A DNA stretch of 64,000 nt from Candidatus Moraniibacteriota bacterium (GTDB lineage: Bacteria > Patescibacteriota > Minisyncoccia > Moranbacterales > UBA1568): assembly GCA_016699425.1 (NCBI GenBank), contig CP064975.1, positions 789,698-853,697 on the forward strand, read 5' to 3'. Made by a program: the position numbers and the translations under genes. The notes under the pieces were generated by a model, which searched no databases, had not been told where the DNA came from, and saw only the letters and a program-made list of their open reading frames with translations. Shown here piece by piece: positions 1 to 64,000 of this stretch. Numbering within the stretch: the first letter of the stretch is position 1; every line of letters begins with the position of its first letter.

Positions 1-1
1 C

Positions 2-1471
2 ATGAAGGAACTCCATGATACGGCATTTCGAAGACTGCTTCGTCACTCGTACCACTTCTTTTCCAATAATTTCTCAGGGAGCATAGTCGCTAAAGCAAAG
101 CGTTTTACCCGATCGTTCGAAACCTTTTTCGATGTCGTCAGTTTCCAACTCTGGTTCTCTTTGTTGGTATTGACCGGTATTATTGTTGTGCTGTTCATCA
201 AAGCACCGGTTTTGGCGTGGATATTTCTTGCCTGGACCGCCGTGTACATTTTCATCACCGGCTTGTTTATCCGGAAGAAAATAGGATATGACCTGAGTGA
301 AGCGGAAGCAGACTCTTCTGTTACCGCTCGCCTAGCCGATTCCATACTCAACGTCCTCAACATCAAAGTGTTCGGTGCCGATAAGCAGGAAAGGAAAAGC
401 TTCCAGGCCGTTACGGCAGATGAGGAAGAGAAGCGTCGCCGGGCGTGGAACTATGGTAACTTTCAGTATACTGTCCAAGGGTGCCTCATGGGAATCTTGC
501 AGGTCTCTGTTATTTTTCTTTCTATACGGCTCTGGTCTGCAGGAGAGCTTTCCATTGGCATGATCGTGCTGTTGCAGCTTTACATGCTTAATTTGTTTGA
601 TATTCTCTGGAACCTTGGGAAATCTCTTACTAAAGCAGTGAAGGCGATGACCGAGATGAAAGAAGTGGTGGATATTTTTGACTTGCCTATTGAAATTGCT
701 GACCCAGCCTCTCCGCAAAAGCTAGCGATTAAAGATGGCCATATTGTTTTTAATGACGTTACCTTTCGGTATCAGGACGGCGTATCTGTTTTTGAAAGTT
801 TCTCGCTTGAAATACAGCCGGGAGAGCGCATCGGCCTGGTTGGGCACTCTGGCGCCGGCAAATCAACCATTACCAAGCTTCTTCTTCGGTTCGCTGATGT
901 TAACCAAGGAAGTATTCTTATTGATGGCCAAGACATCCGGACACTGACTCAAAACGACCTACGCTCCGTTATCTCTTATGTACCCCAAGATTCCATTTTG
1001 TTTCACAGGAGCATTCGGGAAAATATCGCCTACGGAAAGCCAGAAGCCACTGACCAAGAAATCCAAGAAGTGGCTAAAAAAGCCCATGCCCATGGATTCA
1101 TTGCCAAACTCTCTAATGGCTACGAAACATTGGTAGGAGAGCGCGGCGTAAAACTCTCGGGCGGTGAACGCCAGCGCGTCGCCATTGCGAGGGCAATGCT
1201 AAAGAATTCTCCCATCCTTGTCCTGGACGAAGCGACCAGTTCTCTTGATAGTGTGAGTGAGGCTTATATTCAAGAAGCTTTCATCGAACTTATGAAGGAA
1301 AAAACCACGCTCGTGATTGCTCACCGCTTAAGTACCATTCAAAAAATGGATAGAATTGTCGTCCTGGAGGACGGCGCTATTGTTGAAGTTGGTACCCACA
1401 AAGAATTGCTTGCCAAACAAGGCGTATACGCGAATCTTTGGAGTCATCAGAGTGGAGGCTTCATCGAATAG
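2..1471 (+). CDS. ABC transporter permease/ATP-binding protein (MsbA-like exporter), 5'-truncated at window edge
   Basis: TM region then Walker A GHSGAGKST, ABC signature LSGGERQR, Walker B ILVLDEATS; ORF runs from window start. Confidence 0.85.
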   Translation: MKELHDTAFRRLLRHSYHFFSNNFSGSIVAKAKRFTRSFETFFDVVSFQLWFSLLVLTGIIVVLFIKAPVLAWIFLAWTAVYIFITGLFIRKKIGYDLSEAEADSSVTARLADSILNVLNIKVFGADKQERKSFQAVTADEEEKRRRAWNYGNFQYTVQGCLMGILQVSVIFLSIRLWSAGELSIGMIVLLQLYMLNLFDILWNLGKSLTKAVKAMTEMKEVVDIFDLPIEIADPASPQKLAIKDGHIVFNDVTFRYQDGVSVFESFSLEIQPGERIGLVGHSGAGKSTITKLLLRFADVNQGSILIDGQDIRTLTQNDLRSVISYVPQDSILFHRSIRENIAYGKPEATDQEIQEVAKKAHAHGFIAKLSNGYETLVGERGVKLSGGERQRVAIARAMLKNSPILVLDEATSSLDSVSEAYIQEAFIELMKEKTTLVIAHRLSTIQKMDRIVVLEDGAIVEVGTHKELLAKQGVYANLWSHQSGGFIE

Positions 1472-1747
1472 AGCCATATTCATTTCTTTGATAGAGGTTA
1501 TCCCGCACGGGATGCGTCGAAGAAAATCTTGAAATCGTGCTAAAATCTCCTTAACTGGCTTGATTTCTGGAGGTTCTAACTCGAGATGGCCCGCAGCGTA
1601 ACAAAGTGAAGCAAGGATGAGGAGAAAGTGCCCTGCGGCACTTTCGTGAGGGTGAGAAAGACGGAGCGATGTTTTGCCGAGCACGCAAAACCGCGAGTCG
1701 GGGTCGCGGAAGTTCATGAGCGACGGCGAGTGAACTATCTGTGACCG

Positions 1748-1764
1748 AATCCCTCCCTCTCCGC
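1748..1764 (+). repeat. 17-nt GC-rich motif AATCCCTCCCTCTCCGC (copy 1), tRNA-3'-end-like
   Basis: near-identical copies at 1855-1871 and 3886-3902 (latter preceded by GTTCGAATCC T-loop-like sequence); sits in 480-bp non-coding spacer. Confidence 0.4.
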
Positions 1765-1854
1765 CATGACCAATCCCCGGGCCTCTTCAGAGGTTTGGGG
1801 ATTTGTTCTATAGTGGAGAGGAAGGAGATGAGAAGTTTATACCCCGGAGGGGTA

Positions 1855-1871
1855 AATCCCTCCCTCTCCGC
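1855..1871 (+). repeat. 17-nt motif AATCCCTCCCTCTCCGC (copy 2)
   Basis: exact repeat of 1748-1764. Confidence 0.4.
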
Positions 1872-1951
1872 AGAAGGAAAATTTTTATTCTGTTTTTGAG
1901 AAGAAGCAGTAAAGCGTAATAGGAAGATACTAGGGACTTCCATTTTAAGCT

Positions 1952-2644
1952 ATGCCTGAACCAACCTGGCCAAAATCTGAAAAACCAGAGGAAGAACCGA
2001 GGGAGAAGCTCTCTGAAACCTTGCTTGGATATGACAATCCAAAAATGGCAGAAATCTTAGCCGAGACCGAGGAGGTCTTCAGTCACAATATAAGTGCTTC
2101 TAATGGAATGACGCATCTTTACGGCGATCTTGCCTACCCCCTTATGCCGCCAGAATTTGTGAGATTGCTCGATACCATAAAAGGAGAGGTACAGGGTGGA
2201 ATATTCGTAGATGCCGGATGCGGGAGTTCACCTGATGTACGAGCCGCCGGAAGACTCGGGATCAATAGAGTGGTAGGCATAGATCTTTTGTCACGGCCGG
2301 CCGATAGTCCTGACCCAAAAATTCAGCCCTATACTGAAGATGAGTTCTGGCAAGGGAAGACGATCCTTAAGATTGGAGATGAGATTACCAGAGGATTGGC
2401 TCGTATGAAATCGAGCATGGTTAATATAGTGCATATGCGAGCCCTGGATATTTTTTCAGGGGATGAAGAGCTTTGCCTCGATGAAATACACAGGGTATTA
2501 AAGGATGGTGGATATTTTATCCTCGACAGTAGCGGGAACTCTATATTCCGTAAGTTCGACCTGAATAAATTCGAGGAAGTTATCAATTATGGCGATGAAA
2601 TGAGAATACTCAAGAAAAAGACAATGGAAGATTTGGTTAAATAA
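1952..2644 (+). CDS. class I SAM-dependent methyltransferase (putative)
   Basis: motif I-like IFVDAGCGSS and post-I VLKDGGYFIL; start codon uncertain. Confidence 0.55.
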   Translation: MPEPTWPKSEKPEEEPREKLSETLLGYDNPKMAEILAETEEVFSHNISASNGMTHLYGDLAYPLMPPEFVRLLDTIKGEVQGGIFVDAGCGSSPDVRAAGRLGINRVVGIDLLSRPADSPDPKIQPYTEDEFWQGKTILKIGDEITRGLARMKSSMVNIVHMRALDIFSGDEELCLDEIHRVLKDGGYFILDSSGNSIFRKFDLNKFEEVINYGDEMRILKKKTMEDLVK

Positions 2645-2670
2645 TATTAATAAATCGAGAAAAATACACT

Positions 2671-3108
2671 ATGGCAACAATCAATCCTTATATTAACTTC
2701 AACGGAAATGCCGAAGAAGCGTTTACGTTTTACAAATCCATTTTCGGTGGAGAATTCGCTGGTATTACTCGTTTCAAAGACATAGCAAGCGCCGAGTTCC
2801 CAGTACCCGAAAATGAGGCAAATAAAATAATGCGCATTGCTCTGCCTATCGGCAAAAACATGTTAATTGCCAATGACGTTCCAGAAAGCATGGGACGGGT
2901 GAGCGAAAACGAGAACAGATCCAAAATAGCAGTCAGCGCAGAAAGCAAAGAAGAGGCCGATAGAATATGGAGCGGCCTTTCGGCAGGTGGGGCAGTCGAG
3001 ATGCCGATGGCAGAAAGCCCTTGGGGCACCTATTTTGCAATGTTTAGAGACAAATATGGCATTGAATGGACCGTGGAATTTGATCCAAAAAATAACGGAA
3101 AAAAATAA
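2671..3108 (+). CDS. VOC/glyoxalase superfamily protein (PhnB-like)
   Basis: N-terminus INPYINFNGNAEEAFTFYKSIFGG typical of PhnB/VOC family. Confidence 0.65.
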   Translation: MATINPYINFNGNAEEAFTFYKSIFGGEFAGITRFKDIASAEFPVPENEANKIMRIALPIGKNMLIANDVPESMGRVSENENRSKIAVSAESKEEADRIWSGLSAGGAVEMPMAESPWGTYFAMFRDKYGIEWTVEFDPKNNGKK

Positions 3109-3213
3109 TCATAACTTAGACTCGCGTGCCTCAGTAGAGTCTTAAAAAGACTCCCAGATTACCCTTCAACGGCCTTATCACTGGGTACTGAACCCGAGTG
3201 GCCCGCCAAGAAT

Positions 3214-3867
3214 ATGAAAAACATCTTGGACATAGATGATCTGTATCGGGCAACTATTATGGTTCTCAGCGACCGTCCTCATGAAACGGTTGACGCTGCT
3301 TTCTATCATGCCCGCTCTCGGGGGGATGAATTACACGAGTTTGTCGCAACTCTTTTCCTGAAAGAACACGTGATGGAGAAAGTTGTCATTAACGGCTCGG
3401 ATGGGCGGCACAAGGAAATGAATGATCCGGGAGCGGTTTGGCTTGGCGCGAATGCATGGGCATCGTCACTCAGAATGCGGGGCGTTTCCTCGCGGATTAT
3501 TCTGCATACTCCTCCTGCCTATGATACGCGAGAAGAAAGTCTCGCTTTCATTACTCTTGCTCAGAAGAAGGGCTGGAAAAGTGCAGTGATAGTCTCGCAG
3601 CCGCACCAGGTCCTGCGAGCCATGCTCAATGCGGTGGCGGCCATGCAGGAGCTCGGATACACCATGCGGATCTATGCTGTAGCGCCAAGTTCTGTTGCGT
3701 GGGAGAAGCTCGTCTACGGATCCCAAGGAGAGGAATGCTTGCCGCTCTCTGAACATATCCTGCCAGAGCGAAACCGCATCATCTCTTCTCATCGTGAGTA
3801 TAAGCTCCTCCCGATTCTTCCACGCCTCTTTCAGTATTGGAAAGATCGCGAGAAGATTCAAAGTTAA
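3214..3867 (+). CDS. DUF218/YdcF-like domain protein
   Basis: SAVIVSQPHQVLRA resembles DUF218 conserved core. Confidence 0.45.
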   Translation: MKNILDIDDLYRATIMVLSDRPHETVDAAFYHARSRGDELHEFVATLFLKEHVMEKVVINGSDGRHKEMNDPGAVWLGANAWASSLRMRGVSSRIILHTPPAYDTREESLAFITLAQKKGWKSAVIVSQPHQVLRAMLNAVAAMQELGYTMRIYAVAPSSVAWEKLVYGSQGEECLPLSEHILPERNRIISSHREYKLLPILPRLFQYWKDREKIQS

Positions 3868-3885
3868 TCGCATACTGATAGTTCG

Positions 3886-3902
3886 AATCCCGCCCTCTCC
3901 GC
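3886..3902 (+). repeat. 17-nt motif AATCCCGCCCTCTCCGC (copy 3) with upstream GTTCGAATCC, tRNA 3'-fragment-like
   Basis: GTTCGAATCC is the canonical tRNA T-loop sequence but flanking T-stem does not pair; lies at left edge of AT-rich island. Confidence 0.4.
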
Positions 3903-3987
3903 ACTGAGTATTTATTATCGGATGACCCGAGTGCCCGAAGATATAGGGCATGTAGATTATAGTCCCCGGAGGGTGTAAAGTTTCAAC

Positions 3988-4536
3988 ATGGATGAATCCA
4001 AAGATCCACTATTAAGTGAGCAAGAGGGTGTCTCAACAGGAGGATATGAATACTCCTTTGTTGCTATTCCCAAGCGCCACATAGTGATCGTCGCTGCCTA
4101 TATCCAACTGATATGGAAAGTGAAGAATTTTGAGAAAACAGTTTCCCCTGAGCAGGTGCTCGAAAATACAAAATCCCTTTTCCGGGAGAACCAAGATAGG
4201 ATTTCCGATAGTCTGTGGAAGGAACACTGCGCCGGATCTTTGAGAGAACTATTAGATTGCCACATGTCAGATCTGCCCTATGCACTTGCATCTCTACCTC
4301 CTCAAACGAACAGTACCGGGCAGCGCGAGCAGATATATGCGGACCTACAGTTATATAAGGAGTTTCTCAATGACCTCGCTCATTTGCAGGGAAACTCTGC
4401 TCTCAAGAATGCACGGTTGATACTGGGAGATACTACCCTGGCAGACATCGACGACAGAGTATTTGATAAAATATGCACACAGTTCATCGACCTGCTCTAT
4501 AGTCTCTTCAGACAACATTGTATGAAAGGCGACTAA
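3988..4536 (+). CDS. hypothetical protein (first gene of AT-rich island operon)
   Basis: 182-aa ORF, 4-nt gap to next ORF, visibly lower G+C than flanks. Confidence 0.5.
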   Translation: MDESKDPLLSEQEGVSTGGYEYSFVAIPKRHIVIVAAYIQLIWKVKNFEKTVSPEQVLENTKSLFRENQDRISDSLWKEHCAGSLRELLDCHMSDLPYALASLPPQTNSTGQREQIYADLQLYKEFLNDLAHLQGNSALKNARLILGDTTLADIDDRVFDKICTQFIDLLYSLFRQHCMKGD

Positions 4537-4540
4537 TACT

Positions 4541-7500
4541 ATGAACCAAATCGATTTACATAAAAAAATTGACGAATTAGTAAAAAAATCACCCCTTCTG
4601 GAAATGAAGGAGGAAGTTTCTGTATTCATGGAAAATGAGGATGCGAAAAGCTATTTTTATTCTACTGCAGATGAAAAATGGCTTCCTTGGCTTTGGAAAA
4701 ATTCATTTTTGGAATCAATAAAGGAAAAAGCTCAAGACTTAGATCGCTACAGTTACCGTACCCCAGAGCTGAACTACTTGGCCCGTATGGCTGAAAAGGA
4801 TCCAAAAACGGTAACTGATATTTTATTGGATACCCCGATTTCTTCTAGTAATTTCAATCCGGAAGTAGTTGATAGATTCTTTTGGATAGCTAGTGAGTTA
4901 CCAGCGGAAGAGCTGACAAGAGTAATTCCAAAAATGCGCGATGAGAAATGGATCTTCCTCATGAACAATTTTAATAGTCACGTTGGCTTCAAATTTGAAA
5001 GCATGTTTAAGACACTAAGCAAGGCAGGCGACGATAAGCATGCCCTTATTCTTAGTGATATACTCTTTGAAGTTCGGAAAAAAGATGCCCCAGAAGAAGA
5101 CAAGGACTTGTGGACCGAGAACCCATTTTACTTTAAAGACCTGGAATATTCTGGGGTATTCGATTTCCTTGAAGAAGTAAATGAAAAATATCTTAGTGAG
5201 TCGCTATCCTTAGTATCGAGTACGATGGGAAAGGTGATTCTGTTTAATGCAGATAAGCGTGAGCCTCGAAGCGCATTTTCTGTTGGTGATGGCCTGGCTT
5301 TTTACGAAATAGACTTTTTCTCGCTGGAAACAGGTCAGAAAAAACATACATCTTATCGTGATGATGTACGAGACCTCGTAGCGACCATGAAAACATTGGC
5401 AATACGCGCCTTTAAAGAGAGCTGTCCTGATAAGGAAAAAACGCAAGCTATTTTTGATGCTTACATAGCTACACTACCAGATAGTCAGGCTATGTGGCGC
5501 TTTCGCCTATTCGTTTATAGCCTCTGTCCAGATATTTTTAGTAAAGATATCAAGAAGGCCCTACTCCGTCTTTCAGAGGTCGAAAATCCGCACGATATTA
5601 CTATGGGAGCAGAATATCAACAACTCCTAAGACGGAGTTTAGATTTGTTTTCTGATCCAGAAAAGCAGAAGTTTAAAGAGGTTATTCTAGGAACTTTTTC
5701 AGACTTAGGTAATGAAAAACTTTCCAAGGGGGATGTATTTGGTATATTTTCTATCATTCAAAATTGGCTGACTGAAGAGGAGAAGGAGAAGGCTGAAAAA
5801 TATATTGGCCAAACACTGAAATCAGATTTCCAGCCAGAGCCCATGATTGGAAAAATGCGAGGTGGTTACGTTCAAGAGAAATCAGTGGTGTCTTCTGAAG
5901 AGTTGGCAGCTATGAGTGTGGTTGATATTTCTAAGAAACTGCAGAAAGATTGGATACCAAAAAATTTAACACGCGAAGAATATACTGAGAGCTCTATTAT
6001 TGAATATAGTGCAGAAGGCTTAGGAAAGGCGATCCAGGATGACATGACTAAGAGATTCCAAGATTACATCCAGAACGCCCCTCTGTTCTTTGAACGGGAA
6101 TTATTGGATGCGCACTATACTTACATCTTTGTACGAGGTGTCTATGAGGTTATTAAAAATACGAAAGGAAGTTTGGATATTGAGTGGGAAGGGCTATTCG
6201 GTCTAATTTCGTCAGTCATTACTTCATTTGAAAAGATTCCTGTAGAAGATGGAAAGAGAAAAAGAGATGGGGGGCACGTTTGGCTGGCTGGCTGGGATGC
6301 GGTGCATAACGCCATGGCAGAGGTAATGGAAGTGCTCCTTAAACAACGTGAGGATAAGACGGATGTAATCGAATTCAAAAAGTACAGAGATAAAATCCTA
6401 GTAATAATTAGATACCTTTTGGCGCATCCAAATCCTGATTTGGAAAGCGAGGTGTGCACGCCTCGATCAAATCAATCTTCAACTGGGAAGGGCCAATACG
6501 ATTGTTCCGATCCTTTCACTCACGCAATTAACTCTGTTCGTGGAAAAGCTTTTGAAGCATTAATAAGCTTTGTCTATAAGGACGGAGAACAATTTCCGAA
6601 AGAAGCTCCTGTAAAAGTTTCTTCTGATGTCGTAGCTATATACGAAGAACTTCTTGGTCGGGAAAATACCCGGGCAATTATGTTTTTGTTTGGGCATTAC
6701 TTGCCCTCTATCTACTTCCGTGACAAAAAATGGACTAGGACTTTATTCGATAAGTTATTCGGATTCGATACGCCTAAGCGAGACCTTGCTCTTGCGGCAT
6801 GGGAAGGCTACTTAACGAATAATCTTTACAACGAGATCTTCCAAGAATTGGAACCTTATTACTCTCGTGCTATTGAATTAAAACGAGAAGATTATACTCC
6901 ACGAGAGTATTTCAAGGATCTTGATGAAGTATTAGCAACGCATGTCGCGCTAGCTTTTATGCATTTTCCCCAGTTCACTTATGAATCAGCGCTTTTTAAA
7001 AAGTTCTGGCAAGAAAAGAATCTTAAAAGACAGACTGAATTTATCTCATTTATCGGTCGTTATTCTATATCTCGAGACCAGGCTAAGGAATGGTTAAAGA
7101 AAAGTAAAATAGATTCTAAGAAGTTGGAAAGTTTTTGGGATTGGATTTTAGAGGCACCAGTAGATCCAAAGGTGTTTGAATCATTTGGATTTTGGATGGA
7201 TGCCGAATGGAATGTTTTTGATCCTGCTTGGCAAGCTGAGCGCACACGAAAGACGCTAGAAAAAACAGGTGGTGCAATAGAGTGGAATCATAATCTTCAA
7301 GAATCGCTCCCTATCTTCGCAAAGGTATCCCCTCAAGACACTCTAACAATACTGAAATTGCATCTAGAATATGTTGCTAAGAAAGCTCCGCAACAGGGTT
7401 GGTTTCATCTTGATGACAAAGTTCAAGAAGTATTTCAGTTCCTCTACGAAAATCCTGAGACTAAAAAAGGAACTTACAACCTCATAGATATTTTATTGCC

Positions 7501-7549
7501 GCTTAGTAATGGAATGTTCTGGAAACTTAAAGATATCGTGAAGGAGTAA
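4541..7549 (+). CDS. large hypothetical protein (1002 aa), no recognisable catalytic motifs
   Basis: 3-kb uninterrupted ORF, AT-rich codon usage, followed by strong intrinsic terminator; no Walker/nuclease motifs found by eye. Confidence 0.7.
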   Translation: MNQIDLHKKIDELVKKSPLLEMKEEVSVFMENEDAKSYFYSTADEKWLPWLWKNSFLESIKEKAQDLDRYSYRTPELNYLARMAEKDPKTVTDILLDTPISSSNFNPEVVDRFFWIASELPAEELTRVIPKMRDEKWIFLMNNFNSHVGFKFESMFKTLSKAGDDKHALILSDILFEVRKKDAPEEDKDLWTENPFYFKDLEYSGVFDFLEEVNEKYLSESLSLVSSTMGKVILFNADKREPRSAFSVGDGLAFYEIDFFSLETGQKKHTSYRDDVRDLVATMKTLAIRAFKESCPDKEKTQAIFDAYIATLPDSQAMWRFRLFVYSLCPDIFSKDIKKALLRLSEVENPHDITMGAEYQQLLRRSLDLFSDPEKQKFKEVILGTFSDLGNEKLSKGDVFGIFSIIQNWLTEEEKEKAEKYIGQTLKSDFQPEPMIGKMRGGYVQEKSVVSSEELAAMSVVDISKKLQKDWIPKNLTREEYTESSIIEYSAEGLGKAIQDDMTKRFQDYIQNAPLFFERELLDAHYTYIFVRGVYEVIKNTKGSLDIEWEGLFGLISSVITSFEKIPVEDGKRKRDGGHVWLAGWDAVHNAMAEVMEVLLKQREDKTDVIEFKKYRDKILVIIRYLLAHPNPDLESEVCTPRSNQSSTGKGQYDCSDPFTHAINSVRGKAFEALISFVYKDGEQFPKEAPVKVSSDVVAIYEELLGRENTRAIMFLFGHYLPSIYFRDKKWTRTLFDKLFGFDTPKRDLALAAWEGYLTNNLYNEIFQELEPYYSRAIELKREDYTPREYFKDLDEVLATHVALAFMHFPQFTYESALFKKFWQEKNLKRQTEFISFIGRYSISRDQAKEWLKKSKIDSKKLESFWDWILEAPVDPKVFESFGFWMDAEWNVFDPAWQAERTRKTLEKTGGAIEWNHNLQESLPIFAKVSPQDTLTILKLHLEYVAKKAPQQGWFHLDDKVQEVFQFLYENPETKKGTYNLIDILLPLSNGMFWKLKDIVKE

Positions 7550-7561
7550 TTTTGGAATAGT

Positions 7562-7587
7562 AAAAACCGCCTGTGAGGGCGGTTTTT
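7562..7587. terminator. bidirectional rho-independent terminator
   Basis: AAAAACCGCC-TGTGAG-GGCGGTTTTT hairpin between convergent ORFs. Confidence 0.6.
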
Positions 7588-7597
7588 ACTAAGTTAC

Positions 7598-7933
7598 TTA
7601 TTGGATATTCACGAGTGTCTTACAGCCCGTATCCATAGTGCCCGTTACTTTCGCTTCTTGTTCTAGGAACTCACAGGAAGCTTTCTTGTCGAAGTTCTGC
7701 CAGTTAATCTTTCCATGGGTTGGCTTATCGATGAAGTAGGTAAGCACAACATCGTTTTTCTTGTTTCCATAACGATCAGTTGTTTCGGCATAGTACCAGA
7801 CAATGACATCGTAGGCCTGGATACTCGGAACATCGTACACCGTTTGGAAGATGGAGGTGGAAAGTTCTCCTGTATCCCTGAGAAGCGAGTTTTTACTGTA
7901 GAAGCTTTTGAGGTCAACTTTAACCGTCACCAT
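7598..7933 (-). CDS. hypothetical protein (111 aa)
   Basis: ORF convergent with 1002-aa gene, shares terminator. Confidence 0.4.
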   Translation of the reverse strand: MVTVKVDLKSFYSKNSLLRDTGELSTSIFQTVYDVPSIQAYDVIVWYYAETTDRYGNKKNDVVLTYFIDKPTHGKINWQNFDKKASCEFLEQEAKVTGTMDTGCKTLVNIQ

Positions 7934-8247
7934 TTTGGTATCTTTGGGACGAGAAAGCCAGCTATACCAAGCTTGGGTTTGAGAAGCCGGTTCTAGAGAA
8001 GGATGTTATCCTCGGATTCGGCCTCCAAGATGCCAAATCAGGCCGAGGAGAGTATGAGAGCCATCATGAACTCCAGAAACTTCTCAAAGATGCTCTAAGC
8101 CCTACAAATTGGCGTCTCATGAGCGATGGAGTCACTTATCGCCTTGGATTCCTCCAAGGGCGCTTAAGGGGCGTAGAAGGTGAGGAAAAGCTCAAAGACC
8201 TCCTAGAATCCGAGCAAAAGAAAAGAGACAAGAAAGTAATTAAATAG
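7924..8247 (+). pseudogene. start-less ORF remnant (about 107 codons, no in-frame ATG/GTG/TTG before codon 66)
   Basis: open frame from stop at 7921 to TAG 8245-8247 translating ...VILGFGLQDAKSGRGEYESHHELQKLLKDALSPTNWRL...; only in-frame start gives 42 aa. Confidence 0.3.
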
Positions 8248-8260
8248 CATTAATACCTCT

Positions 8261-8848
8261 ATGCACCGAAAACCATTTCTCCAGCTTCTCAAAGAATACG
8301 AGTTAACAGCTTCTCCTGACGAGAAAGAAGCTGTCGCAGAGCTTATTCAATATGTTTCAGAAAATCCAAACTGCTTCGGACGAGAAGCGAAAGATGGTGC
8401 CAAACATATTGCTGCTTCGGTCTTGCTCATCACGAGAGATTTCAAGAAAGCACTCTTTCTCTGGCATACAAAGATAGGGAGGTGGACACAGCCAGGTGGC
8501 CATGCCGATGGCAATCCCGACTTGCAAGGCGTTGCGCTCAAAGAGCTTGAGGAAGAAACAGGAATTACAGGCGCTCAGCTGGTGAGGCCCGCTCCCTTGG
8601 ACATCTACCGCTTTGATTATCCGTCTGAAGTCTTCGGTTATCGGAAAAGTATTTACAATCTTTGTTTTGCTGCTTTCCTGCCAGAAGGACAGGAGCCAAA
8701 GATAATGGAGCCTGAGAAATGTAAGGAAATGCACTTGGCTACTCCCGAAGAAGCCTTGGTCATGATTCAATCCGTGCATCATGAAGGGACAGAGCGACTC
8801 ATCCGAAAATGGCAGGCTTTGGCAAAGAAAAAAGAAGCAAGGGCGTAG
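8261..8848 (+). CDS. NUDIX hydrolase
   Basis: Nudix box GGHADGNPDLQGVALKELEEETGI. Confidence 0.8.
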   Translation: MHRKPFLQLLKEYELTASPDEKEAVAELIQYVSENPNCFGREAKDGAKHIAASVLLITRDFKKALFLWHTKIGRWTQPGGHADGNPDLQGVALKELEEETGITGAQLVRPAPLDIYRFDYPSEVFGYRKSIYNLCFAAFLPEGQEPKIMEPEKCKEMHLATPEEALVMIQSVHHEGTERLIRKWQALAKKKEARA

Positions 8849-8866
8849 CAATGCTTCTTTCGAAGT

Positions 8867-9493
8867 TCAATCTTTCCGAGCGAGGACCCAGAGGTGGCTT
8901 TCGGCGCTGCCGAAGTCTTTCTCATTGGCCATCTTCAGTATCGTGAAGCCGCTTTCCGTGATCATTCGCATGTTCGTTTCGGCATCAAAGAAACTCCAGG
9001 CCATCTCCGCACCGCAGAACGATTCTCGTTCTTTGTAGGGAACGTCCTCGGTACCAACCGTGATGAGAAGGTGCCCTTTCGGCTTGAGAAGTGCGCCGAC
9101 CTTTGAGAGCAATTCTTGGTGCCGCTCTCTTGGTACGTGGAAGAGCGAATACAGGGCGATCGCTCCATCGTAGTGCAGAGGAGTGAAAGGATGGTTCAGG
9201 AAGTCGCCCAGGATGTACTCTGCTTCCGGAACGCTCTTCTTGGCTTTCTTGAGATGCTTCGAAGAAAGCTCGATACCTGTCACCGAGAAACCCTGTTGTA
9301 CCAGGTAGAGGTCGTAGGGCACTCCAGGACCGGAACCAAGATCCAGCACGCTTGATTGCGCTGGAAGATTTGATCGCAGCTCTTCGAAGAACCCGGCCTC
9401 AAAGTCATTGAGTGACTGACGATTGCGGTAGACCACTTCGTAGTCACCCTTTTCGTAGCCTCGTTTCACTATATCCTGCATTTTCTTCTTCAC
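8867..9493 (-). CDS. class I SAM-dependent methyltransferase
   Basis: motif I VLDLGSGPG, post-I and motif II spacing typical. Confidence 0.8.
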   Translation of the reverse strand: MKKKMQDIVKRGYEKGDYEVVYRNRQSLNDFEAGFFEELRSNLPAQSSVLDLGSGPGVPYDLYLVQQGFSVTGIELSSKHLKKAKKSVPEAEYILGDFLNHPFTPLHYDGAIALYSLFHVPRERHQELLSKVGALLKPKGHLLITVGTEDVPYKERESFCGAEMAWSFFDAETNMRMITESGFTILKMANEKDFGSAESHLWVLARKD

Positions 9494-10230
9494 GCTAACC
9501 TCCGTAAACAGGTTTGGTTGAGGGGGCAGGTATCAGACTGGGGAGAGGATTCATGACAGAAATGCCTGCCTACAGACCAGAGTGCAGTACCGAGTAAAGC
9601 TGGAAACTGAGGGTAGTTTGCTTGCAAACAGTCATGCAGTTCCTTCAGTCCATCCTTGGTATCGGTGTCGAATAGACCGCTCCTGGAGAGAACCCGCTTG
9701 AGATGCACATCGAGAGCTAATGGGAGGCTACCGATATCCGTAAAATGAATGCCGAAGTCTCTTGCAAGCATGAGGATCGCAAGATTCGCTTTCTTTTCGC
9801 CGATCCCGCTTAACTTGAGGAAGTTCTTTCGAGCGGTAGCGACTGTTCCGTCGCCCTTCCACAAGTTTTCTGATTGGGCATCAAACTCAGATACCAACAC
9901 CGCACAGCTTGCGATGAGATACCTCGCCATGTTGCCGGGATACCTGTGGAGTGCTTTTTTCTCTGCGACAACCCGCTTCAGCTCCTCTATGTTCATTGAG
10001 GCAATCTTTTGGGCATCAAGATGTCCTAGACGTTCCTGCAAGACGAGAGGTGCCTCCCAAGCTAAGCGTGATTGGATGCTCTGATCAAAGATGAGTCCGA
10101 TCACAAAAGCGAGTGGGTTGCTGAATATCAAGGCGTTCGCTTTCTCTGAGTGCGAGTACCCCTTCTCTTCCGAGGACTCCTCCCTCCATATCGACTCCCC
10201 CTGAAGTAGTCCCTCTTTCACTGGGCTCAA
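9490..10230 (-). CDS. HhH-GPD superfamily DNA glycosylase (endonuclease III-like)
   Basis: HhH GIGEKKANLAI, LDVHLKRV matching EndoIII VDTHIFRV, C-terminal Cys cluster. Confidence 0.6.
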   Translation of the reverse strand: MSPVKEGLLQGESIWREESSEEKGYSHSEKANALIFSNPLAFVIGLIFDQSIQSRLAWEAPLVLQERLGHLDAQKIASMNIEELKRVVAEKKALHRYPGNMARYLIASCAVLVSEFDAQSENLWKGDGTVATARKNFLKLSGIGEKKANLAILMLARDFGIHFTDIGSLPLALDVHLKRVLSRSGLFDTDTKDGLKELHDCLQANYPQFPALLGTALWSVGRHFCHESSPQSDTCPLNQTCLRRLA

Positions 10231-10287
10231 CCATCTTCGACAGATTAGGATTTTCTTGCTAAACTTTAGGGCATTAATCCGCTTTTT

Positions 10288-11007
10288 TTGCGTATGGAAA
10301 ATCCCGCGACAGCTGCAGCGACCACCCTGCCAACAGAATCCACCCCGGCCCCGAAAGTGAAACAGTCAAAGCGCCAGGTCAGCAACCGGACCCTCATCCT
10401 CGGATTCATCGCCGCCTTTATCCTCGGGAGTGCCTACGGCTATCGCAGTCTCTTCATCGCGGCGACCATCGACGGCCAACCCGTGAGCCGCCTCGCCGTC
10501 ATCCGGCAACTGGAAAAGCAAGGGGGTGAAAACGCGCTCAACGCGCTCATCACCGAGCGACTTATCGCGGCCGAAGCCGTCCGTGCTGGAGTAGTTGTCG
10601 ATCCAGCCGACATCGACAAAGAGATTGAGAATATCAAGTCACAAGTGAGCGCCCAAGGCATGACGCTCGATGATGCGCTCGCCCAGCAAGGTATGACGCT
10701 CGATGATGTCCGCGAACAAATCACAACTCAGCAGCAATTGAAACTCATCCTTGGCGATTCCTTGAACGTCACTGACGCCGACATTGATGACTACATCGCC
10801 AAGACCAAACTCACGGTTCCGAAAAACATGAGCGAAGAAGATTTCCGATCCAAGATTAAAGCACAGCTCAACAGCCAGAAGTTCGGGACGGAAGCCGACC
10901 GCTGGATCACTGCCGCCCGCGAAAAAGCCGATATCAAGTACTTTGTCGGCTATGGCAAGGCCCCGGTCACAGAACCAGCAACGGCCACTGGCAGCGCCAC
11001 TCCCTAA
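10288..11007 (+). CDS. membrane-anchored SurA N-terminal-domain-like chaperone protein
   Basis: N-terminal TM helix then SurA_N-like region; contains 27-nt tandem duplication (GMTLDD x2). Confidence 0.5.
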   Translation: MRMENPATAAATTLPTESTPAPKVKQSKRQVSNRTLILGFIAAFILGSAYGYRSLFIAATIDGQPVSRLAVIRQLEKQGGENALNALITERLIAAEAVRAGVVVDPADIDKEIENIKSQVSAQGMTLDDALAQQGMTLDDVREQITTQQQLKLILGDSLNVTDADIDDYIAKTKLTVPKNMSEEDFRSKIKAQLNSQKFGTEADRWITAAREKADIKYFVGYGKAPVTEPATATGSATP

Positions 11008-11214
11008 GTTACCAGTCATCTCCCTTTTCCGATAACAACATCAGCTCACCTATTCCTGGTAGGCTGATGTTTTATTTTTTAACTTCTGTAGTAAGCTAGA
11101 GACTTAATATAGCGAGGACGACGCGAGTTTCTAGGAGGTGGCTGAAGGCTATTGTTAGCTGTACACTTATATATTTCATATCTAGTACTATACTGACAGT
11201 AGTGATAATACCCT

Positions 11215-11553
11215 ATGTATCAAGTGCCAGGTAAGAAATCCGTCCTCTCTACTAACTGCCCCAAACAGGCGCTTGAGATATTTGGTGATGCCCAGACACT
11301 TGCCATCATCGATACACTAGCCAGCGGTGAGCTCCGCTACTGCGCTCTCCAACGCGCCCTCGGCAACATGAACCCGGTCACGCTCGCCCGCCGGCTGAAG
11401 AAACTTGAAGCTGAGAGTATTATTGAGCGACGTGAGGAAACTATCGATAAATTGTCAGTTACCTACCGCTTGCAAGAGAAGGGTCGAGACATGCTCCCGG
11501 TCCTCCGAAGCATCAAGACTTTCGCCGAAACACACTTGAGAAATGGGATATGA
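11215..11553 (+). CDS. HxlR family winged-helix transcriptional regulator
   Basis: CP..AL...G..W...I...L..G..RY..L pattern typical of HxlR. Confidence 0.7.
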   Translation: MYQVPGKKSVLSTNCPKQALEIFGDAQTLAIIDTLASGELRYCALQRALGNMNPVTLARRLKKLEAESIIERREETIDKLSVTYRLQEKGRDMLPVLRSIKTFAETHLRNGI

Positions 11554-12128
11554 GTCGAGTACGAACCGCTGAAAAAATTCGTTGTCATTGGGTACCCGCT
11601 GAGCATACTCTCTACGAACGCTACCACGATACCGAGTGGAGCGTACCGGTGAAGCGTGATCGGATATTCTTTGAGTTCCTCCTCCTCGAAAGTGCTCAGG
11701 CTGGTTTGTCTTGGGCGACCATTTTGAAGCGACGCGCTGGCTATGCCCAGGCTTTTGCTGGTTTCGATGCCGAACAAGTCGCCCGTTTTAGCAGCCGCGA
11801 TATCGCCCGACTTATGAGTGACACCCGTATCATCCGGAATCGCCTGAAGATTGTGAGTGCCATCAGCAATGCCCAAGTATTCCTTGCCATCCGCCAAGAG
11901 TTCGGCACCTTCTCGAAATATGTCTGGCGCTTTGTCGGAGGGAAACCGCAGCATTCACCCCGATGGAAGCCCCGCACCACGAGTCCCGAAGCCACGTCCC
12001 TGGCAGCTGATCTAAAACGTCGTGGTTTCAAATTCTTTGGCCCTGTGATCGCCTACGCCTTTATGCAAGCGACCGGGCTTGTCGATGACCACGAACCGAC
12101 CTGCTTTCTCTCTCGTTCTAAAACCTAA
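11550..12128 (+). CDS. tag: DNA-3-methyladenine glycosylase I
   Basis: RCHWV...YHDTEWSVPV...FEFLLLESAQAGLSW hallmark of Tag. Confidence 0.85.
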   Translation: MSRVRTAEKIRCHWVPAEHTLYERYHDTEWSVPVKRDRIFFEFLLLESAQAGLSWATILKRRAGYAQAFAGFDAEQVARFSSRDIARLMSDTRIIRNRLKIVSAISNAQVFLAIRQEFGTFSKYVWRFVGGKPQHSPRWKPRTTSPEATSLAADLKRRGFKFFGPVIAYAFMQATGLVDDHEPTCFLSRSKT

Positions 12129-12150
12129 TCTTTCACAACTCTTTTCAACC

Positions 12151-12645
12151 ATGAATACACTCATCATTATCGGTGCGATTCTCGCCATCATCGGTGTCAT
12201 CGGTAGTCTCATCCCAGCCCTCCCCGGACCGGTTCTCGGCTATGCCGCCCTCGTGCTCCTCTACGTCGCCCGAGGTCCGACGGGTATCTCACTCGTTTCC
12301 CTCGGCGTCTTCGGCGTCTTGCTTATGCTCGTGACCATACTCGGGTATGTCGCCCCCGTCTGGGGTGCGCGGTTATCAGGTGCCTCCCGACGAGGACTCT
12401 GGGGCGCAGTCATCGGAGCGATCTTCGGAATTGTATTTTTCCTCCCACTCGGTCTCTTTCTCGGCGCCTTCATTGGAGCCATCCTCGGTGAACTTTCCAC
12501 TGGCAAAAATGGTGGTGCAGCTCTCAAAGCAGGTGTCGGTACCCTCCTGGGGTCTGTCATGATTATCATCCTGCAGACCCTCTTCGCCCTCGTGATGGCC
12601 GGATATTTCTTCTTCCGCCTTATCCATACATCATCCCTACTATGA
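12151..12645 (+). CDS. DUF456 family membrane protein
   Basis: multi-TM with GP.LGY motif; ATG at 12151 preferred over upstream TTG overlapping tag. Confidence 0.55.
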   Translation: MNTLIIIGAILAIIGVIGSLIPALPGPVLGYAALVLLYVARGPTGISLVSLGVFGVLLMLVTILGYVAPVWGARLSGASRRGLWGAVIGAIFGIVFFLPLGLFLGAFIGAILGELSTGKNGGAALKAGVGTLLGSVMIIILQTLFALVMAGYFFFRLIHTSSLL

Positions 12646-13349
12646 ACACCCGATTCTTTTCAGCGGCCAAGCGCGGCCACATCACCTGGGACTGGCTCGA
12701 TACGTATCATTCATTCAGTTTCGGCCACTTCTACGATCCTGAACTGATGGGTTTCGGGGCGCTGCGGGTCGTGAACGATGACACCATCGCACCAGATCAA
12801 GGCTTCGGTCAACATCCGCACAACGACATGGAAATCATCACCATCCCCCTCTCGGGCGCCGTCGAGCACCAGGACAATTCCGGTGCGCACGGCATCACAC
12901 CGACCGGCTCTGTCCAGGTCATGTCAGCTGGCCGACACGTCGCCCACTCAGAGCGGAACGCTTCAGCCACCGAACCACTCACTCTCTTCCAAATCTGGAT
13001 CGAGCCCAAAAGCTATGGCATCGACCCACGCTATGCAGAGGAGGCTTTTGATCCGAAGGAACGCGAAAACGCCTGGCAGCTCGTGGTTTCCAATGACGCT
13101 CGCGAAGGATCGCTTTCCATCCACCAAGATGCCTTTATCTCACTCGGCCGATACAGAGTGAATCGTCCCTTCCAGTATACCCTGCGAGAAGCCGGCCACG
13201 TCGCTTTCCTCATGGTGATCGCTGGTCAAGCACAGATCGCCGGGTACGAGCTCGGCCGCCGCGACGCACTCGGGATAAGTGACGCTGACAGCTTCAAAGG
13301 CATCATGACCGAGGCTGGCGAACTGATGGTCATCGAAGTTCCCGCCTGA
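12642..13349 (+). CDS. pirin family protein
   Basis: GFGQHPHNDMEIITIPLSGAVEHQD matches pirin N-terminal cupin motif. Confidence 0.85.
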   Translation: MNTRFFSAAKRGHITWDWLDTYHSFSFGHFYDPELMGFGALRVVNDDTIAPDQGFGQHPHNDMEIITIPLSGAVEHQDNSGAHGITPTGSVQVMSAGRHVAHSERNASATEPLTLFQIWIEPKSYGIDPRYAEEAFDPKERENAWQLVVSNDAREGSLSIHQDAFISLGRYRVNRPFQYTLREAGHVAFLMVIAGQAQIAGYELGRRDALGISDADSFKGIMTEAGELMVIEVPA

Positions 13350-13384
13350 GGGAGAAATGAAACGTTGACCGAAAAGAAAACCGC

Positions 13385-13420
13385 CCGATCTCTCGGGCGA
13401 TTATCTTTTCGGAGCTTAGG
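13385..13420. terminator. bidirectional intrinsic terminator
   Basis: AAAACCGCCCGATCTCTCGGGCGATTATCTTTT hairpin between convergent pirin and RRM genes. Confidence 0.5.
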
Positions 13421-13682
13421 CCTGGTCCCGGTTCTCGAGAGGGCGCGCCTCGTTGACTGTCAACGTGCGACCATCGAGTTCCTTGCCATGCCAGAGTTCG
13501 ATGGCTTTGGCTGCCTCTTCCGGAGTGGACATCTCGACGAACCCGAAACCGCGTGAGCGGCCTGTGGCTCGGTCGATGATGATCTTCGTAGAGACAACCG
13601 TACCAGCCTGCGAGAAGGCGACCTTCAGGTCTTCCTCTGTGGAGCGATACGGGATGCCACCGATGTACAGACGTGTCGACAT
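13416..13682 (-). CDS. RNA-binding protein (RRM domain)
   Basis: RNP-2 LYIGGI and RNP-1 RGFGFVEM. Confidence 0.85.
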   Translation of the reverse strand: MSTRLYIGGIPYRSTEEDLKVAFSQAGTVVSTKIIIDRATGRSRGFGFVEMSTPEEAAKAIELWHGKELDGRTLTVNEARPLENRDQA

Positions 13683-13902
13683 AGTGTGTAGAACTCTCTA
13701 GTTATGCAAACTACGTAAGACGACCTTCTGGCTTCATTCACGTAACTAGCGGGCACTGGAAAGTAGCCGACACCGTACACGCCGAAATTCCGACCGAGAA
13801 ACCTTACTGTTGCACCTAGAACATAGCATGAACCGGCCATAAAGGCAAGGGGCGAGACCTGTGCTACAATAGCCTTGAAACATAATCCTCGAACATTACC
13901 GT

Positions 13903-14124
13903 ATGCAGAAAACGACGCATTTCGCAGTTTCCCGGGACAAGCAGGGTGGGTATCGATGGAAGCTCGTTGGTGCCAATGGCGAGACTGTCGCTACCGGTGA
14001 GAGTTACAAGACGCGCACATCTATGATGAACGCTGTGAAGAAGCTCCGTGTCTGGGCCGCTACCGATCGAGTCGAGGAGCCGAAGAGCAAGCCAGCTCCG
14101 AAGAAAACGATTAAGAAAGCCTAG
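13903..14124 (+). CDS. DUF1508 (YegP-like) domain protein
   Basis: FAVSRDKQGGYRWKLVGANGETVATGESYKT pattern; extended -10 TGCTACAAT upstream. Confidence 0.75.
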   Translation: MQKTTHFAVSRDKQGGYRWKLVGANGETVATGESYKTRTSMMNAVKKLRVWAATDRVEEPKSKPAPKKTIKKA

Positions 14125-14182
14125 AGCCTATCCCTATAGGTTCTTCGTTACGCTGTCGGTATTTTCCGATTGGGGTAGGTCC

Positions 14183-15172
14183 TTAACCCGCGAAAGCGGG
14201 TTTTTCCTTTCTCTCCGTATCACTTGAAATCATCCAGCCCTTCCGGCGAACGAGCCACTGGAAAACAATGAGTCCGATATTCCACGGCAGCATGGACAGT
14301 ATCACGACGAGCATCGCCGCCGGATCACGGAAGAGCGTCTCAGCCAAAAATATCGCGAGGGTGAAATTCATATACGAGAGAGAAAGTGTCACGGTAATCC
14401 GGTCCCGGCGAGAACGCCAGAAACCGATGGCATAGCAAGCGAGATGGAACAAAACGAGCAACCCCGACATGATGAGGAAAGCGGTCAGAGCGTCGCTCCC
14501 GACGAAACCGCTCCGGATGGCTGCGCTGTTTTTCGAAGCAATCGTCCCAATCAGAAGCCATAGGGCGAGAATGGAACTGAAGCGTGAGAGTGACTGCCCC
14601 TTGACGATGAGGTCCCGACCGAATGGAAATGCCCGGACTGCCTGTGCGAGCGCAATCGGTACCGCCATGATAAACAGTAGGGTCCGAAATATCATCCACG
14701 GATCAAAGACTGTCGACTCCCCGCCCAGGAGGCCGAGAATGATCGGCAGCGTGATAACTGAGAGGAGCGATGTCCCTGCCGTCAGAAACAGTGCGAGCGG
14801 AACATTCCCTCGCACCATATCGACGAACAGGGGCGAAGTCATCCCCGCTGGCATCGCCGCCAAGAGCACCAGCGGCATCATGAGGTGCGGGAAGAAAACC
14901 ACTGCCAAAAGATAGACGAAGAGCGGAAAAACTACCAGCCGAAAAAGTGACACAGCCGCAAACAGTTTCATATCTCGCAGTTCGGAAAAAATTGCACGGG
15001 CATCGATCCGGAGTCCGCTCGTGAAAAAAATAAACTGCAGAAGGATACCAGTCCATCCAAAGTACGGCGAAAACCACGTAGGGAAAGCCAAGCCGCAACA
15101 TAAAGCCGCCGCCAGCCCGAGGAAAGGCAGATCATCGAGTCGGCGGTGGACACCGGTTGGCATGGAAGTCAT
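14183..15172 (-). CDS. bile acid:sodium symporter (BASS/AEC-like) family membrane transporter
   Basis: about 9-10 TM segments, family-level call only. Confidence 0.45.
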   Translation of the reverse strand: MTSMPTGVHRRLDDLPFLGLAAALCCGLAFPTWFSPYFGWTGILLQFIFFTSGLRIDARAIFSELRDMKLFAAVSLFRLVVFPLFVYLLAVVFFPHLMMPLVLLAAMPAGMTSPLFVDMVRGNVPLALFLTAGTSLLSVITLPIILGLLGGESTVFDPWMIFRTLLFIMAVPIALAQAVRAFPFGRDLIVKGQSLSRFSSILALWLLIGTIASKNSAAIRSGFVGSDALTAFLIMSGLLVLFHLACYAIGFWRSRRDRITVTLSLSYMNFTLAIFLAETLFRDPAAMLVVILSMLPWNIGLIVFQWLVRRKGWMISSDTERKEKPAFAG

Positions 15173-15795
15173 CGTGCGTGAATAATGGATTCGACAGCTG
15201 GAGCAATCCGATCAGAGATTTTTCGGTAGCCCGCATCGTTTGGGTGGATCGTATCACTCATGAGGGCTGGATCGCCGAAGACCCCCTGCAACGCGTCCTC
15301 GATATACAGCGCACCAGTCGCTCGTGCCAATGTCTGATACCGATCGTCTGCTCCCCCTCCTATGATACCGCTTCTCACACCGATAAGCACCACGGCCGCC
15401 CCAGCTGATTGAAACGCGGCAATCAATGACTGAAGATTTGCGAAAGTCTCATCGCGCGGCACCCGCTGGAGAAAATCATTCCCTCCCAGAAGTATGAGCA
15501 CGAGTCGCGGATGGACCACTTGTGCAGCGGTAACTCGAGTGAGCGCCTGACGCGTCGTATCACCCGCGACACCAAAGTTCAGGACTGGCTCGCCCACGGC
15601 CTCTGACAAAACCGTCGGCAAATCATGCCCCGAAGTCGCCCCTACCCCCGCGACGAGACTGTCTCCGAAAAAGAGTATCGGGCCTGTCTCACGAAGTGGC
15701 ACATTCTTTATAGACGCACCCCTGGACCAAAAAAACCATCCCACTCCGATAACGAGAACAAGAGAAAGAAGCGAAATAATAACTTTTGTCTGCAT
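15169..15795 (-). CDS. SGNH/GDSL hydrolase family protein
   Basis: FGDSL, GGNDF and DTIHPNDAGY blocks; 4-nt overlap with downstream transporter. Confidence 0.8.
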   Translation of the reverse strand: MQTKVIISLLSLVLVIGVGWFFWSRGASIKNVPLRETGPILFFGDSLVAGVGATSGHDLPTVLSEAVGEPVLNFGVAGDTTRQALTRVTAAQVVHPRLVLILLGGNDFLQRVPRDETFANLQSLIAAFQSAGAAVVLIGVRSGIIGGGADDRYQTLARATGALYIEDALQGVFGDPALMSDTIHPNDAGYRKISDRIAPAVESIIHAR

Positions 15796-15849
15796 GTTTT
15801 ATTTTATTTCTACTCGTATTTTACCCTGATTCAAGCCACTCTACGACCC

Positions 15850-15878
15850 TTGACTCAGGAATAGTTTTATGCTAGTAT
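15850..15878 (+). promoter_or_regulatory. sigma70-like promoter TTGACT-N17-TAGTAT
   Basis: hexamers at 15850-15855 and 15873-15878 upstream of small ORF 15933. Confidence 0.4.
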
Positions 15879-15932
15879 ATTGGCAACTGTTCTCTTTCCG
15901 ACCCACAACCCAATCGCTCAAGGGAGCATCTC

Positions 15933-16127
15933 ATGTCACTATTGGAAGAGTTTCACAATCGTTACAAGCATGGCCCGACAGAGCCAGCCAAAAAGATCCT
16001 CTTTGCGGTCTTAGGCGACCTGTTTGGTCGCAAAGGACTCAACAAGGAGTGGGACGGTATCGACGAAGAGACTCAGGAGGAGTTGCTGGAAACAAATCTG
16101 GAAATCATCCTGCGACATCTGCCCTGA
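15933..16127 (+). CDS. small hypothetical protein (64 aa)
   Basis: ORF with good upstream promoter-like hexamers. Confidence 0.4.
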   Translation: MSLLEEFHNRYKHGPTEPAKKILFAVLGDLFGRKGLNKEWDGIDEETQEELLETNLEIILRHLP

Positions 16128-16232
16128 AATAAGATTCCATCCCATAACCCACGAGGTGGTACGCATCTGCGTCCCACCTTGAACTTTTTTTAAACTTCAT
16201 CCCTCTCGATTCTGGATTCCGAATTCCAGATT

Positions 16233-16757
16233 CTATTTTCCCTTCTCATCCGGAATAAAGCGGAGTGCCGCACCATTCATACAATAGCGCCGTCCTGTCG
16301 GAGGCGGGCCGTCTTTGAAGACATGCCCGAGGTGACCACCAGCGGTCGACAAAACTTCCGTCCGCTCTATGAAAAAGCTGTCGTCGACACGCTCGATGAC
16401 CGCTTCGGGACGGATCGGACGAGTGAAGCTGGGCCAACCCGTACCCGAATCAAATTTGTCTTCCGAACGAAAAACTGGCTCGCCCGTATCAGCCGCGACA
16501 TACGTCCCGGATCGTTTCTCGGTATTCAGTGGGCTTGAAAACGGTGCTTCTGTCGCTCCCTCGCGCAGGATAGTGTACGCTTCCGGAGACAGTTTCCTGC
16601 GCCACTCATCTTCGGTCTGCCGTGGCTGATGTGAGAGCTCCTGCCGCACTTCCTGCGCCACCCGTCTAGTGTTCTGCCAATACCAGAACACTCCTCCCGC
16701 ACCGAGGCTGAGCAAAACCAATCCGACAATACAATATCTCATATATTTCAAAGACAC
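16233..16757 (-). CDS. msrB: peptide-methionine (R)-S-oxide reductase MsrB, membrane-anchored
   Basis: GWPSF...HLGHVFKDGPPPTGRRYCMN SelR motif incl. catalytic Cys. Confidence 0.9.
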   Translation of the reverse strand: MSLKYMRYCIVGLVLLSLGAGGVFWYWQNTRRVAQEVRQELSHQPRQTEDEWRRKLSPEAYTILREGATEAPFSSPLNTEKRSGTYVAADTGEPVFRSEDKFDSGTGWPSFTRPIRPEAVIERVDDSFFIERTEVLSTAGGHLGHVFKDGPPPTGRRYCMNGAALRFIPDEKGK

Positions 16758-16784
16758 GTGACTCTTCCTGGCTCAATGTCCTCA

Positions 16785-17558
16785 CTACGCTCGCAACCCA
16801 CGACCAGTTTTGAAGAGGTACCAGGTATAGCCGAAAAGACCAACCGTGAGTGTGATAAGGAGGCCAGCCGCAAAAGGCACGGAAACGTCTGAGACACCGA
16901 GGAAACCATAACGAAAACCGTTGATCATATAGAGGATCGGATTCCAATGCGAAACCGCCTGCCAAAATGGCGGGAGCATAGTCACTGAATAGAAAATCCC
17001 TCCGAGATAGGTCAGTGGCGTCAGAACAAAATTCGGTACGATGGAAATGCCATCAAAGCTGTTCGCAAAGACGCCATTGAGAAGCCCTACCATCGAAAAA
17101 AGAATCGAGGTAAGTAGCGCGAAGAGAAGCATGACGAGCGGATGAGCCATGGTGATGTCTGTGAAGAAGCTCGCCACCACCATGACGAGCGTGGCGATGG
17201 TCATGCCTCGCAGCACTCCGCCAGTGACATAGCCAGCGATGACGACTGGGTACGGTGTCGGCGAGACCATAATCTCTTCGAGTGTTTTCTGAAACTTGGC
17301 AAAGTAGAAAGACGAGACTGTATGCATGAATGAGCTCATGATGACTGACATCATGATCAGTCCGGGTACGATGAACTCCATGTAGGAATACCCGTTGATC
17401 GGTGCGATCTGCGAACCGATGAAGCCACCGAAGATGACGAAATAGAGCGACATCGTGACAACCGGCGGCAAGAGTGTTTGCGACCAGACCCGCAGGTATC
17501 GGATTGCTTCCTTACGGACAATCGTGAGATATGCTACCCAAAGTTCAGTCGAATTCAT
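16785..17558 (-). CDS. ABC-2 type transporter permease
   Basis: 6-TM ABC-2 architecture, directly downstream of ATPase. Confidence 0.8.
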   Translation of the reverse strand: MNSTELWVAYLTIVRKEAIRYLRVWSQTLLPPVVTMSLYFVIFGGFIGSQIAPINGYSYMEFIVPGLIMMSVIMSSFMHTVSSFYFAKFQKTLEEIMVSPTPYPVVIAGYVTGGVLRGMTIATLVMVVASFFTDITMAHPLVMLLFALLTSILFSMVGLLNGVFANSFDGISIVPNFVLTPLTYLGGIFYSVTMLPPFWQAVSHWNPILYMINGFRYGFLGVSDVSVPFAAGLLITLTVGLFGYTWYLFKTGRGLRA

Positions 17559-17562
17559 ACGC

Positions 17563-18480
17563 TTAGGATTTTTGAGTCTTCTGGACGAAGAATTCCTCGA
17601 GCCGATTCGTCTTGTTACGGAGACTTTTCACTTCGAGACCGAGTCCATGCAGTGCCAAGAGGGCTTTGTCCAGAGTATGATCCTTGGTCAGAGTCAGCTC
17701 GACGGATCGGTCACCGGCCATGGCCCGGAACGGCTGGAGCGAGTGCGTCATATCGACGGTCAACGCACTCCCCAGATCAAAGACAAACGTCTCCTCTTCC
17801 ATGGAGGCGAGCAATGTTTTGATTTCCCCGTGCTCCACAATCTCGCCCTGATTGATGATCGCGACGTGCCGACAGAGCTGTTCAGCTTCCTCCAGATAGT
17901 GGGTTGTGAGGATGATAGTGACACCTGAGGCATTTAGTTCGCGCAGGAAATCCCACATCCCTCGCCGGAGCTCGATGTCGACCCCGGCCGTCGGTTCATC
18001 GAGGATCAGGAGTCTCGGCTCGTGGACCAGCCCGCGGGCAATCATGAGGCGACGCTTCATACCACCCGAAAGGGCCCGGGCCTGTTCATGCCGCTTTTCC
18101 CACAAGCCCAGCTGTTTCAGATATTTCTCTGCGGCAATGAGTGCACGTTTCCGAGGGATGCCATAGTAACCAGCCTGATCAACGATGATGTCTTCGACCT
18201 TCTCAAAGATACCAAAGTTGAATTCCTGCGGGACAACACCGACATGCTGTTTCGCCTTGGCTGGTTCATCGTCGATCGAGAGTCCACCGATACGCACCTG
18301 ACCAGCATCCTTATTCACGAGTCCGGAGACGATACCGATCAGGGTCGTTTTACCAGCACCATTCGGACCGAGGAGAGCAAAGAAGTCCCCCTCCGCCACA
18401 TCGAGGCTGACCCCCTTGAGGGCCACTACGCCGCTACCGTAGGTCTTCTTCAGATTTTCGATCGACAATGCCGAGGCCAT
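17563..18480 (-). CDS. ABC transporter ATP-binding protein
   Basis: GPNGAGKTTL, LSGGMKRRL, ILDEPTAGVD. Confidence 0.9.
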   Translation of the reverse strand: MASALSIENLKKTYGSGVVALKGVSLDVAEGDFFALLGPNGAGKTTLIGIVSGLVNKDAGQVRIGGLSIDDEPAKAKQHVGVVPQEFNFGIFEKVEDIIVDQAGYYGIPRKRALIAAEKYLKQLGLWEKRHEQARALSGGMKRRLMIARGLVHEPRLLILDEPTAGVDIELRRGMWDFLRELNASGVTIILTTHYLEEAEQLCRHVAIINQGEIVEHGEIKTLLASMEEETFVFDLGSALTVDMTHSLQPFRAMAGDRSVELTLTKDHTLDKALLALHGLGLEVKSLRNKTNRLEEFFVQKTQKS

Positions 18481-18485
18481 AGCGA

Positions 18486-19004
18486 TTACTGTGCATTCGG
18501 CTTCAACGGCAGCGCACCGATAAAGTCCGCCTTGCCGAGCAGAACACCCTGGTTTCGAAGGATAGCGTACGCCGTCGTCACATGAAAGAAAAAGTTCGGC
18601 AAGTAAGACCGCAAAAGCGCCTCATGTCCCAACAGATACGTATCCGGGACATAAGGGAATGGGATATGACGGTCCTCAGCCCCCTCGAATTTCTCCCGAT
18701 TCAAAGTCTGAAGGTAGACCACAGTCTTGCGTGTGCGCTCAATCAGCTCCGCGAAGGTTGCCTCAATATCTTCCATCTTGGGGGGCTCTTCGCCAGCGAG
18801 CCGGGCCGAGATGGACTTCGCATTGTCCGATGCGATCTGAACCTGTTTCACTAGCGAGAACATATCCGGAGCGAGCCTGGCTTGGAGTACATCCTCATCA
18901 GACTTCCCGTTTTCAGTCGCCCAGACCTCGGCCTTCGCGAGTATGCCAGCGAGATTTTCAAGCATTGTGATAAAGACTGGTACCGAAGCATCATAGAGGT
19001 TCAT
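18486..19004 (-). CDS. DUF1993 family protein
   Basis: N-terminus MNLYDASVPVFITMLENL resembles DUF1993. Confidence 0.5.
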   Translation of the reverse strand: MNLYDASVPVFITMLENLAGILAKAEVWATENGKSDEDVLQARLAPDMFSLVKQVQIASDNAKSISARLAGEEPPKMEDIEATFAELIERTRKTVVYLQTLNREKFEGAEDRHIPFPYVPDTYLLGHEALLRSYLPNFFFHVTTAYAILRNQGVLLGKADFIGALPLKPNAQ

Positions 19005-19058
19005 ATCCTTGCCCTTAACAAATTAGGTCTGCGATAAACAAAAACGTAAACCGTAGCC

Positions 19059-19823
19059 TCAAAGGATTTCGTAGGTCAGTGTCACATTGACCGTCGTTTC
19101 GTTTGACCCTGGCTCGATCGATGGGGCCGGCACATTGGCAACCGCCGATTTCGCACTAAGCATATCCCCCTCTCCGCCAAAACCAAAGACATTCGGTGTT
19201 TCATAGATTGAAACAAGTTGTCCCATCTCAAACCCGGCGTCCGACGCGATCCGAATGGCTTTTGCCTTCGCTTTCTCTATGGCTTCCTTCCGTGCATCAG
19301 CCTTGGCTGCGTCTTCATCCTCAACCGTGAACGTGACTTGCGAAACACTGTTGGCACCCTTGGTCACCACGCCCGAGAGTAGGTCTCCGATCTTCTCGGT
19401 ATCGCGAACTGTGACACGAAGCGTCTGCGTCAACGAATAGCCACTGATACTCGGCTGCGGACAAGTTGAGAGCCCAGTGCAATTCGGATAGTCGTAACGT
19501 GGTGAGAGAGTGTATTCATCCGTTTTCAGATCTTTCTCCGCGACAGCTGACTCCTTGAGAAAGGCCGTAACAGCATTCATCTTTTCTGTATTCTTCGCCT
19601 GGACATCGACAACATCTTTCCCATCATCCGTCACGACCGAGACAGAGAACTTGGCGACATCCGGAGAAACCTCGATCCGACCCTCACCATCTGCTGAAAA
19701 AGTCCGAGTGGGATAGGTCTTGTCGACTGAGCGCGCGTATTCCACCGCAGCGAGGAGGGCAGCGATAGCGATCAGCAGCCAAGCAAGGGATTTGACTGAG
19801 TGGCGCGTGGATTCTTCGAACAT
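19059..19823 (-). CDS. SIMPL (DUF541) domain exported protein
   Basis: N-terminal TM, SIMPL-like core; last gene of efflux operon. Confidence 0.65.
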   Translation of the reverse strand: MFEESTRHSVKSLAWLLIAIAALLAAVEYARSVDKTYPTRTFSADGEGRIEVSPDVAKFSVSVVTDDGKDVVDVQAKNTEKMNAVTAFLKESAVAEKDLKTDEYTLSPRYDYPNCTGLSTCPQPSISGYSLTQTLRVTVRDTEKIGDLLSGVVTKGANSVSQVTFTVEDEDAAKADARKEAIEKAKAKAIRIASDAGFEMGQLVSIYETPNVFGFGGEGDMLSAKSAVANVPAPSIEPGSNETTVNVTLTYEIL

Positions 19824-19896
19824 AGGCAGGGAAAAAGGTTATTTAATGTACCCACAGTATATCACCCACGCCGGTACCCGCCTGAACGAGCCACCT

Positions 19897-20394
19897 CTAC
19901 ATCTGCGACTTCAATTGATCAATTGAGTCATTGAACGCTTTGGTCGTGAGGGAGGATCCGCCGACTCTATCGATGGCCGTGAGCTCAGTCAGTTTCTTCC
20001 CCTTCACCGCCGCCGACAACCCCTCAGCGAAGGCCAACTGTCGTTTCTTGGAAATATCGTTCGTGGCGAGCACTTCGGCCTTGGCATCGACAATCACCCC
20101 CGCTGCATCTACCGACAAGGTAAAGCCCACCTGATCCTCGCCCGATGGATTCTTATAACTCGCTTTTACCGAAACGTCCTTAGCTTTCACCGCGTCAGTC
20201 GCCAGTCCAGTGGAAGACTGCACGGATCCCTCCGGTGCTTTCGACGTTACAGTTTTAGTTGTATCACCTGACGTCGTGGTTATCGGTTTGGTAGCCTCAT
20301 TCCCCTTGGAGGGCATGAGGAACTTCACGGCTGCGACGAGCAGGGCAAGCGCCGCGACACCGAAAAAGAGCGTGCTTCTCTTTATTTGTGCCAT
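19897..20394 (-). CDS. membrane-anchored FMN-binding-domain-like protein (putative flavinylation substrate)
   Basis: C-terminus AIDRVGGSSLTTKAFNDSIDQL aligns to FMN_bind consensus VDAVSGATVTSKAV..A; paralog of 54384..54818. Confidence 0.5.
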   Translation of the reverse strand: MAQIKRSTLFFGVAALALLVAAVKFLMPSKGNEATKPITTTSGDTTKTVTSKAPEGSVQSSTGLATDAVKAKDVSVKASYKNPSGEDQVGFTLSVDAAGVIVDAKAEVLATNDISKKRQLAFAEGLSAAVKGKKLTELTAIDRVGGSSLTTKAFNDSIDQLKSQM

Positions 20395-20456
20395 ACTATA
20401 GAAAGTAAAGTGTTAAGTTCCTCCATTGTACTGATTTCACCGGAACAATCAACCCC

Positions 20457-21713
20457 TTATTCGTATCGCAAGGCCTCGATCGGATTCAGGCGAGCGGCCC
20501 GACTGGCTGGGTAATAGCCGAAAACGATGCCGATGGCTGCGGAGACGAGGAATGCCAGGATGATGGAATTTGTCGAAATCTCTGCGGCAATCCCATATCG
20601 ATTCATGACAGAGGCAATGACAAAGCCCCAGAAAATCCCGAAAAATCCGCCGAAGAATGTCAGTACGATCGCTTCGGCCAAGAACTGCAGTCGGATCTCT
20701 CGGCCGCGTGCGCCGATCGCTTTGCGAAGACCGATTTCCCGGGTCCGTTCGGTCACTGAGGTAAGCATCATATTCATGATACCGATGCCACCCACGACCA
20801 GTGAGATCCCCGCCACCGCACCGAGGAGCGTGGTGAAGGTACTCGTCACCGATGATGCTGTCGCGACGATATCCGCCTGGTTCAAGATCGAGAAATCCGC
20901 AGTCTCATCTGGAGCGATACCATGGGCCTCGAGCAGGGCCGCTTTTACATTCTCGGCCGCAGCGGTCATATCCTCGCCTGTGCGAATCTGGACATTGATA
21001 TTGGACAAGTATTTGTTGCCGATCAGAAACTGCTGGGCCGTCGAGACCGGGATATAAATCACGTCATCCGAACTGCCAAAGCCCGTCCCTCCGCGCGCCG
21101 CCGTCACACCGATGACAGTAAAGTCAACCGAGCCGATCCGAACCTTCTTGCCAATCGAACTGACGCCGTCGAACAGTTCCGTGACCACATCCGGCCCAAG
21201 AACAGCGACTTTTGCCAGTGATCGTTCATGAGTCTCCGTCAAAAAGGACCCTTCGGCCAACTTCACATTCCGAACGGTCGGATACTCACTCGTTACCCCC
21301 GTTACGCTCGTATTGGTATTTTTCCCCGCTGCCGTCACCTGTCGACTACGAGCCTGCGCTTCGACTGCAACGGCTTCGACCGCTGGAATCTTTTTGAGAT
21401 GAGTGACATCCGCCGTTGTCAGCGACTGAGCCGATCCTTGTGCCCCCTGCACCGGAGAGCCCGGTCCTTGCTGGGAACCAGGTCGGACGATGAGCAGGTT
21501 CGATCCGATGGCCTGGATGTTCTGTTGGATGGCGGTCTGCGCTCCCTGGCCGATCGCCACCATGACGATAACCGACGCGATCCCGATCACGATACCGAGC
21601 ACCGTGAGGCTCGAGCGTGATTTATTCACGGTGACCGCGGTATAGATTTCCTGCGTGAGATCGGTAAGATACATACGCGTATTATATTTTTTTTCGATTG
21701 CCTGTCCGGACAT
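20457..21713 (-). CDS. MacB-like ABC transporter permease (FtsX family)
   Basis: N-terminal TM, large periplasmic domain, C-terminal FtsX 3-TM bundle. Confidence 0.85.
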   Translation of the reverse strand: MSGQAIEKKYNTRMYLTDLTQEIYTAVTVNKSRSSLTVLGIVIGIASVIVMVAIGQGAQTAIQQNIQAIGSNLLIVRPGSQQGPGSPVQGAQGSAQSLTTADVTHLKKIPAVEAVAVEAQARSRQVTAAGKNTNTSVTGVTSEYPTVRNVKLAEGSFLTETHERSLAKVAVLGPDVVTELFDGVSSIGKKVRIGSVDFTVIGVTAARGGTGFGSSDDVIYIPVSTAQQFLIGNKYLSNINVQIRTGEDMTAAAENVKAALLEAHGIAPDETADFSILNQADIVATASSVTSTFTTLLGAVAGISLVVGGIGIMNMMLTSVTERTREIGLRKAIGARGREIRLQFLAEAIVLTFFGGFFGIFWGFVIASVMNRYGIAAEISTNSIILAFLVSAAIGIVFGYYPASRAARLNPIEALRYE

Positions 21714-22380
21714 CGCTCACGAGTTCGCCATCCCGAATCGAGAGGATACGGTCGGCATGAGCGGCAACTTCGTCTTCGTGAGTAATGAGAATGATAGTAT
21801 GCCCATGTTCACGATTGAGTCGCTCAAATGTTTCCAATACTTTTTCACCGGTCCGCGTGTCGAGGTTACCGGTCGGTTCATCAGCCAGGATGAGCGATGG
21901 ATTGTTGACGAGAGCCCGAGCGATGGCGACTCGCTGCATTTGCCCACCCGAAAGCTGATTGGAGCGATGTTTCCATCGAGCCTCATCGAGACCGACGGCT
22001 CGCAGCGCCTGAGCAACCCGTTCTGTCCGCTCCACTTGTGGCACTTCCAGATAGATGAGCGGCAGCATGACATTGCGGATGACCGTCGTGCGGGGCAGCA
22101 GATTGAATGACTGGAACACAAATCCGATTTTCTCCCGCCGGATAAGAGAAAGTTCGTCTTCAGAGAGCTTCGAGACATCCTGACCCTCAAAAAGATACGC
22201 GCCTGTTGTTGGTGTATCAAGCGCCCCCAGTATGTGCATGAGGGTCGATTTCCCGCTGCCACTCGGTCCCATGATAGAAACGAATTCCCCTTTGGCAACC
22301 GAGAATGAGACATCCTTCAACACGGTCGTCTGTTGATCACCGTTCATGTATGTCTTGGTGATACCGCGACACTCGAGCAT
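21682..22380 (-). CDS. ABC transporter ATP-binding protein (MacB/LolD-type)
   Basis: [36 protein letters not shown]; 32-nt overlap with permease. Confidence 0.9.
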
Positions 22381-22401
22381 ACTGATCGACGTTTCGTTAA
22401 A

Positions 22402-23610
22402 TTAACGTGGGAAGCCGCCCGAGCGATTACTGCCACCACCCGAACCCCGGAACAGATTGAGGATACTCCCTTGGCCAGCAGAAGTGCTACTGACTGAGGT
22501 GCTCACGGCAGCACCAGGGAGCTCAACCACGGTTCCTTCAGAAAGGCCGCTTACTATTTCAGTGACAGTGTCATTGGACAGTCCGGTGGAGATCTCCCGT
22601 TTCTCTCCAATCGACTGAGCTGTACTACTATTGGGCGTCTTCGGATTCTGATTCGCACCTCTATTAGTCTGCGGGCGGGTCCCATCCCCCATGACGGTCA
22701 CTACTGTCTTGCCGTCTGCGTTCGTGATAGCTGCATTCGGCACCACCAAGACACCAGATTTATCCGCCACACTGATATCAGCGGTTGCGCTCATGCCTGG
22801 CCGCAGCTCTCCCGGCTGCTGGTCGAGCTCGATTTCGGCCGTATACGAGACCACGTTCTGCGTCACCGTCCCGATAGTATCCAACTTCGACACCTTCCCC
22901 GAGATGGTGACATTGGGGAGCGCGACAAACGTCAGCTCGGCTGTGTTGCCCTCTTTCACCTTGGCCGCATCGACTTCATTGAGCTCGATGGAGACATGTA
23001 GTCGCTTCGTGATGACCGAGGCAAGGATACCAGTCTGGGATATCGTATCGCCGCTATCGACCGAAAGTCCCGTCACGATCCCATCAAAGGGCGCCCTGAT
23101 CGTATAATCCTGCAACTTATCGCGCATGTTCTGCAGGGCGATCTCGCTCTGCTTGACCGAGTCTGCGGCCAGCTGACGTTGGCGAGCACCATCCCGATCC
23201 AGTTTCGGATAGAGTTTATTCGTCTGTTTCGCCTTGATTTCCGTCTGATGCAAACTGAGCTCAGCGTTCACGACACTCCGACGGGCATCAGAATTGTCCA
23301 GGATAGCGATCACCTGACCCTTCGTCACTGCTTGATCATTTTGCACTGCCACTGTGGTCACTTCGATCGCGTCTCCCGCCACTACCGGTTTCAAATCAAC
23401 CTGAGAATCAGCTTCCACCTGGCCGCTCCCAGAGACGGTCACCTTCAAATCAGATCTCTCCACCCGTGCGGTACGGGGTGCGGACACAGTCGTATCTGTG
23501 CTGTTCGAACTTGATAGAAAAAAGTATCCACCATAAGCGACTATCCCGACAACAACCAGAGTCACAAACCAATGACTCCGCACATAGGATACTGACTGAG
23601 AAAGCTTCAT
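22402..23610 (-). CDS. efflux periplasmic adaptor (MacA/HlyD-like)
   Basis: N-terminal TM, coiled-coil, beta-barrel architecture. Confidence 0.75.
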   Translation of the reverse strand: MKLSQSVSYVRSHWFVTLVVVGIVAYGGYFFLSSSNSTDTTVSAPRTARVERSDLKVTVSGSGQVEADSQVDLKPVVAGDAIEVTTVAVQNDQAVTKGQVIAILDNSDARRSVVNAELSLHQTEIKAKQTNKLYPKLDRDGARQRQLAADSVKQSEIALQNMRDKLQDYTIRAPFDGIVTGLSVDSGDTISQTGILASVITKRLHVSIELNEVDAAKVKEGNTAELTFVALPNVTISGKVSKLDTIGTVTQNVVSYTAEIELDQQPGELRPGMSATADISVADKSGVLVVPNAAITNADGKTVVTVMGDGTRPQTNRGANQNPKTPNSSTAQSIGEKREISTGLSNDTVTEIVSGLSEGTVVELPGAAVSTSVSSTSAGQGSILNLFRGSGGGSNRSGGFPR

Positions 23611-23627
23611 AGCGTCTGGGTCAAAGA

Positions 23628-24212
23628 TTAACGAGTGCCTTTCGGAAACGGAACACCTGGTCGGCCCGCCTCTCCTTGCGGATCGAAGACCCGGATGAGC
23701 GCAGCGACGACCGTACCATCATCGCTCGGCTTGCCCAGGGCTACGACCATATCACCCACAGACAAGTCCTCGAAATTCACTCGATCACTTCCTTTGTTGT
23801 AGATGGTCGCATCGGTAACAGCGACGCTGCTCTCTTGGCCGGCCGGATTCCGGAGCGTCATCGTCCGATCAGCCAGTGAAAGAATCACCCCCGTCACCCC
23901 GTGACCACTCCGAAAGAGATCGCCATCCATCCGACGGAGCATTCCCTGATCCATCATAGGCATATCGCCCGGTCTGCCTTTCACAAAATTACGCTCATAA
24001 TTCTCGCCGAAACGATATGAAAAACGAGCCTTGTGCAGACCGGCCGAGAAACCGACTGCGAAACTCGCGACAGCTACGAGCACAACACCAATCACGACCG
24101 CAGCCAAGACAAATATCCGCTCCCGAGTCAGGCGACGCGAGACTGATGTGACTGGGCTGCCCATCGACTTTTCTGGGGACGAAATAGGCTTCGGTGTTGG
24201 TTCAGATTCCAT
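23628..24212 (-). CDS. hypothetical membrane-anchored protein
   Basis: first ORF of efflux operon, single TM. Confidence 0.45.
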   Translation of the reverse strand: MESEPTPKPISSPEKSMGSPVTSVSRRLTRERIFVLAAVVIGVVLVAVASFAVGFSAGLHKARFSYRFGENYERNFVKGRPGDMPMMDQGMLRRMDGDLFRSGHGVTGVILSLADRTMTLRNPAGQESSVAVTDATIYNKGSDRVNFEDLSVGDMVVALGKPSDDGTVVAALIRVFDPQGEAGRPGVPFPKGTR

Positions 24213-24230
24213 ACTTGTGAGCTATATGAT

Positions 24231-24653
24231 TTAGTGGACGACGTGCAATTGGAACTGTTCCTGCCGTGTTGCGAGACTGAGATACTTTGAGCGGAATGCG
24301 AGCGAGACGACCCCAAGGAAGAGCGGTGTGAGCAGAAGTGAGGCAGAGGCAGCGGGAAATGTCTCGGCGAGAGATGCAAGAAAATCCTCAGAATATGAAA
24401 GCGCCAACCCAAAATCAGTAAAGAGGAGTGAGATAATCCGCCAGAAGTCAGAGGAGAAAAAACTCTCACCAGCAACAGCAAAACTGACGAGCAAGAACAC
24501 TAACGAAACGGAAGCACACCCCGAGGCAACACGGGATCGGAACAAGATCTGTCGAGCAGCTTCGAGCTCGATAGCCGTCAGTATCCGACCAGAAAGCCCA
24601 GCGGGAACCTCTGGTCTTGCAGTCTCGAAAATTTCCTGTGTGGTTTGTGACAT
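24231..24653 (-). CDS. putative anti-sigma factor (membrane protein)
   Basis: TM protein immediately downstream of ECF sigma. Confidence 0.4.
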   Translation of the reverse strand: MSQTTQEIFETARPEVPAGLSGRILTAIELEAARQILFRSRVASGCASVSLVFLLVSFAVAGESFFSSDFWRIISLLFTDFGLALSYSEDFLASLAETFPAASASLLLTPLFLGVVSLAFRSKYLSLATRQEQFQLHVVH

Positions 24654-24681
24654 ATGGATGACTTCGATGGTAATACGCTCT

Positions 24682-25272
24682 TCACTCGGTTCCGGACGCA
24701 GACGACAGGCGGGCTCGAAGTTCCTGGATGGCGCGCTGATGCCGACTTTTCACCGTATTATACGGCTCACCCAAGATATCCGCCGCTTCATGAAGTGAAA
24801 AACCCTCTTGGTAAACGAGTACGATCAGAGACCGAGAGTGCTCCGTGAGTCGACCGAGTGCCTGATTCACCTCAGCCGCCGCATCCTCACGCATGAGTAG
24901 CTCAATCGGAAGCGGTTCGCTGTCAGGAATATTTTCAAAGGGCGTCTCAGCGCCGTCCGTCAGGAAAGCCGAAAATGGCACGGCCCGTTTTTTCTTGAGC
25001 CAATCGTACGCCGTGTTCTTGGCGATGGCAAACAGCCATGTCCGAAACGGCTTCCTTGCATCATAGCGATCGAGATGCCGCCACACTTTCACAAATGTCT
25101 CCTGCGCCAAGTCCTCTGCGACCGCACCATCACGGACAAGCTGGAAGACGAAAGCATAAATGGAGCCAAGGTGTTTTTCGAGCAGCGTCTTGAAAGCGAG
25201 CTCATCACCCGAACGATAGGCTTCAACGAGCGCCGTGTCCTCCGCATGACTGGTGTAAGGTCGTTGTATCAT
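24682..25272 (-). CDS. RNA polymerase sigma factor, ECF subfamily
   Basis: region 2 ...LAQETFVKVWR... and region 4 HTH SLHEAADILGEPYNTVKSR. Confidence 0.85.
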   Translation of the reverse strand: MIQRPYTSHAEDTALVEAYRSGDELAFKTLLEKHLGSIYAFVFQLVRDGAVAEDLAQETFVKVWRHLDRYDARKPFRTWLFAIAKNTAYDWLKKKRAVPFSAFLTDGAETPFENIPDSEPLPIELLMREDAAAEVNQALGRLTEHSRSLIVLVYQEGFSLHEAADILGEPYNTVKSRHQRAIQELRARLSSASGTE

Positions 25273-25553
25273 CAGTTCTCACTCGGGAGATCATCACTCG
25301 AAAGTCCAGAGAGCAGTATGTCGATATCATGCAGCATCGTCGCCATGACATCTCCGCTTTCCGTTTCACCCTTCGCGCTCTCCAAAGCCTTCTCCTGCTG
25401 GGAGGCTGCCTCCGCAGCTTCGAGCGCCTGTCGCTCCCGCTCAGCTAATCGTATCTGCTCATCTCGAACAATCCAGAAGATGACTCCGACAGAGGCCATG
25501 AGTAATAGAGCTGAGAGGCCAATGACACTATACCGCGTAAATTTGCCACTCAT
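25272..25553 (-). CDS. hypothetical membrane-anchored coiled-coil protein
   Basis: 93-aa ORF 1-nt overlap with sigma factor start. Confidence 0.4.
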   Translation of the reverse strand: MSGKFTRYSVIGLSALLLMASVGVIFWIVRDEQIRLAERERQALEAAEAASQQEKALESAKGETESGDVMATMLHDIDILLSGLSSDDLPSEN

Positions 25554-26245
25554 ATATTCTGTTCATGTGCCGTCCGAAGCGGTAACAAAATTGTCGTCTG
25601 ATAGTACTCGATCAGGCTCTCTTTCGCCTGGATGACCTTCCATCTCGCATCCTCCAGGATCGCTGGACGTGTCGCTTGAGCCTCCTTGGACGTCCCATCG
25701 GACACCGACCGATACGTATCATACGCTCCGAGCAATGCTTCGGCCCGTCGTTCGAATTCCGGGAACGCTGCCTCGATCGCCTGTGTGTCGACACCACGGT
25801 CCTTAAGCATATTGGTCATCGCCTCCGTACGTTTCCAAAGCGCGATGAGATCACGCTCTTTCTTCTCCCGCAGGCCAGTGAGCGTCCCATCGCTCCGGGA
25901 GGTTATCGGTGGCAATGCCACAGAGACTGGTGGCACATCCGGCTTCGTCACTGTGGACGACGGGGTTTCTGACGGACTCGGGGCAGTTATGGATTCGTTC
26001 TTTATCTCTTCAATTTTTTGCGCGCATTCTGCATCGGAGTACCCCGTGTACTCCTTGCACCGATCGACATTCATGTATTTTTTGATAAGTGTCGTGCAAG
26101 TACTATCGCCGAAACCAGTGCGCTTCTTGCACTCTCCGACCGCTAGCTCGAGAGCAGATGCTGCCCGCAATACGGACGCGACAACAAACAGACTCACGGT
26201 CGTGCCAACCAGGAGAACGAAAGTGATAAAGATGATTCTTGGCAT
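25550..26245 (-). CDS. secreted Cys-containing hypothetical protein
   Basis: start chosen at MPRIIFITF (signal/TM) rather than upstream start overlapping ruvX. Confidence 0.45.
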   Translation of the reverse strand: MPRIIFITFVLLVGTTVSLFVVASVLRAASALELAVGECKKRTGFGDSTCTTLIKKYMNVDRCKEYTGYSDAECAQKIEEIKNESITAPSPSETPSSTVTKPDVPPVSVALPPITSRSDGTLTGLREKKERDLIALWKRTEAMTNMLKDRGVDTQAIEAAFPEFERRAEALLGAYDTYRSVSDGTSKEAQATRPAILEDARWKVIQAKESLIEYYQTTILLPLRTAHEQNI

Positions 26246-26360
26246 ACAGAAAAGTGAGTGCACTGTCCCTCTAGTATAGACTACTGTCAATCGATGGTAA
26301 CGGGCGCGATTCCAGAGTCTCATCTCGGGCAGTATCAACCCACCAGAGACTATAGACGGT

Positions 26361-26774
26361 TCACTGTTTCTGATCCAACCACTGCTGGAGGATGATGCAA
26401 GCCGCCTCCGCATCGTCCTGTTTGCTCACCTGCCGTTCGCCCCGCTGGATGAGCGCTTGCTGAGCGAGCTTGGTGGTGAACATCTCATCCTGATAAGCAA
26501 TCCTGACACCGAGTCTCCGACTCATCAAGCGACCAAGTTTCTCGCCAGGATATTCCACCGTCGCGCGATTCACATGCGATGGGATACCAATCACGACCGT
26601 CCCGACTCCCTCTTCGACGATGAGCCGGGCGACACGGTCCAAGAACCCCGTATCGTTGCGTTCCGTTATAAACGGGATAGCGATACGCGTTTCGGCGTGA
26701 GCAAGTGCGATGCCGATATCACGTGACCCCCAATCGATACCGAGAAAATTCTCCCTTTGAGCCGGCTCCGTCAT
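26361..26774 (-). CDS. ruvX: Holliday junction resolvase-like RuvX (YqgF)
   Basis: LGIDWGSRDIGIAL and DEMFTT RNase H-like fold motifs. Confidence 0.85.
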   Translation of the reverse strand: MTEPAQRENFLGIDWGSRDIGIALAHAETRIAIPFITERNDTGFLDRVARLIVEEGVGTVVIGIPSHVNRATVEYPGEKLGRLMSRRLGVRIAYQDEMFTTKLAQQALIQRGERQVSKQDDAEAACIILQQWLDQKQ

Positions 26775-27547
26775 ACCTGGGTCAACAGTTCATAACCGTC
26801 CCGTGTGATAAGCACCGTGTCCTCCGTGTGGGCGGACAGCTTTCCGTCCCGGGTGCAGAACGTCCAGCCATCATCAGCCAGTCCTACCCGATATGTCCCC
26901 ACGTTCACCATCGGCTCGAGGGCCACAGTCATCCCCGCCGCAAAATGGAAGCTCGGTAGACCAGAGTCAAGATAATTCGGTATCTGCGGGTCTTCGTGAA
27001 GCTCACGACCGACACCATGTCCGACCAAGTCACGCACACAGGCATACCCGGCCGCCTTGACTATATCCTCGACCGCTTTGGCGTACGCATCCGAAGTCGA
27101 CCCATCATGGAGCGTCGCCACCCCAGCCGATAGCGCCGCCTCGGTAACGGTTTTGATCCTCGTTGCCTCAGGTGAAGCGGCGCCGATGACCTTCATCCGG
27201 GCCATATCCGAGACCATTCCCCGATAGCGCATCCCGATATCGATCTTCAAGAGATCGCCATCCGCGAGGACACGATCGACCCGAGGGATGCCATGGACGA
27301 CCTCTTCATTGATCGAAAGGCAGACAGCTGCCGGAAAAGGCGGGGCACCCCACGCCTTACCGTATCCCTTGAAAATCGGCTCGCCACCAGCTTGCTGAAT
27401 CAAAGTTTCAGCCAATTCACCTAGCGTCCCAGTCGACACGCCCACAGCAGCGGTAGACAAGAGCTCTGTCACGACTCGAGCGAGCCGCTGGCAGGATTCC
27501 CTGAGCGCGGCGATCTCCGTGTCGTCTTTTATCCAGTGCTTGGACAT
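26771..27547 (-). CDS. map: type I methionine aminopeptidase
   Basis: metal ligands D..D..H..E..E in conserved blocks; start at MSKHWIKDD. Confidence 0.85.
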   Translation of the reverse strand: MSKHWIKDDTEIAALRESCQRLARVVTELLSTAAVGVSTGTLGELAETLIQQAGGEPIFKGYGKAWGAPPFPAAVCLSINEEVVHGIPRVDRVLADGDLLKIDIGMRYRGMVSDMARMKVIGAASPEATRIKTVTEAALSAGVATLHDGSTSDAYAKAVEDIVKAAGYACVRDLVGHGVGRELHEDPQIPNYLDSGLPSFHFAAGMTVALEPMVNVGTYRVGLADDGWTFCTRDGKLSAHTEDTVLITRDGYELLTQV

Positions 27548-27548
27548 A

Positions 27549-28211
27549 TCAATCCGGCCGGACATGCTCGAGGATAAACTTGAACACCCGGTAGGTTTCC
27601 TGATTCCCGTCGACATGGAGCAACTGGCCGGTCGACTCGAAGTATCGAATCACAGGCAAGGTTTTCTGGTGAAATATCTGATGACGCTTCCGAACTCCAT
27701 CCTCGGTATCATCCACCCGTTGCGCGATGTGTCCACCGCAATACCGGCACGGTTTGGTACTATCGATCAGATTCTTACCGAGGATATAGGTGCGTTTGCA
27801 ACCCTCGCAAGCATAGCGTTTGGAAATACGTTCGACAGAAACTGCTTCCGGCACATCGATGAAAATTACTTTATTCAAAGTCCGACCAGATTCTTCCAGA
27901 ACCTTGAGAACTTCGTCAATCTGACTCTCCCCTCGAGGGATACCATCAATCAGCAGCCCAACCGTCTCGGGTACAGAATGCACCGCGTCAACGAGCACTG
28001 CGAACACGGTATCGTCGGGAGCGAGTTCGTGCTTCACATTGATGAACTCATTTACCTGCCGCCCGAGCTCAGTATCATGCGCCGCGACCGCCCGTAACTC
28101 CGCACCGATATCGATATGTGCCAGATGAAGCGAGCTCTTGAGCAATTCCGCTTGGGTGCTTTTTCCGCTGCCGGCCGAACCGAGCAGAATATAGGTGTCT
28201 TTGAGAGGCAT
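27549..28211 (-). CDS. adk: adenylate kinase (Zn-binding LID)
   Basis: P-loop GSAGSGKST, LID with CEGC...CRYC. Confidence 0.9.
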   Translation of the reverse strand: MPLKDTYILLGSAGSGKSTQAELLKSSLHLAHIDIGAELRAVAAHDTELGRQVNEFINVKHELAPDDTVFAVLVDAVHSVPETVGLLIDGIPRGESQIDEVLKVLEESGRTLNKVIFIDVPEAVSVERISKRYACEGCKRTYILGKNLIDSTKPCRYCGGHIAQRVDDTEDGVRKRHQIFHQKTLPVIRYFESTGQLLHVDGNQETYRVFKFILEHVRPD

Positions 28212-28331
28212 GTGGTTAAAAATTTCTAATTACTCAATTTCTCATTTCTAAACAATTTCCAATGAAAGAAGTCTCGTATTGAAACATTGCTCCATTGTTT
28301 GAAGATTGTGAATTGAAACTTGAAAATTCTC

Positions 28332-29636
28332 TTAGAGTCCTTCGTAGCTGCGCATCATGAGCTGACTCTGAATATGCTTCACCAGCTCGAGAACGACCGA
28401 CACGACGATGAGGATACTCACGCCACCGATCGAAAGTGCTTGGATACCGGTCATCCCCTGGACCGCTATCGGGAGGACCGCTATAACCCCGAGAAAGAGT
28501 GCTCCCGTGAAGGTGATCCGTGTGATGATGTGATGGAGATACTCAGCCGTAGACATCCCGGGCCGGATACCGGGCACATAGCCGCCCTGCTTCTGGAGAT
28601 TCTCCGAAATCTTCACCGGATCAAAGACAACTGCGGTGTAGAAATAGGTGAAGAGTACGACGAGGACGAAGTACGCAATGCCGTAGACCCACTGGTTCTG
28701 GAGAAATGTCGCAACGGAGATAGCAATATCCGCAATCCGGGCATTTGGCGAAGTGACAAAAAAGTTTGCGAGCATGGTCGGGATGAGGATAAGCGACACC
28801 GCAAAGATGATCGGGATCACGCCCGCCTGGTTCACTCGGAGCGGCAGGTGTGTCGCCGATCCGCCGTAGACACTTGAGCCGCGCACCCGCTTGGCATAGG
28901 CGATAGGGATGGTCCGCTGTCCTTCATTGATGAAGATCACACCCGCAACGGTGATGAGCCCCAGCGCGAGGAAGACGAGATAGGTGAAGAACTGCGATGG
29001 ATCCCACGTCGCCAAGAGCCGCGAGGCCCCCGTCGGCAGCGCTGCGACGATCCCCGCAAAGATGAGCATGGAGACACCATTGCCCAACCCCTTCTCGGTG
29101 ATGAGTTCACCCAGCCACATGAGAAACACGGTGCCCGCCGTCGCCGAGAGGATGATCACCACGATCGTAAACGGTGTGATATCGGTGAGGATGTTCTGCG
29201 ATCGCAGAAGCGAGATCATGCTGAATGACTGGAGCGCCGCCAGAGGCACGGTAAGCCAGCGCGTCCACATATTGAATTTCTGACGGCCCTGTTCACCCTC
29301 TTCTTTGTACAGCTTCTCGAGCACCGGGAAGATGGTCTGCATGAGCTGCATGATGATACTCGCGGTGATATACGGCGCCACACCGAGGAGCACCACCGAG
29401 ATATTGGACAGTCCACCACCTGAAAAAATATTCAAGAGACCGAGGAGCGCATTGTCCTCAAAGAGTCGCTTCAACTGAAAGACATCCACCCCTGGCAAGG
29501 GGATATTCGCGACAAGCCGGTATACCACCAAGAGCCCCACGATAAAGAGGATCTTCTTACGAAGGTCCGGGGTGCGGAAGATTTGAGAGAAAATATCGTA
29601 CATAGAGGCGTCAATCACTCCTGTCCATTCGGCCAC
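28332..29636 (-). CDS. secY: preprotein translocase subunit SecY
   Basis: 10-TM SecY architecture and conserved N-terminal plug region. Confidence 0.95.
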   Translation of the reverse strand: MAEWTGVIDASMYDIFSQIFRTPDLRKKILFIVGLLVVYRLVANIPLPGVDVFQLKRLFEDNALLGLLNIFSGGGLSNISVVLLGVAPYITASIIMQLMQTIFPVLEKLYKEEGEQGRQKFNMWTRWLTVPLAALQSFSMISLLRSQNILTDITPFTIVVIILSATAGTVFLMWLGELITEKGLGNGVSMLIFAGIVAALPTGASRLLATWDPSQFFTYLVFLALGLITVAGVIFINEGQRTIPIAYAKRVRGSSVYGGSATHLPLRVNQAGVIPIIFAVSLILIPTMLANFFVTSPNARIADIAISVATFLQNQWVYGIAYFVLVVLFTYFYTAVVFDPVKISENLQKQGGYVPGIRPGMSTAEYLHHIITRITFTGALFLGVIAVLPIAVQGMTGIQALSIGGVSILIVVSVVLELVKHIQSQLMMRSYEGL

Positions 29637-29726
29637 AAAACATCCTCATTTTAGGCCAAAACCAAGGAAATGGCAATCGTCAGAAAAATGCTACACTAGA
29701 GGCAGAATTTCTCTCTCTTTAACCTT

Positions 29727-30449
29727 ATGTCGAATCCTTGGGAACAGTCATCGATCACGGTTCCAGCAGCAGAACAGCAGACCATCACTGAACTCCTCGA
29801 CGCCCGGCTCGAAAAGCTCGGCATTGACGAGAACATCCGAGAGAGTGTCATAGCGCTCAACCAGCTCAACTTTGTCACAACCGAGTCCTGCGAAGGCCAC
29901 CTTGACCACGGCAATATCGCGCCGCGCATCCGCTTCGAAGCCCCTAGTCGGCCAGAATGGCGCTATATCGGCGAACGCGAAGCGTTCGAATCTGTCGCCC
30001 AAGCCAATGGAATTACCGTTGCAGACATCCGCGAAACACAAAGACCGAAATACGGCGAGGATGTCGGGCACGATGAAGCACTAGAAGAACGTGCTTTCCA
30101 AGCACTCCAGCAAGCTCGCACCACAACACCGCACGAAAAGGAAACATCTGAATTCATCCGCTTCCGCGAAGCGACCGATGTGCTTGCCGAAAAACTAAAG
30201 GCATGGATCACCGAATACGAACGGTCACACGAGAGCGATGTCAAGCTCACCGTCGATGTCTTTGATGATCCAGCGTTTGGCCAGTATGGTTATTTTCTGC
30301 ATGTCGGTGGCGCGGACTATCTCGATATGGCCGACCCCGAAGCGCTCCAGCAATTACCCGAAGCTGAACAAGAAAAACGCCATAAACAACACACCGCCTA
30401 TCGAGAAGCCATGAAGGCCTTCACGGATTTCCTACGACAGAAAATCTAA
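29727..30449 (+). CDS. hypothetical protein (inserted between secY and rplO)
   Basis: 240-aa acidic ORF on opposite strand to ribosomal operon. Confidence 0.5.
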   Translation: MSNPWEQSSITVPAAEQQTITELLDARLEKLGIDENIRESVIALNQLNFVTTESCEGHLDHGNIAPRIRFEAPSRPEWRYIGEREAFESVAQANGITVADIRETQRPKYGEDVGHDEALEERAFQALQQARTTTPHEKETSEFIRFREATDVLAEKLKAWITEYERSHESDVKLTVDVFDDPAFGQYGYFLHVGGADYLDMADPEALQQLPEAEQEKRHKQHTAYREAMKAFTDFLRQKI

Positions 30450-30503
30450 GAAAGAGAGGGTCTCGGTGTCATCTCCGTTAACTGGGTGTTATGAGGACCC
30501 CTC

Positions 30504-31124
30504 CTATGCTGCTTTCGATCTAAGAATCTTACTCTCTCCATCTTTCACCAAAACGGCCTCGTCGTCAGCCAAAGGAATGAATTGATATTCTTTATACTCT
30601 CTCTGCATTACCTCAAGCTCATCTCTCTGCTCTTCTACGAAGTGAGGCCAGGGCACAAAGTTGACTAACGACAATCCCTCAAACGAAGTTAGTCCAGGCG
30701 CTCTCCCTGGATCATCGGCATCTTTTGCCAGTTCGACCGTGGGTCCCGCGAGAAGTGCGCCCGCACTCGAACCAATGTATACCGCTCCTTCCTGGACTCT
30801 TTTCTTCACAACCTCATTCAGTCCACTCTTTCTTACCTCCTGAAGAAGATAAAAAGTATTCCCTCCGCTAAAGAAAATTACATCTGCTTTACTTATTTTT
30901 GGCATCCACACTTCCTTAGCAACAGAGGCGACATCTATCACTGCTACTTCTTGAAAAATTTTCCGACAAGCTTCAATATCAGCTTGAAGCCAAGGTTTCG
31001 GACCGTCTTCTACGGTTGCAGCTGTATCAATAAAGATCAGGTTCATTTCGCTCGCAGGTCTTGGAAGTGCAGACACGAGAAGATTCAAAGTTTTCGAGGC
31101 AACAGAGGTGAGATAAAGAAGCAT
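30504..31124 (-). CDS. peptidase S51 (PepE-like) / type-1 glutamine amidotransferase-like protein
   Basis: FFSGGNTFYLL and IGSSAGA blocks. Confidence 0.65.
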   Translation of the reverse strand: MLLYLTSVASKTLNLLVSALPRPASEMNLIFIDTAATVEDGPKPWLQADIEACRKIFQEVAVIDVASVAKEVWMPKISKADVIFFSGGNTFYLLQEVRKSGLNEVVKKRVQEGAVYIGSSAGALLAGPTVELAKDADDPGRAPGLTSFEGLSLVNFVPWPHFVEEQRDELEVMQREYKEYQFIPLADDEAVLVKDGESKILRSKAA

Positions 31125-31244
31125 AAATAGTCGTTAATCTTACGCCAGTATACCAGGTCCGAATGTCATATCCGGAGTACGAAAAAGAGGCTCAGATAAG
31201 CCTCGGATTTCGGTGCTCCCATCGATGGAAGAATCTGGACTCGA

Positions 31245-31580
31245 TTATTTCGGCGCATTTAAATCGTTAAGCATGGCCTTGAGCAGCTGCTGTGTATCGT
31301 CTTGTGTTTTACCTACTTTCAATAATATTTTTCCTAAATAATCCAAACCTCCCCCAACCACCACTTGGTTATAAGATGTTGTATCGCCAAATGGACCAGG
31401 GCCAGCTCCTTTTTTGGCAAGACTAATAATATCCTGGACATCCTCGATTTCTTCCGATGTGAGAGAATTGGCATGTGCCATTATTGACTCCAACACCAAT
31501 TCTATATGGCGATGCCTATTAGGCACAGCCTCTTTCTCTTTAATCTCTTTTTGATGGAACTCTGGAGTCTCTGGACCCAT
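31245..31580 (-). CDS. hypothetical protein
   Basis: 111-aa ORF. Confidence 0.4.
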   Translation of the reverse strand: MGPETPEFHQKEIKEKEAVPNRHRHIELVLESIMAHANSLTSEEIEDVQDIISLAKKGAGPGPFGDTTSYNQVVVGGGLDYLGKILLKVGKTQDDTQQLLKAMLNDLNAPK

Positions 31581-31733
31581 ATGTTTTGAATATTATCATG
31601 GGTTCTTAACCTTCTCTCGGAGGTACAAAAAAGAACTTCAAATAAGCCTCTATTTTAACTGCTCCGCCTGATTGCCAGCACGAGAACCTCTCTACAAGAG
31701 GAAGCTTTTTTACCCAGGATTAGTAGCTGGACT

Positions 31734-32168
31734 TTATTCCTCAATCATTGAGCCGCCAGCTCGCAGCACTTCAGCCGCGCCAGTGGTGAGCTCGATGTCC
31801 TTGCCGATGACGAGTTTCTTGGTGAGCTTGCCCGTGTTGACGATTTTCACGCCGGCGCGACGGACGACTTTGCCAAAGATTTTCTTCTCGACAAACGCAT
31901 CGCGCGTCACCTTCTCGCCATCCTGGAAATGTTTCTCGAGACGATCCAATGTCACGGTGAAGAGCTTCTGATAAACCGACTTGAACCCGCGAAGTTTCTT
32001 CATCCGTTCGACGAGCGAAGAGCGACCACCTTCAAAGAGTGGATCTTTCTTCTTACCATGTGCGCCCTGGCCTTTGGTCCCGCGACCAGCGGTCGTGCCG
32101 CGTTTCCCTCCGCGACCAATGCGTTGTGTCTTCTTCCGCGGGGCGAGTTGTAATTCGTGGATCTGCAT
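31734..32168 (-). CDS. rplO: 50S ribosomal protein L15
   Basis: KKTQRIGRGGKRGTTAGRGTKGQ. Confidence 0.9.
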   Translation of the reverse strand: MQIHELQLAPRKKTQRIGRGGKRGTTAGRGTKGQGAHGKKKDPLFEGGRSSLVERMKKLRGFKSVYQKLFTVTLDRLEKHFQDGEKVTRDAFVEKKIFGKVVRRAGVKIVNTGKLTKKLVIGKDIELTTGAAEVLRAGGSMIEE

Positions 32169-32177
32169 AGGAGTATC

Positions 32178-32768
32178 TTAGGCGGCGACTTCCGCTGGGC
32201 TAACTTTTTCTTTGACTTCTTTGACCTCCGACTTGGCTTCGACGGCTTTTTCCGCCACAACTTCTTCTGGCTTGGTGCGGAGCTTCTGGAGGGCGAGGAG
32301 TGTTGCCTGAGCAACATTCAGATTATTGGAGCTCCCGAGACTCTTGGCGATGATGTCTTTTGCTCCAAGAAGATCCATAACCGCTCGTACGGCACCTCCG
32401 GCGATGAGCCCACGACCAGCTGTGGCGGGTTTGAGAAGCACCTTGGCACTCCCGTACTTGGCATTCACATCGTGCGCGATCGAGCTCCCTGTAAGCTGGA
32501 CTGTGATCATGCTCTTCTTCGCGGCCTGGAAGGCTTTCTGGATCGCATCCGAGACATCGCTCCCTTTGGCGACACCGACACCGACTTTGCCTTTGCGATT
32601 GCCGATGACGAGGGTCGCGCGGAAACGGAAACGCCGTCCGCCCTTCACGACACGCGTTACGCGCGCGAGATTGAGCATTTTCTGATCGTACTCCGGTCGT
32701 TCACGGCGCTGTCCCCGTGGTCCACCGCGACGTGGCCGCCCACCCTTCGATTGTTCATTTGTCGCCAT
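32178..32768 (-). CDS. rpsE: 30S ribosomal protein S5
   Basis: VVKGGRRFRFRATLVIGNRKGKVGVG. Confidence 0.9.
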   Translation of the reverse strand: MATNEQSKGGRPRRGGPRGQRRERPEYDQKMLNLARVTRVVKGGRRFRFRATLVIGNRKGKVGVGVAKGSDVSDAIQKAFQAAKKSMITVQLTGSSIAHDVNAKYGSAKVLLKPATAGRGLIAGGAVRAVMDLLGAKDIIAKSLGSSNNLNVAQATLLALQKLRTKPEEVVAEKAVEAKSEVKEVKEKVSPAEVAA

Positions 32769-32803
32769 AGAGCGTGATTATAGAGCGTTTACGTATTCAA
32801 AAC

Positions 32804-33160
32804 TTACATGGTAATGCCTGCTCCTCGCACGGCTTCAGCGACAGCCTTCACCTTGCCATGATAGAGGTAGCCGGCCCGATCGAACACCGCCGCCTTCACA
32901 CCGAGCTTGACCAGACGTTCACCGAGAAGCTTACCGATCGCGCTCGCCTCAGCGACGGTATTCTTTCGCTTCTTACCGAGCTCGAGGAAATTGGCCTGAG
33001 CCAGGGTCTTACCCGCCTGGTCATCGATGGCTTGTACAGAGACGCCTCGGAGACTACGATGGACAGCAACCCGCGGACACGCTGGCGTACCGATTATCTT
33101 CGATCGAACTCTGACATGCCGCCGGATGCGCTTTTCGATTTTGTTCTGTAGCTTCTTCAT
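32804..33160 (-). CDS. rplR: 50S ribosomal protein L18
   Basis: RVAVHRSLRGVSVQ...AAVFDRAGYLYHGKVKA. Confidence 0.9.
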   Translation of the reverse strand: MKKLQNKIEKRIRRHVRVRSKIIGTPACPRVAVHRSLRGVSVQAIDDQAGKTLAQANFLELGKKRKNTVAEASAIGKLLGERLVKLGVKAAVFDRAGYLYHGKVKAVAEAVRGAGITM

Positions 33161-33176
33161 AAAGTTTCATTCTCAA

Positions 33177-33713
33177 TTAGGCCGCGGCTTTCTTGCCTTC
33201 TTTGTGCCGCACCTGCTCACCGACATAGCGGAAGCCTTTGCCCTTATACGGTTCGACGGGTTTGAGCTTCTTCACCACTGCGGCAAATTGTCCGACTTTC
33301 TGCTTGTCGAGGCCCGTTATCGTGAGCACATTATTCTCGATTTTCACTTCGAGACCATCTGGCACCTCCATCACCACAGGGTGAGAGAAACCCAGCGCAA
33401 GGGTCAGTTTCTTGCCAGCGGCCGTCATGCGATAGCCGACGCCATTGAGCTCCAACGCTCGAGAGAATCCAGTCGTCACACCTTCGAAGAGGTTCTTCAC
33501 GAGCTTGGCCATCGTCCCCCACATAGCGAGAGCCTGAAGTGAACTCCCCTTCTTCTCGATCGTGATCTGGCCGTCCGCGATCGTGATCGAGACGTCGAGC
33601 GTATGCGTCAGAGACAGCGTGCCCTTCGGACCCTTCACGGTCAACACGTTTGCGTGCAGTGAGGCTTCGCAATTGGCCGGGATCTGAAATGGCTTTTTTC
33701 CGATTCTACTCAT
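33177..33713 (-). CDS. rplF: 50S ribosomal protein L6
   Basis: MSRIGKKPFQIP. Confidence 0.9.
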   Translation of the reverse strand: MSRIGKKPFQIPANCEASLHANVLTVKGPKGTLSLTHTLDVSITIADGQITIEKKGSSLQALAMWGTMAKLVKNLFEGVTTGFSRALELNGVGYRMTAAGKKLTLALGFSHPVVMEVPDGLEVKIENNVLTITGLDKQKVGQFAAVVKKLKPVEPYKGKGFRYVGEQVRHKEGKKAAA

Positions 33714-33723
33714 AGTCGTGATA

Positions 33724-34128
33724 TTACCAGGCTTGGCAGATATATTCCCCTCCGAGTCGGCGCTTGTGCGCTGCGAGTCCAGTCATGAGTCCCTGAGAGG
33801 TCGAGATGATCGAGATGCCATAGCCGTTCTTCACTTTGACAACCTCATTCTGCTTCACATAGACACGGCGGCCCTCCTTGCTGATCCGCTCAATTTCCTG
33901 GATGGCCGGCTCACGCTTCGTGAGCGAAACCTGGCGATACTTCAAGCCGATGACCAGAGTCTTTCGGATGCCCTCTTCAATCACCTCCACGCTCTCGACA
34001 AAGCCTTCCGCCTTGAGAATCTCGGCGATCGCCAGTTTCATTCGGGAAGCCGGAAGAGCAACGCTCGGATGGCCGGCGCGCTGGGCATTCCTGATTCGAG
34101 TAAGCATTTCTGCGATTGGGTCTAACAT
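33724..34128 (-). CDS. rpsH: 30S ribosomal protein S8
   Basis: DPIAEMLTRIRNA. Confidence 0.9.
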   Translation of the reverse strand: MLDPIAEMLTRIRNAQRAGHPSVALPASRMKLAIAEILKAEGFVESVEVIEEGIRKTLVIGLKYRQVSLTKREPAIQEIERISKEGRRVYVKQNEVVKVKNGYGISIISTSQGLMTGLAAHKRRLGGEYICQAW

Positions 34129-34158
34129 AATCGAGTGTGATGTTTGAGGATCTCGTAA

Positions 34159-34344
34159 TTACCACGATGACTTCCGAACGCCTGGTATCTCGCCTTTGCT
34201 CGCGAGCTCACGGAAGCAGATGCGGCAGATATCGTACGCCCGGAGATACCCATGCTTCCGGCCACAGCGCCAGCAACGCCGCACGATCCGAGTCGAGAAC
34301 TTCGGCGTCTTCTGAGAGCGAGCGTAGGTCGATGTTTTTGCCAT
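34159..34344 (-). CDS. rpsZ: 30S ribosomal protein S14 type Z (zinc-binding)
   Basis: 61-aa [13 protein letters not shown]...[23 protein letters not shown]; ATG at 34344 within longer track ORF. Confidence 0.85.
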
Positions 34345-34355
34345 ATGCTTCGTGT

Positions 34356-34919
34356 TTAGTGTGAGGCTTCTTGGGTAACCGTCTGGAGTGGGAGACCGAG
34401 GGCACGGAACAGACATTCGCCAGCTGTTTTGTCTTTGGCGGTCGTGACAATCGTGACTTGGAAGCTGAAAACGGTCTGGACTTTTTCCGGAATGATTTCT
34501 GGGAAGACCATGTGTTCTTTGATACCGATATTGCAATTGCCATAGGTATCGACCGATCGGAGTGTGATGCCCTGGAAATCACGCACGCGCGGCAGGGCCA
34601 CATGGACGAGCCGGTCGAGGAAGTCCCACATCCGCTTGCCGCGTATGGTCACACGCATCCCGACTTCGAGCTCTTCACGGATCTTGAACCCGGCGATGGC
34701 CTTGCGCGCCTTGGTCGCGACGACCTTCTGCCCGGTGATCATCTCGAGTGACGAACGAATCTCTTCGATCCGGTTCGCCTCCTTGAGGAACTTGCCGACG
34801 CCCACGTTCACGACCACCCGGTCGATTTTCGGGAGTGCATTCGGATTCTCCGTTTTGAGGAGCTGCTTCAGCGCCGGGAGAGCCTTCTGTTCGTAATTTT
34901 TCTTGGTGAGGGATGACAT
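34356..34919 (-). CDS. rplE: 50S ribosomal protein L5
   Basis: conserved L5 blocks. Confidence 0.9.
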
Positions 34920-34923
34920 ATCG

Positions 34924-35232
34924 CTAGTTCAAATCTTTGCCGGATTTCTTACTGACGCGGACTTTCTCGGTGCCACTGACCCGGTACCCGACACGCGATG
35001 GCTTGCCAGTCTCCGGGTCAACGAGCATGACATTCGAGACATGGATCGGCATCGCCAGTTCCACACGCTCACCCTTTTCACCCGCTGTCTTAGCCTTGCG
35101 ATGACGCTTGCCCATATTCGCTCCTTCGACGATGACCTTATCGAGCGTCGGAAACACGCGAGACACGGTGCCACGCTTGCCCCGGTCCTTGCCGGCTATT
35201 ACTTGCACTTGGTCGCCTTTCTTGATCTTCAT
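34924..35232 (-). CDS. rplX: 50S ribosomal protein L24
   Basis: MKIKKGDQVQVIAGKDRGKRG; start at 35232. Confidence 0.85.
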   Translation of the reverse strand: MKIKKGDQVQVIAGKDRGKRGTVSRVFPTLDKVIVEGANMGKRHRKAKTAGEKGERVELAMPIHVSNVMLVDPETGKPSRVGYRVSGTEKVRVSKKSGKDLN

Positions 35233-35236
35233 AACC

Positions 35237-35608
35237 TTAGAGTACTTCAGGAGCGAGTGAGACGATTTTTGCGAATCCCTTTTCGCGCAGTTCACGGGCA
35301 ATCGGTCCGAAGATACGGGAACCCTTCGGATCCTGCGTCGTGCCTTCGAGGATGACGGCCGCGTTCTCATCGAAACGGATATAGGAGTTGTCCTTGCGAC
35401 GATGGGCGGTCCGCTGGCGGACGATGACTGCCTTTACCTTGTCACCCTTCTTCACGAGACCACGCGGCTCCGCGACTTTGACCGAGGCCACCACGATATC
35501 GCCGAGACCAGCATACCGGCGGCGTGTGCCACCGAGCACCTTGAAGCACTCGATGACTCGGGCCCCGGAGTTGTCTGCGACGATCAGTCTGGATTCTGCT
35601 TGGATCAT
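35237..35608 (-). CDS. rplN: 50S ribosomal protein L14
   Basis: [17 protein letters not shown]. Confidence 0.9.
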
Positions 35609-35628
35609 AGTCTAGTCTCAGGGAGCAT

Positions 35629-35889
35629 TTATTCAGCAATGACGATATGGTGTTTCTCTTTCGAAAGCGGGCGGCACTCGCGAAATGTCACCACCGTACC
35701 GAGCGCGTATTCCTTACCCTCCGTTTCCACCTTGTAGCGCTTCGTTGCTTGGTACTGTTTCTTATATTTCGGGTGCGTCTTGAGGGTCTCAACAGCGACC
35801 ACCACCGTGTTCTTCATGCGATTCGAAACCACCGTGCCTTTCCAGGTCGGGGTATTCTTCTGCTTACTGGTGTTCGGTGCTGTCGTCAT
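35629..35889 (-). CDS. rpsQ: 30S ribosomal protein S17
   Basis: GTVVSNRMKNTVVVAVE. Confidence 0.9.
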   Translation of the reverse strand: MTTAPNTSKQKNTPTWKGTVVSNRMKNTVVVAVETLKTHPKYKKQYQATKRYKVETEGKEYALGTVVTFRECRPLSKEKHHIVIAE

Positions 35890-35911
35890 ACACTTGTTAC
35901 ATTCATCGGGC

Positions 35912-36109
35912 TTAATCTTGTTTCATGCCTTCTTCACGCTCGAGCGTCAGGAGCCGGGCGATATCGCGCCGCGTTTTCCGATGCTCGCTGTGCTGCTTCG
36001 AAGCGCGTGTCGCGAGATCGAAACGGAGCACTCGCAGGCGATCACGGAGCTCGAGCAAGGTCTTCTCGCGCTCACCGACTGTTTTTTCCCGCCATTCTTT
36101 CGCTTTCAT
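35912..36109 (-). CDS. rpmC: 50S ribosomal protein L29
   Basis: [10 protein letters not shown]...; alternative start 36130. Confidence 0.8.
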   Translation of the reverse strand: MKAKEWREKTVGEREKTLLELRDRLRVLRFDLATRASKQHSEHRKTRRDIARLLTLEREEGMKQD

Positions 36110-36113
36110 ACGC

Positions 36114-36530
36114 TTATTCTTTGACAACAAATCGGCTCTTCACAGACAGTTTGTGGGCTGCGAGCCGCATCGCCTCAGCCGCTGTAGTTTTCGAGACACC
36201 ATCGAGCTCAAAGAGCATCCGACCAGCCGAAACCTTGGCCGCAAAATGGTCCGGCGTCCCCTTCCCCTTCCCCATCGGGACCTGCTCGCCCTTCTTGGTA
36301 ATCGGCTTATCTGGGAAAATACGGATCCAGACCTTGCCACCGCGCTGAATGAACCGGGTCATAGCCCGCCGCGCCGCTTCAATCTGACGAGCCGAGATGA
36401 TACCGCCCTCAGTCGCCTTCAGCCCGAAAGCGCCAAAGCTAATCTTGTCGCCACGCGACGCCACCGTACCAACGGGATTGTATCCGCGTTGGACTTTTCG
36501 GTGCTTCACTTTTCGGGGCATGAGGTTCAT
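36114..36530 (-). CDS. rplP: 50S ribosomal protein L16
   Basis: [13 protein letters not shown]. Confidence 0.9.
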
Positions 36531-36554
36531 AGCCGTCTTCTTCTGGTATCGAGA

Positions 36555-37224
36555 TTATTCTTCGGTCTTTTCCTTTTCTTCAAACTTCTCTCCCTTGTAA
36601 ATCCAAACCTTCACACCGATGACACCATAGGTTGTCCGTGCTTCATAGCGAGCGAAATCCACTTCAGAACGGAGCGTATGGAGCGGGATTTTCCCGCGGG
36701 ACAGCCACTCACGTCGGGACATCTCGGCACCACCCAGCCGGCCCGCGATTTCGATCTTTACGCCGAGGATAGCTTTGTTCGCTTCGACCTGGTCGAGCGT
36801 GCCCTTCAGGACGCGGCGAAACGGGGTGCGTTTCTCGAGCTGCTCCGCCACCTGCTGAGCGACAAGCATCGCGCTCTCTTCCATATACTTCACTTCCTGG
36901 ACTTCGACTTTGAGGTCGACTTTCTTGCCGGCAAAGAAACGCTTGCGGAGAACCCGGGTGAGGTCCTCAATCCCGGTACCACCGCGGCCGATGAGGACGC
37001 CCGGACGAGACGTCCGGATGATCAGCTTCATCATGCCCGTGGATCGCTCGATCTCAACTGAAGCGATGGCCGCGCTCTTCCACTGCCTCTGGATGAACGC
37101 TGCGCATCTCGACATCCTTCCGGAGATTGGTGCGGAGGCTCTTCTTGCTATCGGCAAACCAGCGTGACTGCCAGTCAGCGGTGATGCCGAGTCGAATTCC
37201 AGTTGGATTGGTCTTGTTTCCCAT
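36555..37224 (-). CDS. rpsC: 30S ribosomal protein S3 with apparent +1 frameshift near 37101
   Basis: ATG 37224 gives [41 protein letters not shown] then stops at 37054; rest of S3 ([19 protein letters not shown]...[13 protein letters not shown]) is in the +1 frame (track ORF 36555..37157). Confidence 0.8.
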
Positions 37225-37229
37225 AGCGC

Positions 37230-37682
37230 TTAGGCTTGCTTGTTTTCAGACTTCTTAACAGTTGTTGGTTTCTTGGCGGTCATCGTCGAAGTTTTGGCGA
37301 CCTTCTTCACTACTGCTTTCTTCGCGACAGCTTTCACCGACGCCTTCGGAGCACGCTCATCCAGGATGATATGGATTTTCGATGTCCGACGGAGGATCGG
37401 TGTCGCCTGACCAAATGCCTTTGGTGTGAAGCGCTTTAGCCGAGTACCGTCGAGCACACGGACTTCTTTCACGTACAGAGCCTCTTCGGCGAGTTTAAAA
37501 TTGTTCTTCGCGTTGGCGATGGCGCTCTTCAGAAGCACAGTAATCGGCTGAGAGCTCCGCTTCACCTGTCGACGGAGCTGGACGAGCGCCGCCGCGACAG
37601 GCAACCCCACAATCGAGTGGGTGACCAATCGCACCTTGCGAGGGGCGATGCGCAGATTGTTCAGCTTGGCTACAACGCGCAT
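37230..37682 (-). CDS. rplV: 50S ribosomal protein L22 (C-terminal Lys/Ala-rich extension)
   Basis: conserved L22 core. Confidence 0.9.
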
Positions 37683-37692
37683 AGAGTCTCAG

Positions 37693-38028
37693 TTATTTCT
37701 TGTCAGAACTTTTGGCGGCCTTCGCAGCATCGAGTTCACGTTGCTTGCCAGCGAGCTCGATTTCCTTCTGCATCTTGCCACCGTGGCGAGAGAACTTCCG
37801 CGTTGAAGAAAACTCGCCCAGCCGATGACCAACCATTTCTTCAGTCGCCAGCACGGGAATGAAGTCCTTGCCATTGTGAACACCAAAGGTAAAGCCTACC
37901 ATCTCAGGCGCGATGATGCAAGCACGCGACCAGGTCTTGATGACCGTGCGGTCGCCGTGTTTCCGTCCTTCGAGCTTCTTCAAGACTCTCGGGTCGACGT
38001 ATGGTCCTTTTTTGAGACTGCGTGACAT
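37693..38028 (-). CDS. rpsS: 30S ribosomal protein S19
   Basis: [12 protein letters not shown]...[13 protein letters not shown]. Confidence 0.9.
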
Positions 38029-38131
38029 AATTCTTGACTATCTACCAACAACCGACAACTGACGACAATGCTCCTCTCTGGATGACTCGGGCATTACGGT
38101 GAGTTGTAGGTTGTCGGTTGTATGTCGTTAG

Positions 38132-38959
38132 TTATTTCTTATTGCGGCGGCGAATGATGTACTGGTTGCTACGGTGCTTACGTTTGCGAGTTTTCTTACC
38201 GAGTGCCGGCTTCCCCCATGGTGTCTTCGGGTGCATACCAAGCGGCTGCCGACCTTCACCACCACCGTGCGGGTGATCGACCGGGTTCATGGCCGTACCC
38301 CGGACTGTCGGACGACGGTTCATGTGACGGGCGCGACCCGCCTTGCCGATACGCTCGGCACTGTGTTCAAAATTACTCACCTGGCCGATTGTCGCATAGC
38401 AGTCCTTTGGAACGAGACGGACCTCGCTCGAGGACAGTTTCACCTGCGCCATCGGTCCATCGAGCGCCATGAGGGTCGCCTGGGAACCAGCACTCCGGAC
38501 GATCTGTCCGCCCTTGCCGCGCTGCATTTCGATATTGCAGATGGTCGTACCAGCAGGAATATTGGAAAGCAGAAGTCGATTTCCAGGCGCGACCGGCGCT
38601 TCCGGACCCGACACAACCGTCTGCCCAGCTCGCATATCATGTGTCGCAAGGATATAGCGCTTTTCTCCGTCTGCATAGGTGAGAAGGGCAATCAAGGCCG
38701 AGCGATTTGGATCTTTCTCGATCGAGGCGATCTTTGCCGGGATACCGTGCTTGTCCTGCTTGAAATCGATCATGCGGTAGCGCCGTTTGGCTCCCCCGCC
38801 CTGGTGACGGACAGAAATTTTTCCGAGCGAGCGACCGGCTTTCTTCGGCAACGGGGCCAGCAATGTCTTTTCCGGTTTCTTGTCCGTCAAAGCATCCGGC
38901 TTCACGACTGACATGAAGCGGCGACCAGCAGTATTCTTTTTGTAGATCTTGATGGCCAT
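38132..38959 (-). CDS. rplB: 50S ribosomal protein L2
   Basis: [14 protein letters not shown]...HGGGEGR. Confidence 0.9.
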
Positions 38960-38963
38960 AGTC

Positions 38964-39305
38964 TTAGATACCGGCTTGGAATAACTGGATTGATTCGCCC
39001 TTCTTGAGCCGGACGAGCGCTTTTTTCACCGAACTCCGCTGACCGACCGTTCGGCCGAGGTTTTTACGCTTGCCCGGAAGGCGCACCATATTCACAGCGA
39101 TGACTGTGACACCATAGGCTTCCTCGACCGCCCGTTTCACCTCAGTCTTGGTCGCCGCACTTGCCACCTGGAATACATACTGGTCGAGCGCGTTCACAGC
39201 ATATGCCTTTTCGGTGATGCGTGGACGAAGCAATACGCGCGTCGCCAAGGACGAGAGTTGCTTCTCGACTTTCATTTCTTTGGTTGCGGTCGGTTTCGTA
39301 GCCAT
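38964..39305 (-). CDS. rplW: 50S ribosomal protein L23
   Basis: start at ATG 39305 (MATKPT...) downstream of rplD stop. Confidence 0.85.
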
Positions 39306-39309
39306 ACGA

Positions 39310-39951
39310 TTATTTCTTCCAGCTCTTGAAGCGAGTATCAATTTCCATGAGCGCATTCTTGCTCATGAGCACGTACTCAGCCGAGAGGAGGTGCAGGACA
39401 TTCAGGTCGGGATTGTGAACGACGGTAGCGGTCGGGATGTTGCGTATCGCACGCCCCTCGGACTGTTCAGCGGTCATGAGGCTCACGACGACTTTGCGTG
39501 GATTGATGGCGAGTGCGTCCAGCGCCGTATTGAAGGCCTGTGTCTTCTGGTTGGCGACAGCGAGCGTGTCTGCCACGACAAGTTTTCCGGTGCGAAGCTT
39601 TTCCGACAAAGCGATGAGGACGGCTTTCTGGCGCATCTTTTGGCTGACTTCACGGTAGAAATTCCGCTCATTCGTCGGTCCGTGGGTGACGCCACCTTTG
39701 CGCCAGAGCGGACTCCGGACGGAACCGGCCCGAGCACGCCCCGTTCCCTTCTGTTTCCATGGCTTCTTGCCAGTCCCCGCACGTTCGCTCCGGTCCTTGG
39801 TATGGGCGATAGTGCTCCGGAGATTGCCCATGAGGACGGTGAAAACTTGGTGAACGAGCGCATCATTGCGCTTCACATCAAAGATCCGGTCGTCGAGCTC
39901 AATCGTTTCGACATCCTGTCCGGCTAAGTTTTTGACAGTGATCTTGGACAT
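39310..39951 (-). CDS. rplD: 50S ribosomal protein L4
   Basis: conserved L4 blocks. Confidence 0.9.
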   Translation of the reverse strand: MSKITVKNLAGQDVETIELDDRIFDVKRNDALVHQVFTVLMGNLRSTIAHTKDRSERAGTGKKPWKQKGTGRARAGSVRSPLWRKGGVTHGPTNERNFYREVSQKMRQKAVLIALSEKLRTGKLVVADTLAVANQKTQAFNTALDALAINPRKVVVSLMTAEQSEGRAIRNIPTATVVHNPDLNVLHLLSAEYVLMSKNALMEIDTRFKSWKK

Positions 39952-39959
39952 AAGGTCAG

Positions 39960-40559
39960 TTATTTGGCGCTGCGGATTTCAACGATACGACCCGTTACCC
40001 CGGGCACCGCGCCGCGAACACCGAGAATACCCTTCTCCTCATCAATGAAATCAACAACGAGATTCTTCACGGTGAATCGATCTGCACCCATCCGTCCCGC
40101 CATGCGGCGGCCCTTGATGACGTGCTCCGGAAATGTCGCCCCGATTGATCCGGGCTTCCGCAGGTCATGCTTGCCACCATGACTCCCGCGACCCCCTGCA
40201 AAACCGTGACGCTTCACGACACCCTGGAAACCTTTGGCCTTGGTAATGCCCGAGATATGAACCTTCTCACCGACAACAAACTGAGCAACCGTGAGAGTTG
40301 AGGCAACCGCGAGCGACTCAAGTGTCTTCACTGCTTCTTCCTCGGTTGTGTCGTTGAGATCGAGGCGGAACTCACGGGCCGTCATGACTTTCTTGGTCTT
40401 GGGATGGGAAAGCTGGACGGCGACATAGCCGTTCTTCTCAGTCGTCCGATGCAGCGCGATAGTGTTCGGTTCGCACTCGATCAGAGTCACGTTCAACGCT
40501 CCCTTGGCTTCATCAAAGAGTGTCGTCATGCCAAGTTTTTTCCCCAAAAGACACTTCAT
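39960..40559 (-). CDS. rplC: 50S ribosomal protein L3
   Basis: start at MKCLLGKKLGMTTLF (40559). Confidence 0.85.
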   Translation of the reverse strand: MKCLLGKKLGMTTLFDEAKGALNVTLIECEPNTIALHRTTEKNGYVAVQLSHPKTKKVMTAREFRLDLNDTTEEEAVKTLESLAVASTLTVAQFVVGEKVHISGITKAKGFQGVVKRHGFAGGRGSHGGKHDLRKPGSIGATFPEHVIKGRRMAGRMGADRFTVKNLVVDFIDEEKGILGVRGAVPGVTGRIVEIRSAK

Positions 40560-40886
40560 ATGATTCGCTCGTGACTTACTTTCTGATTTCAACAAAAAAA
40601 CTGGATCGCCGTCCACGCGTGCCAGTTCCTGTCTGGCTCGCTTAGTATCCCCGCCCGCAACGCTTCGCGTAGCGATGCGGACGGACCACATCTGACTACA
40701 CTTAGCTTACGCGTCCATCACTCTATGGACAGGGACTTGAACGAGTACCTCACTATTTTCTTTAAAATCCTTGTTTCTGGATGGGCTGCGCAAAGCCACC
40801 GAGGAACCGAGCAAGGTGTATAAGAATACATCGAGCTCGGGCCGGAGATGAAGCGAAAGCAGATCGCCAGAAACAAGGATTTTAAA

Positions 40887-41216
40887 CTACATTTTGATCT
40901 CAATATCCACCCCCGCTGGCAAATCCAGATTTGTGAGGTTGTCGATCGTCTTTGCATTCGGGTTCAGGATATCGATGAGCCGCTTATGCACCCGCATCTC
41001 ATACTGATCGCGCGCATTCTTGTGGACGAACGTCGACCGATTGACCGTCACCTTGTGGATCTCGGTCGGGAGCGGAACTGGGCCAGTGATTTCGGCACCT
41101 GTTCGCTCTGCGGTTTCGACGATCTTCCGAGCCGACTGATCGATGACCTTGTGGTCATACGCCTTGATCTTGATGCGGACTCGCGTCGTCACTTCCTCTT
41201 TTTTCTTGGTAGCCAT
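40887..41216 (-). CDS. rpsJ: 30S ribosomal protein S10
   Basis: [28 protein letters not shown]; start 41216. Confidence 0.9.
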
Positions 41217-41287
41217 GATTGTGAATGAGTTCTTTTGAGAGAACAGTCCCCAGCGCCTCACGAGGTGCTGGGTCAGTTCCGTCAAAG

Positions 41288-42478
41288 TTACTTGATGATT
41301 TTTGTCGCGACACCGGCACCGACGGTACGACCACCTTCACGGATAGCAAAACGCATACCCTCTTCCATGGCGACCGGAGCGATGAGCACGATCTTGAGTT
41401 TCACCGTGTCACCTGGCATGACCATTTCCGTCCCCTCCGGGAGGATGACTTCGCCGGTCACATCCGTCGTCCGAATATAGAACTGCGGCTTGTAGCCTTT
41501 GAAGAACGGGGTGTGACGGCCGCCTTCTTCCTTGTTCAGGATATAGACTTCGCCCTCAAATTCAGTGTGCGGAGTGATTGATCCAGGCTTGGCCAACACC
41601 TGGCCGCGCTCGACGTCTTCCTTTTTGATACCCCGGATGAGGAGACCGGCGTTGTCACCTGCCTGGCCACGGTCGAGTTGCTTGTTGAACATCTCGATAC
41701 CGGTCACGACCGTCTTGGCTGTGTCACGGATACCGACGATTTCGACTTCTTCGTTGATATTGACGACCCCCCGCTCGATTCGGCCAGTGACGACGGTTCC
41801 ACGGCCTTCGATGGAGAAGATGTCTTCGATCGGCATGAGGAACGCCATTTCTGTGTCACGGACTGGTTCTGGGATACGCTCGTCAAGTGCCGCGACGAGG
41901 TCGAGGATCGGCTTGGCATCGGCGTCATCGATTGACTTGGACTCAAGTGCCTTCAGACCACTCCCACGAATGACCGCGGCATTGTCGCCATCGAAATCGT
42001 ACTTGGAAAGAAGTTCGCGGACTTCGGCTTCGACGAGGTCGATAAGCTCGGCATCGTCCACCATATCCACCTTATTGAGGAACACAACGATGTTCTTCAC
42101 ACCGACCTGGCTCGCCAAGAGGATATGCTCACGCGTCTGCGGCATCGGACCGTCTGTTGCAGACACAACGAGAATCGCACCGTCCATCTGGGCGGCACCA
42201 GTGATCATGTTCTTGATATAGTCCGCGTGGCCAGGACAGTCGACATGCGCGTAGTGGCGTTTGTCGGACTCGTACTCACAGTGAGACGTCGAGATAGTGA
42301 TACCGCGCTCCTTTTCCTCCGGCGCCTTGTCGATCTCGTCGACACCTTTTTCCTTGGCAAAGCCCTTCATGGAGAGCACGTGAAGGATGGCGGCCGTCGT
42401 GGTCGTCTTACCGTGGTCGACGTGACCGATCGTGCCGACGTTTACGTGCGGCTTAGTTCGCTGAAATTGCTCTGCCAT
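41288..42478 (-). CDS. tuf: elongation factor Tu
   Basis: [26 protein letters not shown]; ATG at 42478 (track ORF starts at upstream GTG). Confidence 0.95.
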
Positions 42479-42798
42479 ACTGTTGACTGACACCCGAAGC
42501 CGTCTTTGACGACTTTCTTGTGTACATCATTAAGTAAATGATTGATTACGAAAAATTTTTCATTTTCCTGGTCCGTCCTCACCAACAGACAAAAACGGCT
42601 CAGGAAAGCGTCAATCAGGATAATAGCAAGGAGAAAAAATCCTGTCAACCCCAGCACCCTTTCTACAAAAAAATAGTCCCTTCTTCGTGTTTATGCCGTG
42701 AAGTGGCTATGCCTTTTGTCTTCAAATTACTCGAGATTCTCCTCTGAAATGGTGCGGGGTCAAGTCCAGCCCTGTTTCACGCCGTAAACCAGTCTTCC

Positions 42799-43221
42799 TT
42801 AGTATTTTCCAAAGGCCTTCAGGAGCGCATCACGACATGCCTTGCCGTGTGGCGATCCAGGGAAACCAGCCATTCTCCCTTCTTTTATACTTCCATCCGG
42901 GAGAGAAATAGTCGCAATGATTGTGTACACTTCTAATTCATCGGGTGGCATATATTGAAACTGAGCAGCGGCACCGGACGCAAGCGTATTGAGTGTCTTG
43001 GCTATTGCTTTCTTATCAAATTCTGTCACAACAACTCCTCTCTCAAAGAAGAGGTCACCCCCTGTCTCTGCTTGAGATTCGGACGGGAGTGCCTCGAGTA
43101 CTGCACCCGCCGCCGCAGCACCCGCTACCTTTAGAAATGTCCGCCGACTCATAACCGCTTTATCTTCCGGGGAAAGTTCCTTTTCTGTTGGAGCCGAGGA
43201 CACGCTCTCAAAACCTAGCAT
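42799..43221 (-). CDS. Tat-signal exported hypothetical protein
   Basis: SRRTFLKVAGAAAAGA twin-arginine motif. Confidence 0.55.
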   Translation of the reverse strand: MLGFESVSSAPTEKELSPEDKAVMSRRTFLKVAGAAAAGAVLEALPSESQAETGGDLFFERGVVVTEFDKKAIAKTLNTLASGAAAQFQYMPPDELEVYTIIATISLPDGSIKEGRMAGFPGSPHGKACRDALLKAFGKY

Positions 43222-43749
43222 AAGGAGGATTTTAGAAATTATCTACTTTCCTTATTCTACACCTCTTTCAGGTTCAATATGAATAGCCCCCTCATCACTC
43301 CACATATCCAAGACCAGTGATGCCCTGATGGCCCTTCTGAGTGGGATTTCCTGATTATTCTTAAATGAAGATCCCGCGGCGGCTGATGCCACACGCGGGA
43401 TATCGGAATTTCTTGCTGACTTTAATCTGGAAGCTACTCGATGAACATCCCATAATAGCCATCGGGAGCCACGCGGAACTGATGCGGGGCTTGTTTCGCC
43501 CCTCCTTCATATCCCCACACATAGGACGTCCGGGGTACCCATTCTTCCGCCCTCACCAGCTTTCCGTACCGCGTACACTCCTCCCATTCCCTGTCAGGAG
43601 TAAAGACGTACACGCAGTACTGAACACCCGTTTCCGGATGCGCCATAAACGCCAGTGAGATCAAGGATCGATATGTGAGGCGTTGCCAGTGCTCCTTTCT
43701 CATGCGAGCGATGAGTGTGAAGAAAGACGCTGGATAAATCGGGACAGTA

Positions 43750-44954
43750 GTTACCGTTACCTTTTCAGTTGATAGTAGGACGCTTTTTTTCAAAAAGTTT
43801 TACTGCTTCTACGCCTAGTTTTACTAATGTCTCAGGCCAGCGAGCCTGTTTTTTGATACTCAAAGAGAGTGAAGGGTAACCGTTCAAATATTTAAATTTA
43901 GCTTCACAATCTGTAAAAGGCTTGGTTCTCCTCCGTATCATCCACGCATTCAACCAACACTGAGCCGAAGCAAAACTCTGAAAACCCTTGATCGTCTTCA
44001 GCCTCCCATTGAGATGGGAATTGTAGAGTTCAATGAGATTGGTGTTGTTGGGACAGCCTGGCAGCAGCAAGTAATTGAAGAGTTCCTCCTGCCGGTACGC
44101 TATCTCACTTACGATGTTTTTGAGCAGACGTTTCTCTCTCTTGATGCTCGCGGCAAAAGATCGAATGGCGTTCGTCACATCCTCTCGTTCTCCAAACACG
44201 CTCTCCTTGAGAGCGTAAAAGAAGGGCCGGTATCGCTCTTCACTCCGCACCCGTAAAGCCACCCGGATATTCTCCAGGTAGTGGTTGTGGCAGAGCTGCA
44301 GCCGAGCCGACGGAAAAACCTTCAGGAGAGCCTTTTTCAGGCCAGAGCGGTCATCGGCGACCACGATCTGAAGATCATAGCCAAGTTGCTTCACTTGATG
44401 GAAGAAACGTGAGAAGGACACCTCATCTTCCGCTGTATACAAAGCCCCGAAGGGAATATCGTGGGTCAAGTAATCAATGCCGTAGAGAAAAGGAATCTTT
44501 CTCGCAAAGCCTTTGACCGCCACATACTTCCCATCCATGACAAGGATGCCCGAGAAGCGTCTCGGGTCACAGAGGGTTTGCGTCAGAGCGTCATTGGAAG
44601 GAAGTTGTGCTAATTCTCTTGTAACTCTCACGAAGGCTTGTTTTCCCGAGAGACCATATTCATCTCCTAATTTACGAAACGGTACCCCATCAATATGCTC
44701 GATCCACAGCAGTCTCGGATCATGCCCGAAGTAACGAGAAAAAGAATGTTCACAAGCACGACACAGGTAGTGATGGCTGTAGCCTTGGGAGCCATTCTTC
44801 ACCGTCTCACGACTGCTGCAGCGGGGACAGTGACGTGACCATTTTTTTTGACATGCTGAATGAAATTTAAGGCTTAAAGTCAACTTTACAGCCGGTTTGA
44901 GGCTCTAGTCTAACAAGAACAACACTTTCCATCAACTGAAAAGGTAACGGTATC
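43750..44954 (-). mobile_element. IS element (IS1/IS1595-like) with 24-bp terminal inverted repeats and 9-bp target-site duplication
   Basis: IRL 43750-43773 G[T]TACCGTTACCTTTTCAGTTGAT, IRR 44931-44954 reverse complement (1 mismatch); TSD GGGACAGTA at 43741-43749 and 44955-44963. Confidence 0.8.
43765..44883 (-). CDS. DDE transposase with N-terminal zinc ribbon
   Basis: CPRCSSRETVKNGSQGYSHHYLCRACEHSFS resembles IS1 InsA / IS1595 zinc finger; fills the IS. Confidence 0.7.
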   Translation of the reverse strand: MTLSLKFHSACQKKWSRHCPRCSSRETVKNGSQGYSHHYLCRACEHSFSRYFGHDPRLLWIEHIDGVPFRKLGDEYGLSGKQAFVRVTRELAQLPSNDALTQTLCDPRRFSGILVMDGKYVAVKGFARKIPFLYGIDYLTHDIPFGALYTAEDEVSFSRFFHQVKQLGYDLQIVVADDRSGLKKALLKVFPSARLQLCHNHYLENIRVALRVRSEERYRPFFYALKESVFGEREDVTNAIRSFAASIKREKRLLKNIVSEIAYRQEELFNYLLLPGCPNNTNLIELYNSHLNGRLKTIKGFQSFASAQCWLNAWMIRRRTKPFTDCEAKFKYLNGYPSLSLSIKKQARWPETLVKLGVEAVKLFEKKRPTIN

Positions 44955-45476
44955 GGGACAGTACGGCCGTCAGAAAACCTATCGGTCGTTACCTGCACGT
45001 AATAGTCACCGGCCACTGCTCCGTTAAAGCGATCTCGCACGCTTACAACGCATGTCTCTGCAGCGGGCAGCTGGTTATGTTTCACCAGTACATCCAGCAG
45101 GGCCACATCGGCGGCACTGAACGTAATTCCCGCCAAGGTAATCAAATCAGCGAGACTCCCCTGAAGACCCACGAAAGGCTCGATCAAATAGTCGCCAGAC
45201 GACATAGCAGCTCTCCCTCTTGGTTGGTGGTAAGGTTCTTCCCGTTCCGTAGTTTTACGGAAGTGCAAGATATCATAAAACTATTTCTCTAGGCAAACGC
45301 CCCACGCGTCCAAGAGAATCAAACAACTTTTTCGTACGAGTCAGAAATGCCCCCATTACAAAAAACTCGTCCTTTTTAATGAGCTCCCGACCTTGTCGGG
45401 CAGCAGGAGAGAGGCGATGTAAAAGCCCGGGAAGGACCCGGGCTTTTACGTACGCTGACTCAAATTTGCTGGAAAA

Positions 45477-47585
45477 TTATTTCTCTTCTTTGGCCGCTCC
45501 ACCCGTCTTGGCACCCATGATTTCTTCCGCCACGTTCCGTGGGACTTCCGCATAGTGAGCGAATTCCATGGAGTAGCTCGCCCGGCCCTGACTCATCGAG
45601 CGCATTTGAGTCGCATAGCCGAACATGCTGGCGAGCGGAACTTCGGCCGTTACTTCCTTCACACGCGCATTGCCCTCGCCCCGGTCGGTCATTTCCTTGA
45701 TGATGCCACGCTTCGCATTCAGGTCGCCGACGATATCGCCCATGAAGCTCTCTGGCATAATAACGGCGACTTTCATGATCGGCTCGAGGATGATCGGCTT
45801 GGCGCGCCGCATTGCCTCCTTGAAGGCAAGCGAACCGGCGATCTTGAACGCCGCTTCGGATGAGTCGACGTCGTGGAATGATCCGTCATAGACCGTCGCC
45901 TTCACATCGACGACCGGATAACCCGCCAAGACACCCGTCTGGGTCGCCTCTTCGATGCCCTTGTTGATCGGCTTGATGAATTCCTGTGGGATGACACCGC
46001 CTTTGGTCTCGTCGAAGAATTCATAGCCCTTACCCTGCTCATTCGGCTCGAGCCGGATCCAACAATGGCCGTACTGCCCGCGACCACCCGACTGACGGAC
46101 ATACTTGCCTTCGGCTTGAGCCATCTCACGAATTGTTTCACGATAAGCGACCTGCGGTCGACCGACATTCACTTCGACTTTGAATTCGCGACGCATGCGA
46201 TCGACGATGATATCGAGGTGCAGCTCGCCCATACCCGAGAGGATAGTCTGGCCCGAGTCTTCATCCGTGTGAACGCGGAAGGTCGGATCTTCTTCGGAAA
46301 GTTTCTTTAAGGCAACGCCCATCTTTTCCTGATCAGCCTTCGTCTTCGGTTCGACTGCGATATCGATGACCGGCTCCGGAAAGACAATGTTTTCGAGAAT
46401 CACCGGCGCTTCTGGATCACACAGCGTATCACCGGTCATGGTCGCCTTCATCCCAACGAGGGCACCGATATCACCAGCTGCGAGATCTTCGATGTCCTCA
46501 CGATGATTAGCATGCATCCGGAGGATACGACCGATTCGTTCCTTTTCATTTTTTGTGGAATTGAGGACATACGATCCAGCCTTGACCGTACCGGAATAGA
46601 CACGGAAAAAGGTGAGCTGGCCGACGAATGGGTCGGTCGCGACCTTGAACGCGAGCGCGGAAAATTTTTCGTTGTCGTCAGTCTTGCGCTCCACTTCCTG
46701 CTCGGTCTTGGCATCGATGCCCGTAACTGGTGGAATATCGACGGGTGACGGGAGATAATCGACGACCGCATCGAGCACGAGCTGAACGCCTTTGTTGCGG
46801 AGCGCCGTCCCCGTCATGACCGGATGGAGTCGGACCTCGATGGTTGCCTTACGCAGAGCCGCCTTCAGTTCCGGCACAGAGATTTCAACCCCCGAGAGGA
46901 ATTTCTCGGTCAGCGCATCATCGCTCTCGGCGATCTTTTCCACCATTTTCTCGCGCCACTCTTTGGCCTTCTCGGCGTATTCAGCCGGGACCTCGCTTTC
47001 AATTACCTTCTCACCCATCTCCCCTTCAAAGGTATAGGCCTTCATGGTCATGAGGTCGATGAGACCGTAAAAGTCCCCACGGAGGCCGAGCGGATACTGG
47101 ATCGCGACCGCGTTCGGCGTAAGACGATTCCAAATAGACGTCAATGCATCTTCGAAGACAGCCCCTTCCTTGTCGATCTTGTTGATGAAACACATGCGCG
47201 GCACTTTGTATTTTTCCGCCTGGCGCCAGACCGTCTCGGACTGCGGCTCCACGCCTTCCTTGCCATCGAACACAACCACACCACCGTCGAGGACACGGAG
47301 AGAGCGTTCCACTTCTACCGTAAAGTCCACATGTCCGGGTGTGTCGATGATATTGATATGGTGGTCCTTCCAGTAGCACGTCGTCGCGGCGCTGGTGATG
47401 GTGATACCACGCTCCCGCTCCTGCTCCATCCAGTCCATGGTCGCCTCACCTTCGTGCACCTCGCCGATCTTGTGCGTGATGCCAGTGTAGAAGAGGATAC
47501 GCTCAGTCGTCGTCGTCTTACCGGCGTCGATGTGCGCGATGATACCAATATTGCGATACTTCTCGATGGCGATTTTACGGGGCAT
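45477..47585 (-). CDS. fusA: elongation factor G
   Basis: [23 protein letters not shown], full five-domain length. Confidence 0.95.
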
Positions 47586-47690
47586 ACTTTGTTTAACCTA
47601 CAACTTACGACTTACGACCAACAACTCCTGAATCATCCCTTACCTCTCTTTGTTCTGTTGTGGGTTATGGGTTGTCGGTTGTTGGTTAGC

Positions 47691-48158
47691 TTACGCGAAA
47701 TGAGCGAAGGCCTTGTTGGCTTCGGCCATGCGGTGCGTCTCATCGCGTTTCTTCATCGCCGAACCAATCTTGTTCGAAGCATCGATCAGCTCATCGGCGA
47801 GCTTGTTGGCCATCGACTTTCCCTTGCGGTTACGGCAAGCATCGCGGATCCAGCGCATAGCGAGGACTTGGCGCCGTTCGCCCGAAACTGGAACTGGGAC
47901 CTGATAGTTGGCCCCACCGACACGACGGCTCTTCAATTGGAGCAACGGCGCGACATTCTTGATGGCCTGCTCAAAAGTGTTGAGACCGGCTTTTTTGGTC
48001 CGCTCGGCGATGATATCAAACGCATCATAGATGATCCGTTCGGCCGTACTCTTCTTGCCCGCCCACATGATCATCCCGACAAAATGCCCCACGAGCGGGT
48101 TCCCGAAACGGGCATCCGCCTTCCATTCCTTATCAAACTGTCGTTTTCTCCGTGGCAT
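47691..48158 (-). CDS. rpsG: 30S ribosomal protein S7
   Basis: conserved S7 blocks. Confidence 0.95.
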   Translation of the reverse strand: MPRRKRQFDKEWKADARFGNPLVGHFVGMIMWAGKKSTAERIIYDAFDIIAERTKKAGLNTFEQAIKNVAPLLQLKSRRVGGANYQVPVPVSGERRQVLAMRWIRDACRNRKGKSMANKLADELIDASNKIGSAMKKRDETHRMAEANKAFAHFA

Positions 48159-48270
48159 AGTTGTCGAGCTTCTTAGGTAATAGTAAGTAGCTTGTAGCGG
48201 ACTCTCAAAAAATTTTCTTCCCTTCTCTCTAATAAGCTACCAGCTACGAGCCACTAGCTCTCGAGAGAAT

Positions 48271-48714
48271 TTAGTCTTTCTTCTTCTCCTTCTTGGCACC
48301 GTACTTGGAGCGGCTCTGCTTGCGAGTATTCACCCCAGCGGCGTCAAAGATCCCACGCACGACGTGATACCGCACACCCGGCAAGTCCTTCACCCGGCCG
48401 CCGCGGATCATGACGATTGAGTGCTCCTGGAGATTGTGACCTTCACCACCGATATAGGCAGTGACTTCCATACCATTGGTCAGGCGGACACGGGCGATCT
48501 TGCGCAAGGCTGAGTTCGGCTTCTTCGGAGTCATCGTCGTCACCTTCAGACACACACCACGCTTGTACGGGCTATCGGTCTTGGTGATGCGGTTCTTGAC
48601 CGTATTGATGACGAAGGTCATCGCCGGAGACTTAGATTTCTTCCGAGCAGTCTTGCGGGGACGCTTGATGAGTTGGTTGATCGTGGCCACAGCAGAGATT
48701 TCGTTATGAGACAA
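48271..48714 (-). CDS. rpsL: 30S ribosomal protein S12 (short N-terminal extension)
   Basis: [11 protein letters not shown]...[10 protein letters not shown]. Confidence 0.9.
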
Positions 48715-48869
48715 ACAAAAAAAGACTAGGTGTCGAATGTGGAGCCAGTGTATCGGATGAGGAGGGGCTTGTCAAGATAGCCAAAAGTTAGCCCACGAGG
48801 AGGAACCCGCTCATTGATTGGTCCCGTGTTCCCCCTCCTCTCACTCGGGGTCTGCCGGTTCTTGCCACT

Positions 48870-49595
48870 CTAATGTGTGAACCCTAGGAACAGATTCAGG
48901 AAGAATCCGATAATCATCGAGATGAGGTGGCTCGTCGGGGGGAAAATAAGCAAAAGAATCAGGAAAAAGAACCCGTATTGTTGGAAGAAAAATTGGGTCT
49001 TCTCCTTGATCGGAAAGAGGGTAAAGAGCAATCTCGATCCGTCAAGCGGGGGAAACGGTAACAGATTGAAACATCCGAGAACGATATTCCAAAAGATCAC
49101 AAAGAGGAGCAGCCCGAAGGTAATGCCAGGCAATGATCCTGCCATCGCATCGGCCAGAAAACCGAAACGTTCGAAGAAACCATCCCCACCGCGGATGACG
49201 ATAGAAAATCGGTTAAGAATATCGATCTTTGCAATGGACGAAAGAGGCAAGACAGCCGCCATGACAGCCGCTACCCCCGCAATCAGGAAGTTCGAGAAAG
49301 GACCAGCGAGTGCGACCATGAGCGGTCCCCACTTCTGATCGCGCAGATTGTAGGGGTTATACGGCACCGGTTTGGCATAGCCGAACGCGAAACCAGTCGG
49401 GATGAGGAGGAGTGGGATGAGGATGGAACCGACCGGATCGATGTGACTGATCGGGTTCAGCGACAACCGTCCCTCGTATTTCGCCGTCAAGTCTCCCAGC
49501 CAGAGCGCCACGAACCCATGTGACACTTCATGCAAGATAATCGAGTAGAGGAGAATCGAAAAATAGAACGCGATCAAGACTATTTCGTTCGACAT
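48870..49595 (-). CDS. site-2 protease family (peptidase M50) membrane metalloprotease
   Basis: HEVSHG zinc motif and LLPFPPLDGSR. Confidence 0.85.
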   Translation of the reverse strand: MSNEIVLIAFYFSILLYSIILHEVSHGFVALWLGDLTAKYEGRLSLNPISHIDPVGSILIPLLLIPTGFAFGYAKPVPYNPYNLRDQKWGPLMVALAGPFSNFLIAGVAAVMAAVLPLSSIAKIDILNRFSIVIRGGDGFFERFGFLADAMAGSLPGITFGLLLFVIFWNIVLGCFNLLPFPPLDGSRLLFTLFPIKEKTQFFFQQYGFFFLILLLIFPPTSHLISMIIGFFLNLFLGFTH

Positions 49596-49786
49596 ATGGC
49601 AGAAAAATTAAGCAGTTCGAATAAAGAATATGGATCAGAAAGAATTCCCATGGCCAGACAAAACAGACAAAAACCACTGGCTCCGGCGCTTGCTAAAACT
49701 ATAATACCATGCTAGACTCTCGAGTACTGTGCTTCCTCGTATCGAACCATAATTCTCAATTCATCATTCTTGATTCTATCCATCGT

Positions 49787-49963
49787 ATGAGCCGCGTCTG
49801 CCAACTTTCCGGCCGGGGGACCCAAACCGGTAACAAGATCAGTCATTCCAAGCGCCACACCCGCCGCACGTTTGCGATCAATTTGCAAACCAAGCACATC
49901 GGTGGCATGAAGCTGCGCCTCTCGACCCGCGCCATCCGCACCCTGGCCAAGTCCGCCGCCTAG
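49787..49963 (+). CDS. rpmB: 50S ribosomal protein L28
   Basis: [34 protein letters not shown]; internal Met of track ORF 49709..49963. Confidence 0.8.
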
Positions 49964-50180
49964 GGGCTGATGCCGATGATGTAGAATCAATCCGCTCCGG
50001 CGGATTTTTTCATAGCTCTTGACAGTGTTTGATGCGAGTAGCATGATGGCCAGGTTGGTCCGGTTACCCAATCTGACGCTTGGCACTCAACCGAGTGAAC
50101 CAAGGAAAGATTTCGTGACAAGATCACCAAGATCTTCGCTACTTAACAACTCAACTACCCCACCCAGGAGAATTTGCATC

Positions 50181-50816
50181 ATGCCGATGAGCTTCTGTTC
50201 TGCCGACGATCTCGCGCTCCTGAAGGAGCTCAGCGCTACCGTGGCGCTTATCCCTTTCGACGGGACCCGTTTCCAACACTACCAGGCCTGCGGGCTCTGC
50301 TCCGATGGAAGCCGCTTTCACATGAAGGGCTATTTCCCGGCGCTCTGCCAACAAAACGGCGGAGGCGATTCGATGATGTTCGAATACAAGACGCACGGCA
50401 CTGCCATGTGCTTTGGCTTGGAAAGTCCGCTCTCGCCAGATGACATCTGGTGGCGCGCCTACTTGCCGAAGTTTCGGCACGCTCAGGATGTGGCTGGCGG
50501 GCAAATCAAGCAGTTCAATTTCGTCCACCACTGGCCCTGCCGCGCCGCGCTCGACGAGGGTATTTCCCTGGAGCATTCCATCCTACTCGCCCTCATGAGC
50601 AAGACTCGGCTGAAACGCGCGGGTGTCTTCCCTGAAGTGGCTATCCTGATGTGGGCCGACACTGCTCCCGGCCACCATGAACTGTCACGAGTCAAAATCG
50701 ACCCGTATATCCAGTGGATGACCGCGCATCGTCCCGGGCTGCTCCCGCTCTGGCAACGCCACGATCAGCTTCTGGCGCTCGAATTGCCCGGATCGAAGCT
50801 TCAAGCAGCAGCCTAG
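50181..50816 (+). CDS. Cys-containing hypothetical protein
   Basis: ATG 50181 with AGGAG 11 nt upstream; upstream TTG start less likely. Confidence 0.4.
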   Translation: MPMSFCSADDLALLKELSATVALIPFDGTRFQHYQACGLCSDGSRFHMKGYFPALCQQNGGGDSMMFEYKTHGTAMCFGLESPLSPDDIWWRAYLPKFRHAQDVAGGQIKQFNFVHHWPCRAALDEGISLEHSILLALMSKTRLKRAGVFPEVAILMWADTAPGHHELSRVKIDPYIQWMTAHRPGLLPLWQRHDQLLALELPGSKLQAAA

Positions 50817-50913
50817 CCTCCAAGACGAGACACGAACCAGACACTATGAAGACACCAACCGATCAACGATCGGACGGTGTTCTTTTTTTATCCAACCGAA
50901 ATACAACAAGATG

Positions 50914-51468
50914 CTACACTGCTGACAGTGAGACTCCAGCTGGCGGAGTTTGAGAATCCAGAGATTTGCTTTTGAGAAAGATCCAGACACCGGCCGCCGT
51001 GAGCCCAGTGAAGGCGATGAGAGACCAGTCAGCGATCGAAAGCCCGATGAGCGTCCAATCAACCGTCGCGCAATTCCCCGTCCCACCGAGCGCAAAGACG
51101 ACATCATCGATGAATGATCCGAAAGAGACCGCGCAACCCTCAGTGGCATCGTGGGCGACCGGAAAGCGCTGTAGTATGACATTGCGAAACGCTACCAGCC
51201 AGCCGAGGAAAGCAAAGACAGCAACCACCGCGCCGGACACGCGCACACTGAAGCGTGGCCACCAGGCCATGTATCCCACGAGTGCCGAGAGGCCGACCAA
51301 AGCATAGCCGAAACGCTGGACGATGCAGAGCGGACAGGGAGTGAGTCCGATCACCCGGACGAGAATCATGGCAAAGATGAGAAGTGCTGCGCAATACAGC
51401 GCGATGAGGAGGAGGAGCGTCTTCGGGTTACGGAGCGCTTCAAGCCCCTTCGAAACAATTCGGTTCAT
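50914..51468 (-). CDS. disulfide bond formation protein B-like (DsbB family)
   Basis: 4 TM, CPLC pair in first loop and second Cys pair (GCAV...GNCAT) in second loop. Confidence 0.7.
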   Translation of the reverse strand: MNRIVSKGLEALRNPKTLLLLIALYCAALLIFAMILVRVIGLTPCPLCIVQRFGYALVGLSALVGYMAWWPRFSVRVSGAVVAVFAFLGWLVAFRNVILQRFPVAHDATEGCAVSFGSFIDDVVFALGGTGNCATVDWTLIGLSIADWSLIAFTGLTAAGVWIFLKSKSLDSQTPPAGVSLSAV

Positions 51469-51583
51469 AAATAAATCGACACAGATGAACGTATACCCCT
51501 ATAAGTATAGCAGCCAAAGGAACTGAAAAAGAAGAGGTGGCCCGGAATCATCAGGGTCACCTATCTCAGGAAAGCTAGTAATC

Positions 51584-51916
51584 TCAGCGTCGCTGCGCTA
51601 TCTCCGCATAAAAAAGCAGTGCGAGTGCAGCGATTACGCTCATCTGTAAGGCTGGCCCAAGCAGACCAATTAGGTCAGCAGGCGCTTCTCCTCGTGGATA
51701 GAGTATCGCCAAAAGGAGGACACCGTTATAGGCCACTGCATACTTCAGTAGCTGATCAGCGTCCTGAGAACAGAAAACGGTTTTAAGTCGGCTCCAGGAA
51801 CGGGCTATAAACTTCGGCCCAAACCGGGTTTCAATCAAGATCACGATCAGCACCGTGACCAGAACCATTATAATGCCGATCACCAACACGGCAAAGAGTT
51901 GCCAGAGACTGACCAT
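51584..51916 (-). CDS. hypothetical membrane protein
   Basis: 3 predicted TM helices. Confidence 0.4.
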   Translation of the reverse strand: MVSLWQLFAVLVIGIIMVLVTVLIVILIETRFGPKFIARSWSRLKTVFCSQDADQLLKYAVAYNGVLLLAILYPRGEAPADLIGLLGPALQMSVIAALALLFYAEIAQRR

Positions 51917-52111
51917 GATGGACCTCCAATATGTGGTCAGGTTGAGGAAAAGAACGTAGCTCTAGGATAACACAGCCCACTACCACTTTACAGTGTTTCT
52001 GTCAAGTTTTACTGATTGATGACACCAGTCTTATGGCTTTAAATAGCAATAAACTAAACACAGTTGGAAATCTCCCATCCAAGAAAAAGTTTCTATTTAC
52101 CCATTCTCCTA

Positions 52112-52342
52112 TTACATCGCCGACGCTGAGCTTTCAGACGCACACATGCGGCAATTCGCCTTGTGTGTCGCGAGCTCAAAGATCGCTGACGCACCGACGA
52201 GCACATATACCACCTTGGCAAGCATCGATGACATACCACCGAGGAGACTGGCGACGAGATCTGTCTCGAGCAATCCGACCGAGAGCCAGTTCAGCCCACC
52301 CACGACCAAGAGCAAAAACGCGACCATGTGAAGTTGTTTCAT
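52112..52342 (-). CDS. DUF378 family membrane protein
   Basis: VGGLNWLSVGL...YVLVGASAIFEL. Confidence 0.7.
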   Translation of the reverse strand: MKQLHMVAFLLLVVGGLNWLSVGLLETDLVASLLGGMSSMLAKVVYVLVGASAIFELATHKANCRMCASESSASAM

Positions 52343-52470
52343 AAGAATAGTATTAGATTGAATAGGTCTAGTACGTAGAGACCGACCGAAGGCTAATCCC
52401 TCCCTACGCCCCTATTGTACTCCTGAAAACTTCCTTTTTGGATTTTCCGTCAAGCACAGTCCGAGAAAAG

Positions 52471-52752
52471 TTATTTCTGACTAATTGTTCCTCGCTCACC
52501 TTTTCGCAGAGAAATATCGACATCCAGCAGTGTATCTCCGAGGTTTTTTTCGAGCAACGGTTTTAGATCATCGAGCGCTTTATTGTAAACGGAGTTGCCC
52601 ACGACTTGCAGGAAGAAATCCAGAATGTTTCCAGCAGCAACGACTCCTATCTTCTCATTTCGTTCTTCAGCGAAATAAGCAATTATCTCATCGATAACCA
52701 AGCGACGCCTTGCATCCGACAACACATCCCAATCGCGTTTTACCTCACCCAT
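52471..52752 (-). CDS. DUF2164 family protein
   Basis: family-level resemblance of N-terminal region. Confidence 0.55.
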   Translation of the reverse strand: MGEVKRDWDVLSDARRRLVIDEIIAYFAEERNEKIGVVAAGNILDFFLQVVGNSVYNKALDDLKPLLEKNLGDTLLDVDISLRKGERGTISQK

Positions 52753-52791
52753 ATACCCTTTTCAACAACAAATCTGATTAGCGCACTACTT

Positions 52792-53442
52792 CTACTTCGG
52801 CATCTTCAGGACATCGACGACGCGCCCATTGATGACGAAGTTGTCATCCGGCGTGAGAAAAATCGGCTGATGACGTTTGTCCGTCGACTCCGGCATGAGC
52901 GCGATAGTCCGACCGTCGACCGAGCGATAGGTTTTTACGGTGGCGAGCCCGTCGATCACGACCAGCACGCGGTCCCCGCTCTTGTAGTCCTTCACATCGG
53001 CGTCGACGAGGATGAAGTCACCGTTCTGAATTGTTTTCCCATTCACCTTAGCTCGATTCATGGACGTCCCCGATACCTGAACGGCAAAGACATTGTGATC
53101 CTTCACGAGTCGCTTCGAAACACGGAGATACCCCTCGACATACTGGTCCGCAAACATGGTCGCTGCACCAGCACTCGCCGCACCAAAGACCGGAATCTGG
53201 ACAAAGTTATCCGAGCTCACACCCTTCAGGAGGATACCCCGGTCCTCGCTCGTCCGCTCAATATAGCCCTTATTCTCGAGCGCATTCAGATAGAGGAAGA
53301 AACTTCTCAGACTTTTCAGATTGAGCCCGAGCTTGCCGCTCTCTTCTTTGATTTCACGCACGGTCGGCATTTCGCCGTGCTCGGTGAAGAACTGCTTGAT
53401 CGCCTGGAGCACAATCCGCTGCTTTTGGGTGAGGATTTCCAT
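52792..53442 (-). CDS. lexA: LexA repressor (wHTH + S24 peptidase)
   Basis: MEILTQKQRIVLQAIK wHTH; cleavage AG, Ser in VSGTSM, Lys in KVNGK; ATG 53442; TTGACA-N16-TATACT upstream (53471-53498, minus strand). Confidence 0.85.
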   Translation of the reverse strand: MEILTQKQRIVLQAIKQFFTEHGEMPTVREIKEESGKLGLNLKSLRSFFLYLNALENKGYIERTSEDRGILLKGVSSDNFVQIPVFGAASAGAATMFADQYVEGYLRVSKRLVKDHNVFAVQVSGTSMNRAKVNGKTIQNGDFILVDADVKDYKSGDRVLVVIDGLATVKTYRSVDGRTIALMPESTDKRHQPIFLTPDDNFVINGRVVDVLKMPK

Positions 53443-53509
53443 ATGTTTGTTTACTCTACTTACACTATAGAGTATACAACTGGTTCGGAGGGTGTCAACT
53501 GTCCAGAAT

Positions 53510-54373
53510 TTAGAACAACTCCCCCACCCAATCCGGACTAACGATCGTCTGGCCATCGGCGCGGAAGACAAGGTATGTCGCGGCCAGTGCCCTGGCAAGC
53601 GTCGGAAATTGCTCCGGCGGAGCGAAGAAGAGTCCCGAGGTCATGCAGTCGGCCGCCCATGCATCTGGTGCGACCGCCGCGCAGCCGACGACTGTCTCGA
53701 CGCTTTTCCGTGCGCCCATATCGACGAGGTGATGCCACTTCCCAAACCGCCGCCGGAAGCTGTCAGAAACAGCCAGTCCTCGGTTGCAAAGCTCGACGAT
53801 CCCTGCTGCGACATCGGGTTTCCCGGGATACTCGATCGCCACGCGCCATGGCTGGCCATCGGTCTTGGTCGTCGCAACCATATCGCCCCCTCCATCGACG
53901 ATGAAATGTCCGTACCCCGCGGTACGGATGAGATCGGCAATCCGATCGATACAGTACCCCTTGCCGATGCCACCGAGATCAAAGGCCACCGGACCATCAA
54001 GTGTGAGTACTTCACCGTCAATTGACCATATGGGCAATGCCTCGCCGTATTCGACTGGTCGCACACCTGACTGTGCACCATAGCCTGCACCCTCGAGCAC
54101 GCCACCGACAATCGGATCATAGACACCACCCGTCAGCTGGCGCAAAAGCGCGGCTCGTTCGAGGAGCCGGGCGAACTCTGATGAAACTGGGTAGCTGCCG
54201 GCGGCCACTTCACGATACGCATTCACTTCCGATCCCGGGAGAAAGCGCGAAAAGCGGGACTCGAAGTCCCGCGCATAGCCGATAATCGTTTCATCCAAAC
54301 GCTCTGGGAGAGACTCGGCATCGATCACGATCGACCAGGCCGTCCCCAGTCCCTGGAAATCGATTGTCTGCAT
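53510..54373 (-). CDS. apbE: FAD:protein FMN transferase (ApbE family), no signal peptide
   Basis: DLGGIGKGY and downstream ApbE blocks; N-terminus MQTIDFQGLGTAW lacks signal/lipobox. Confidence 0.8.
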   Translation of the reverse strand: MQTIDFQGLGTAWSIVIDAESLPERLDETIIGYARDFESRFSRFLPGSEVNAYREVAAGSYPVSSEFARLLERAALLRQLTGGVYDPIVGGVLEGAGYGAQSGVRPVEYGEALPIWSIDGEVLTLDGPVAFDLGGIGKGYCIDRIADLIRTAGYGHFIVDGGGDMVATTKTDGQPWRVAIEYPGKPDVAAGIVELCNRGLAVSDSFRRRFGKWHHLVDMGARKSVETVVGCAAVAPDAWAADCMTSGLFFAPPEQFPTLARALAATYLVFRADGQTIVSPDWVGELF

Positions 54374-54383
54374 TGCTTATCTG

Positions 54384-54818
54384 TTAGAGCTGGCTCTTCA
54401 GCTTGTCGATGACGCTATTGAACGCATCGGTTGTCATCGATGATTTGCCGATCCGGTCCACTGCTGTGAGTTCGGAAAGTTTCTTGCCCTTAATGACCGC
54501 TGCAAGTCCCTGGGCGAACTCGATCTGATGCTCATCGGCTTCATTCGTCTCGACCGCTACTTCACGGACATCGGTGATGACACCTTCTGCATCCAGGACA
54601 AGCGTAAACCGCACACTGTCATACCCGTCATTCGGCACGGGGTAGCCCACCTCGGCACTCACCTCTCGCGGCTTATCAACAGCGACCTTGGTCACCGCTA
54701 TCGGCGTTTCCTCGGTGCGCGCGGCTGGGAGAAGCTTCAACGTGTACCGACAGTACACAAACGCCGTGAGCACGAGCACGACTGCGATAGCGATGATCCC
54801 CTTGGGTATCTTTTGCAT
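54384..54818 (-). CDS. membrane-anchored FMN-binding-domain-like protein, paralog of 19897..20394
   Basis: C-terminus AVDRIGKSSMTTDAFNSVIDKLKSQL aligns to FMN_bind consensus; N-terminal TM. Confidence 0.55.
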   Translation of the reverse strand: MQKIPKGIIAIAVVLVLTAFVYCRYTLKLLPAARTEETPIAVTKVAVDKPREVSAEVGYPVPNDGYDSVRFTLVLDAEGVITDVREVAVETNEADEHQIEFAQGLAAVIKGKKLSELTAVDRIGKSSMTTDAFNSVIDKLKSQL

Positions 54819-54930
54819 AGGTTTATTTTTTTCTTACACCCGAGAAAAGAAAAATCTCTCGAGATCTCTGCCTTTATGGTACCACAACAGGCTCTTTCTC
54901 CGCCAAGACCCAGCGTACATCTGTCGAACG

Positions 54931-55839
54931 TTACTTCCAATATACCTGAGACGTCGTCACGATTTCCTTCCACGGCCCGTCCGGCACGGCGTCCGCGACA
55001 ACAAAGCGCCAATCGACGATATCGATATCCTTCAGTCCCAGACACTGACTCGCAGCCGGGGAAAGGTCGAGACCGGCGTGCTTATTGGTCTTGCTCTCGG
55101 GAGTGGCTGTGCCAAAGACATAGGCGCTGTCGTTTTCCTTGAAGGGTCCCACGTCTTGCCACTGAGCGTAGCAGGTTTTCTCACCCTTGGTCACTTCGAT
55201 CCACCGGTTCTTGAGCATGGATTCATCATCCTTCCACGTCCGGTCCTTGGCCCAGGGGATGATCGAAGCAGCGTCTTTCTTACGCTTTCCCTTGGAATCG
55301 AAGTCATTGTACGGCAAAGCAAAATAGAATGGATTCTCCTGTGGCGTAAACTTGGCCGGGAAGTTGCCATTCCGTTTGTCCGGATCGTCTACACCCCCAA
55401 AATGTTTGACCCATTTCTCATCCCACGCACTCGGGAGATTGGAGATATCCTTATTGTCGTCCCCCGCCTCCTCGCCCACCCAGAAAAGTGTCGTCGTCAC
55501 ATCCTGATGGAGAGGGTACGGCGGGTCCTCTGCAACTGTGTCGTCTCCAATTCCTTCAGGTTTCGGCAGAGCCGTCTCGGCCGGTGTGACCAATGAGGGT
55601 GCCATCTCGACAGGACTCATGGGGGTGTCTATGTTCTCTTCCGTCAGCGTCTCTTCCGGTGTCGCGCTTCCAACGTTCGCTCCAACAGAAAGCACCGCTT
55701 CTCCTCCTTGAGGGGCTGTCTCACTCTCCGTATCTTCCGAACTCGAAATCTTTTTCCCGACAGCGACAAACGCGAGGGACGTCCCAATGATGATGGAACT
55801 CAACAACATGAGTACTCCCACGCGATGTAAACTTCTCAT
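54931..55839 (-). CDS. secreted protein with RlpA-like double-psi beta-barrel domain (putative)
   Basis: signal/TM then ...WIEVTKGEKTCYAQWQDVGPF...AGLDLSPAASQCLGL resembles DPBB/RlpA. Confidence 0.45.
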   Translation of the reverse strand: MRSLHRVGVLMLLSSIIIGTSLAFVAVGKKISSSEDTESETAPQGGEAVLSVGANVGSATPEETLTEENIDTPMSPVEMAPSLVTPAETALPKPEGIGDDTVAEDPPYPLHQDVTTTLFWVGEEAGDDNKDISNLPSAWDEKWVKHFGGVDDPDKRNGNFPAKFTPQENPFYFALPYNDFDSKGKRKKDAASIIPWAKDRTWKDDESMLKNRWIEVTKGEKTCYAQWQDVGPFKENDSAYVFGTATPESKTNKHAGLDLSPAASQCLGLKDIDIVDWRFVVADAVPDGPWKEIVTTSQVYWK

Positions 55840-56063
55840 GCAGTATTTTTAGTGTTTAGGGGAGACTGTTCTCTCCAGAACCTCTCAACATTCAAACAAA
55901 CACGCGGCCCATGAAACGGGCGGAAGGAACTCTATTGTACCAGTATAATCGGCGTCCGACAAAGTCCGCATATCCTACGCTGAGAGAGATATCCACTCCC
56001 CGCCACCGAGATAGAAAGTGCAGATCTGAGCGACAAAAAATCCCCTTGGCGGGGATAATTGGC

Positions 56064-56347
56064 ATCAGAGCTCTTGAGAGGAGAGGAAGGCGTGGTACTG
56101 CATCGTCTTCCTCTCGAATAGGTCGGCTAGACAGGAGCAGGACTCCCATACTAACCTCCCTCCAGTGCTAGCTGTACGGTGTTCGACCTCGCCCACCCCA
56201 TCCGTTTAGAGGAGGAAGTGAGGAAACCAAACCTCTCCATACCATTTTCCGAACGAAGACCCATTCGGTGCTGTCCAACTCACGCCAAGCGACGTGAGGG
56301 CACTGGAAGAACTGACTTAGAGAGCATGCTCTCTCAAGAATGCTGAT
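56064..56347 (+). other. noncoding unit bracketed by about 20-bp inverted repeats (ATCAGAGCTCTTGAGAGG ... GCTCTCTCAAGAATGCTGAT)
   Basis: same bracket sequences as units at 62666-62862 and 62880-63136; lies in 680-bp ORF-free divergent region. Confidence 0.35.
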
Positions 56348-56517
56348 GATCGAGAAAATATTCTCGAACTCCAGGGTAACAGACCATCGCCGATCGGTCA
56401 ATCCCGCAGGATTCTGACACCACCTAAAAAGCTGATACAATATCCTTGACTGAGAATACTGCAAGCCTGCGGAATAACCGGGTGTGTGATTTCTTCACTT
56501 ACATAATCAGCATCGAT

Positions 56518-57465
56518 ATGAATAAACCACTTGTCGTAGCCGGTGTTGTTCTTACCCTCTTCTCGCTCACCGCGCTCGCTCTCGCCTGGTGGTCAGCCTA
56601 TCGGGTGACACAAATACAGAAAACAATGAACACGGCTGACAAAAATCCAACACTCGATTCACACACGCCGTCAGGCGATGACTCACCCACACCTGTTCTT
56701 GATCAATCGCAAGATGCTCTGGTAATGACCAAGCCAATAACAGATGAAAAATATACTCTCGTAACGCTCGGTGACCTCTCGGTCAATCGGCAAGCCTACA
56801 ATGGCCACCCGATTGAAATCATCGACTATATGGACACGGGACCCCTTCCCTCACCCAATGGGACGAAAAAGTATACTGAGTACATCAAAATCCTCTCGCC
56901 AGATTATGTCCGAGGGCTTGACCTGGTCTATCCTCCATTCACGACCGATGATCCGGCTCGCTATGCCCGTGTGGCGCCGCTCTACCGCGGCGAGCAACGA
57001 GTGAGCATCAAGGGGAAATTTGTCATCGACCTCATGAAGACACCGACGCGTCCGATAGAAAACGACGTCATCGTGGTTGATCACTTCGACATTCTCCCCT
57101 TCCCAGAGCCGGAAAAGGGAGTGATCACGAAAGAAATTTTCTCCCAGATGATCGAGGATGGCACAATCGCATCGCTGAATCGGAAACGCATCACCTATGA
57201 AGGCGAGTACGGCTCCGGTTTCGAAGTGTCGCTCCTCGATAAACTGATTTGGGCGAACTTCATTGAAACCGAAATGGGCAATGCCGTCGATGAACTCGAA
57301 CGATTCATGCGTACTCACTCCGAAATGAAGAAAGAAGATGGGCAAATGAAGTCCAAAGTCCGAGTCACCGGTGTGCTCTATGCCACCCCCGGACAGCGTT
57401 ATGGCCACCTCGGACGCACCCTATATCAGATGATGGTCGACACGGTTGTTTTCCTCGAACAGTAA
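56518..57465 (+). CDS. membrane-anchored hypothetical protein
   Basis: start at MNKPLVVAGVVLTLF (56518). Confidence 0.55.
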   Translation: MNKPLVVAGVVLTLFSLTALALAWWSAYRVTQIQKTMNTADKNPTLDSHTPSGDDSPTPVLDQSQDALVMTKPITDEKYTLVTLGDLSVNRQAYNGHPIEIIDYMDTGPLPSPNGTKKYTEYIKILSPDYVRGLDLVYPPFTTDDPARYARVAPLYRGEQRVSIKGKFVIDLMKTPTRPIENDVIVVDHFDILPFPEPEKGVITKEIFSQMIEDGTIASLNRKRITYEGEYGSGFEVSLLDKLIWANFIETEMGNAVDELERFMRTHSEMKKEDGQMKSKVRVTGVLYATPGQRYGHLGRTLYQMMVDTVVFLEQ

Positions 57466-57684
57466 CGTTCACACCAGACACCCGCCCATCTCCTTCGAAA
57501 TGACGCCCTTCCTGGTACCATACTGCGGCACAAGAATTGCCTCGTGACCCAAAAAGAAAAGCTCCCGATGTCGGTATTCTGACAACTGGGAGCTGAACAC
57601 CTGGTAAGTGACCACGAGGACCGCCCGAGAAGATCCGAATGTACCGACAAAAACGGAAACTCAGCCTGAATCAGGAGAGCTCTC

Positions 57685-58413
57685 TCATGTGGACGCATTC
57701 AGCATGCGCTGCGCCGCCATCCTGACCGCTGTCGGTAGCATCAGCCATTCATACGGCAGCACGATTTCCCGCAGCTTGAGCGCAGCCGCCCTGATGTCAT
57801 ATGTCCCATCGAGGACACCCTGCAACAGCGTAGACGGAATCTCCACTGCTCCCATCAGAAGTGGTGGACCATCGCCCGGTCTCTCCGTGACCTCATGGAC
57901 GGTCGGATAGGTGAAAAAACGGTCGCACCCGAGGCTTTTCTTGCCGCGCCGGATGTGATCGAGCTCCGCCTCGAGAACGTGCTCGTGCACCCGTAGGCCA
58001 TGCATCCCCTGACCCCCGTGAGCATCGATGTCTGCCGGGTGGATGTTGTACATTGGCAGCCCGCATATTGGATAGGCAATGGAGGAGTCAAATGGCACGA
58101 TCACATTGCAGCCAACAAGAAACACGAGGCGACATTGACGGGCCTGAGCTACCCTCGAAAGCTCATTGAGAAATCCGCGTTTTTCGTACGTATACTGAAA
58201 CGACGTACTCCCTACTTCGATGACTACGCTGGGATAGTCGAGATCATTCGCCTTTTCAATGCAACCCGCACCCGGTTTGGTACTCACGAGCACGATCTGC
58301 CCGACTTCCGGGATCTGACCGGCGTGATGAGCCTTCATGATGGAAAACATACCGGTACCATTGCCGGAGGCGATGACCATCAGGTTCACTTCGCCACTTG
58401 TACGCTTGGGCAT
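57685..58413 (-). CDS. formyltransferase family protein (PurN-like)
   Basis: VIASGNGTG N-terminal and NIHP...TVHEVTERPGDGP blocks. Confidence 0.55.
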   Translation of the reverse strand: MPKRTSGEVNLMVIASGNGTGMFSIMKAHHAGQIPEVGQIVLVSTKPGAGCIEKANDLDYPSVVIEVGSTSFQYTYEKRGFLNELSRVAQARQCRLVFLVGCNVIVPFDSSIAYPICGLPMYNIHPADIDAHGGQGMHGLRVHEHVLEAELDHIRRGKKSLGCDRFFTYPTVHEVTERPGDGPPLLMGAVEIPSTLLQGVLDGTYDIRAAALKLREIVLPYEWLMLPTAVRMAAQRMLNAST

Positions 58414-58577
58414 GGGAGCCCTCCTCTCTTGTAATCACAACACTCTATAAACCGGCCTCCCATGAGGAAGGCCACCAAAGAACTAGTCACCGAGTATCGC
58501 AAATTCGGACGTCCCAGTCAAATGGAAATCACCAAGGATCACATCCGATGCGGCTTTCTATTTTTTCCGAGCCGTAT

Positions 58578-58606
58578 TTGACGAGGGAACAAATGTTCCC
58601 TATAAT
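58578..58606 (+). promoter_or_regulatory. sigma70 promoter TTGACG-N17-TATAAT with embedded LexA (Cheo-type) box GGAACAAATGTTCC
   Basis: -35 58578-58583, -10 58601-58606, perfect inverted repeat GAAC-N4-GTTC at 58587-58598 between them. Confidence 0.55.
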
Positions 58607-58625
58607 CAGAGAAGGAAAACCACCT

Positions 58626-59198
58626 ATGGAAACAGCCACCGCCCTCGCCAAAATCCAAGCCTTCTATGAAAAGAGGTGGCGCATGCCGACCGTGCGCGAA
58701 GTCATGTCGCTCATCCGCACTCGATCGATGAAGCAGACAACCGCCCTCATCGAGGGACTCGTCGAGTCCGGTGCGATCGAACGCGACAAGAATGGCAAAC
58801 TCCTCCCGAGTCACCTCTTCGGCAGCATCCGTAAGCTCGGACTCGTCGAAGCTGGTTTCCCCTCGCCCGCCGAAGAGGAGCTCCTCGATACTCTGACGCT
58901 CGACGAGTGGCTCATCCGCCGGCGCGAAGCGACTTACATGCTCGAGATCAAGGGCGAATCGATGATCAATGCCGGTATCCGACCCGGCGACACCGCCCTC
59001 GTCGAACGCGGCCGCGAACCAAAACATGGTGACATCGTCATCGCAGAGGTCGACGGCAAGTGGACGATGAAGTACTACCACGTCGAGTCGCGAGGACGTA
59101 TCGCGCTCGTCCCAGCCAATCCGAAATTCCCGACCATCTACCCGCAAGAAGAACTCCACATTGAGGCAATCGTCACGGCCATCATCCGGAAATACTAA
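58626..59198 (+). CDS. second LexA-like repressor (wHTH + S24 peptidase)
   Basis: IKGESMINAGI (Ser) and KHGDIVIAEVDGKWTMKYY (Lys); start 58626 after AAGGA; 58593 alternative. Confidence 0.8.
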   Translation: METATALAKIQAFYEKRWRMPTVREVMSLIRTRSMKQTTALIEGLVESGAIERDKNGKLLPSHLFGSIRKLGLVEAGFPSPAEEELLDTLTLDEWLIRRREATYMLEIKGESMINAGIRPGDTALVERGREPKHGDIVIAEVDGKWTMKYYHVESRGRIALVPANPKFPTIYPQEELHIEAIVTAIIRKY

Positions 59199-59202
59199 CC
59201 CT

Positions 59203-60513
59203 ATGTCCGCCCCCATCGTTCTGGGGAGATTCCCCCGTGCCATCCTCCACATCGATGGTGATGCTTTTTTCGCGTCATGCGAGCAAGCAAGGAATCCCGA
59301 ACTCCGCGGAAAGCCGGTCATCTGCGGAGCCGAGCGCGGCATCGCCGCGTCGATGAGCTATGAAGCCAAAGCCAAGGGCGTCACCCGTGCCATGCGCCTC
59401 TTCGAAATAAAGAAACTCTGTCCGGACGCGGTCGTCCTCCCCTCCGACTACGAGACGTATTCGCTCCTCTCCAAACGCTTCTACGAAGTCGTCCGCCGCT
59501 ACACATCCGATGTCGAGGAATACGGCATCGACGAATGCTTTGCCGATATCACCGGTTTGCAGCGACCGCACAAGAAAAGCTATGCCGCGATTGCCGCAGC
59601 GATCCAGTCGGACCTCCAGCGCGAGCTCGGCTTCACCTTTTCCATCGGCCTCGCCTCGACCAAAGTCCTCGCCAAGATCGGCTCGAAGTGGGCGAAGCCC
59701 CATGGCCTGACCGCTATCCCGAACAAATATATCCACCGCTACCTCGAGACGCACCCCGCGGGAAATGTCTGGGGCATCGGTCCGCAGACGACCGCGCTCC
59801 TCCAGAAATTCGGTATTCATACCGCGCTCGACTTCGCCCACCGCGACGAAGCCTGGGTGAAACACTACTGCTCGAAACCGTTCCAAGAGATCTGGCACGA
59901 GCTCCGGGGAAAGAGCGTCATGCCGCTCGCGACCGCGCCACGGACCGACCACTCCTCGGTGCAAAAGATGAAGACCTTCACCCCGCCGTCAAACGACCCG
60001 CGCTTCGTCTTTGCCCAGCTCGCGAAAAACATCGAGAGCGCCTGCATGCGCGCGCGGCAGTACCGGCTCGAGGCCAAGCGGGTGTACATCCTGCTCCGGA
60101 CGCAATCGTTCGAGCATCACTCGACCGAGCTCACGCTCTCGCGGCCGACCAATTTCGCCCACGAACTCCTCGACATCGCCCGTCCGGCCTTCGCCGAACT
60201 CTTCCGCCCCGGCACCTTCTACCGCGCGACCATGGTCACGCTCGCCGAGCTCACCGTCCCCGAATCGCAGCCTGATCTCTTCGGTGGATCACTCCGAGTG
60301 GACAACTATCGCCGGCTCTACGAGGGCATCGACCAGGTCCGCGCCAAGTACGGCAAGCACACCATCCATTTCGGCTCGTCATTCATGGCGCACGACGGCG
60401 CACAGCACACGGGCGACCGCGCCGACACCCCCGAGCGCCAGCGCCATCTCCTCAAGGGCGAGACCAAACGCCGCCGCCTCGGCATCCCCATGTTCACCGC
60501 CGAACTCTCCTAA
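59203..60513 (+). CDS. dinB: Y-family DNA polymerase (DinB/UmuC-like)
   Basis: ILHIDGDAFFASCE and GIDECFADITG catalytic motifs; starts 4 nt after LexA-like stop. Confidence 0.85.
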   Translation: MSAPIVLGRFPRAILHIDGDAFFASCEQARNPELRGKPVICGAERGIAASMSYEAKAKGVTRAMRLFEIKKLCPDAVVLPSDYETYSLLSKRFYEVVRRYTSDVEEYGIDECFADITGLQRPHKKSYAAIAAAIQSDLQRELGFTFSIGLASTKVLAKIGSKWAKPHGLTAIPNKYIHRYLETHPAGNVWGIGPQTTALLQKFGIHTALDFAHRDEAWVKHYCSKPFQEIWHELRGKSVMPLATAPRTDHSSVQKMKTFTPPSNDPRFVFAQLAKNIESACMRARQYRLEAKRVYILLRTQSFEHHSTELTLSRPTNFAHELLDIARPAFAELFRPGTFYRATMVTLAELTVPESQPDLFGGSLRVDNYRRLYEGIDQVRAKYGKHTIHFGSSFMAHDGAQHTGDRADTPERQRHLLKGETKRRRLGIPMFTAELS

Positions 60514-60515
60514 CC

Positions 60516-60561
60516 AAAAAAAACCGCCCCGGTTCCCTCCAAGGCGGCTTTCAATTTTTCC
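60516..60561. repeat. 46-nt terminator-like direct repeat A (AAAAAAAACCGCCCCGGTTCCCTCCAAGGCGGCTTTCAATTTTTCC)
   Basis: 39/46 identical to 63187-63232; hairpin CCGCC..GGCGG flanked by A- and T-tracts. Confidence 0.5.
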
Positions 60562-60567
60562 TTTTCA

Positions 60568-61440
60568 TTAGCTTTTCTGAATCAAGCTAACTAGTGCTTT
60601 TACGGAGGACAGCTCTGGCTCCTCAATTTTTTTTGCGTCAATAATCCGCGGAGGTTTAGTATCGTCACTAAAAGTAACATAATAGTAATTGCCCCTATCT
60701 ATAATTCCATGACCAATTTCTTGAGAAGTTGCTGCTTTATATTTCCCTTCAATTGTTTTTTCTTTAATTACCTCAAAACGAACTTCATAATCTGAATCTC
60801 TCCTTTTCCCAAGCGGTGCATGGGAACCAATCCTGATAAGATGCCGCTGACCAACCTCCGTGAAAGGAATGAACTGCGATCCCCTCCCAAGGAGAAAGTT
60901 CCCCTGCTTGTAAGGATTAAGATTAAAGTTCACTAATTTTGAAACGCTTTTGGCCGCCTTTTTTGCCGACCTATCGACAATCCTTGTCTCCTCAGTGCTT
61001 TTTCCCTCCACCCAATGAAGATTAAATCCAAATCGAATTTTCTTTTTTTCTCTTAAGTAATCCTTCCATAATCCCTGATGCTTAACATCATAACCATCCC
61101 GAGTCTTCCATTTATCTTTGCCGAATGGTTTAGCCCACCTATATACGCTACTATTTGCGCTATCAACTACATACCTAGAATCACTAAGAACAGTAATCGA
61201 AGTAATTCCAAGTTGAGAGATTTCCTTGGTATTCCTATTTATCCACTTCAGCGCATTAACCAATGCCTGTAATTCCATCGCCCCACTTGTTCCGCCAGAA
61301 TAAGGAAACTTAATCTCCCTATTTGGTAGATTAAGAAACTTGGGATACACGACAAGCATCGCACATCCAACCATTTCACCTGGATTGGTGATTGCTGATC
61401 CGTCTATATAAATCACCAGTTCATCTTCGCTATCCAACAT
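60568..61440 (-). CDS. RNase H (type 1) domain protein with 140-aa uncharacterised C-terminal domain
   Basis: DEDD residues in IYIDGS / MELQAL / LSDSRY / IVDRSA; start at ATG 61440; AT-rich. Confidence 0.7.
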   Translation of the reverse strand: MLDSEDELVIYIDGSAITNPGEMVGCAMLVVYPKFLNLPNREIKFPYSGGTSGAMELQALVNALKWINRNTKEISQLGITSITVLSDSRYVVDSANSSVYRWAKPFGKDKWKTRDGYDVKHQGLWKDYLREKKKIRFGFNLHWVEGKSTEETRIVDRSAKKAAKSVSKLVNFNLNPYKQGNFLLGRGSQFIPFTEVGQRHLIRIGSHAPLGKRRDSDYEVRFEVIKEKTIEGKYKAATSQEIGHGIIDRGNYYYVTFSDDTKPPRIIDAKKIEEPELSSVKALVSLIQKS

Positions 61441-61463
61441 GTCGAGCCAATATAGTTTGGGAT

Positions 61464-61545
61464 GCACCAAGACGGGAATCGAACCCGTACGATCCAAAGA
61501 TCATCTTCTTGTAGAATTTCAAAAAAATTAGAAACTCTAGTAGGA
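61464..61545 (-). other. tRNA-like T-arm/acceptor fragment (GTACGGGTTCGATTCCCGTCTTGGTGC) plus long AT-rich hairpin; not a complete cloverleaf by eye
   Basis: perfect T-arm ACGGG-TTCGATT-CCCGT on minus strand; no matching 5' acceptor strand found. Confidence 0.3.
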
Positions 61546-61630
61546 AGATGTGTCTACCATTCCACCACTCGAGCAAAGCTTTTACCCATAATACTATCTC
61601 CAGCTAAATCAATATTAAGCAGAAAAAGAG

Positions 61631-62206
61631 TCAGGACAGTATCTTTTCGTTACGCTTTTGAAGTAAATATCCCGCTATACCTAAAATAATTGGCATGGCT
61701 AGTCCCATAATTACAATTGTATCCACTCGTTCATTTATTCGAACATACGCCCCTTCTAAATCCTCAACACTTTCATTCAAAACATCCTGTTTATCCTTCA
61801 ATGTTCTTGAGGTTATTGCCTTATCAGTATCATAAAGTATTGTCTCTTCGATTGAGTTCTGCCTTGCCTCCAAACCAGTTACTCGCTGATTTACCAAGGC
61901 AAGTGATGTGCCCTGGTTATTTTTCAGCACCTCCCGCAATGATAACAGCTCTTTCTCAAGAGCCAGGTTTTTCTTATTTAGATTTTCAATTTTTTCCAAG
62001 ATCTCATCCTTATTCCTTATCAAAGAGAATGGGAAACTATCAATTCTTGTCTGATAGAGTAGGTAGCCAATAGAAAGGACGGCGTAGACTATAGTGAGAC
62101 TGAGAACGAGACTCTGTTTTCTCTTCCTTCTTTCTTCTAAAGACTTCTGAAGAGCCAAGTACTCAGAGAAAGACTCAGATAGCTTTTTTTGTGAGGAATA
62201 GGCCAT
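61631..62206 (-). CDS. hypothetical coiled-coil membrane protein
   Basis: 2 TM helices flanking coiled-coil; AT-rich. Confidence 0.5.
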   Translation of the reverse strand: MAYSSQKKLSESFSEYLALQKSLEERRKRKQSLVLSLTIVYAVLSIGYLLYQTRIDSFPFSLIRNKDEILEKIENLNKKNLALEKELLSLREVLKNNQGTSLALVNQRVTGLEARQNSIEETILYDTDKAITSRTLKDKQDVLNESVEDLEGAYVRINERVDTIVIMGLAMPIILGIAGYLLQKRNEKILS

Positions 62207-62209
62207 ACC

Positions 62210-62416
62210 TTATTTCTTTGGGAAAGCTTCATCAATCGCTTCAGCAACAATATCGAGCTCCTTTTCCAGTTCAGTTGAAATCTCCTCCTCAGTAACAATT
62301 TTTTTTTCAATAAGGATCTTCTCTATTGCATTCAATCTCGCATTTCTCGCAAAATCAAAGGCCGATCTTGGACCAACCTTTGAATTTATTCTATCTAAAA
62401 ATTCTTGCAGCTTCAT
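62210..62416 (-). CDS. small hypothetical protein (68 aa)
   Basis: 3-nt gap to downstream ORF. Confidence 0.4.
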   Translation of the reverse strand: MKLQEFLDRINSKVGPRSAFDFARNARLNAIEKILIEKKIVTEEEISTELEKELDIVAEAIDEAFPKK

Positions 62417-62665
62417 ATCTTTTCTTTTGTGATAAAAACCCGGCCGAAACCGTGAGTCCTAAGTAACTTCCTTGTAGAGGGAAGATAGTCTAAAAACCTA
62501 GTTCGGTCAAGCATACAAAAAACCAGTCTTGCGACTGGTTTCGTGCCTTACACGGTATCAGAAGGAAATTCCTTGATCCTTGGATATTCGTGCGGAGAGT
62601 GCTGATCATATAAAGTGGGACCTCTTCACGGAGTCGCCCACCAAAGGGCTGTCCCACCGACAATA

Positions 62666-63136
62666 ATCAATACTCTTGAGAGAGAAGAAGTCTGGGTGTG
62701 ACCATGACTTCTCCGAGGAAGAAAAAGTCCGACGAGAGCAAGCGGCGCAGAGGGTAACGCGTCGCAGGTGGAGGAGAACGGAGAAGCTCTTCGTCGGCCC
62801 TGACGACACTGGATGCCAGGGGAAATTTTCAGGAGCGCATTCGCTCTCTCAAGAGAACTGATATTCGATTGTAAACTGCATCAATACTCTTGAGAGAGAA
62901 GGAATCGAAGCGGTTGCGACGATTCCCTCTCGAGTGGGTTGCCGATCACAGATTGCCTGCGACCGGGCCCCCGGCGCCTTGCCCGCAGATACCGGGAAGT
63001 ATGCTGCAAGCCTCAGTCTGCCCGAGAGTGGTAGGGTCCCCCTGGGTTGGGGTGGTGAGAGGGACCGCTCGGAGCGACGACGACCTTGCGCCGGAAAGAA
63101 CAAAAGAGAACCCGAGGCTCTCTCAAGAATATTGAT
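62666..63136 (+). ncRNA. candidate structured RNA, possibly RNase P RNA (rnpB), built from two tandem inverted-repeat-bracketed units
   Basis: 5' TCAATACTC/TTGAGAGAG pairs with 3' CTCTCTCAA/GAATATTGA (P1/P2-like); P3-like hairpin GAAGTC..GACTTC; GAGGAAGAAAAAGTCCGAC (cf. GAGGAAAGUCCGGGC); GGGTAACGC; GGTGAGAGGGAC; AGAGAACCCGAGG before 3' stem (cf. ACAGAACCCGGCUUA); no credible ORFs. Confidence 0.35.
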
Positions 63137-63186
63137 CTGTGAAATAGCGTAGGGAGAGTATCGCAAATCCGGCTATCTAAGTCAAC

Positions 63187-63232
63187 AAAAAAAACCACCC
63201 AGGATCACTCCGAGGCGGCTTTCAATTTTTCC
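63187..63232. repeat. 46-nt terminator-like direct repeat B
   Basis: AAAAAAAACCACCCAGGATCACTCCGAGGCGGCTTTCAATTTTTCC, last 20 nt identical to repeat A. Confidence 0.5.
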
Positions 63233-63261
63233 GTATCCCGCGAACACGAGACGATCAAGCG

Positions 63262-64000
63262 CTATTTCCTCCCAATCAGAAGCATGACCAACTTCACCAT
63301 TTTTTCCTTGTCTCTCGGATGGCTTTCAGCAATGAGGAGCGTGATCGCCGTGAGCGCCTCGGGCGTAAGGCGTGTGGCATCGAGTAGCCGAGTCATGTTC
63401 AGAAACCACACGAAAGCATACGCACCCGTGCGTTTGTTCCCATCCACAAATGGATGATTTTTCACGATGAAATAGAGAAGATGCGCTGCCTTGGCTTCGA
63501 CACTCGGGTAGACATCTCGGCCACCGATCGCCTGCATCACATTTCCGACAATCCCCTCCAGTCCTTGTTTGCCCCGCTCCTGTGCGAACAGTTCTGTGGC
63601 TTCATGTTTCTTCAGTAGTTCGGCTTTCAGGATACTGACGGCCTCGGCCAATCGAGCGCCGGTCAAGATCACCTTCTTCTTTGTCGGCTTGGCAACATCA
63701 AACACCTCCCGGTCATAAGCATCGAGAGATACCCAGGTATCGGCAAACGATCGCACGAGCTCGAGGATACTCCCCGTATCGGTTTTCATCCCGGCTGGCA
63801 GCAAAGCCCTCACGTCAGCGACGGCTTGCGAGAACGCCTCATAATTCTTCCCGATCCGTGAACGATTGATAGTGTAACCCTCCACGAGATGACGGCGCAG
63901 CACACCGGTCGCCCACCTCCGAAACTGGGTCGCTTTCTTGGAATTAACACGGTAACCCACAGAAATGATCACATCCAGGTTGAAATACTCTACTTGGTAG
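63262..64000 (-). CDS. RhuM-family / Fic-DOC domain protein, 5'-partial (continues past window end)
   Basis: ...YQVEYFNLDVIISVGYRVNSKKATQFRRWAT RhuM core; HPFVDGNKRTGA Fic motif; frame open to position 64000. Confidence 0.75.
   Translation of the reverse strand, partial: YQVEYFNLDVIISVGYRVNSKKATQFRRWATGVLRRHLVEGYTINRSRIGKNYEAFSQAVADVRALLPAGMKTDTGSILELVRSFADTWVSLDAYDREVFDVAKPTKKKVILTGARLAEAVSILKAELLKKHEATELFAQERGKQGLEGIVGNVMQAIGGRDVYPSVEAKAAHLLYFIVKNHPFVDGNKRTGAYAFVWFLNMTRLLDATRLTPEALTAITLLIAESHPRDKEKMVKLVMLLIGRK

What the first reader, a model, noticed from the sequence alone, without database searches (positions are those of the whole stretch)
62666..63136. Tandem inverted-repeat-bracketed noncoding units that together look like RNase P RNA
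Two units, 62666-62862 and 62880-63136, have no credible ORFs. Each starts with ATCAATACTCTTGAGAGAGAAG (a 22-nt exact duplicate) and ends with its complement GCTCTCTCAAGA..TGAT. Read as one RNA, the outer stems give P1/P2-like pairing. A P3-like hairpin follows (GAAGTC..GACTTC). Next comes GAGGAAGAAAAAGTCCGAC, which contains the invariant AAAGUCCG of P4. GGGTAACGC and GGTGAGAGGGAC match the P8/P9 and P10.1/P11 regions. AGAGAACCCGAGG sits just before the closing stem (cf. ACAGAACCCGGCUUA). The internal copy of the bracket would then be an inserted hairpin. Alternatively these are two separate bracketed RNAs or MITE-like elements.
Basis: partly seen in the sequence, partly recalled or inferred. 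Interest (0 to 1): 0.6.

Follow-up and report, generated by a model that had tools for sequence, protein, structure and literature searches.

The report
Novel stem-bracketed RNA gene family
The two inverted-repeat-bracketed units are real, but they are not RNase P RNA: they are two separate genes, read from the opposite strand, of a previously undescribed family of highly structured RNAs in Moranbacteria-type (CPR) bacteria. All members share one nearly invariant 19-bp closing helix around very different interiors, and they often sit just after the 16S rRNA gene.

Summary
Units 62666-62862 and 62880-63136 are each closed by the same 19-nt inverted repeat (5 arm copies in the window against 0.02 expected). 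A third unit lies at 56064-56347.

The RNase P reading is not supported. Rfam has no RNase P hit on either strand, even at E<=10, and the RNase-P-like words lie on the antisense strand.

The RNA strand is the window's minus strand. Five lines agree:
- a U·G wobble at P1 position 8 in 21 of 22 units
- G·U 35 against A·C 7 in P1
- fold z-scores of -5.6 and -7.3 (sense) against -3.3 and -2.8 (antisense)
- a lineage-type promoter at 63185->63157 and intrinsic terminators
- the same strand as 16S in four related loci

I found 24 distinct units in Moranbacteria-type MAGs and metagenomes and none elsewhere. They are solitary or in tandem arrays of 2-4 with 16-18-nt linkers. They fall into at least 6 recurrent interior ("payload") families, and the helices covary.

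Best explanation: independent stable ncRNA genes built as conserved scaffold plus variable payload. The closing helix probably serves as a dsRNA-processing and/or protein-binding handle; that step is inferred. No Rfam family, phage or plasmid matches, and four keyword searches of the paper library found no description of it.

The parts
63157..63185 (-). Sigma-70-type promoter of the unit array: TTGACT, 17-nt spacer, GATACT, with an extended -10 TG.
   Evidence: It matches the lineage's own promoter consensus, TTGAC-N12-ATTTGSGATACT, seen before protein genes.
62880..63136 (-). Unit 2, payload type B, 257 nt. The RNA 5' arm is 63118-63136 and the 3' arm is 62880-62898. The P5 hairpin is at about 62899-62932.
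   Evidence: sense fold z -7.26; antisense -2.80. Its relative L124 sits alone after 16S.
62863..62879 (-). 17-nt AU-rich single-stranded linker between the two tandem units.
   Evidence: Tandem linkers are 17 nt in L026 and 16 and 18 nt in L047.
62666..62862 (-). Unit 1, payload type A, 197 nt. The RNA 5' arm is 62844-62862 and the 3' arm is 62666-62684. The P5 hairpin is at about 62685-62714.
   Evidence: sense fold z -5.58; antisense -3.25. Relatives are L092 and L026a. Consensus fold.
62539..62665 (-). Conserved structured 'tail' RNA that follows the units. In relatives it ends the 16S operon.
   Evidence: 41 predicted pairs, 12 with compensatory changes. It is 90-95% identical among six loci.
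62515..62538 (-). Intrinsic terminator of the array: hairpin CCAGUCGCAAGACUGG followed by UUUUUUGU.
   Evidence: Read directly from the sequence. The same hairpin occurs in five related loci. The terminator scan did not list it.
56064..56347 (-). Unit 3, payload type C, 284 nt.
   Evidence: It has six relatives. The structure is 92.4% paired, with 22 covarying pairs against 9.1 in shuffles.
56373..56401 (-). Promoter-like site of unit 3: TTGACC, 17-nt spacer, TACCCT. The -10 element is weak.
   Evidence: Read from the sequence. The position is conserved in L020, L023 and L122. The consensus scan did not call it.
56032..56056 (-). Intrinsic terminator of unit 3.
   Evidence: stem of 6 pairs plus a T-run.

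Best explanation
Each bracketed unit is an independent gene for a stable, highly structured non-coding RNA, transcribed from the window's minus strand. It belongs to a family confined, as far as these scans show, to Moranbacteria-type CPR bacteria.

Every member has the same scaffold:
- P1, a 19-bp closing helix made of the RNA's own 5' and 3' ends, with an almost invariant inner sequence and a U·G wobble at position 8.
- P5, a purine/pyrimidine hairpin whose 3' strand runs straight into the P1 3' strand.
- A short conserved joiner, AUUCGAGAGG.

From this scaffold branches a variable 140-350-nt 'payload' domain. There are at least 6 recurrent payload types, and the window carries A, B and C.

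Shown here: the strand, the promoters and terminators, the helices with covariation, the modular design, and the link to the 16S operon.

Inferred: the primary transcripts are a 16S co-transcript or a 2-4-unit array with AU-rich linkers. They are cut into single units by a double-strand-specific nuclease (RNase III type) acting on P1. The invariant P1/P5 scaffold then serves as a common protein-binding or stability handle, while the payload carries the type-specific function. Placement in or next to the 16S operon suggests abundant, growth-coupled RNAs linked to ribosome or translation biology.
For: Strand:
- P1 is 96% paired over 19 positions, with U·G at position 8 in 21 of 22 units and G·U 35 against A·C 7.
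- Sense folds have z -5.58 and -7.26; antisense folds have -3.25 and -2.80.
- For the whole region the values are -8.05 against -3.76.

Transcription signals:
- Promoter at 63185->63157.
- Terminators after the array and after unit 3.
- The same promoter-unit-terminator layout in every related locus.
- Units lie about 210-430 nt downstream of 16S, on the same strand, in L011, L047, L068 and L124. They also lie downstream of the 16S 3' end in L026 and L078.

Structure:
- P1 plus P5 are 90.9% paired against about 50% in slid controls, with 11 covarying pairs (0 of 500 shuffles reach this).
- Type C has 95 pairs, 92.4% paired, with 22 covarying pairs against 9.1 in shuffles.
- Type A has compensatory pairs.

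Modularity:
- Payload families A-F plus singletons were defined by nhmmer.
- Types A and B occur alone elsewhere.
- Tandem arrays have 16-18-nt linkers in three genomes.

Not a known RNA or element:
- No Rfam match.
- No tRNA or tmRNA.
- No phage or plasmid match.
Against: - There are no expression or end-mapping data. Processing by RNase III, the protein handle and any ribosome link are all inference.
- No RNA-binding or nuclease gene is a conserved neighbour. The neighbours are ApbE, an FMN-binding protein, LexA-like proteins, a HAD hydrolase and a formyltransferase.
- Invariance of P1 could partly reflect gene conversion among copies rather than a sequence-specific reader.
- Only 24 distinct units from about 15 genomes were found, so payload covariation rests on 2-6 sequences per type.
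- The GAGAG/CUCUC repeats allow alternative pairing registers, so the exact junction is not settled.
- In this window no 16S gene lies upstream within the window. A RhuM/Fic gene does.
Confidence: 0.55

Rival explanations
1. The two units together (or one of them) are the RNase P RNA of this organism, read on the + strand with the bracket as P1/P2.
For: Short + strand words resemble RNase P conserved regions: GAGGAAGAAAAAGTCCGAC, GGGTAACGC, AGAGAACCCGAGG. No rnpB was found elsewhere in the 64-kb window.
Against: - No RNase P model of any type hits either strand, even at E<=10 in a 1-kb scan. None hits related loci holding the larger units.
- The + strand is the antisense. It would carry a conserved C·A mismatch in P1 and many A·C mismatches elsewhere, and it folds worse.
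- Promoters, terminators and 16S co-orientation all point to the minus strand.
- The units occur singly in relatives.
Confidence: 0.02
2. The units are miniature inverted-repeat transposable elements (Correia/ERIC-like MITEs) or another kind of mobile DNA. The bracket is a terminal inverted repeat recognised by a transposase.
For: - 19-bp terminal inverted repeats and several copies per genome.
- Different units occupy the same 16S-trailer site in genomes with 90-95% identical flanks, and the site is empty in L047 and L026.
Against: - No target-site duplication at any of the insertions inspected.
- No transposase or recombinase among conserved neighbours.
- Copies within one genome have unrelated interiors, while each interior type has relatives in other genomes with compensatory base-pair changes.
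- The repeat is consistently asymmetric (U in the 5' arm, G in the 3' arm), which gives a wobble only in the minus-strand RNA.
- Every copy sits between a promoter (or 16S) and a terminator.
- No match in phages or plasmids.
Confidence: 0.08
3. The units have no function of their own. They are cis-acting spacer or IVS-like processing modules of the 16S primary transcript, i.e. RNase III entry sites that are degraded after excision.
For: - Location in the 16S 3' trailer in many loci, just 3' of the leader-trailer processing stem.
- A long perfect helix flanked by AU-rich linkers.
Against: - Several units are stand-alone genes with their own promoter and terminator, far from rRNA: window unit 3, L023, L020, L122, L121, L125, L100, L168, L187.
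- The window array has its own promoter.
- Payloads are large, type-specific and held by compensatory changes, which is not expected for discarded spacers.
Confidence: 0.15
4. They are Y-RNA-like scaffolds. The terminal helix binds a Ro/Rsr-type or other RNA-surveillance protein, and the variable module recruits partners.
For: The overall logic is the same: a conserved helix formed by the 5' and 3' ends, a variable second module, and several paralogues, sometimes in tandem.
Against: - No Y_RNA or YrlA hit in Rfam at any threshold.
- P1 is a perfect helix without the bulged Ro-binding motif.
- No TROVE-domain or RtcB gene among the neighbours examined.
Confidence: 0.05
5. The units encode small proteins.
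For: Stop-free frames span whole units in some copies, for example unit 2 in sense frame 0 with 85 codons.
Against: - Relatives of the same payload type break those frames. L124 has 3 stops in its longest sense-strand stop-free frame (58 of 84 codons), and L100 has 3.
- Lengths differ by non-multiples of 3.
- The substitutions are the kind that preserve base pairs.
Confidence: 0.02

Closest known systems
Bacterial RNase P RNA (Rfam RF00010/RF00011)
   Same: - A 200-400-nt, GC-rich, multi-helix RNA closed by a terminal helix, with a hairpin next to it.
- A few short sequence words look similar.
   Different: - No covariance-model match on either strand.
- The look-alike words are on the antisense strand.
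- No P4 pseudoknot signature.
- Many paralogous types per genome instead of one gene.
Intervening sequences (IVS) and processing stems of rRNA operons, excised by RNase III
   Same: - A long terminal helix of about 20 bp formed by inverted repeats.
- Placement in an rRNA primary transcript.
- Variable interiors between species.
   Different: - The units lie outside mature 16S and outside its leader-trailer stem.
- Many are stand-alone genes.
- The helix sequence itself is invariant.
- The interiors are conserved, covarying, branched structures.
Correia/nemis, ERIC and other bacterial MITEs
   Same: - Terminal inverted repeats of about 20 bp.
- Multi-copy.
- Can be co-transcribed. From my own knowledge, Correia elements are cut by RNase III.
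   Different: - No target-site duplication.
- No near-identical copies.
- Interiors differ completely within a genome and are conserved between genomes.
- The arm asymmetry is strand-specific.
Y RNAs (bacterial YrlA/YrlB)
   Same: - Modular design: a conserved terminal helix as protein handle plus a variable module.
- Paralogues in tandem.
   Different: - No sequence or structure match.
- No bulged Ro site.
- No rsr neighbour.
- Payloads are much larger.
Large orphan bacterial RNAs (ROOL, GOLLD, OLE, raiA)
   Same: - Large, ornate, covarying RNAs of unknown function, found by comparative genomics.
- Strong promoters and terminators.
   Different: - No homology by Rfam.
- Those families each have one conserved architecture, not one scaffold carrying many unrelated payloads.
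- Different hosts and genomic contexts.

Membership tests
Bacterial RNase P RNA | Match to an Rfam RNase P covariance model (bact_a, bact_b, archaeal, type T). | tested here: not met
   No hit at gathering score in the window. No hit at E<=10 in 62400-63400 on either strand. None in related loci.
Bacterial RNase P RNA | Conserved P4 strands (CR-I and CR-V) present on the transcribed strand. | tested here: not met
   The AAAGUCCG-like word is on the + strand, while the RNA strand is the minus strand. No CR-V partner was found.
Bacterial RNase P RNA | One RNA gene per genome, spanning the whole region. | tested here: not met
   The two units occur separately in relatives (A alone in L092, B alone in L124). 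There are three units in this window.
MITE / Correia-like mobile element | Terminal inverted repeats. | tested here: met
   19-nt arms, 89-95% complementary.
MITE / Correia-like mobile element | Target-site duplication flanking the element. | tested here: not met
   The flanks of all units were inspected and none has a duplication.
MITE / Correia-like mobile element | Many near-identical copies within a genome. | tested here: not met
   Copies within the window (A, B, C) and within L047 (4 units) share only the scaffold.
rRNA IVS / RNase III processing stem | Double-stranded stem of about 20 bp or more closing the excised segment. | tested here: met
   P1 is 19 bp and 96% paired.
rRNA IVS / RNase III processing stem | Inserted within a helix of mature rRNA, or forming the leader-trailer stem. 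| tested here: not met
   16S matches the model end to end with no insertion. The units lie 3' of the leader-trailer stem.
rRNA IVS / RNase III processing stem | Cleavage by RNase III. | not testable with these tools
   Needs in vitro cleavage or end mapping.
Y RNA | Match to the Y_RNA or YrlA models, or a bulged Ro-binding helix. | tested here: not met
   No Rfam hit. P1 has no bulge.
Y RNA | Adjacent rsr (TROVE) gene. | tested here: not met
   Pfam scans of the neighbours show none. The rest of the genome was not available.
Retron ncRNA | Reverse transcriptase gene immediately downstream of an a1/a2-bracketed ncRNA. | tested here: not met
   No reverse transcriptase among the neighbours in the window or in the related loci whose neighbours were clustered.
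Any curated Rfam 15 family | Covariance-model match. | tested here: not met
   Searches found only 16S rRNA next to the units.

The most novel reading that the evidence does not exclude
The bracket is a universal 'docking and exchange' module for RNA genes in this CPR lineage. It would have two roles.
- A sequence-specific handle through which one protein, or arm-swapping between RNAs that all carry complementary identical arms, assembles different payload RNAs into a common particle tied to ribosome biogenesis.
- At the DNA level, the site through which payload cassettes are swapped in and out of the 16S-trailer position, in effect an integron-like system for RNA genes.
Probability: 0.15. Interest if true: 0.85.

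Novelty: categorically new. Interest (0 to 1): 0.7.

Why it matters
CPR bacteria make up a large share of bacterial diversity, yet almost nothing is known about their non-coding RNAs.

This is a multi-gene RNA family with an unusual design: one nearly invariant scaffold carrying many unrelated, individually conserved structured domains. The genes are driven by consensus-like promoters or co-transcribed with 16S rRNA, in genomes that keep little that is dispensable. That points to an undescribed RNP or RNA-processing system.

It also gives a concrete, testable handle for pull-downs, end mapping and structure work: a 19-bp helix with a conserved U·G wobble.

The result also corrects a tempting mis-annotation as rnpB.

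Tried and rejected
- **RNase P and all other Rfam families.** Scanned at gathering and at permissive E-values in the window and in 15 related loci. Nothing but 16S was found.
- **tRNA, tmRNA and permuted tmRNA.** None.
- **Hammerhead-like CUGAUGA next to unit 3.** By eye, the stem II/GAAA geometry does not fit, the motif is absent from the other units, and Rfam is negative.
- **P1 3' arm as a mimic of the 16S 5' terminus (AGAGU-UUGAU), or the 5' arm pairing with it.** Not above shuffled controls: 54% of shuffles score at least as well, and the duplex z is about -1. Rejected as low-complexity coincidence.
- **Conserved protein partner by synteny.** Clustering of ORFs within about 4.5 kb of the units in 17 loci gave only housekeeping neighbours.
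- **Family members in other phyla or in viruses.** All single-arm hits among the 120 genome-collection loci and the 39 viral-contig loci lack a partner arm.
- **Extending beyond the window end, to see whether 16S lies upstream of the Fic gene.** Three window proteins are not on record in the contig index.
- **Literature.** Four keyword searches found no description. The TIGR-Tas arrays of parasitic bacteria surfaced, but they are described as arrays processed into 36-nt guide RNAs and are unrelated.
- **Coding potential.** No conserved frame.

Full report
**1. Observation**

The sequence is as described. Positions 62666-62687 and 62880-62901 are identical. Each unit ends in the complementary arm, at 62844-62862 and 63118-63136. 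Allowing up to 3 mismatches, the 19-mer occurs five times in the window against 0.02 expected. The fifth copy, together with a more diverged partner arm that search missed, defines a third unit at 56064-56347. The window has no other arm or payload copies.

**2. RNase P test**

cmscan against Rfam 15 finds nothing at gathering score in the whole window. In 62400-63400 at E<=10 it returns only four chance hits (miRNA, lncRNA and UTR models, bits <=17) and no RNase P, SRP, 6S or tmRNA model on either strand. The same holds for unit 3 and for related loci that carry the larger units. ARAGORN finds no tRNA or tmRNA.

**3. Which strand**

Five independent lines point to the window's minus strand.
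- In 22 units, P1 position 8 is U·G in 21 and C-G in 1. Over the first 20 positions from each end, which include P1, the minus-strand reading has 35 G·U against 7 A·C pairs. On the + strand these would be C·A mismatches.
- Fold z-scores are -5.58 (unit 1) and -7.26 (unit 2) for the minus strand, against -3.25 and -2.80 for the + strand. For the whole region they are -8.05 against -3.76.
- A promoter (TTGACT, 17-nt spacer, GATACT, with TG) lies at 63185->63157, 21 nt upstream of unit 2. It matches the lineage's own promoter pattern seen before protein genes.
- Stem-plus-U-run terminators follow the array (62538->62515, read from the sequence) and unit 3 (56056->56040).
- In L011, L047, L068 and L124 the units lie about 210-430 nt downstream of a 16S rRNA gene on the same strand. 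The 16S 3' end is also seen upstream of the units in L026 and L078.

**4. Relatives**

Only those labelled Moranbacteria/Moraniibacteriota or 'uncultured Bdellovibrionales' carry paired arms.
- A stricter pattern found 7 JGI metagenome loci, three of which (L121, L123, L127) hold the same unit.
- Synteny-guided look-ups added two more type C relatives.
- Viral contigs, phages and plasmids have none.
- L023 is 86.6% identical to window 52149-57464 over 5.4 kb, so the window comes from a Moranbacteria-type CPR bacterium.
- The two taxonomic labels must refer to one clade, because their loci share 90-95% identical flanks.

**5. Anatomy**

All units share four features:
- P1 of 19 bp. Positions 9-13 and 15 are invariant, positions 14, 16 and 17 vary in one unit each (two of these are compensatory A-U to G-C changes), and positions 5 and 6 covary.
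- P5, a hairpin whose 3' strand is contiguous with the P1 3' strand.
- The joiner AUUCGAGAGG.
- A pyrimidine tract (UUYCYUUCC) leading into the helix that closes the payload.

P1 plus P5 are 90.9% paired, against 47-53% when the partners are slid. They have 11 covarying pairs, and 0 of 500 shuffles reach that.

The GAGAG/CUCUC motif occurs four times per unit, and 20 of 22 units keep a local mimic of the 3' arm. This allows two exclusive junction registers. I could not decide between them.

**6. Payloads**

nhmmer groups the interiors as follows:
- A: window unit 1, L092, L026a
- B: window unit 2, L124
- C: window unit 3, L023, L020
- D: L011, L078, L100
- E: L125, L126
- F: L026b, L047d
- six singletons

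For type C, the six sequences aligned are the three nhmmer members plus L122, L168 and L187, which were placed with type C by structure and gene order. They give 95 pairs, 92.4% paired, with 22 covarying pairs against 9.1 in shuffles and 2-9 in slid controls. Type A also shows compensatory pairs. No reading frame is conserved.

**7. Organisation**

- Units are solitary genes or tandem arrays: 2 in the window and in L026, 4 in L047. Linkers are AU-rich and 16-18 nt long.
- In the 16S operons the order is: leader-trailer processing stem, then one unit, then a conserved structured 'tail', then a terminator.
- In L047 and L026 the tail follows 16S directly, and the array is a separate transcription unit just downstream.
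- Different payload types occupy the trailer site in genomes whose flanks are 90-95% identical.
- No target-site duplications and no recombinase are seen.
- L020 and L078 are adjacent pieces of one contig. They show the same gene order as the window (unit C, a 339-aa protein, formyltransferase, then a trailer unit), with 16S directly upstream of the trailer unit. In that position the window has a promoter and a RhuM/Fic gene.

**8. Interpretation**

Shown: these are RNA genes on the minus strand, forming a modular, covarying, lineage-restricted family that is often co-transcribed with 16S.

Inferred: maturation by a dsRNA nuclease at P1, the scaffold acting as a shared protein or stability handle, and a role near ribosome biology.

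Rivals (RNase P, MITE, discarded spacer, Y-RNA-like, coding) are weighed in their own sections. RNase P and coding are effectively excluded. A mobile-DNA component in cassette exchange cannot be excluded.

**9. Novelty**

There is no Rfam 15 family and no phage or plasmid match. Four keyword searches of the paper library found no description of the family.

The design, one invariant scaffold with many unrelated conserved payloads, has no close precedent among bacterial RNAs that I know of. That last statement rests on my own knowledge, not on a test.

Noticed in passing
window 62515-62665 (minus strand): A conserved structured 'tail' RNA plus terminator follows the units. In relatives it ends the 16S operon. 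It has 12 compensatory pairs. It is 90-95% identical among six loci, while the 16S 3' segments compared for three of them (L011, L124 against L068) are only 79% and 88% identical. No Rfam match.
   Followed up: partly
window 63175-63235: A terminator-like element at the end of the RhuM/Fic gene recurs at 82-95% identity in L011, L068 (twice), L092 and L020. It appears to be a shared intergenic module of this clade.
   Followed up: no
window 58440-58520 (minus strand); L026 260-271 and 1058-1069; L047 5122-5133; L068 4412-4423: A conserved 5'-leader motif, CGGnnCyAGyUCUUUGG...CCAARG, sits directly after lineage-type promoters. In the window and in one of the two L026 copies it is upstream of a formyltransferase-like gene. 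It may be a cis-regulatory RNA.
   Followed up: partly
window 60568-62416: A low-GC stretch (about 0.39 in 61001-62000, against about 0.54 for most of the window). It holds an RNase H-domain protein with an extra C-terminal region (60568-61497), a 191-aa ORF and a 68-aa ORF, and lies next to the RNA array. It looks horizontally acquired.
   Followed up: no
window 58398-60513 and 52792-53598: An S24 peptidase (LexA-like) gene overlaps a Y-family polymerase gene (IMS/IMS_C domains), resembling an SOS mutagenesis cassette. A second, canonical LexA lies beside ApbE.
   Followed up: no
window 63262-64000 (minus strand): A RhuM/Fic-domain gene runs off the window end. By gene order with contig CAYLPD010000012.1 (L020 plus L078), a 16S rRNA gene would be expected at this position, so the Fic gene may be an insertion between 16S and its trailer RNAs.
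   Followed up: partly
L011, L020/L078, L026, L031, L047 versus L023, L068, L092, L100: The public MAG labels conflict ('uncultured Bdellovibrionales' against Moranbacteria/Moraniibacteriota). The loci nevertheless share the same RNA family, and some pairs across the two labels have 90-95% identical flanks. The Bdellovibrionales labels look wrong.
   Followed up: partly
L047 about 425-445 and L026 (reverse complement) about 245-265: Where the 16S trailer lacks a unit, the tail is preceded by AAGAUUUUGAU (AAGACUUUGAU in L026). This resembles the last 11-13 nt of a unit's 3' arm and may be a scar of cassette loss.
   Followed up: no
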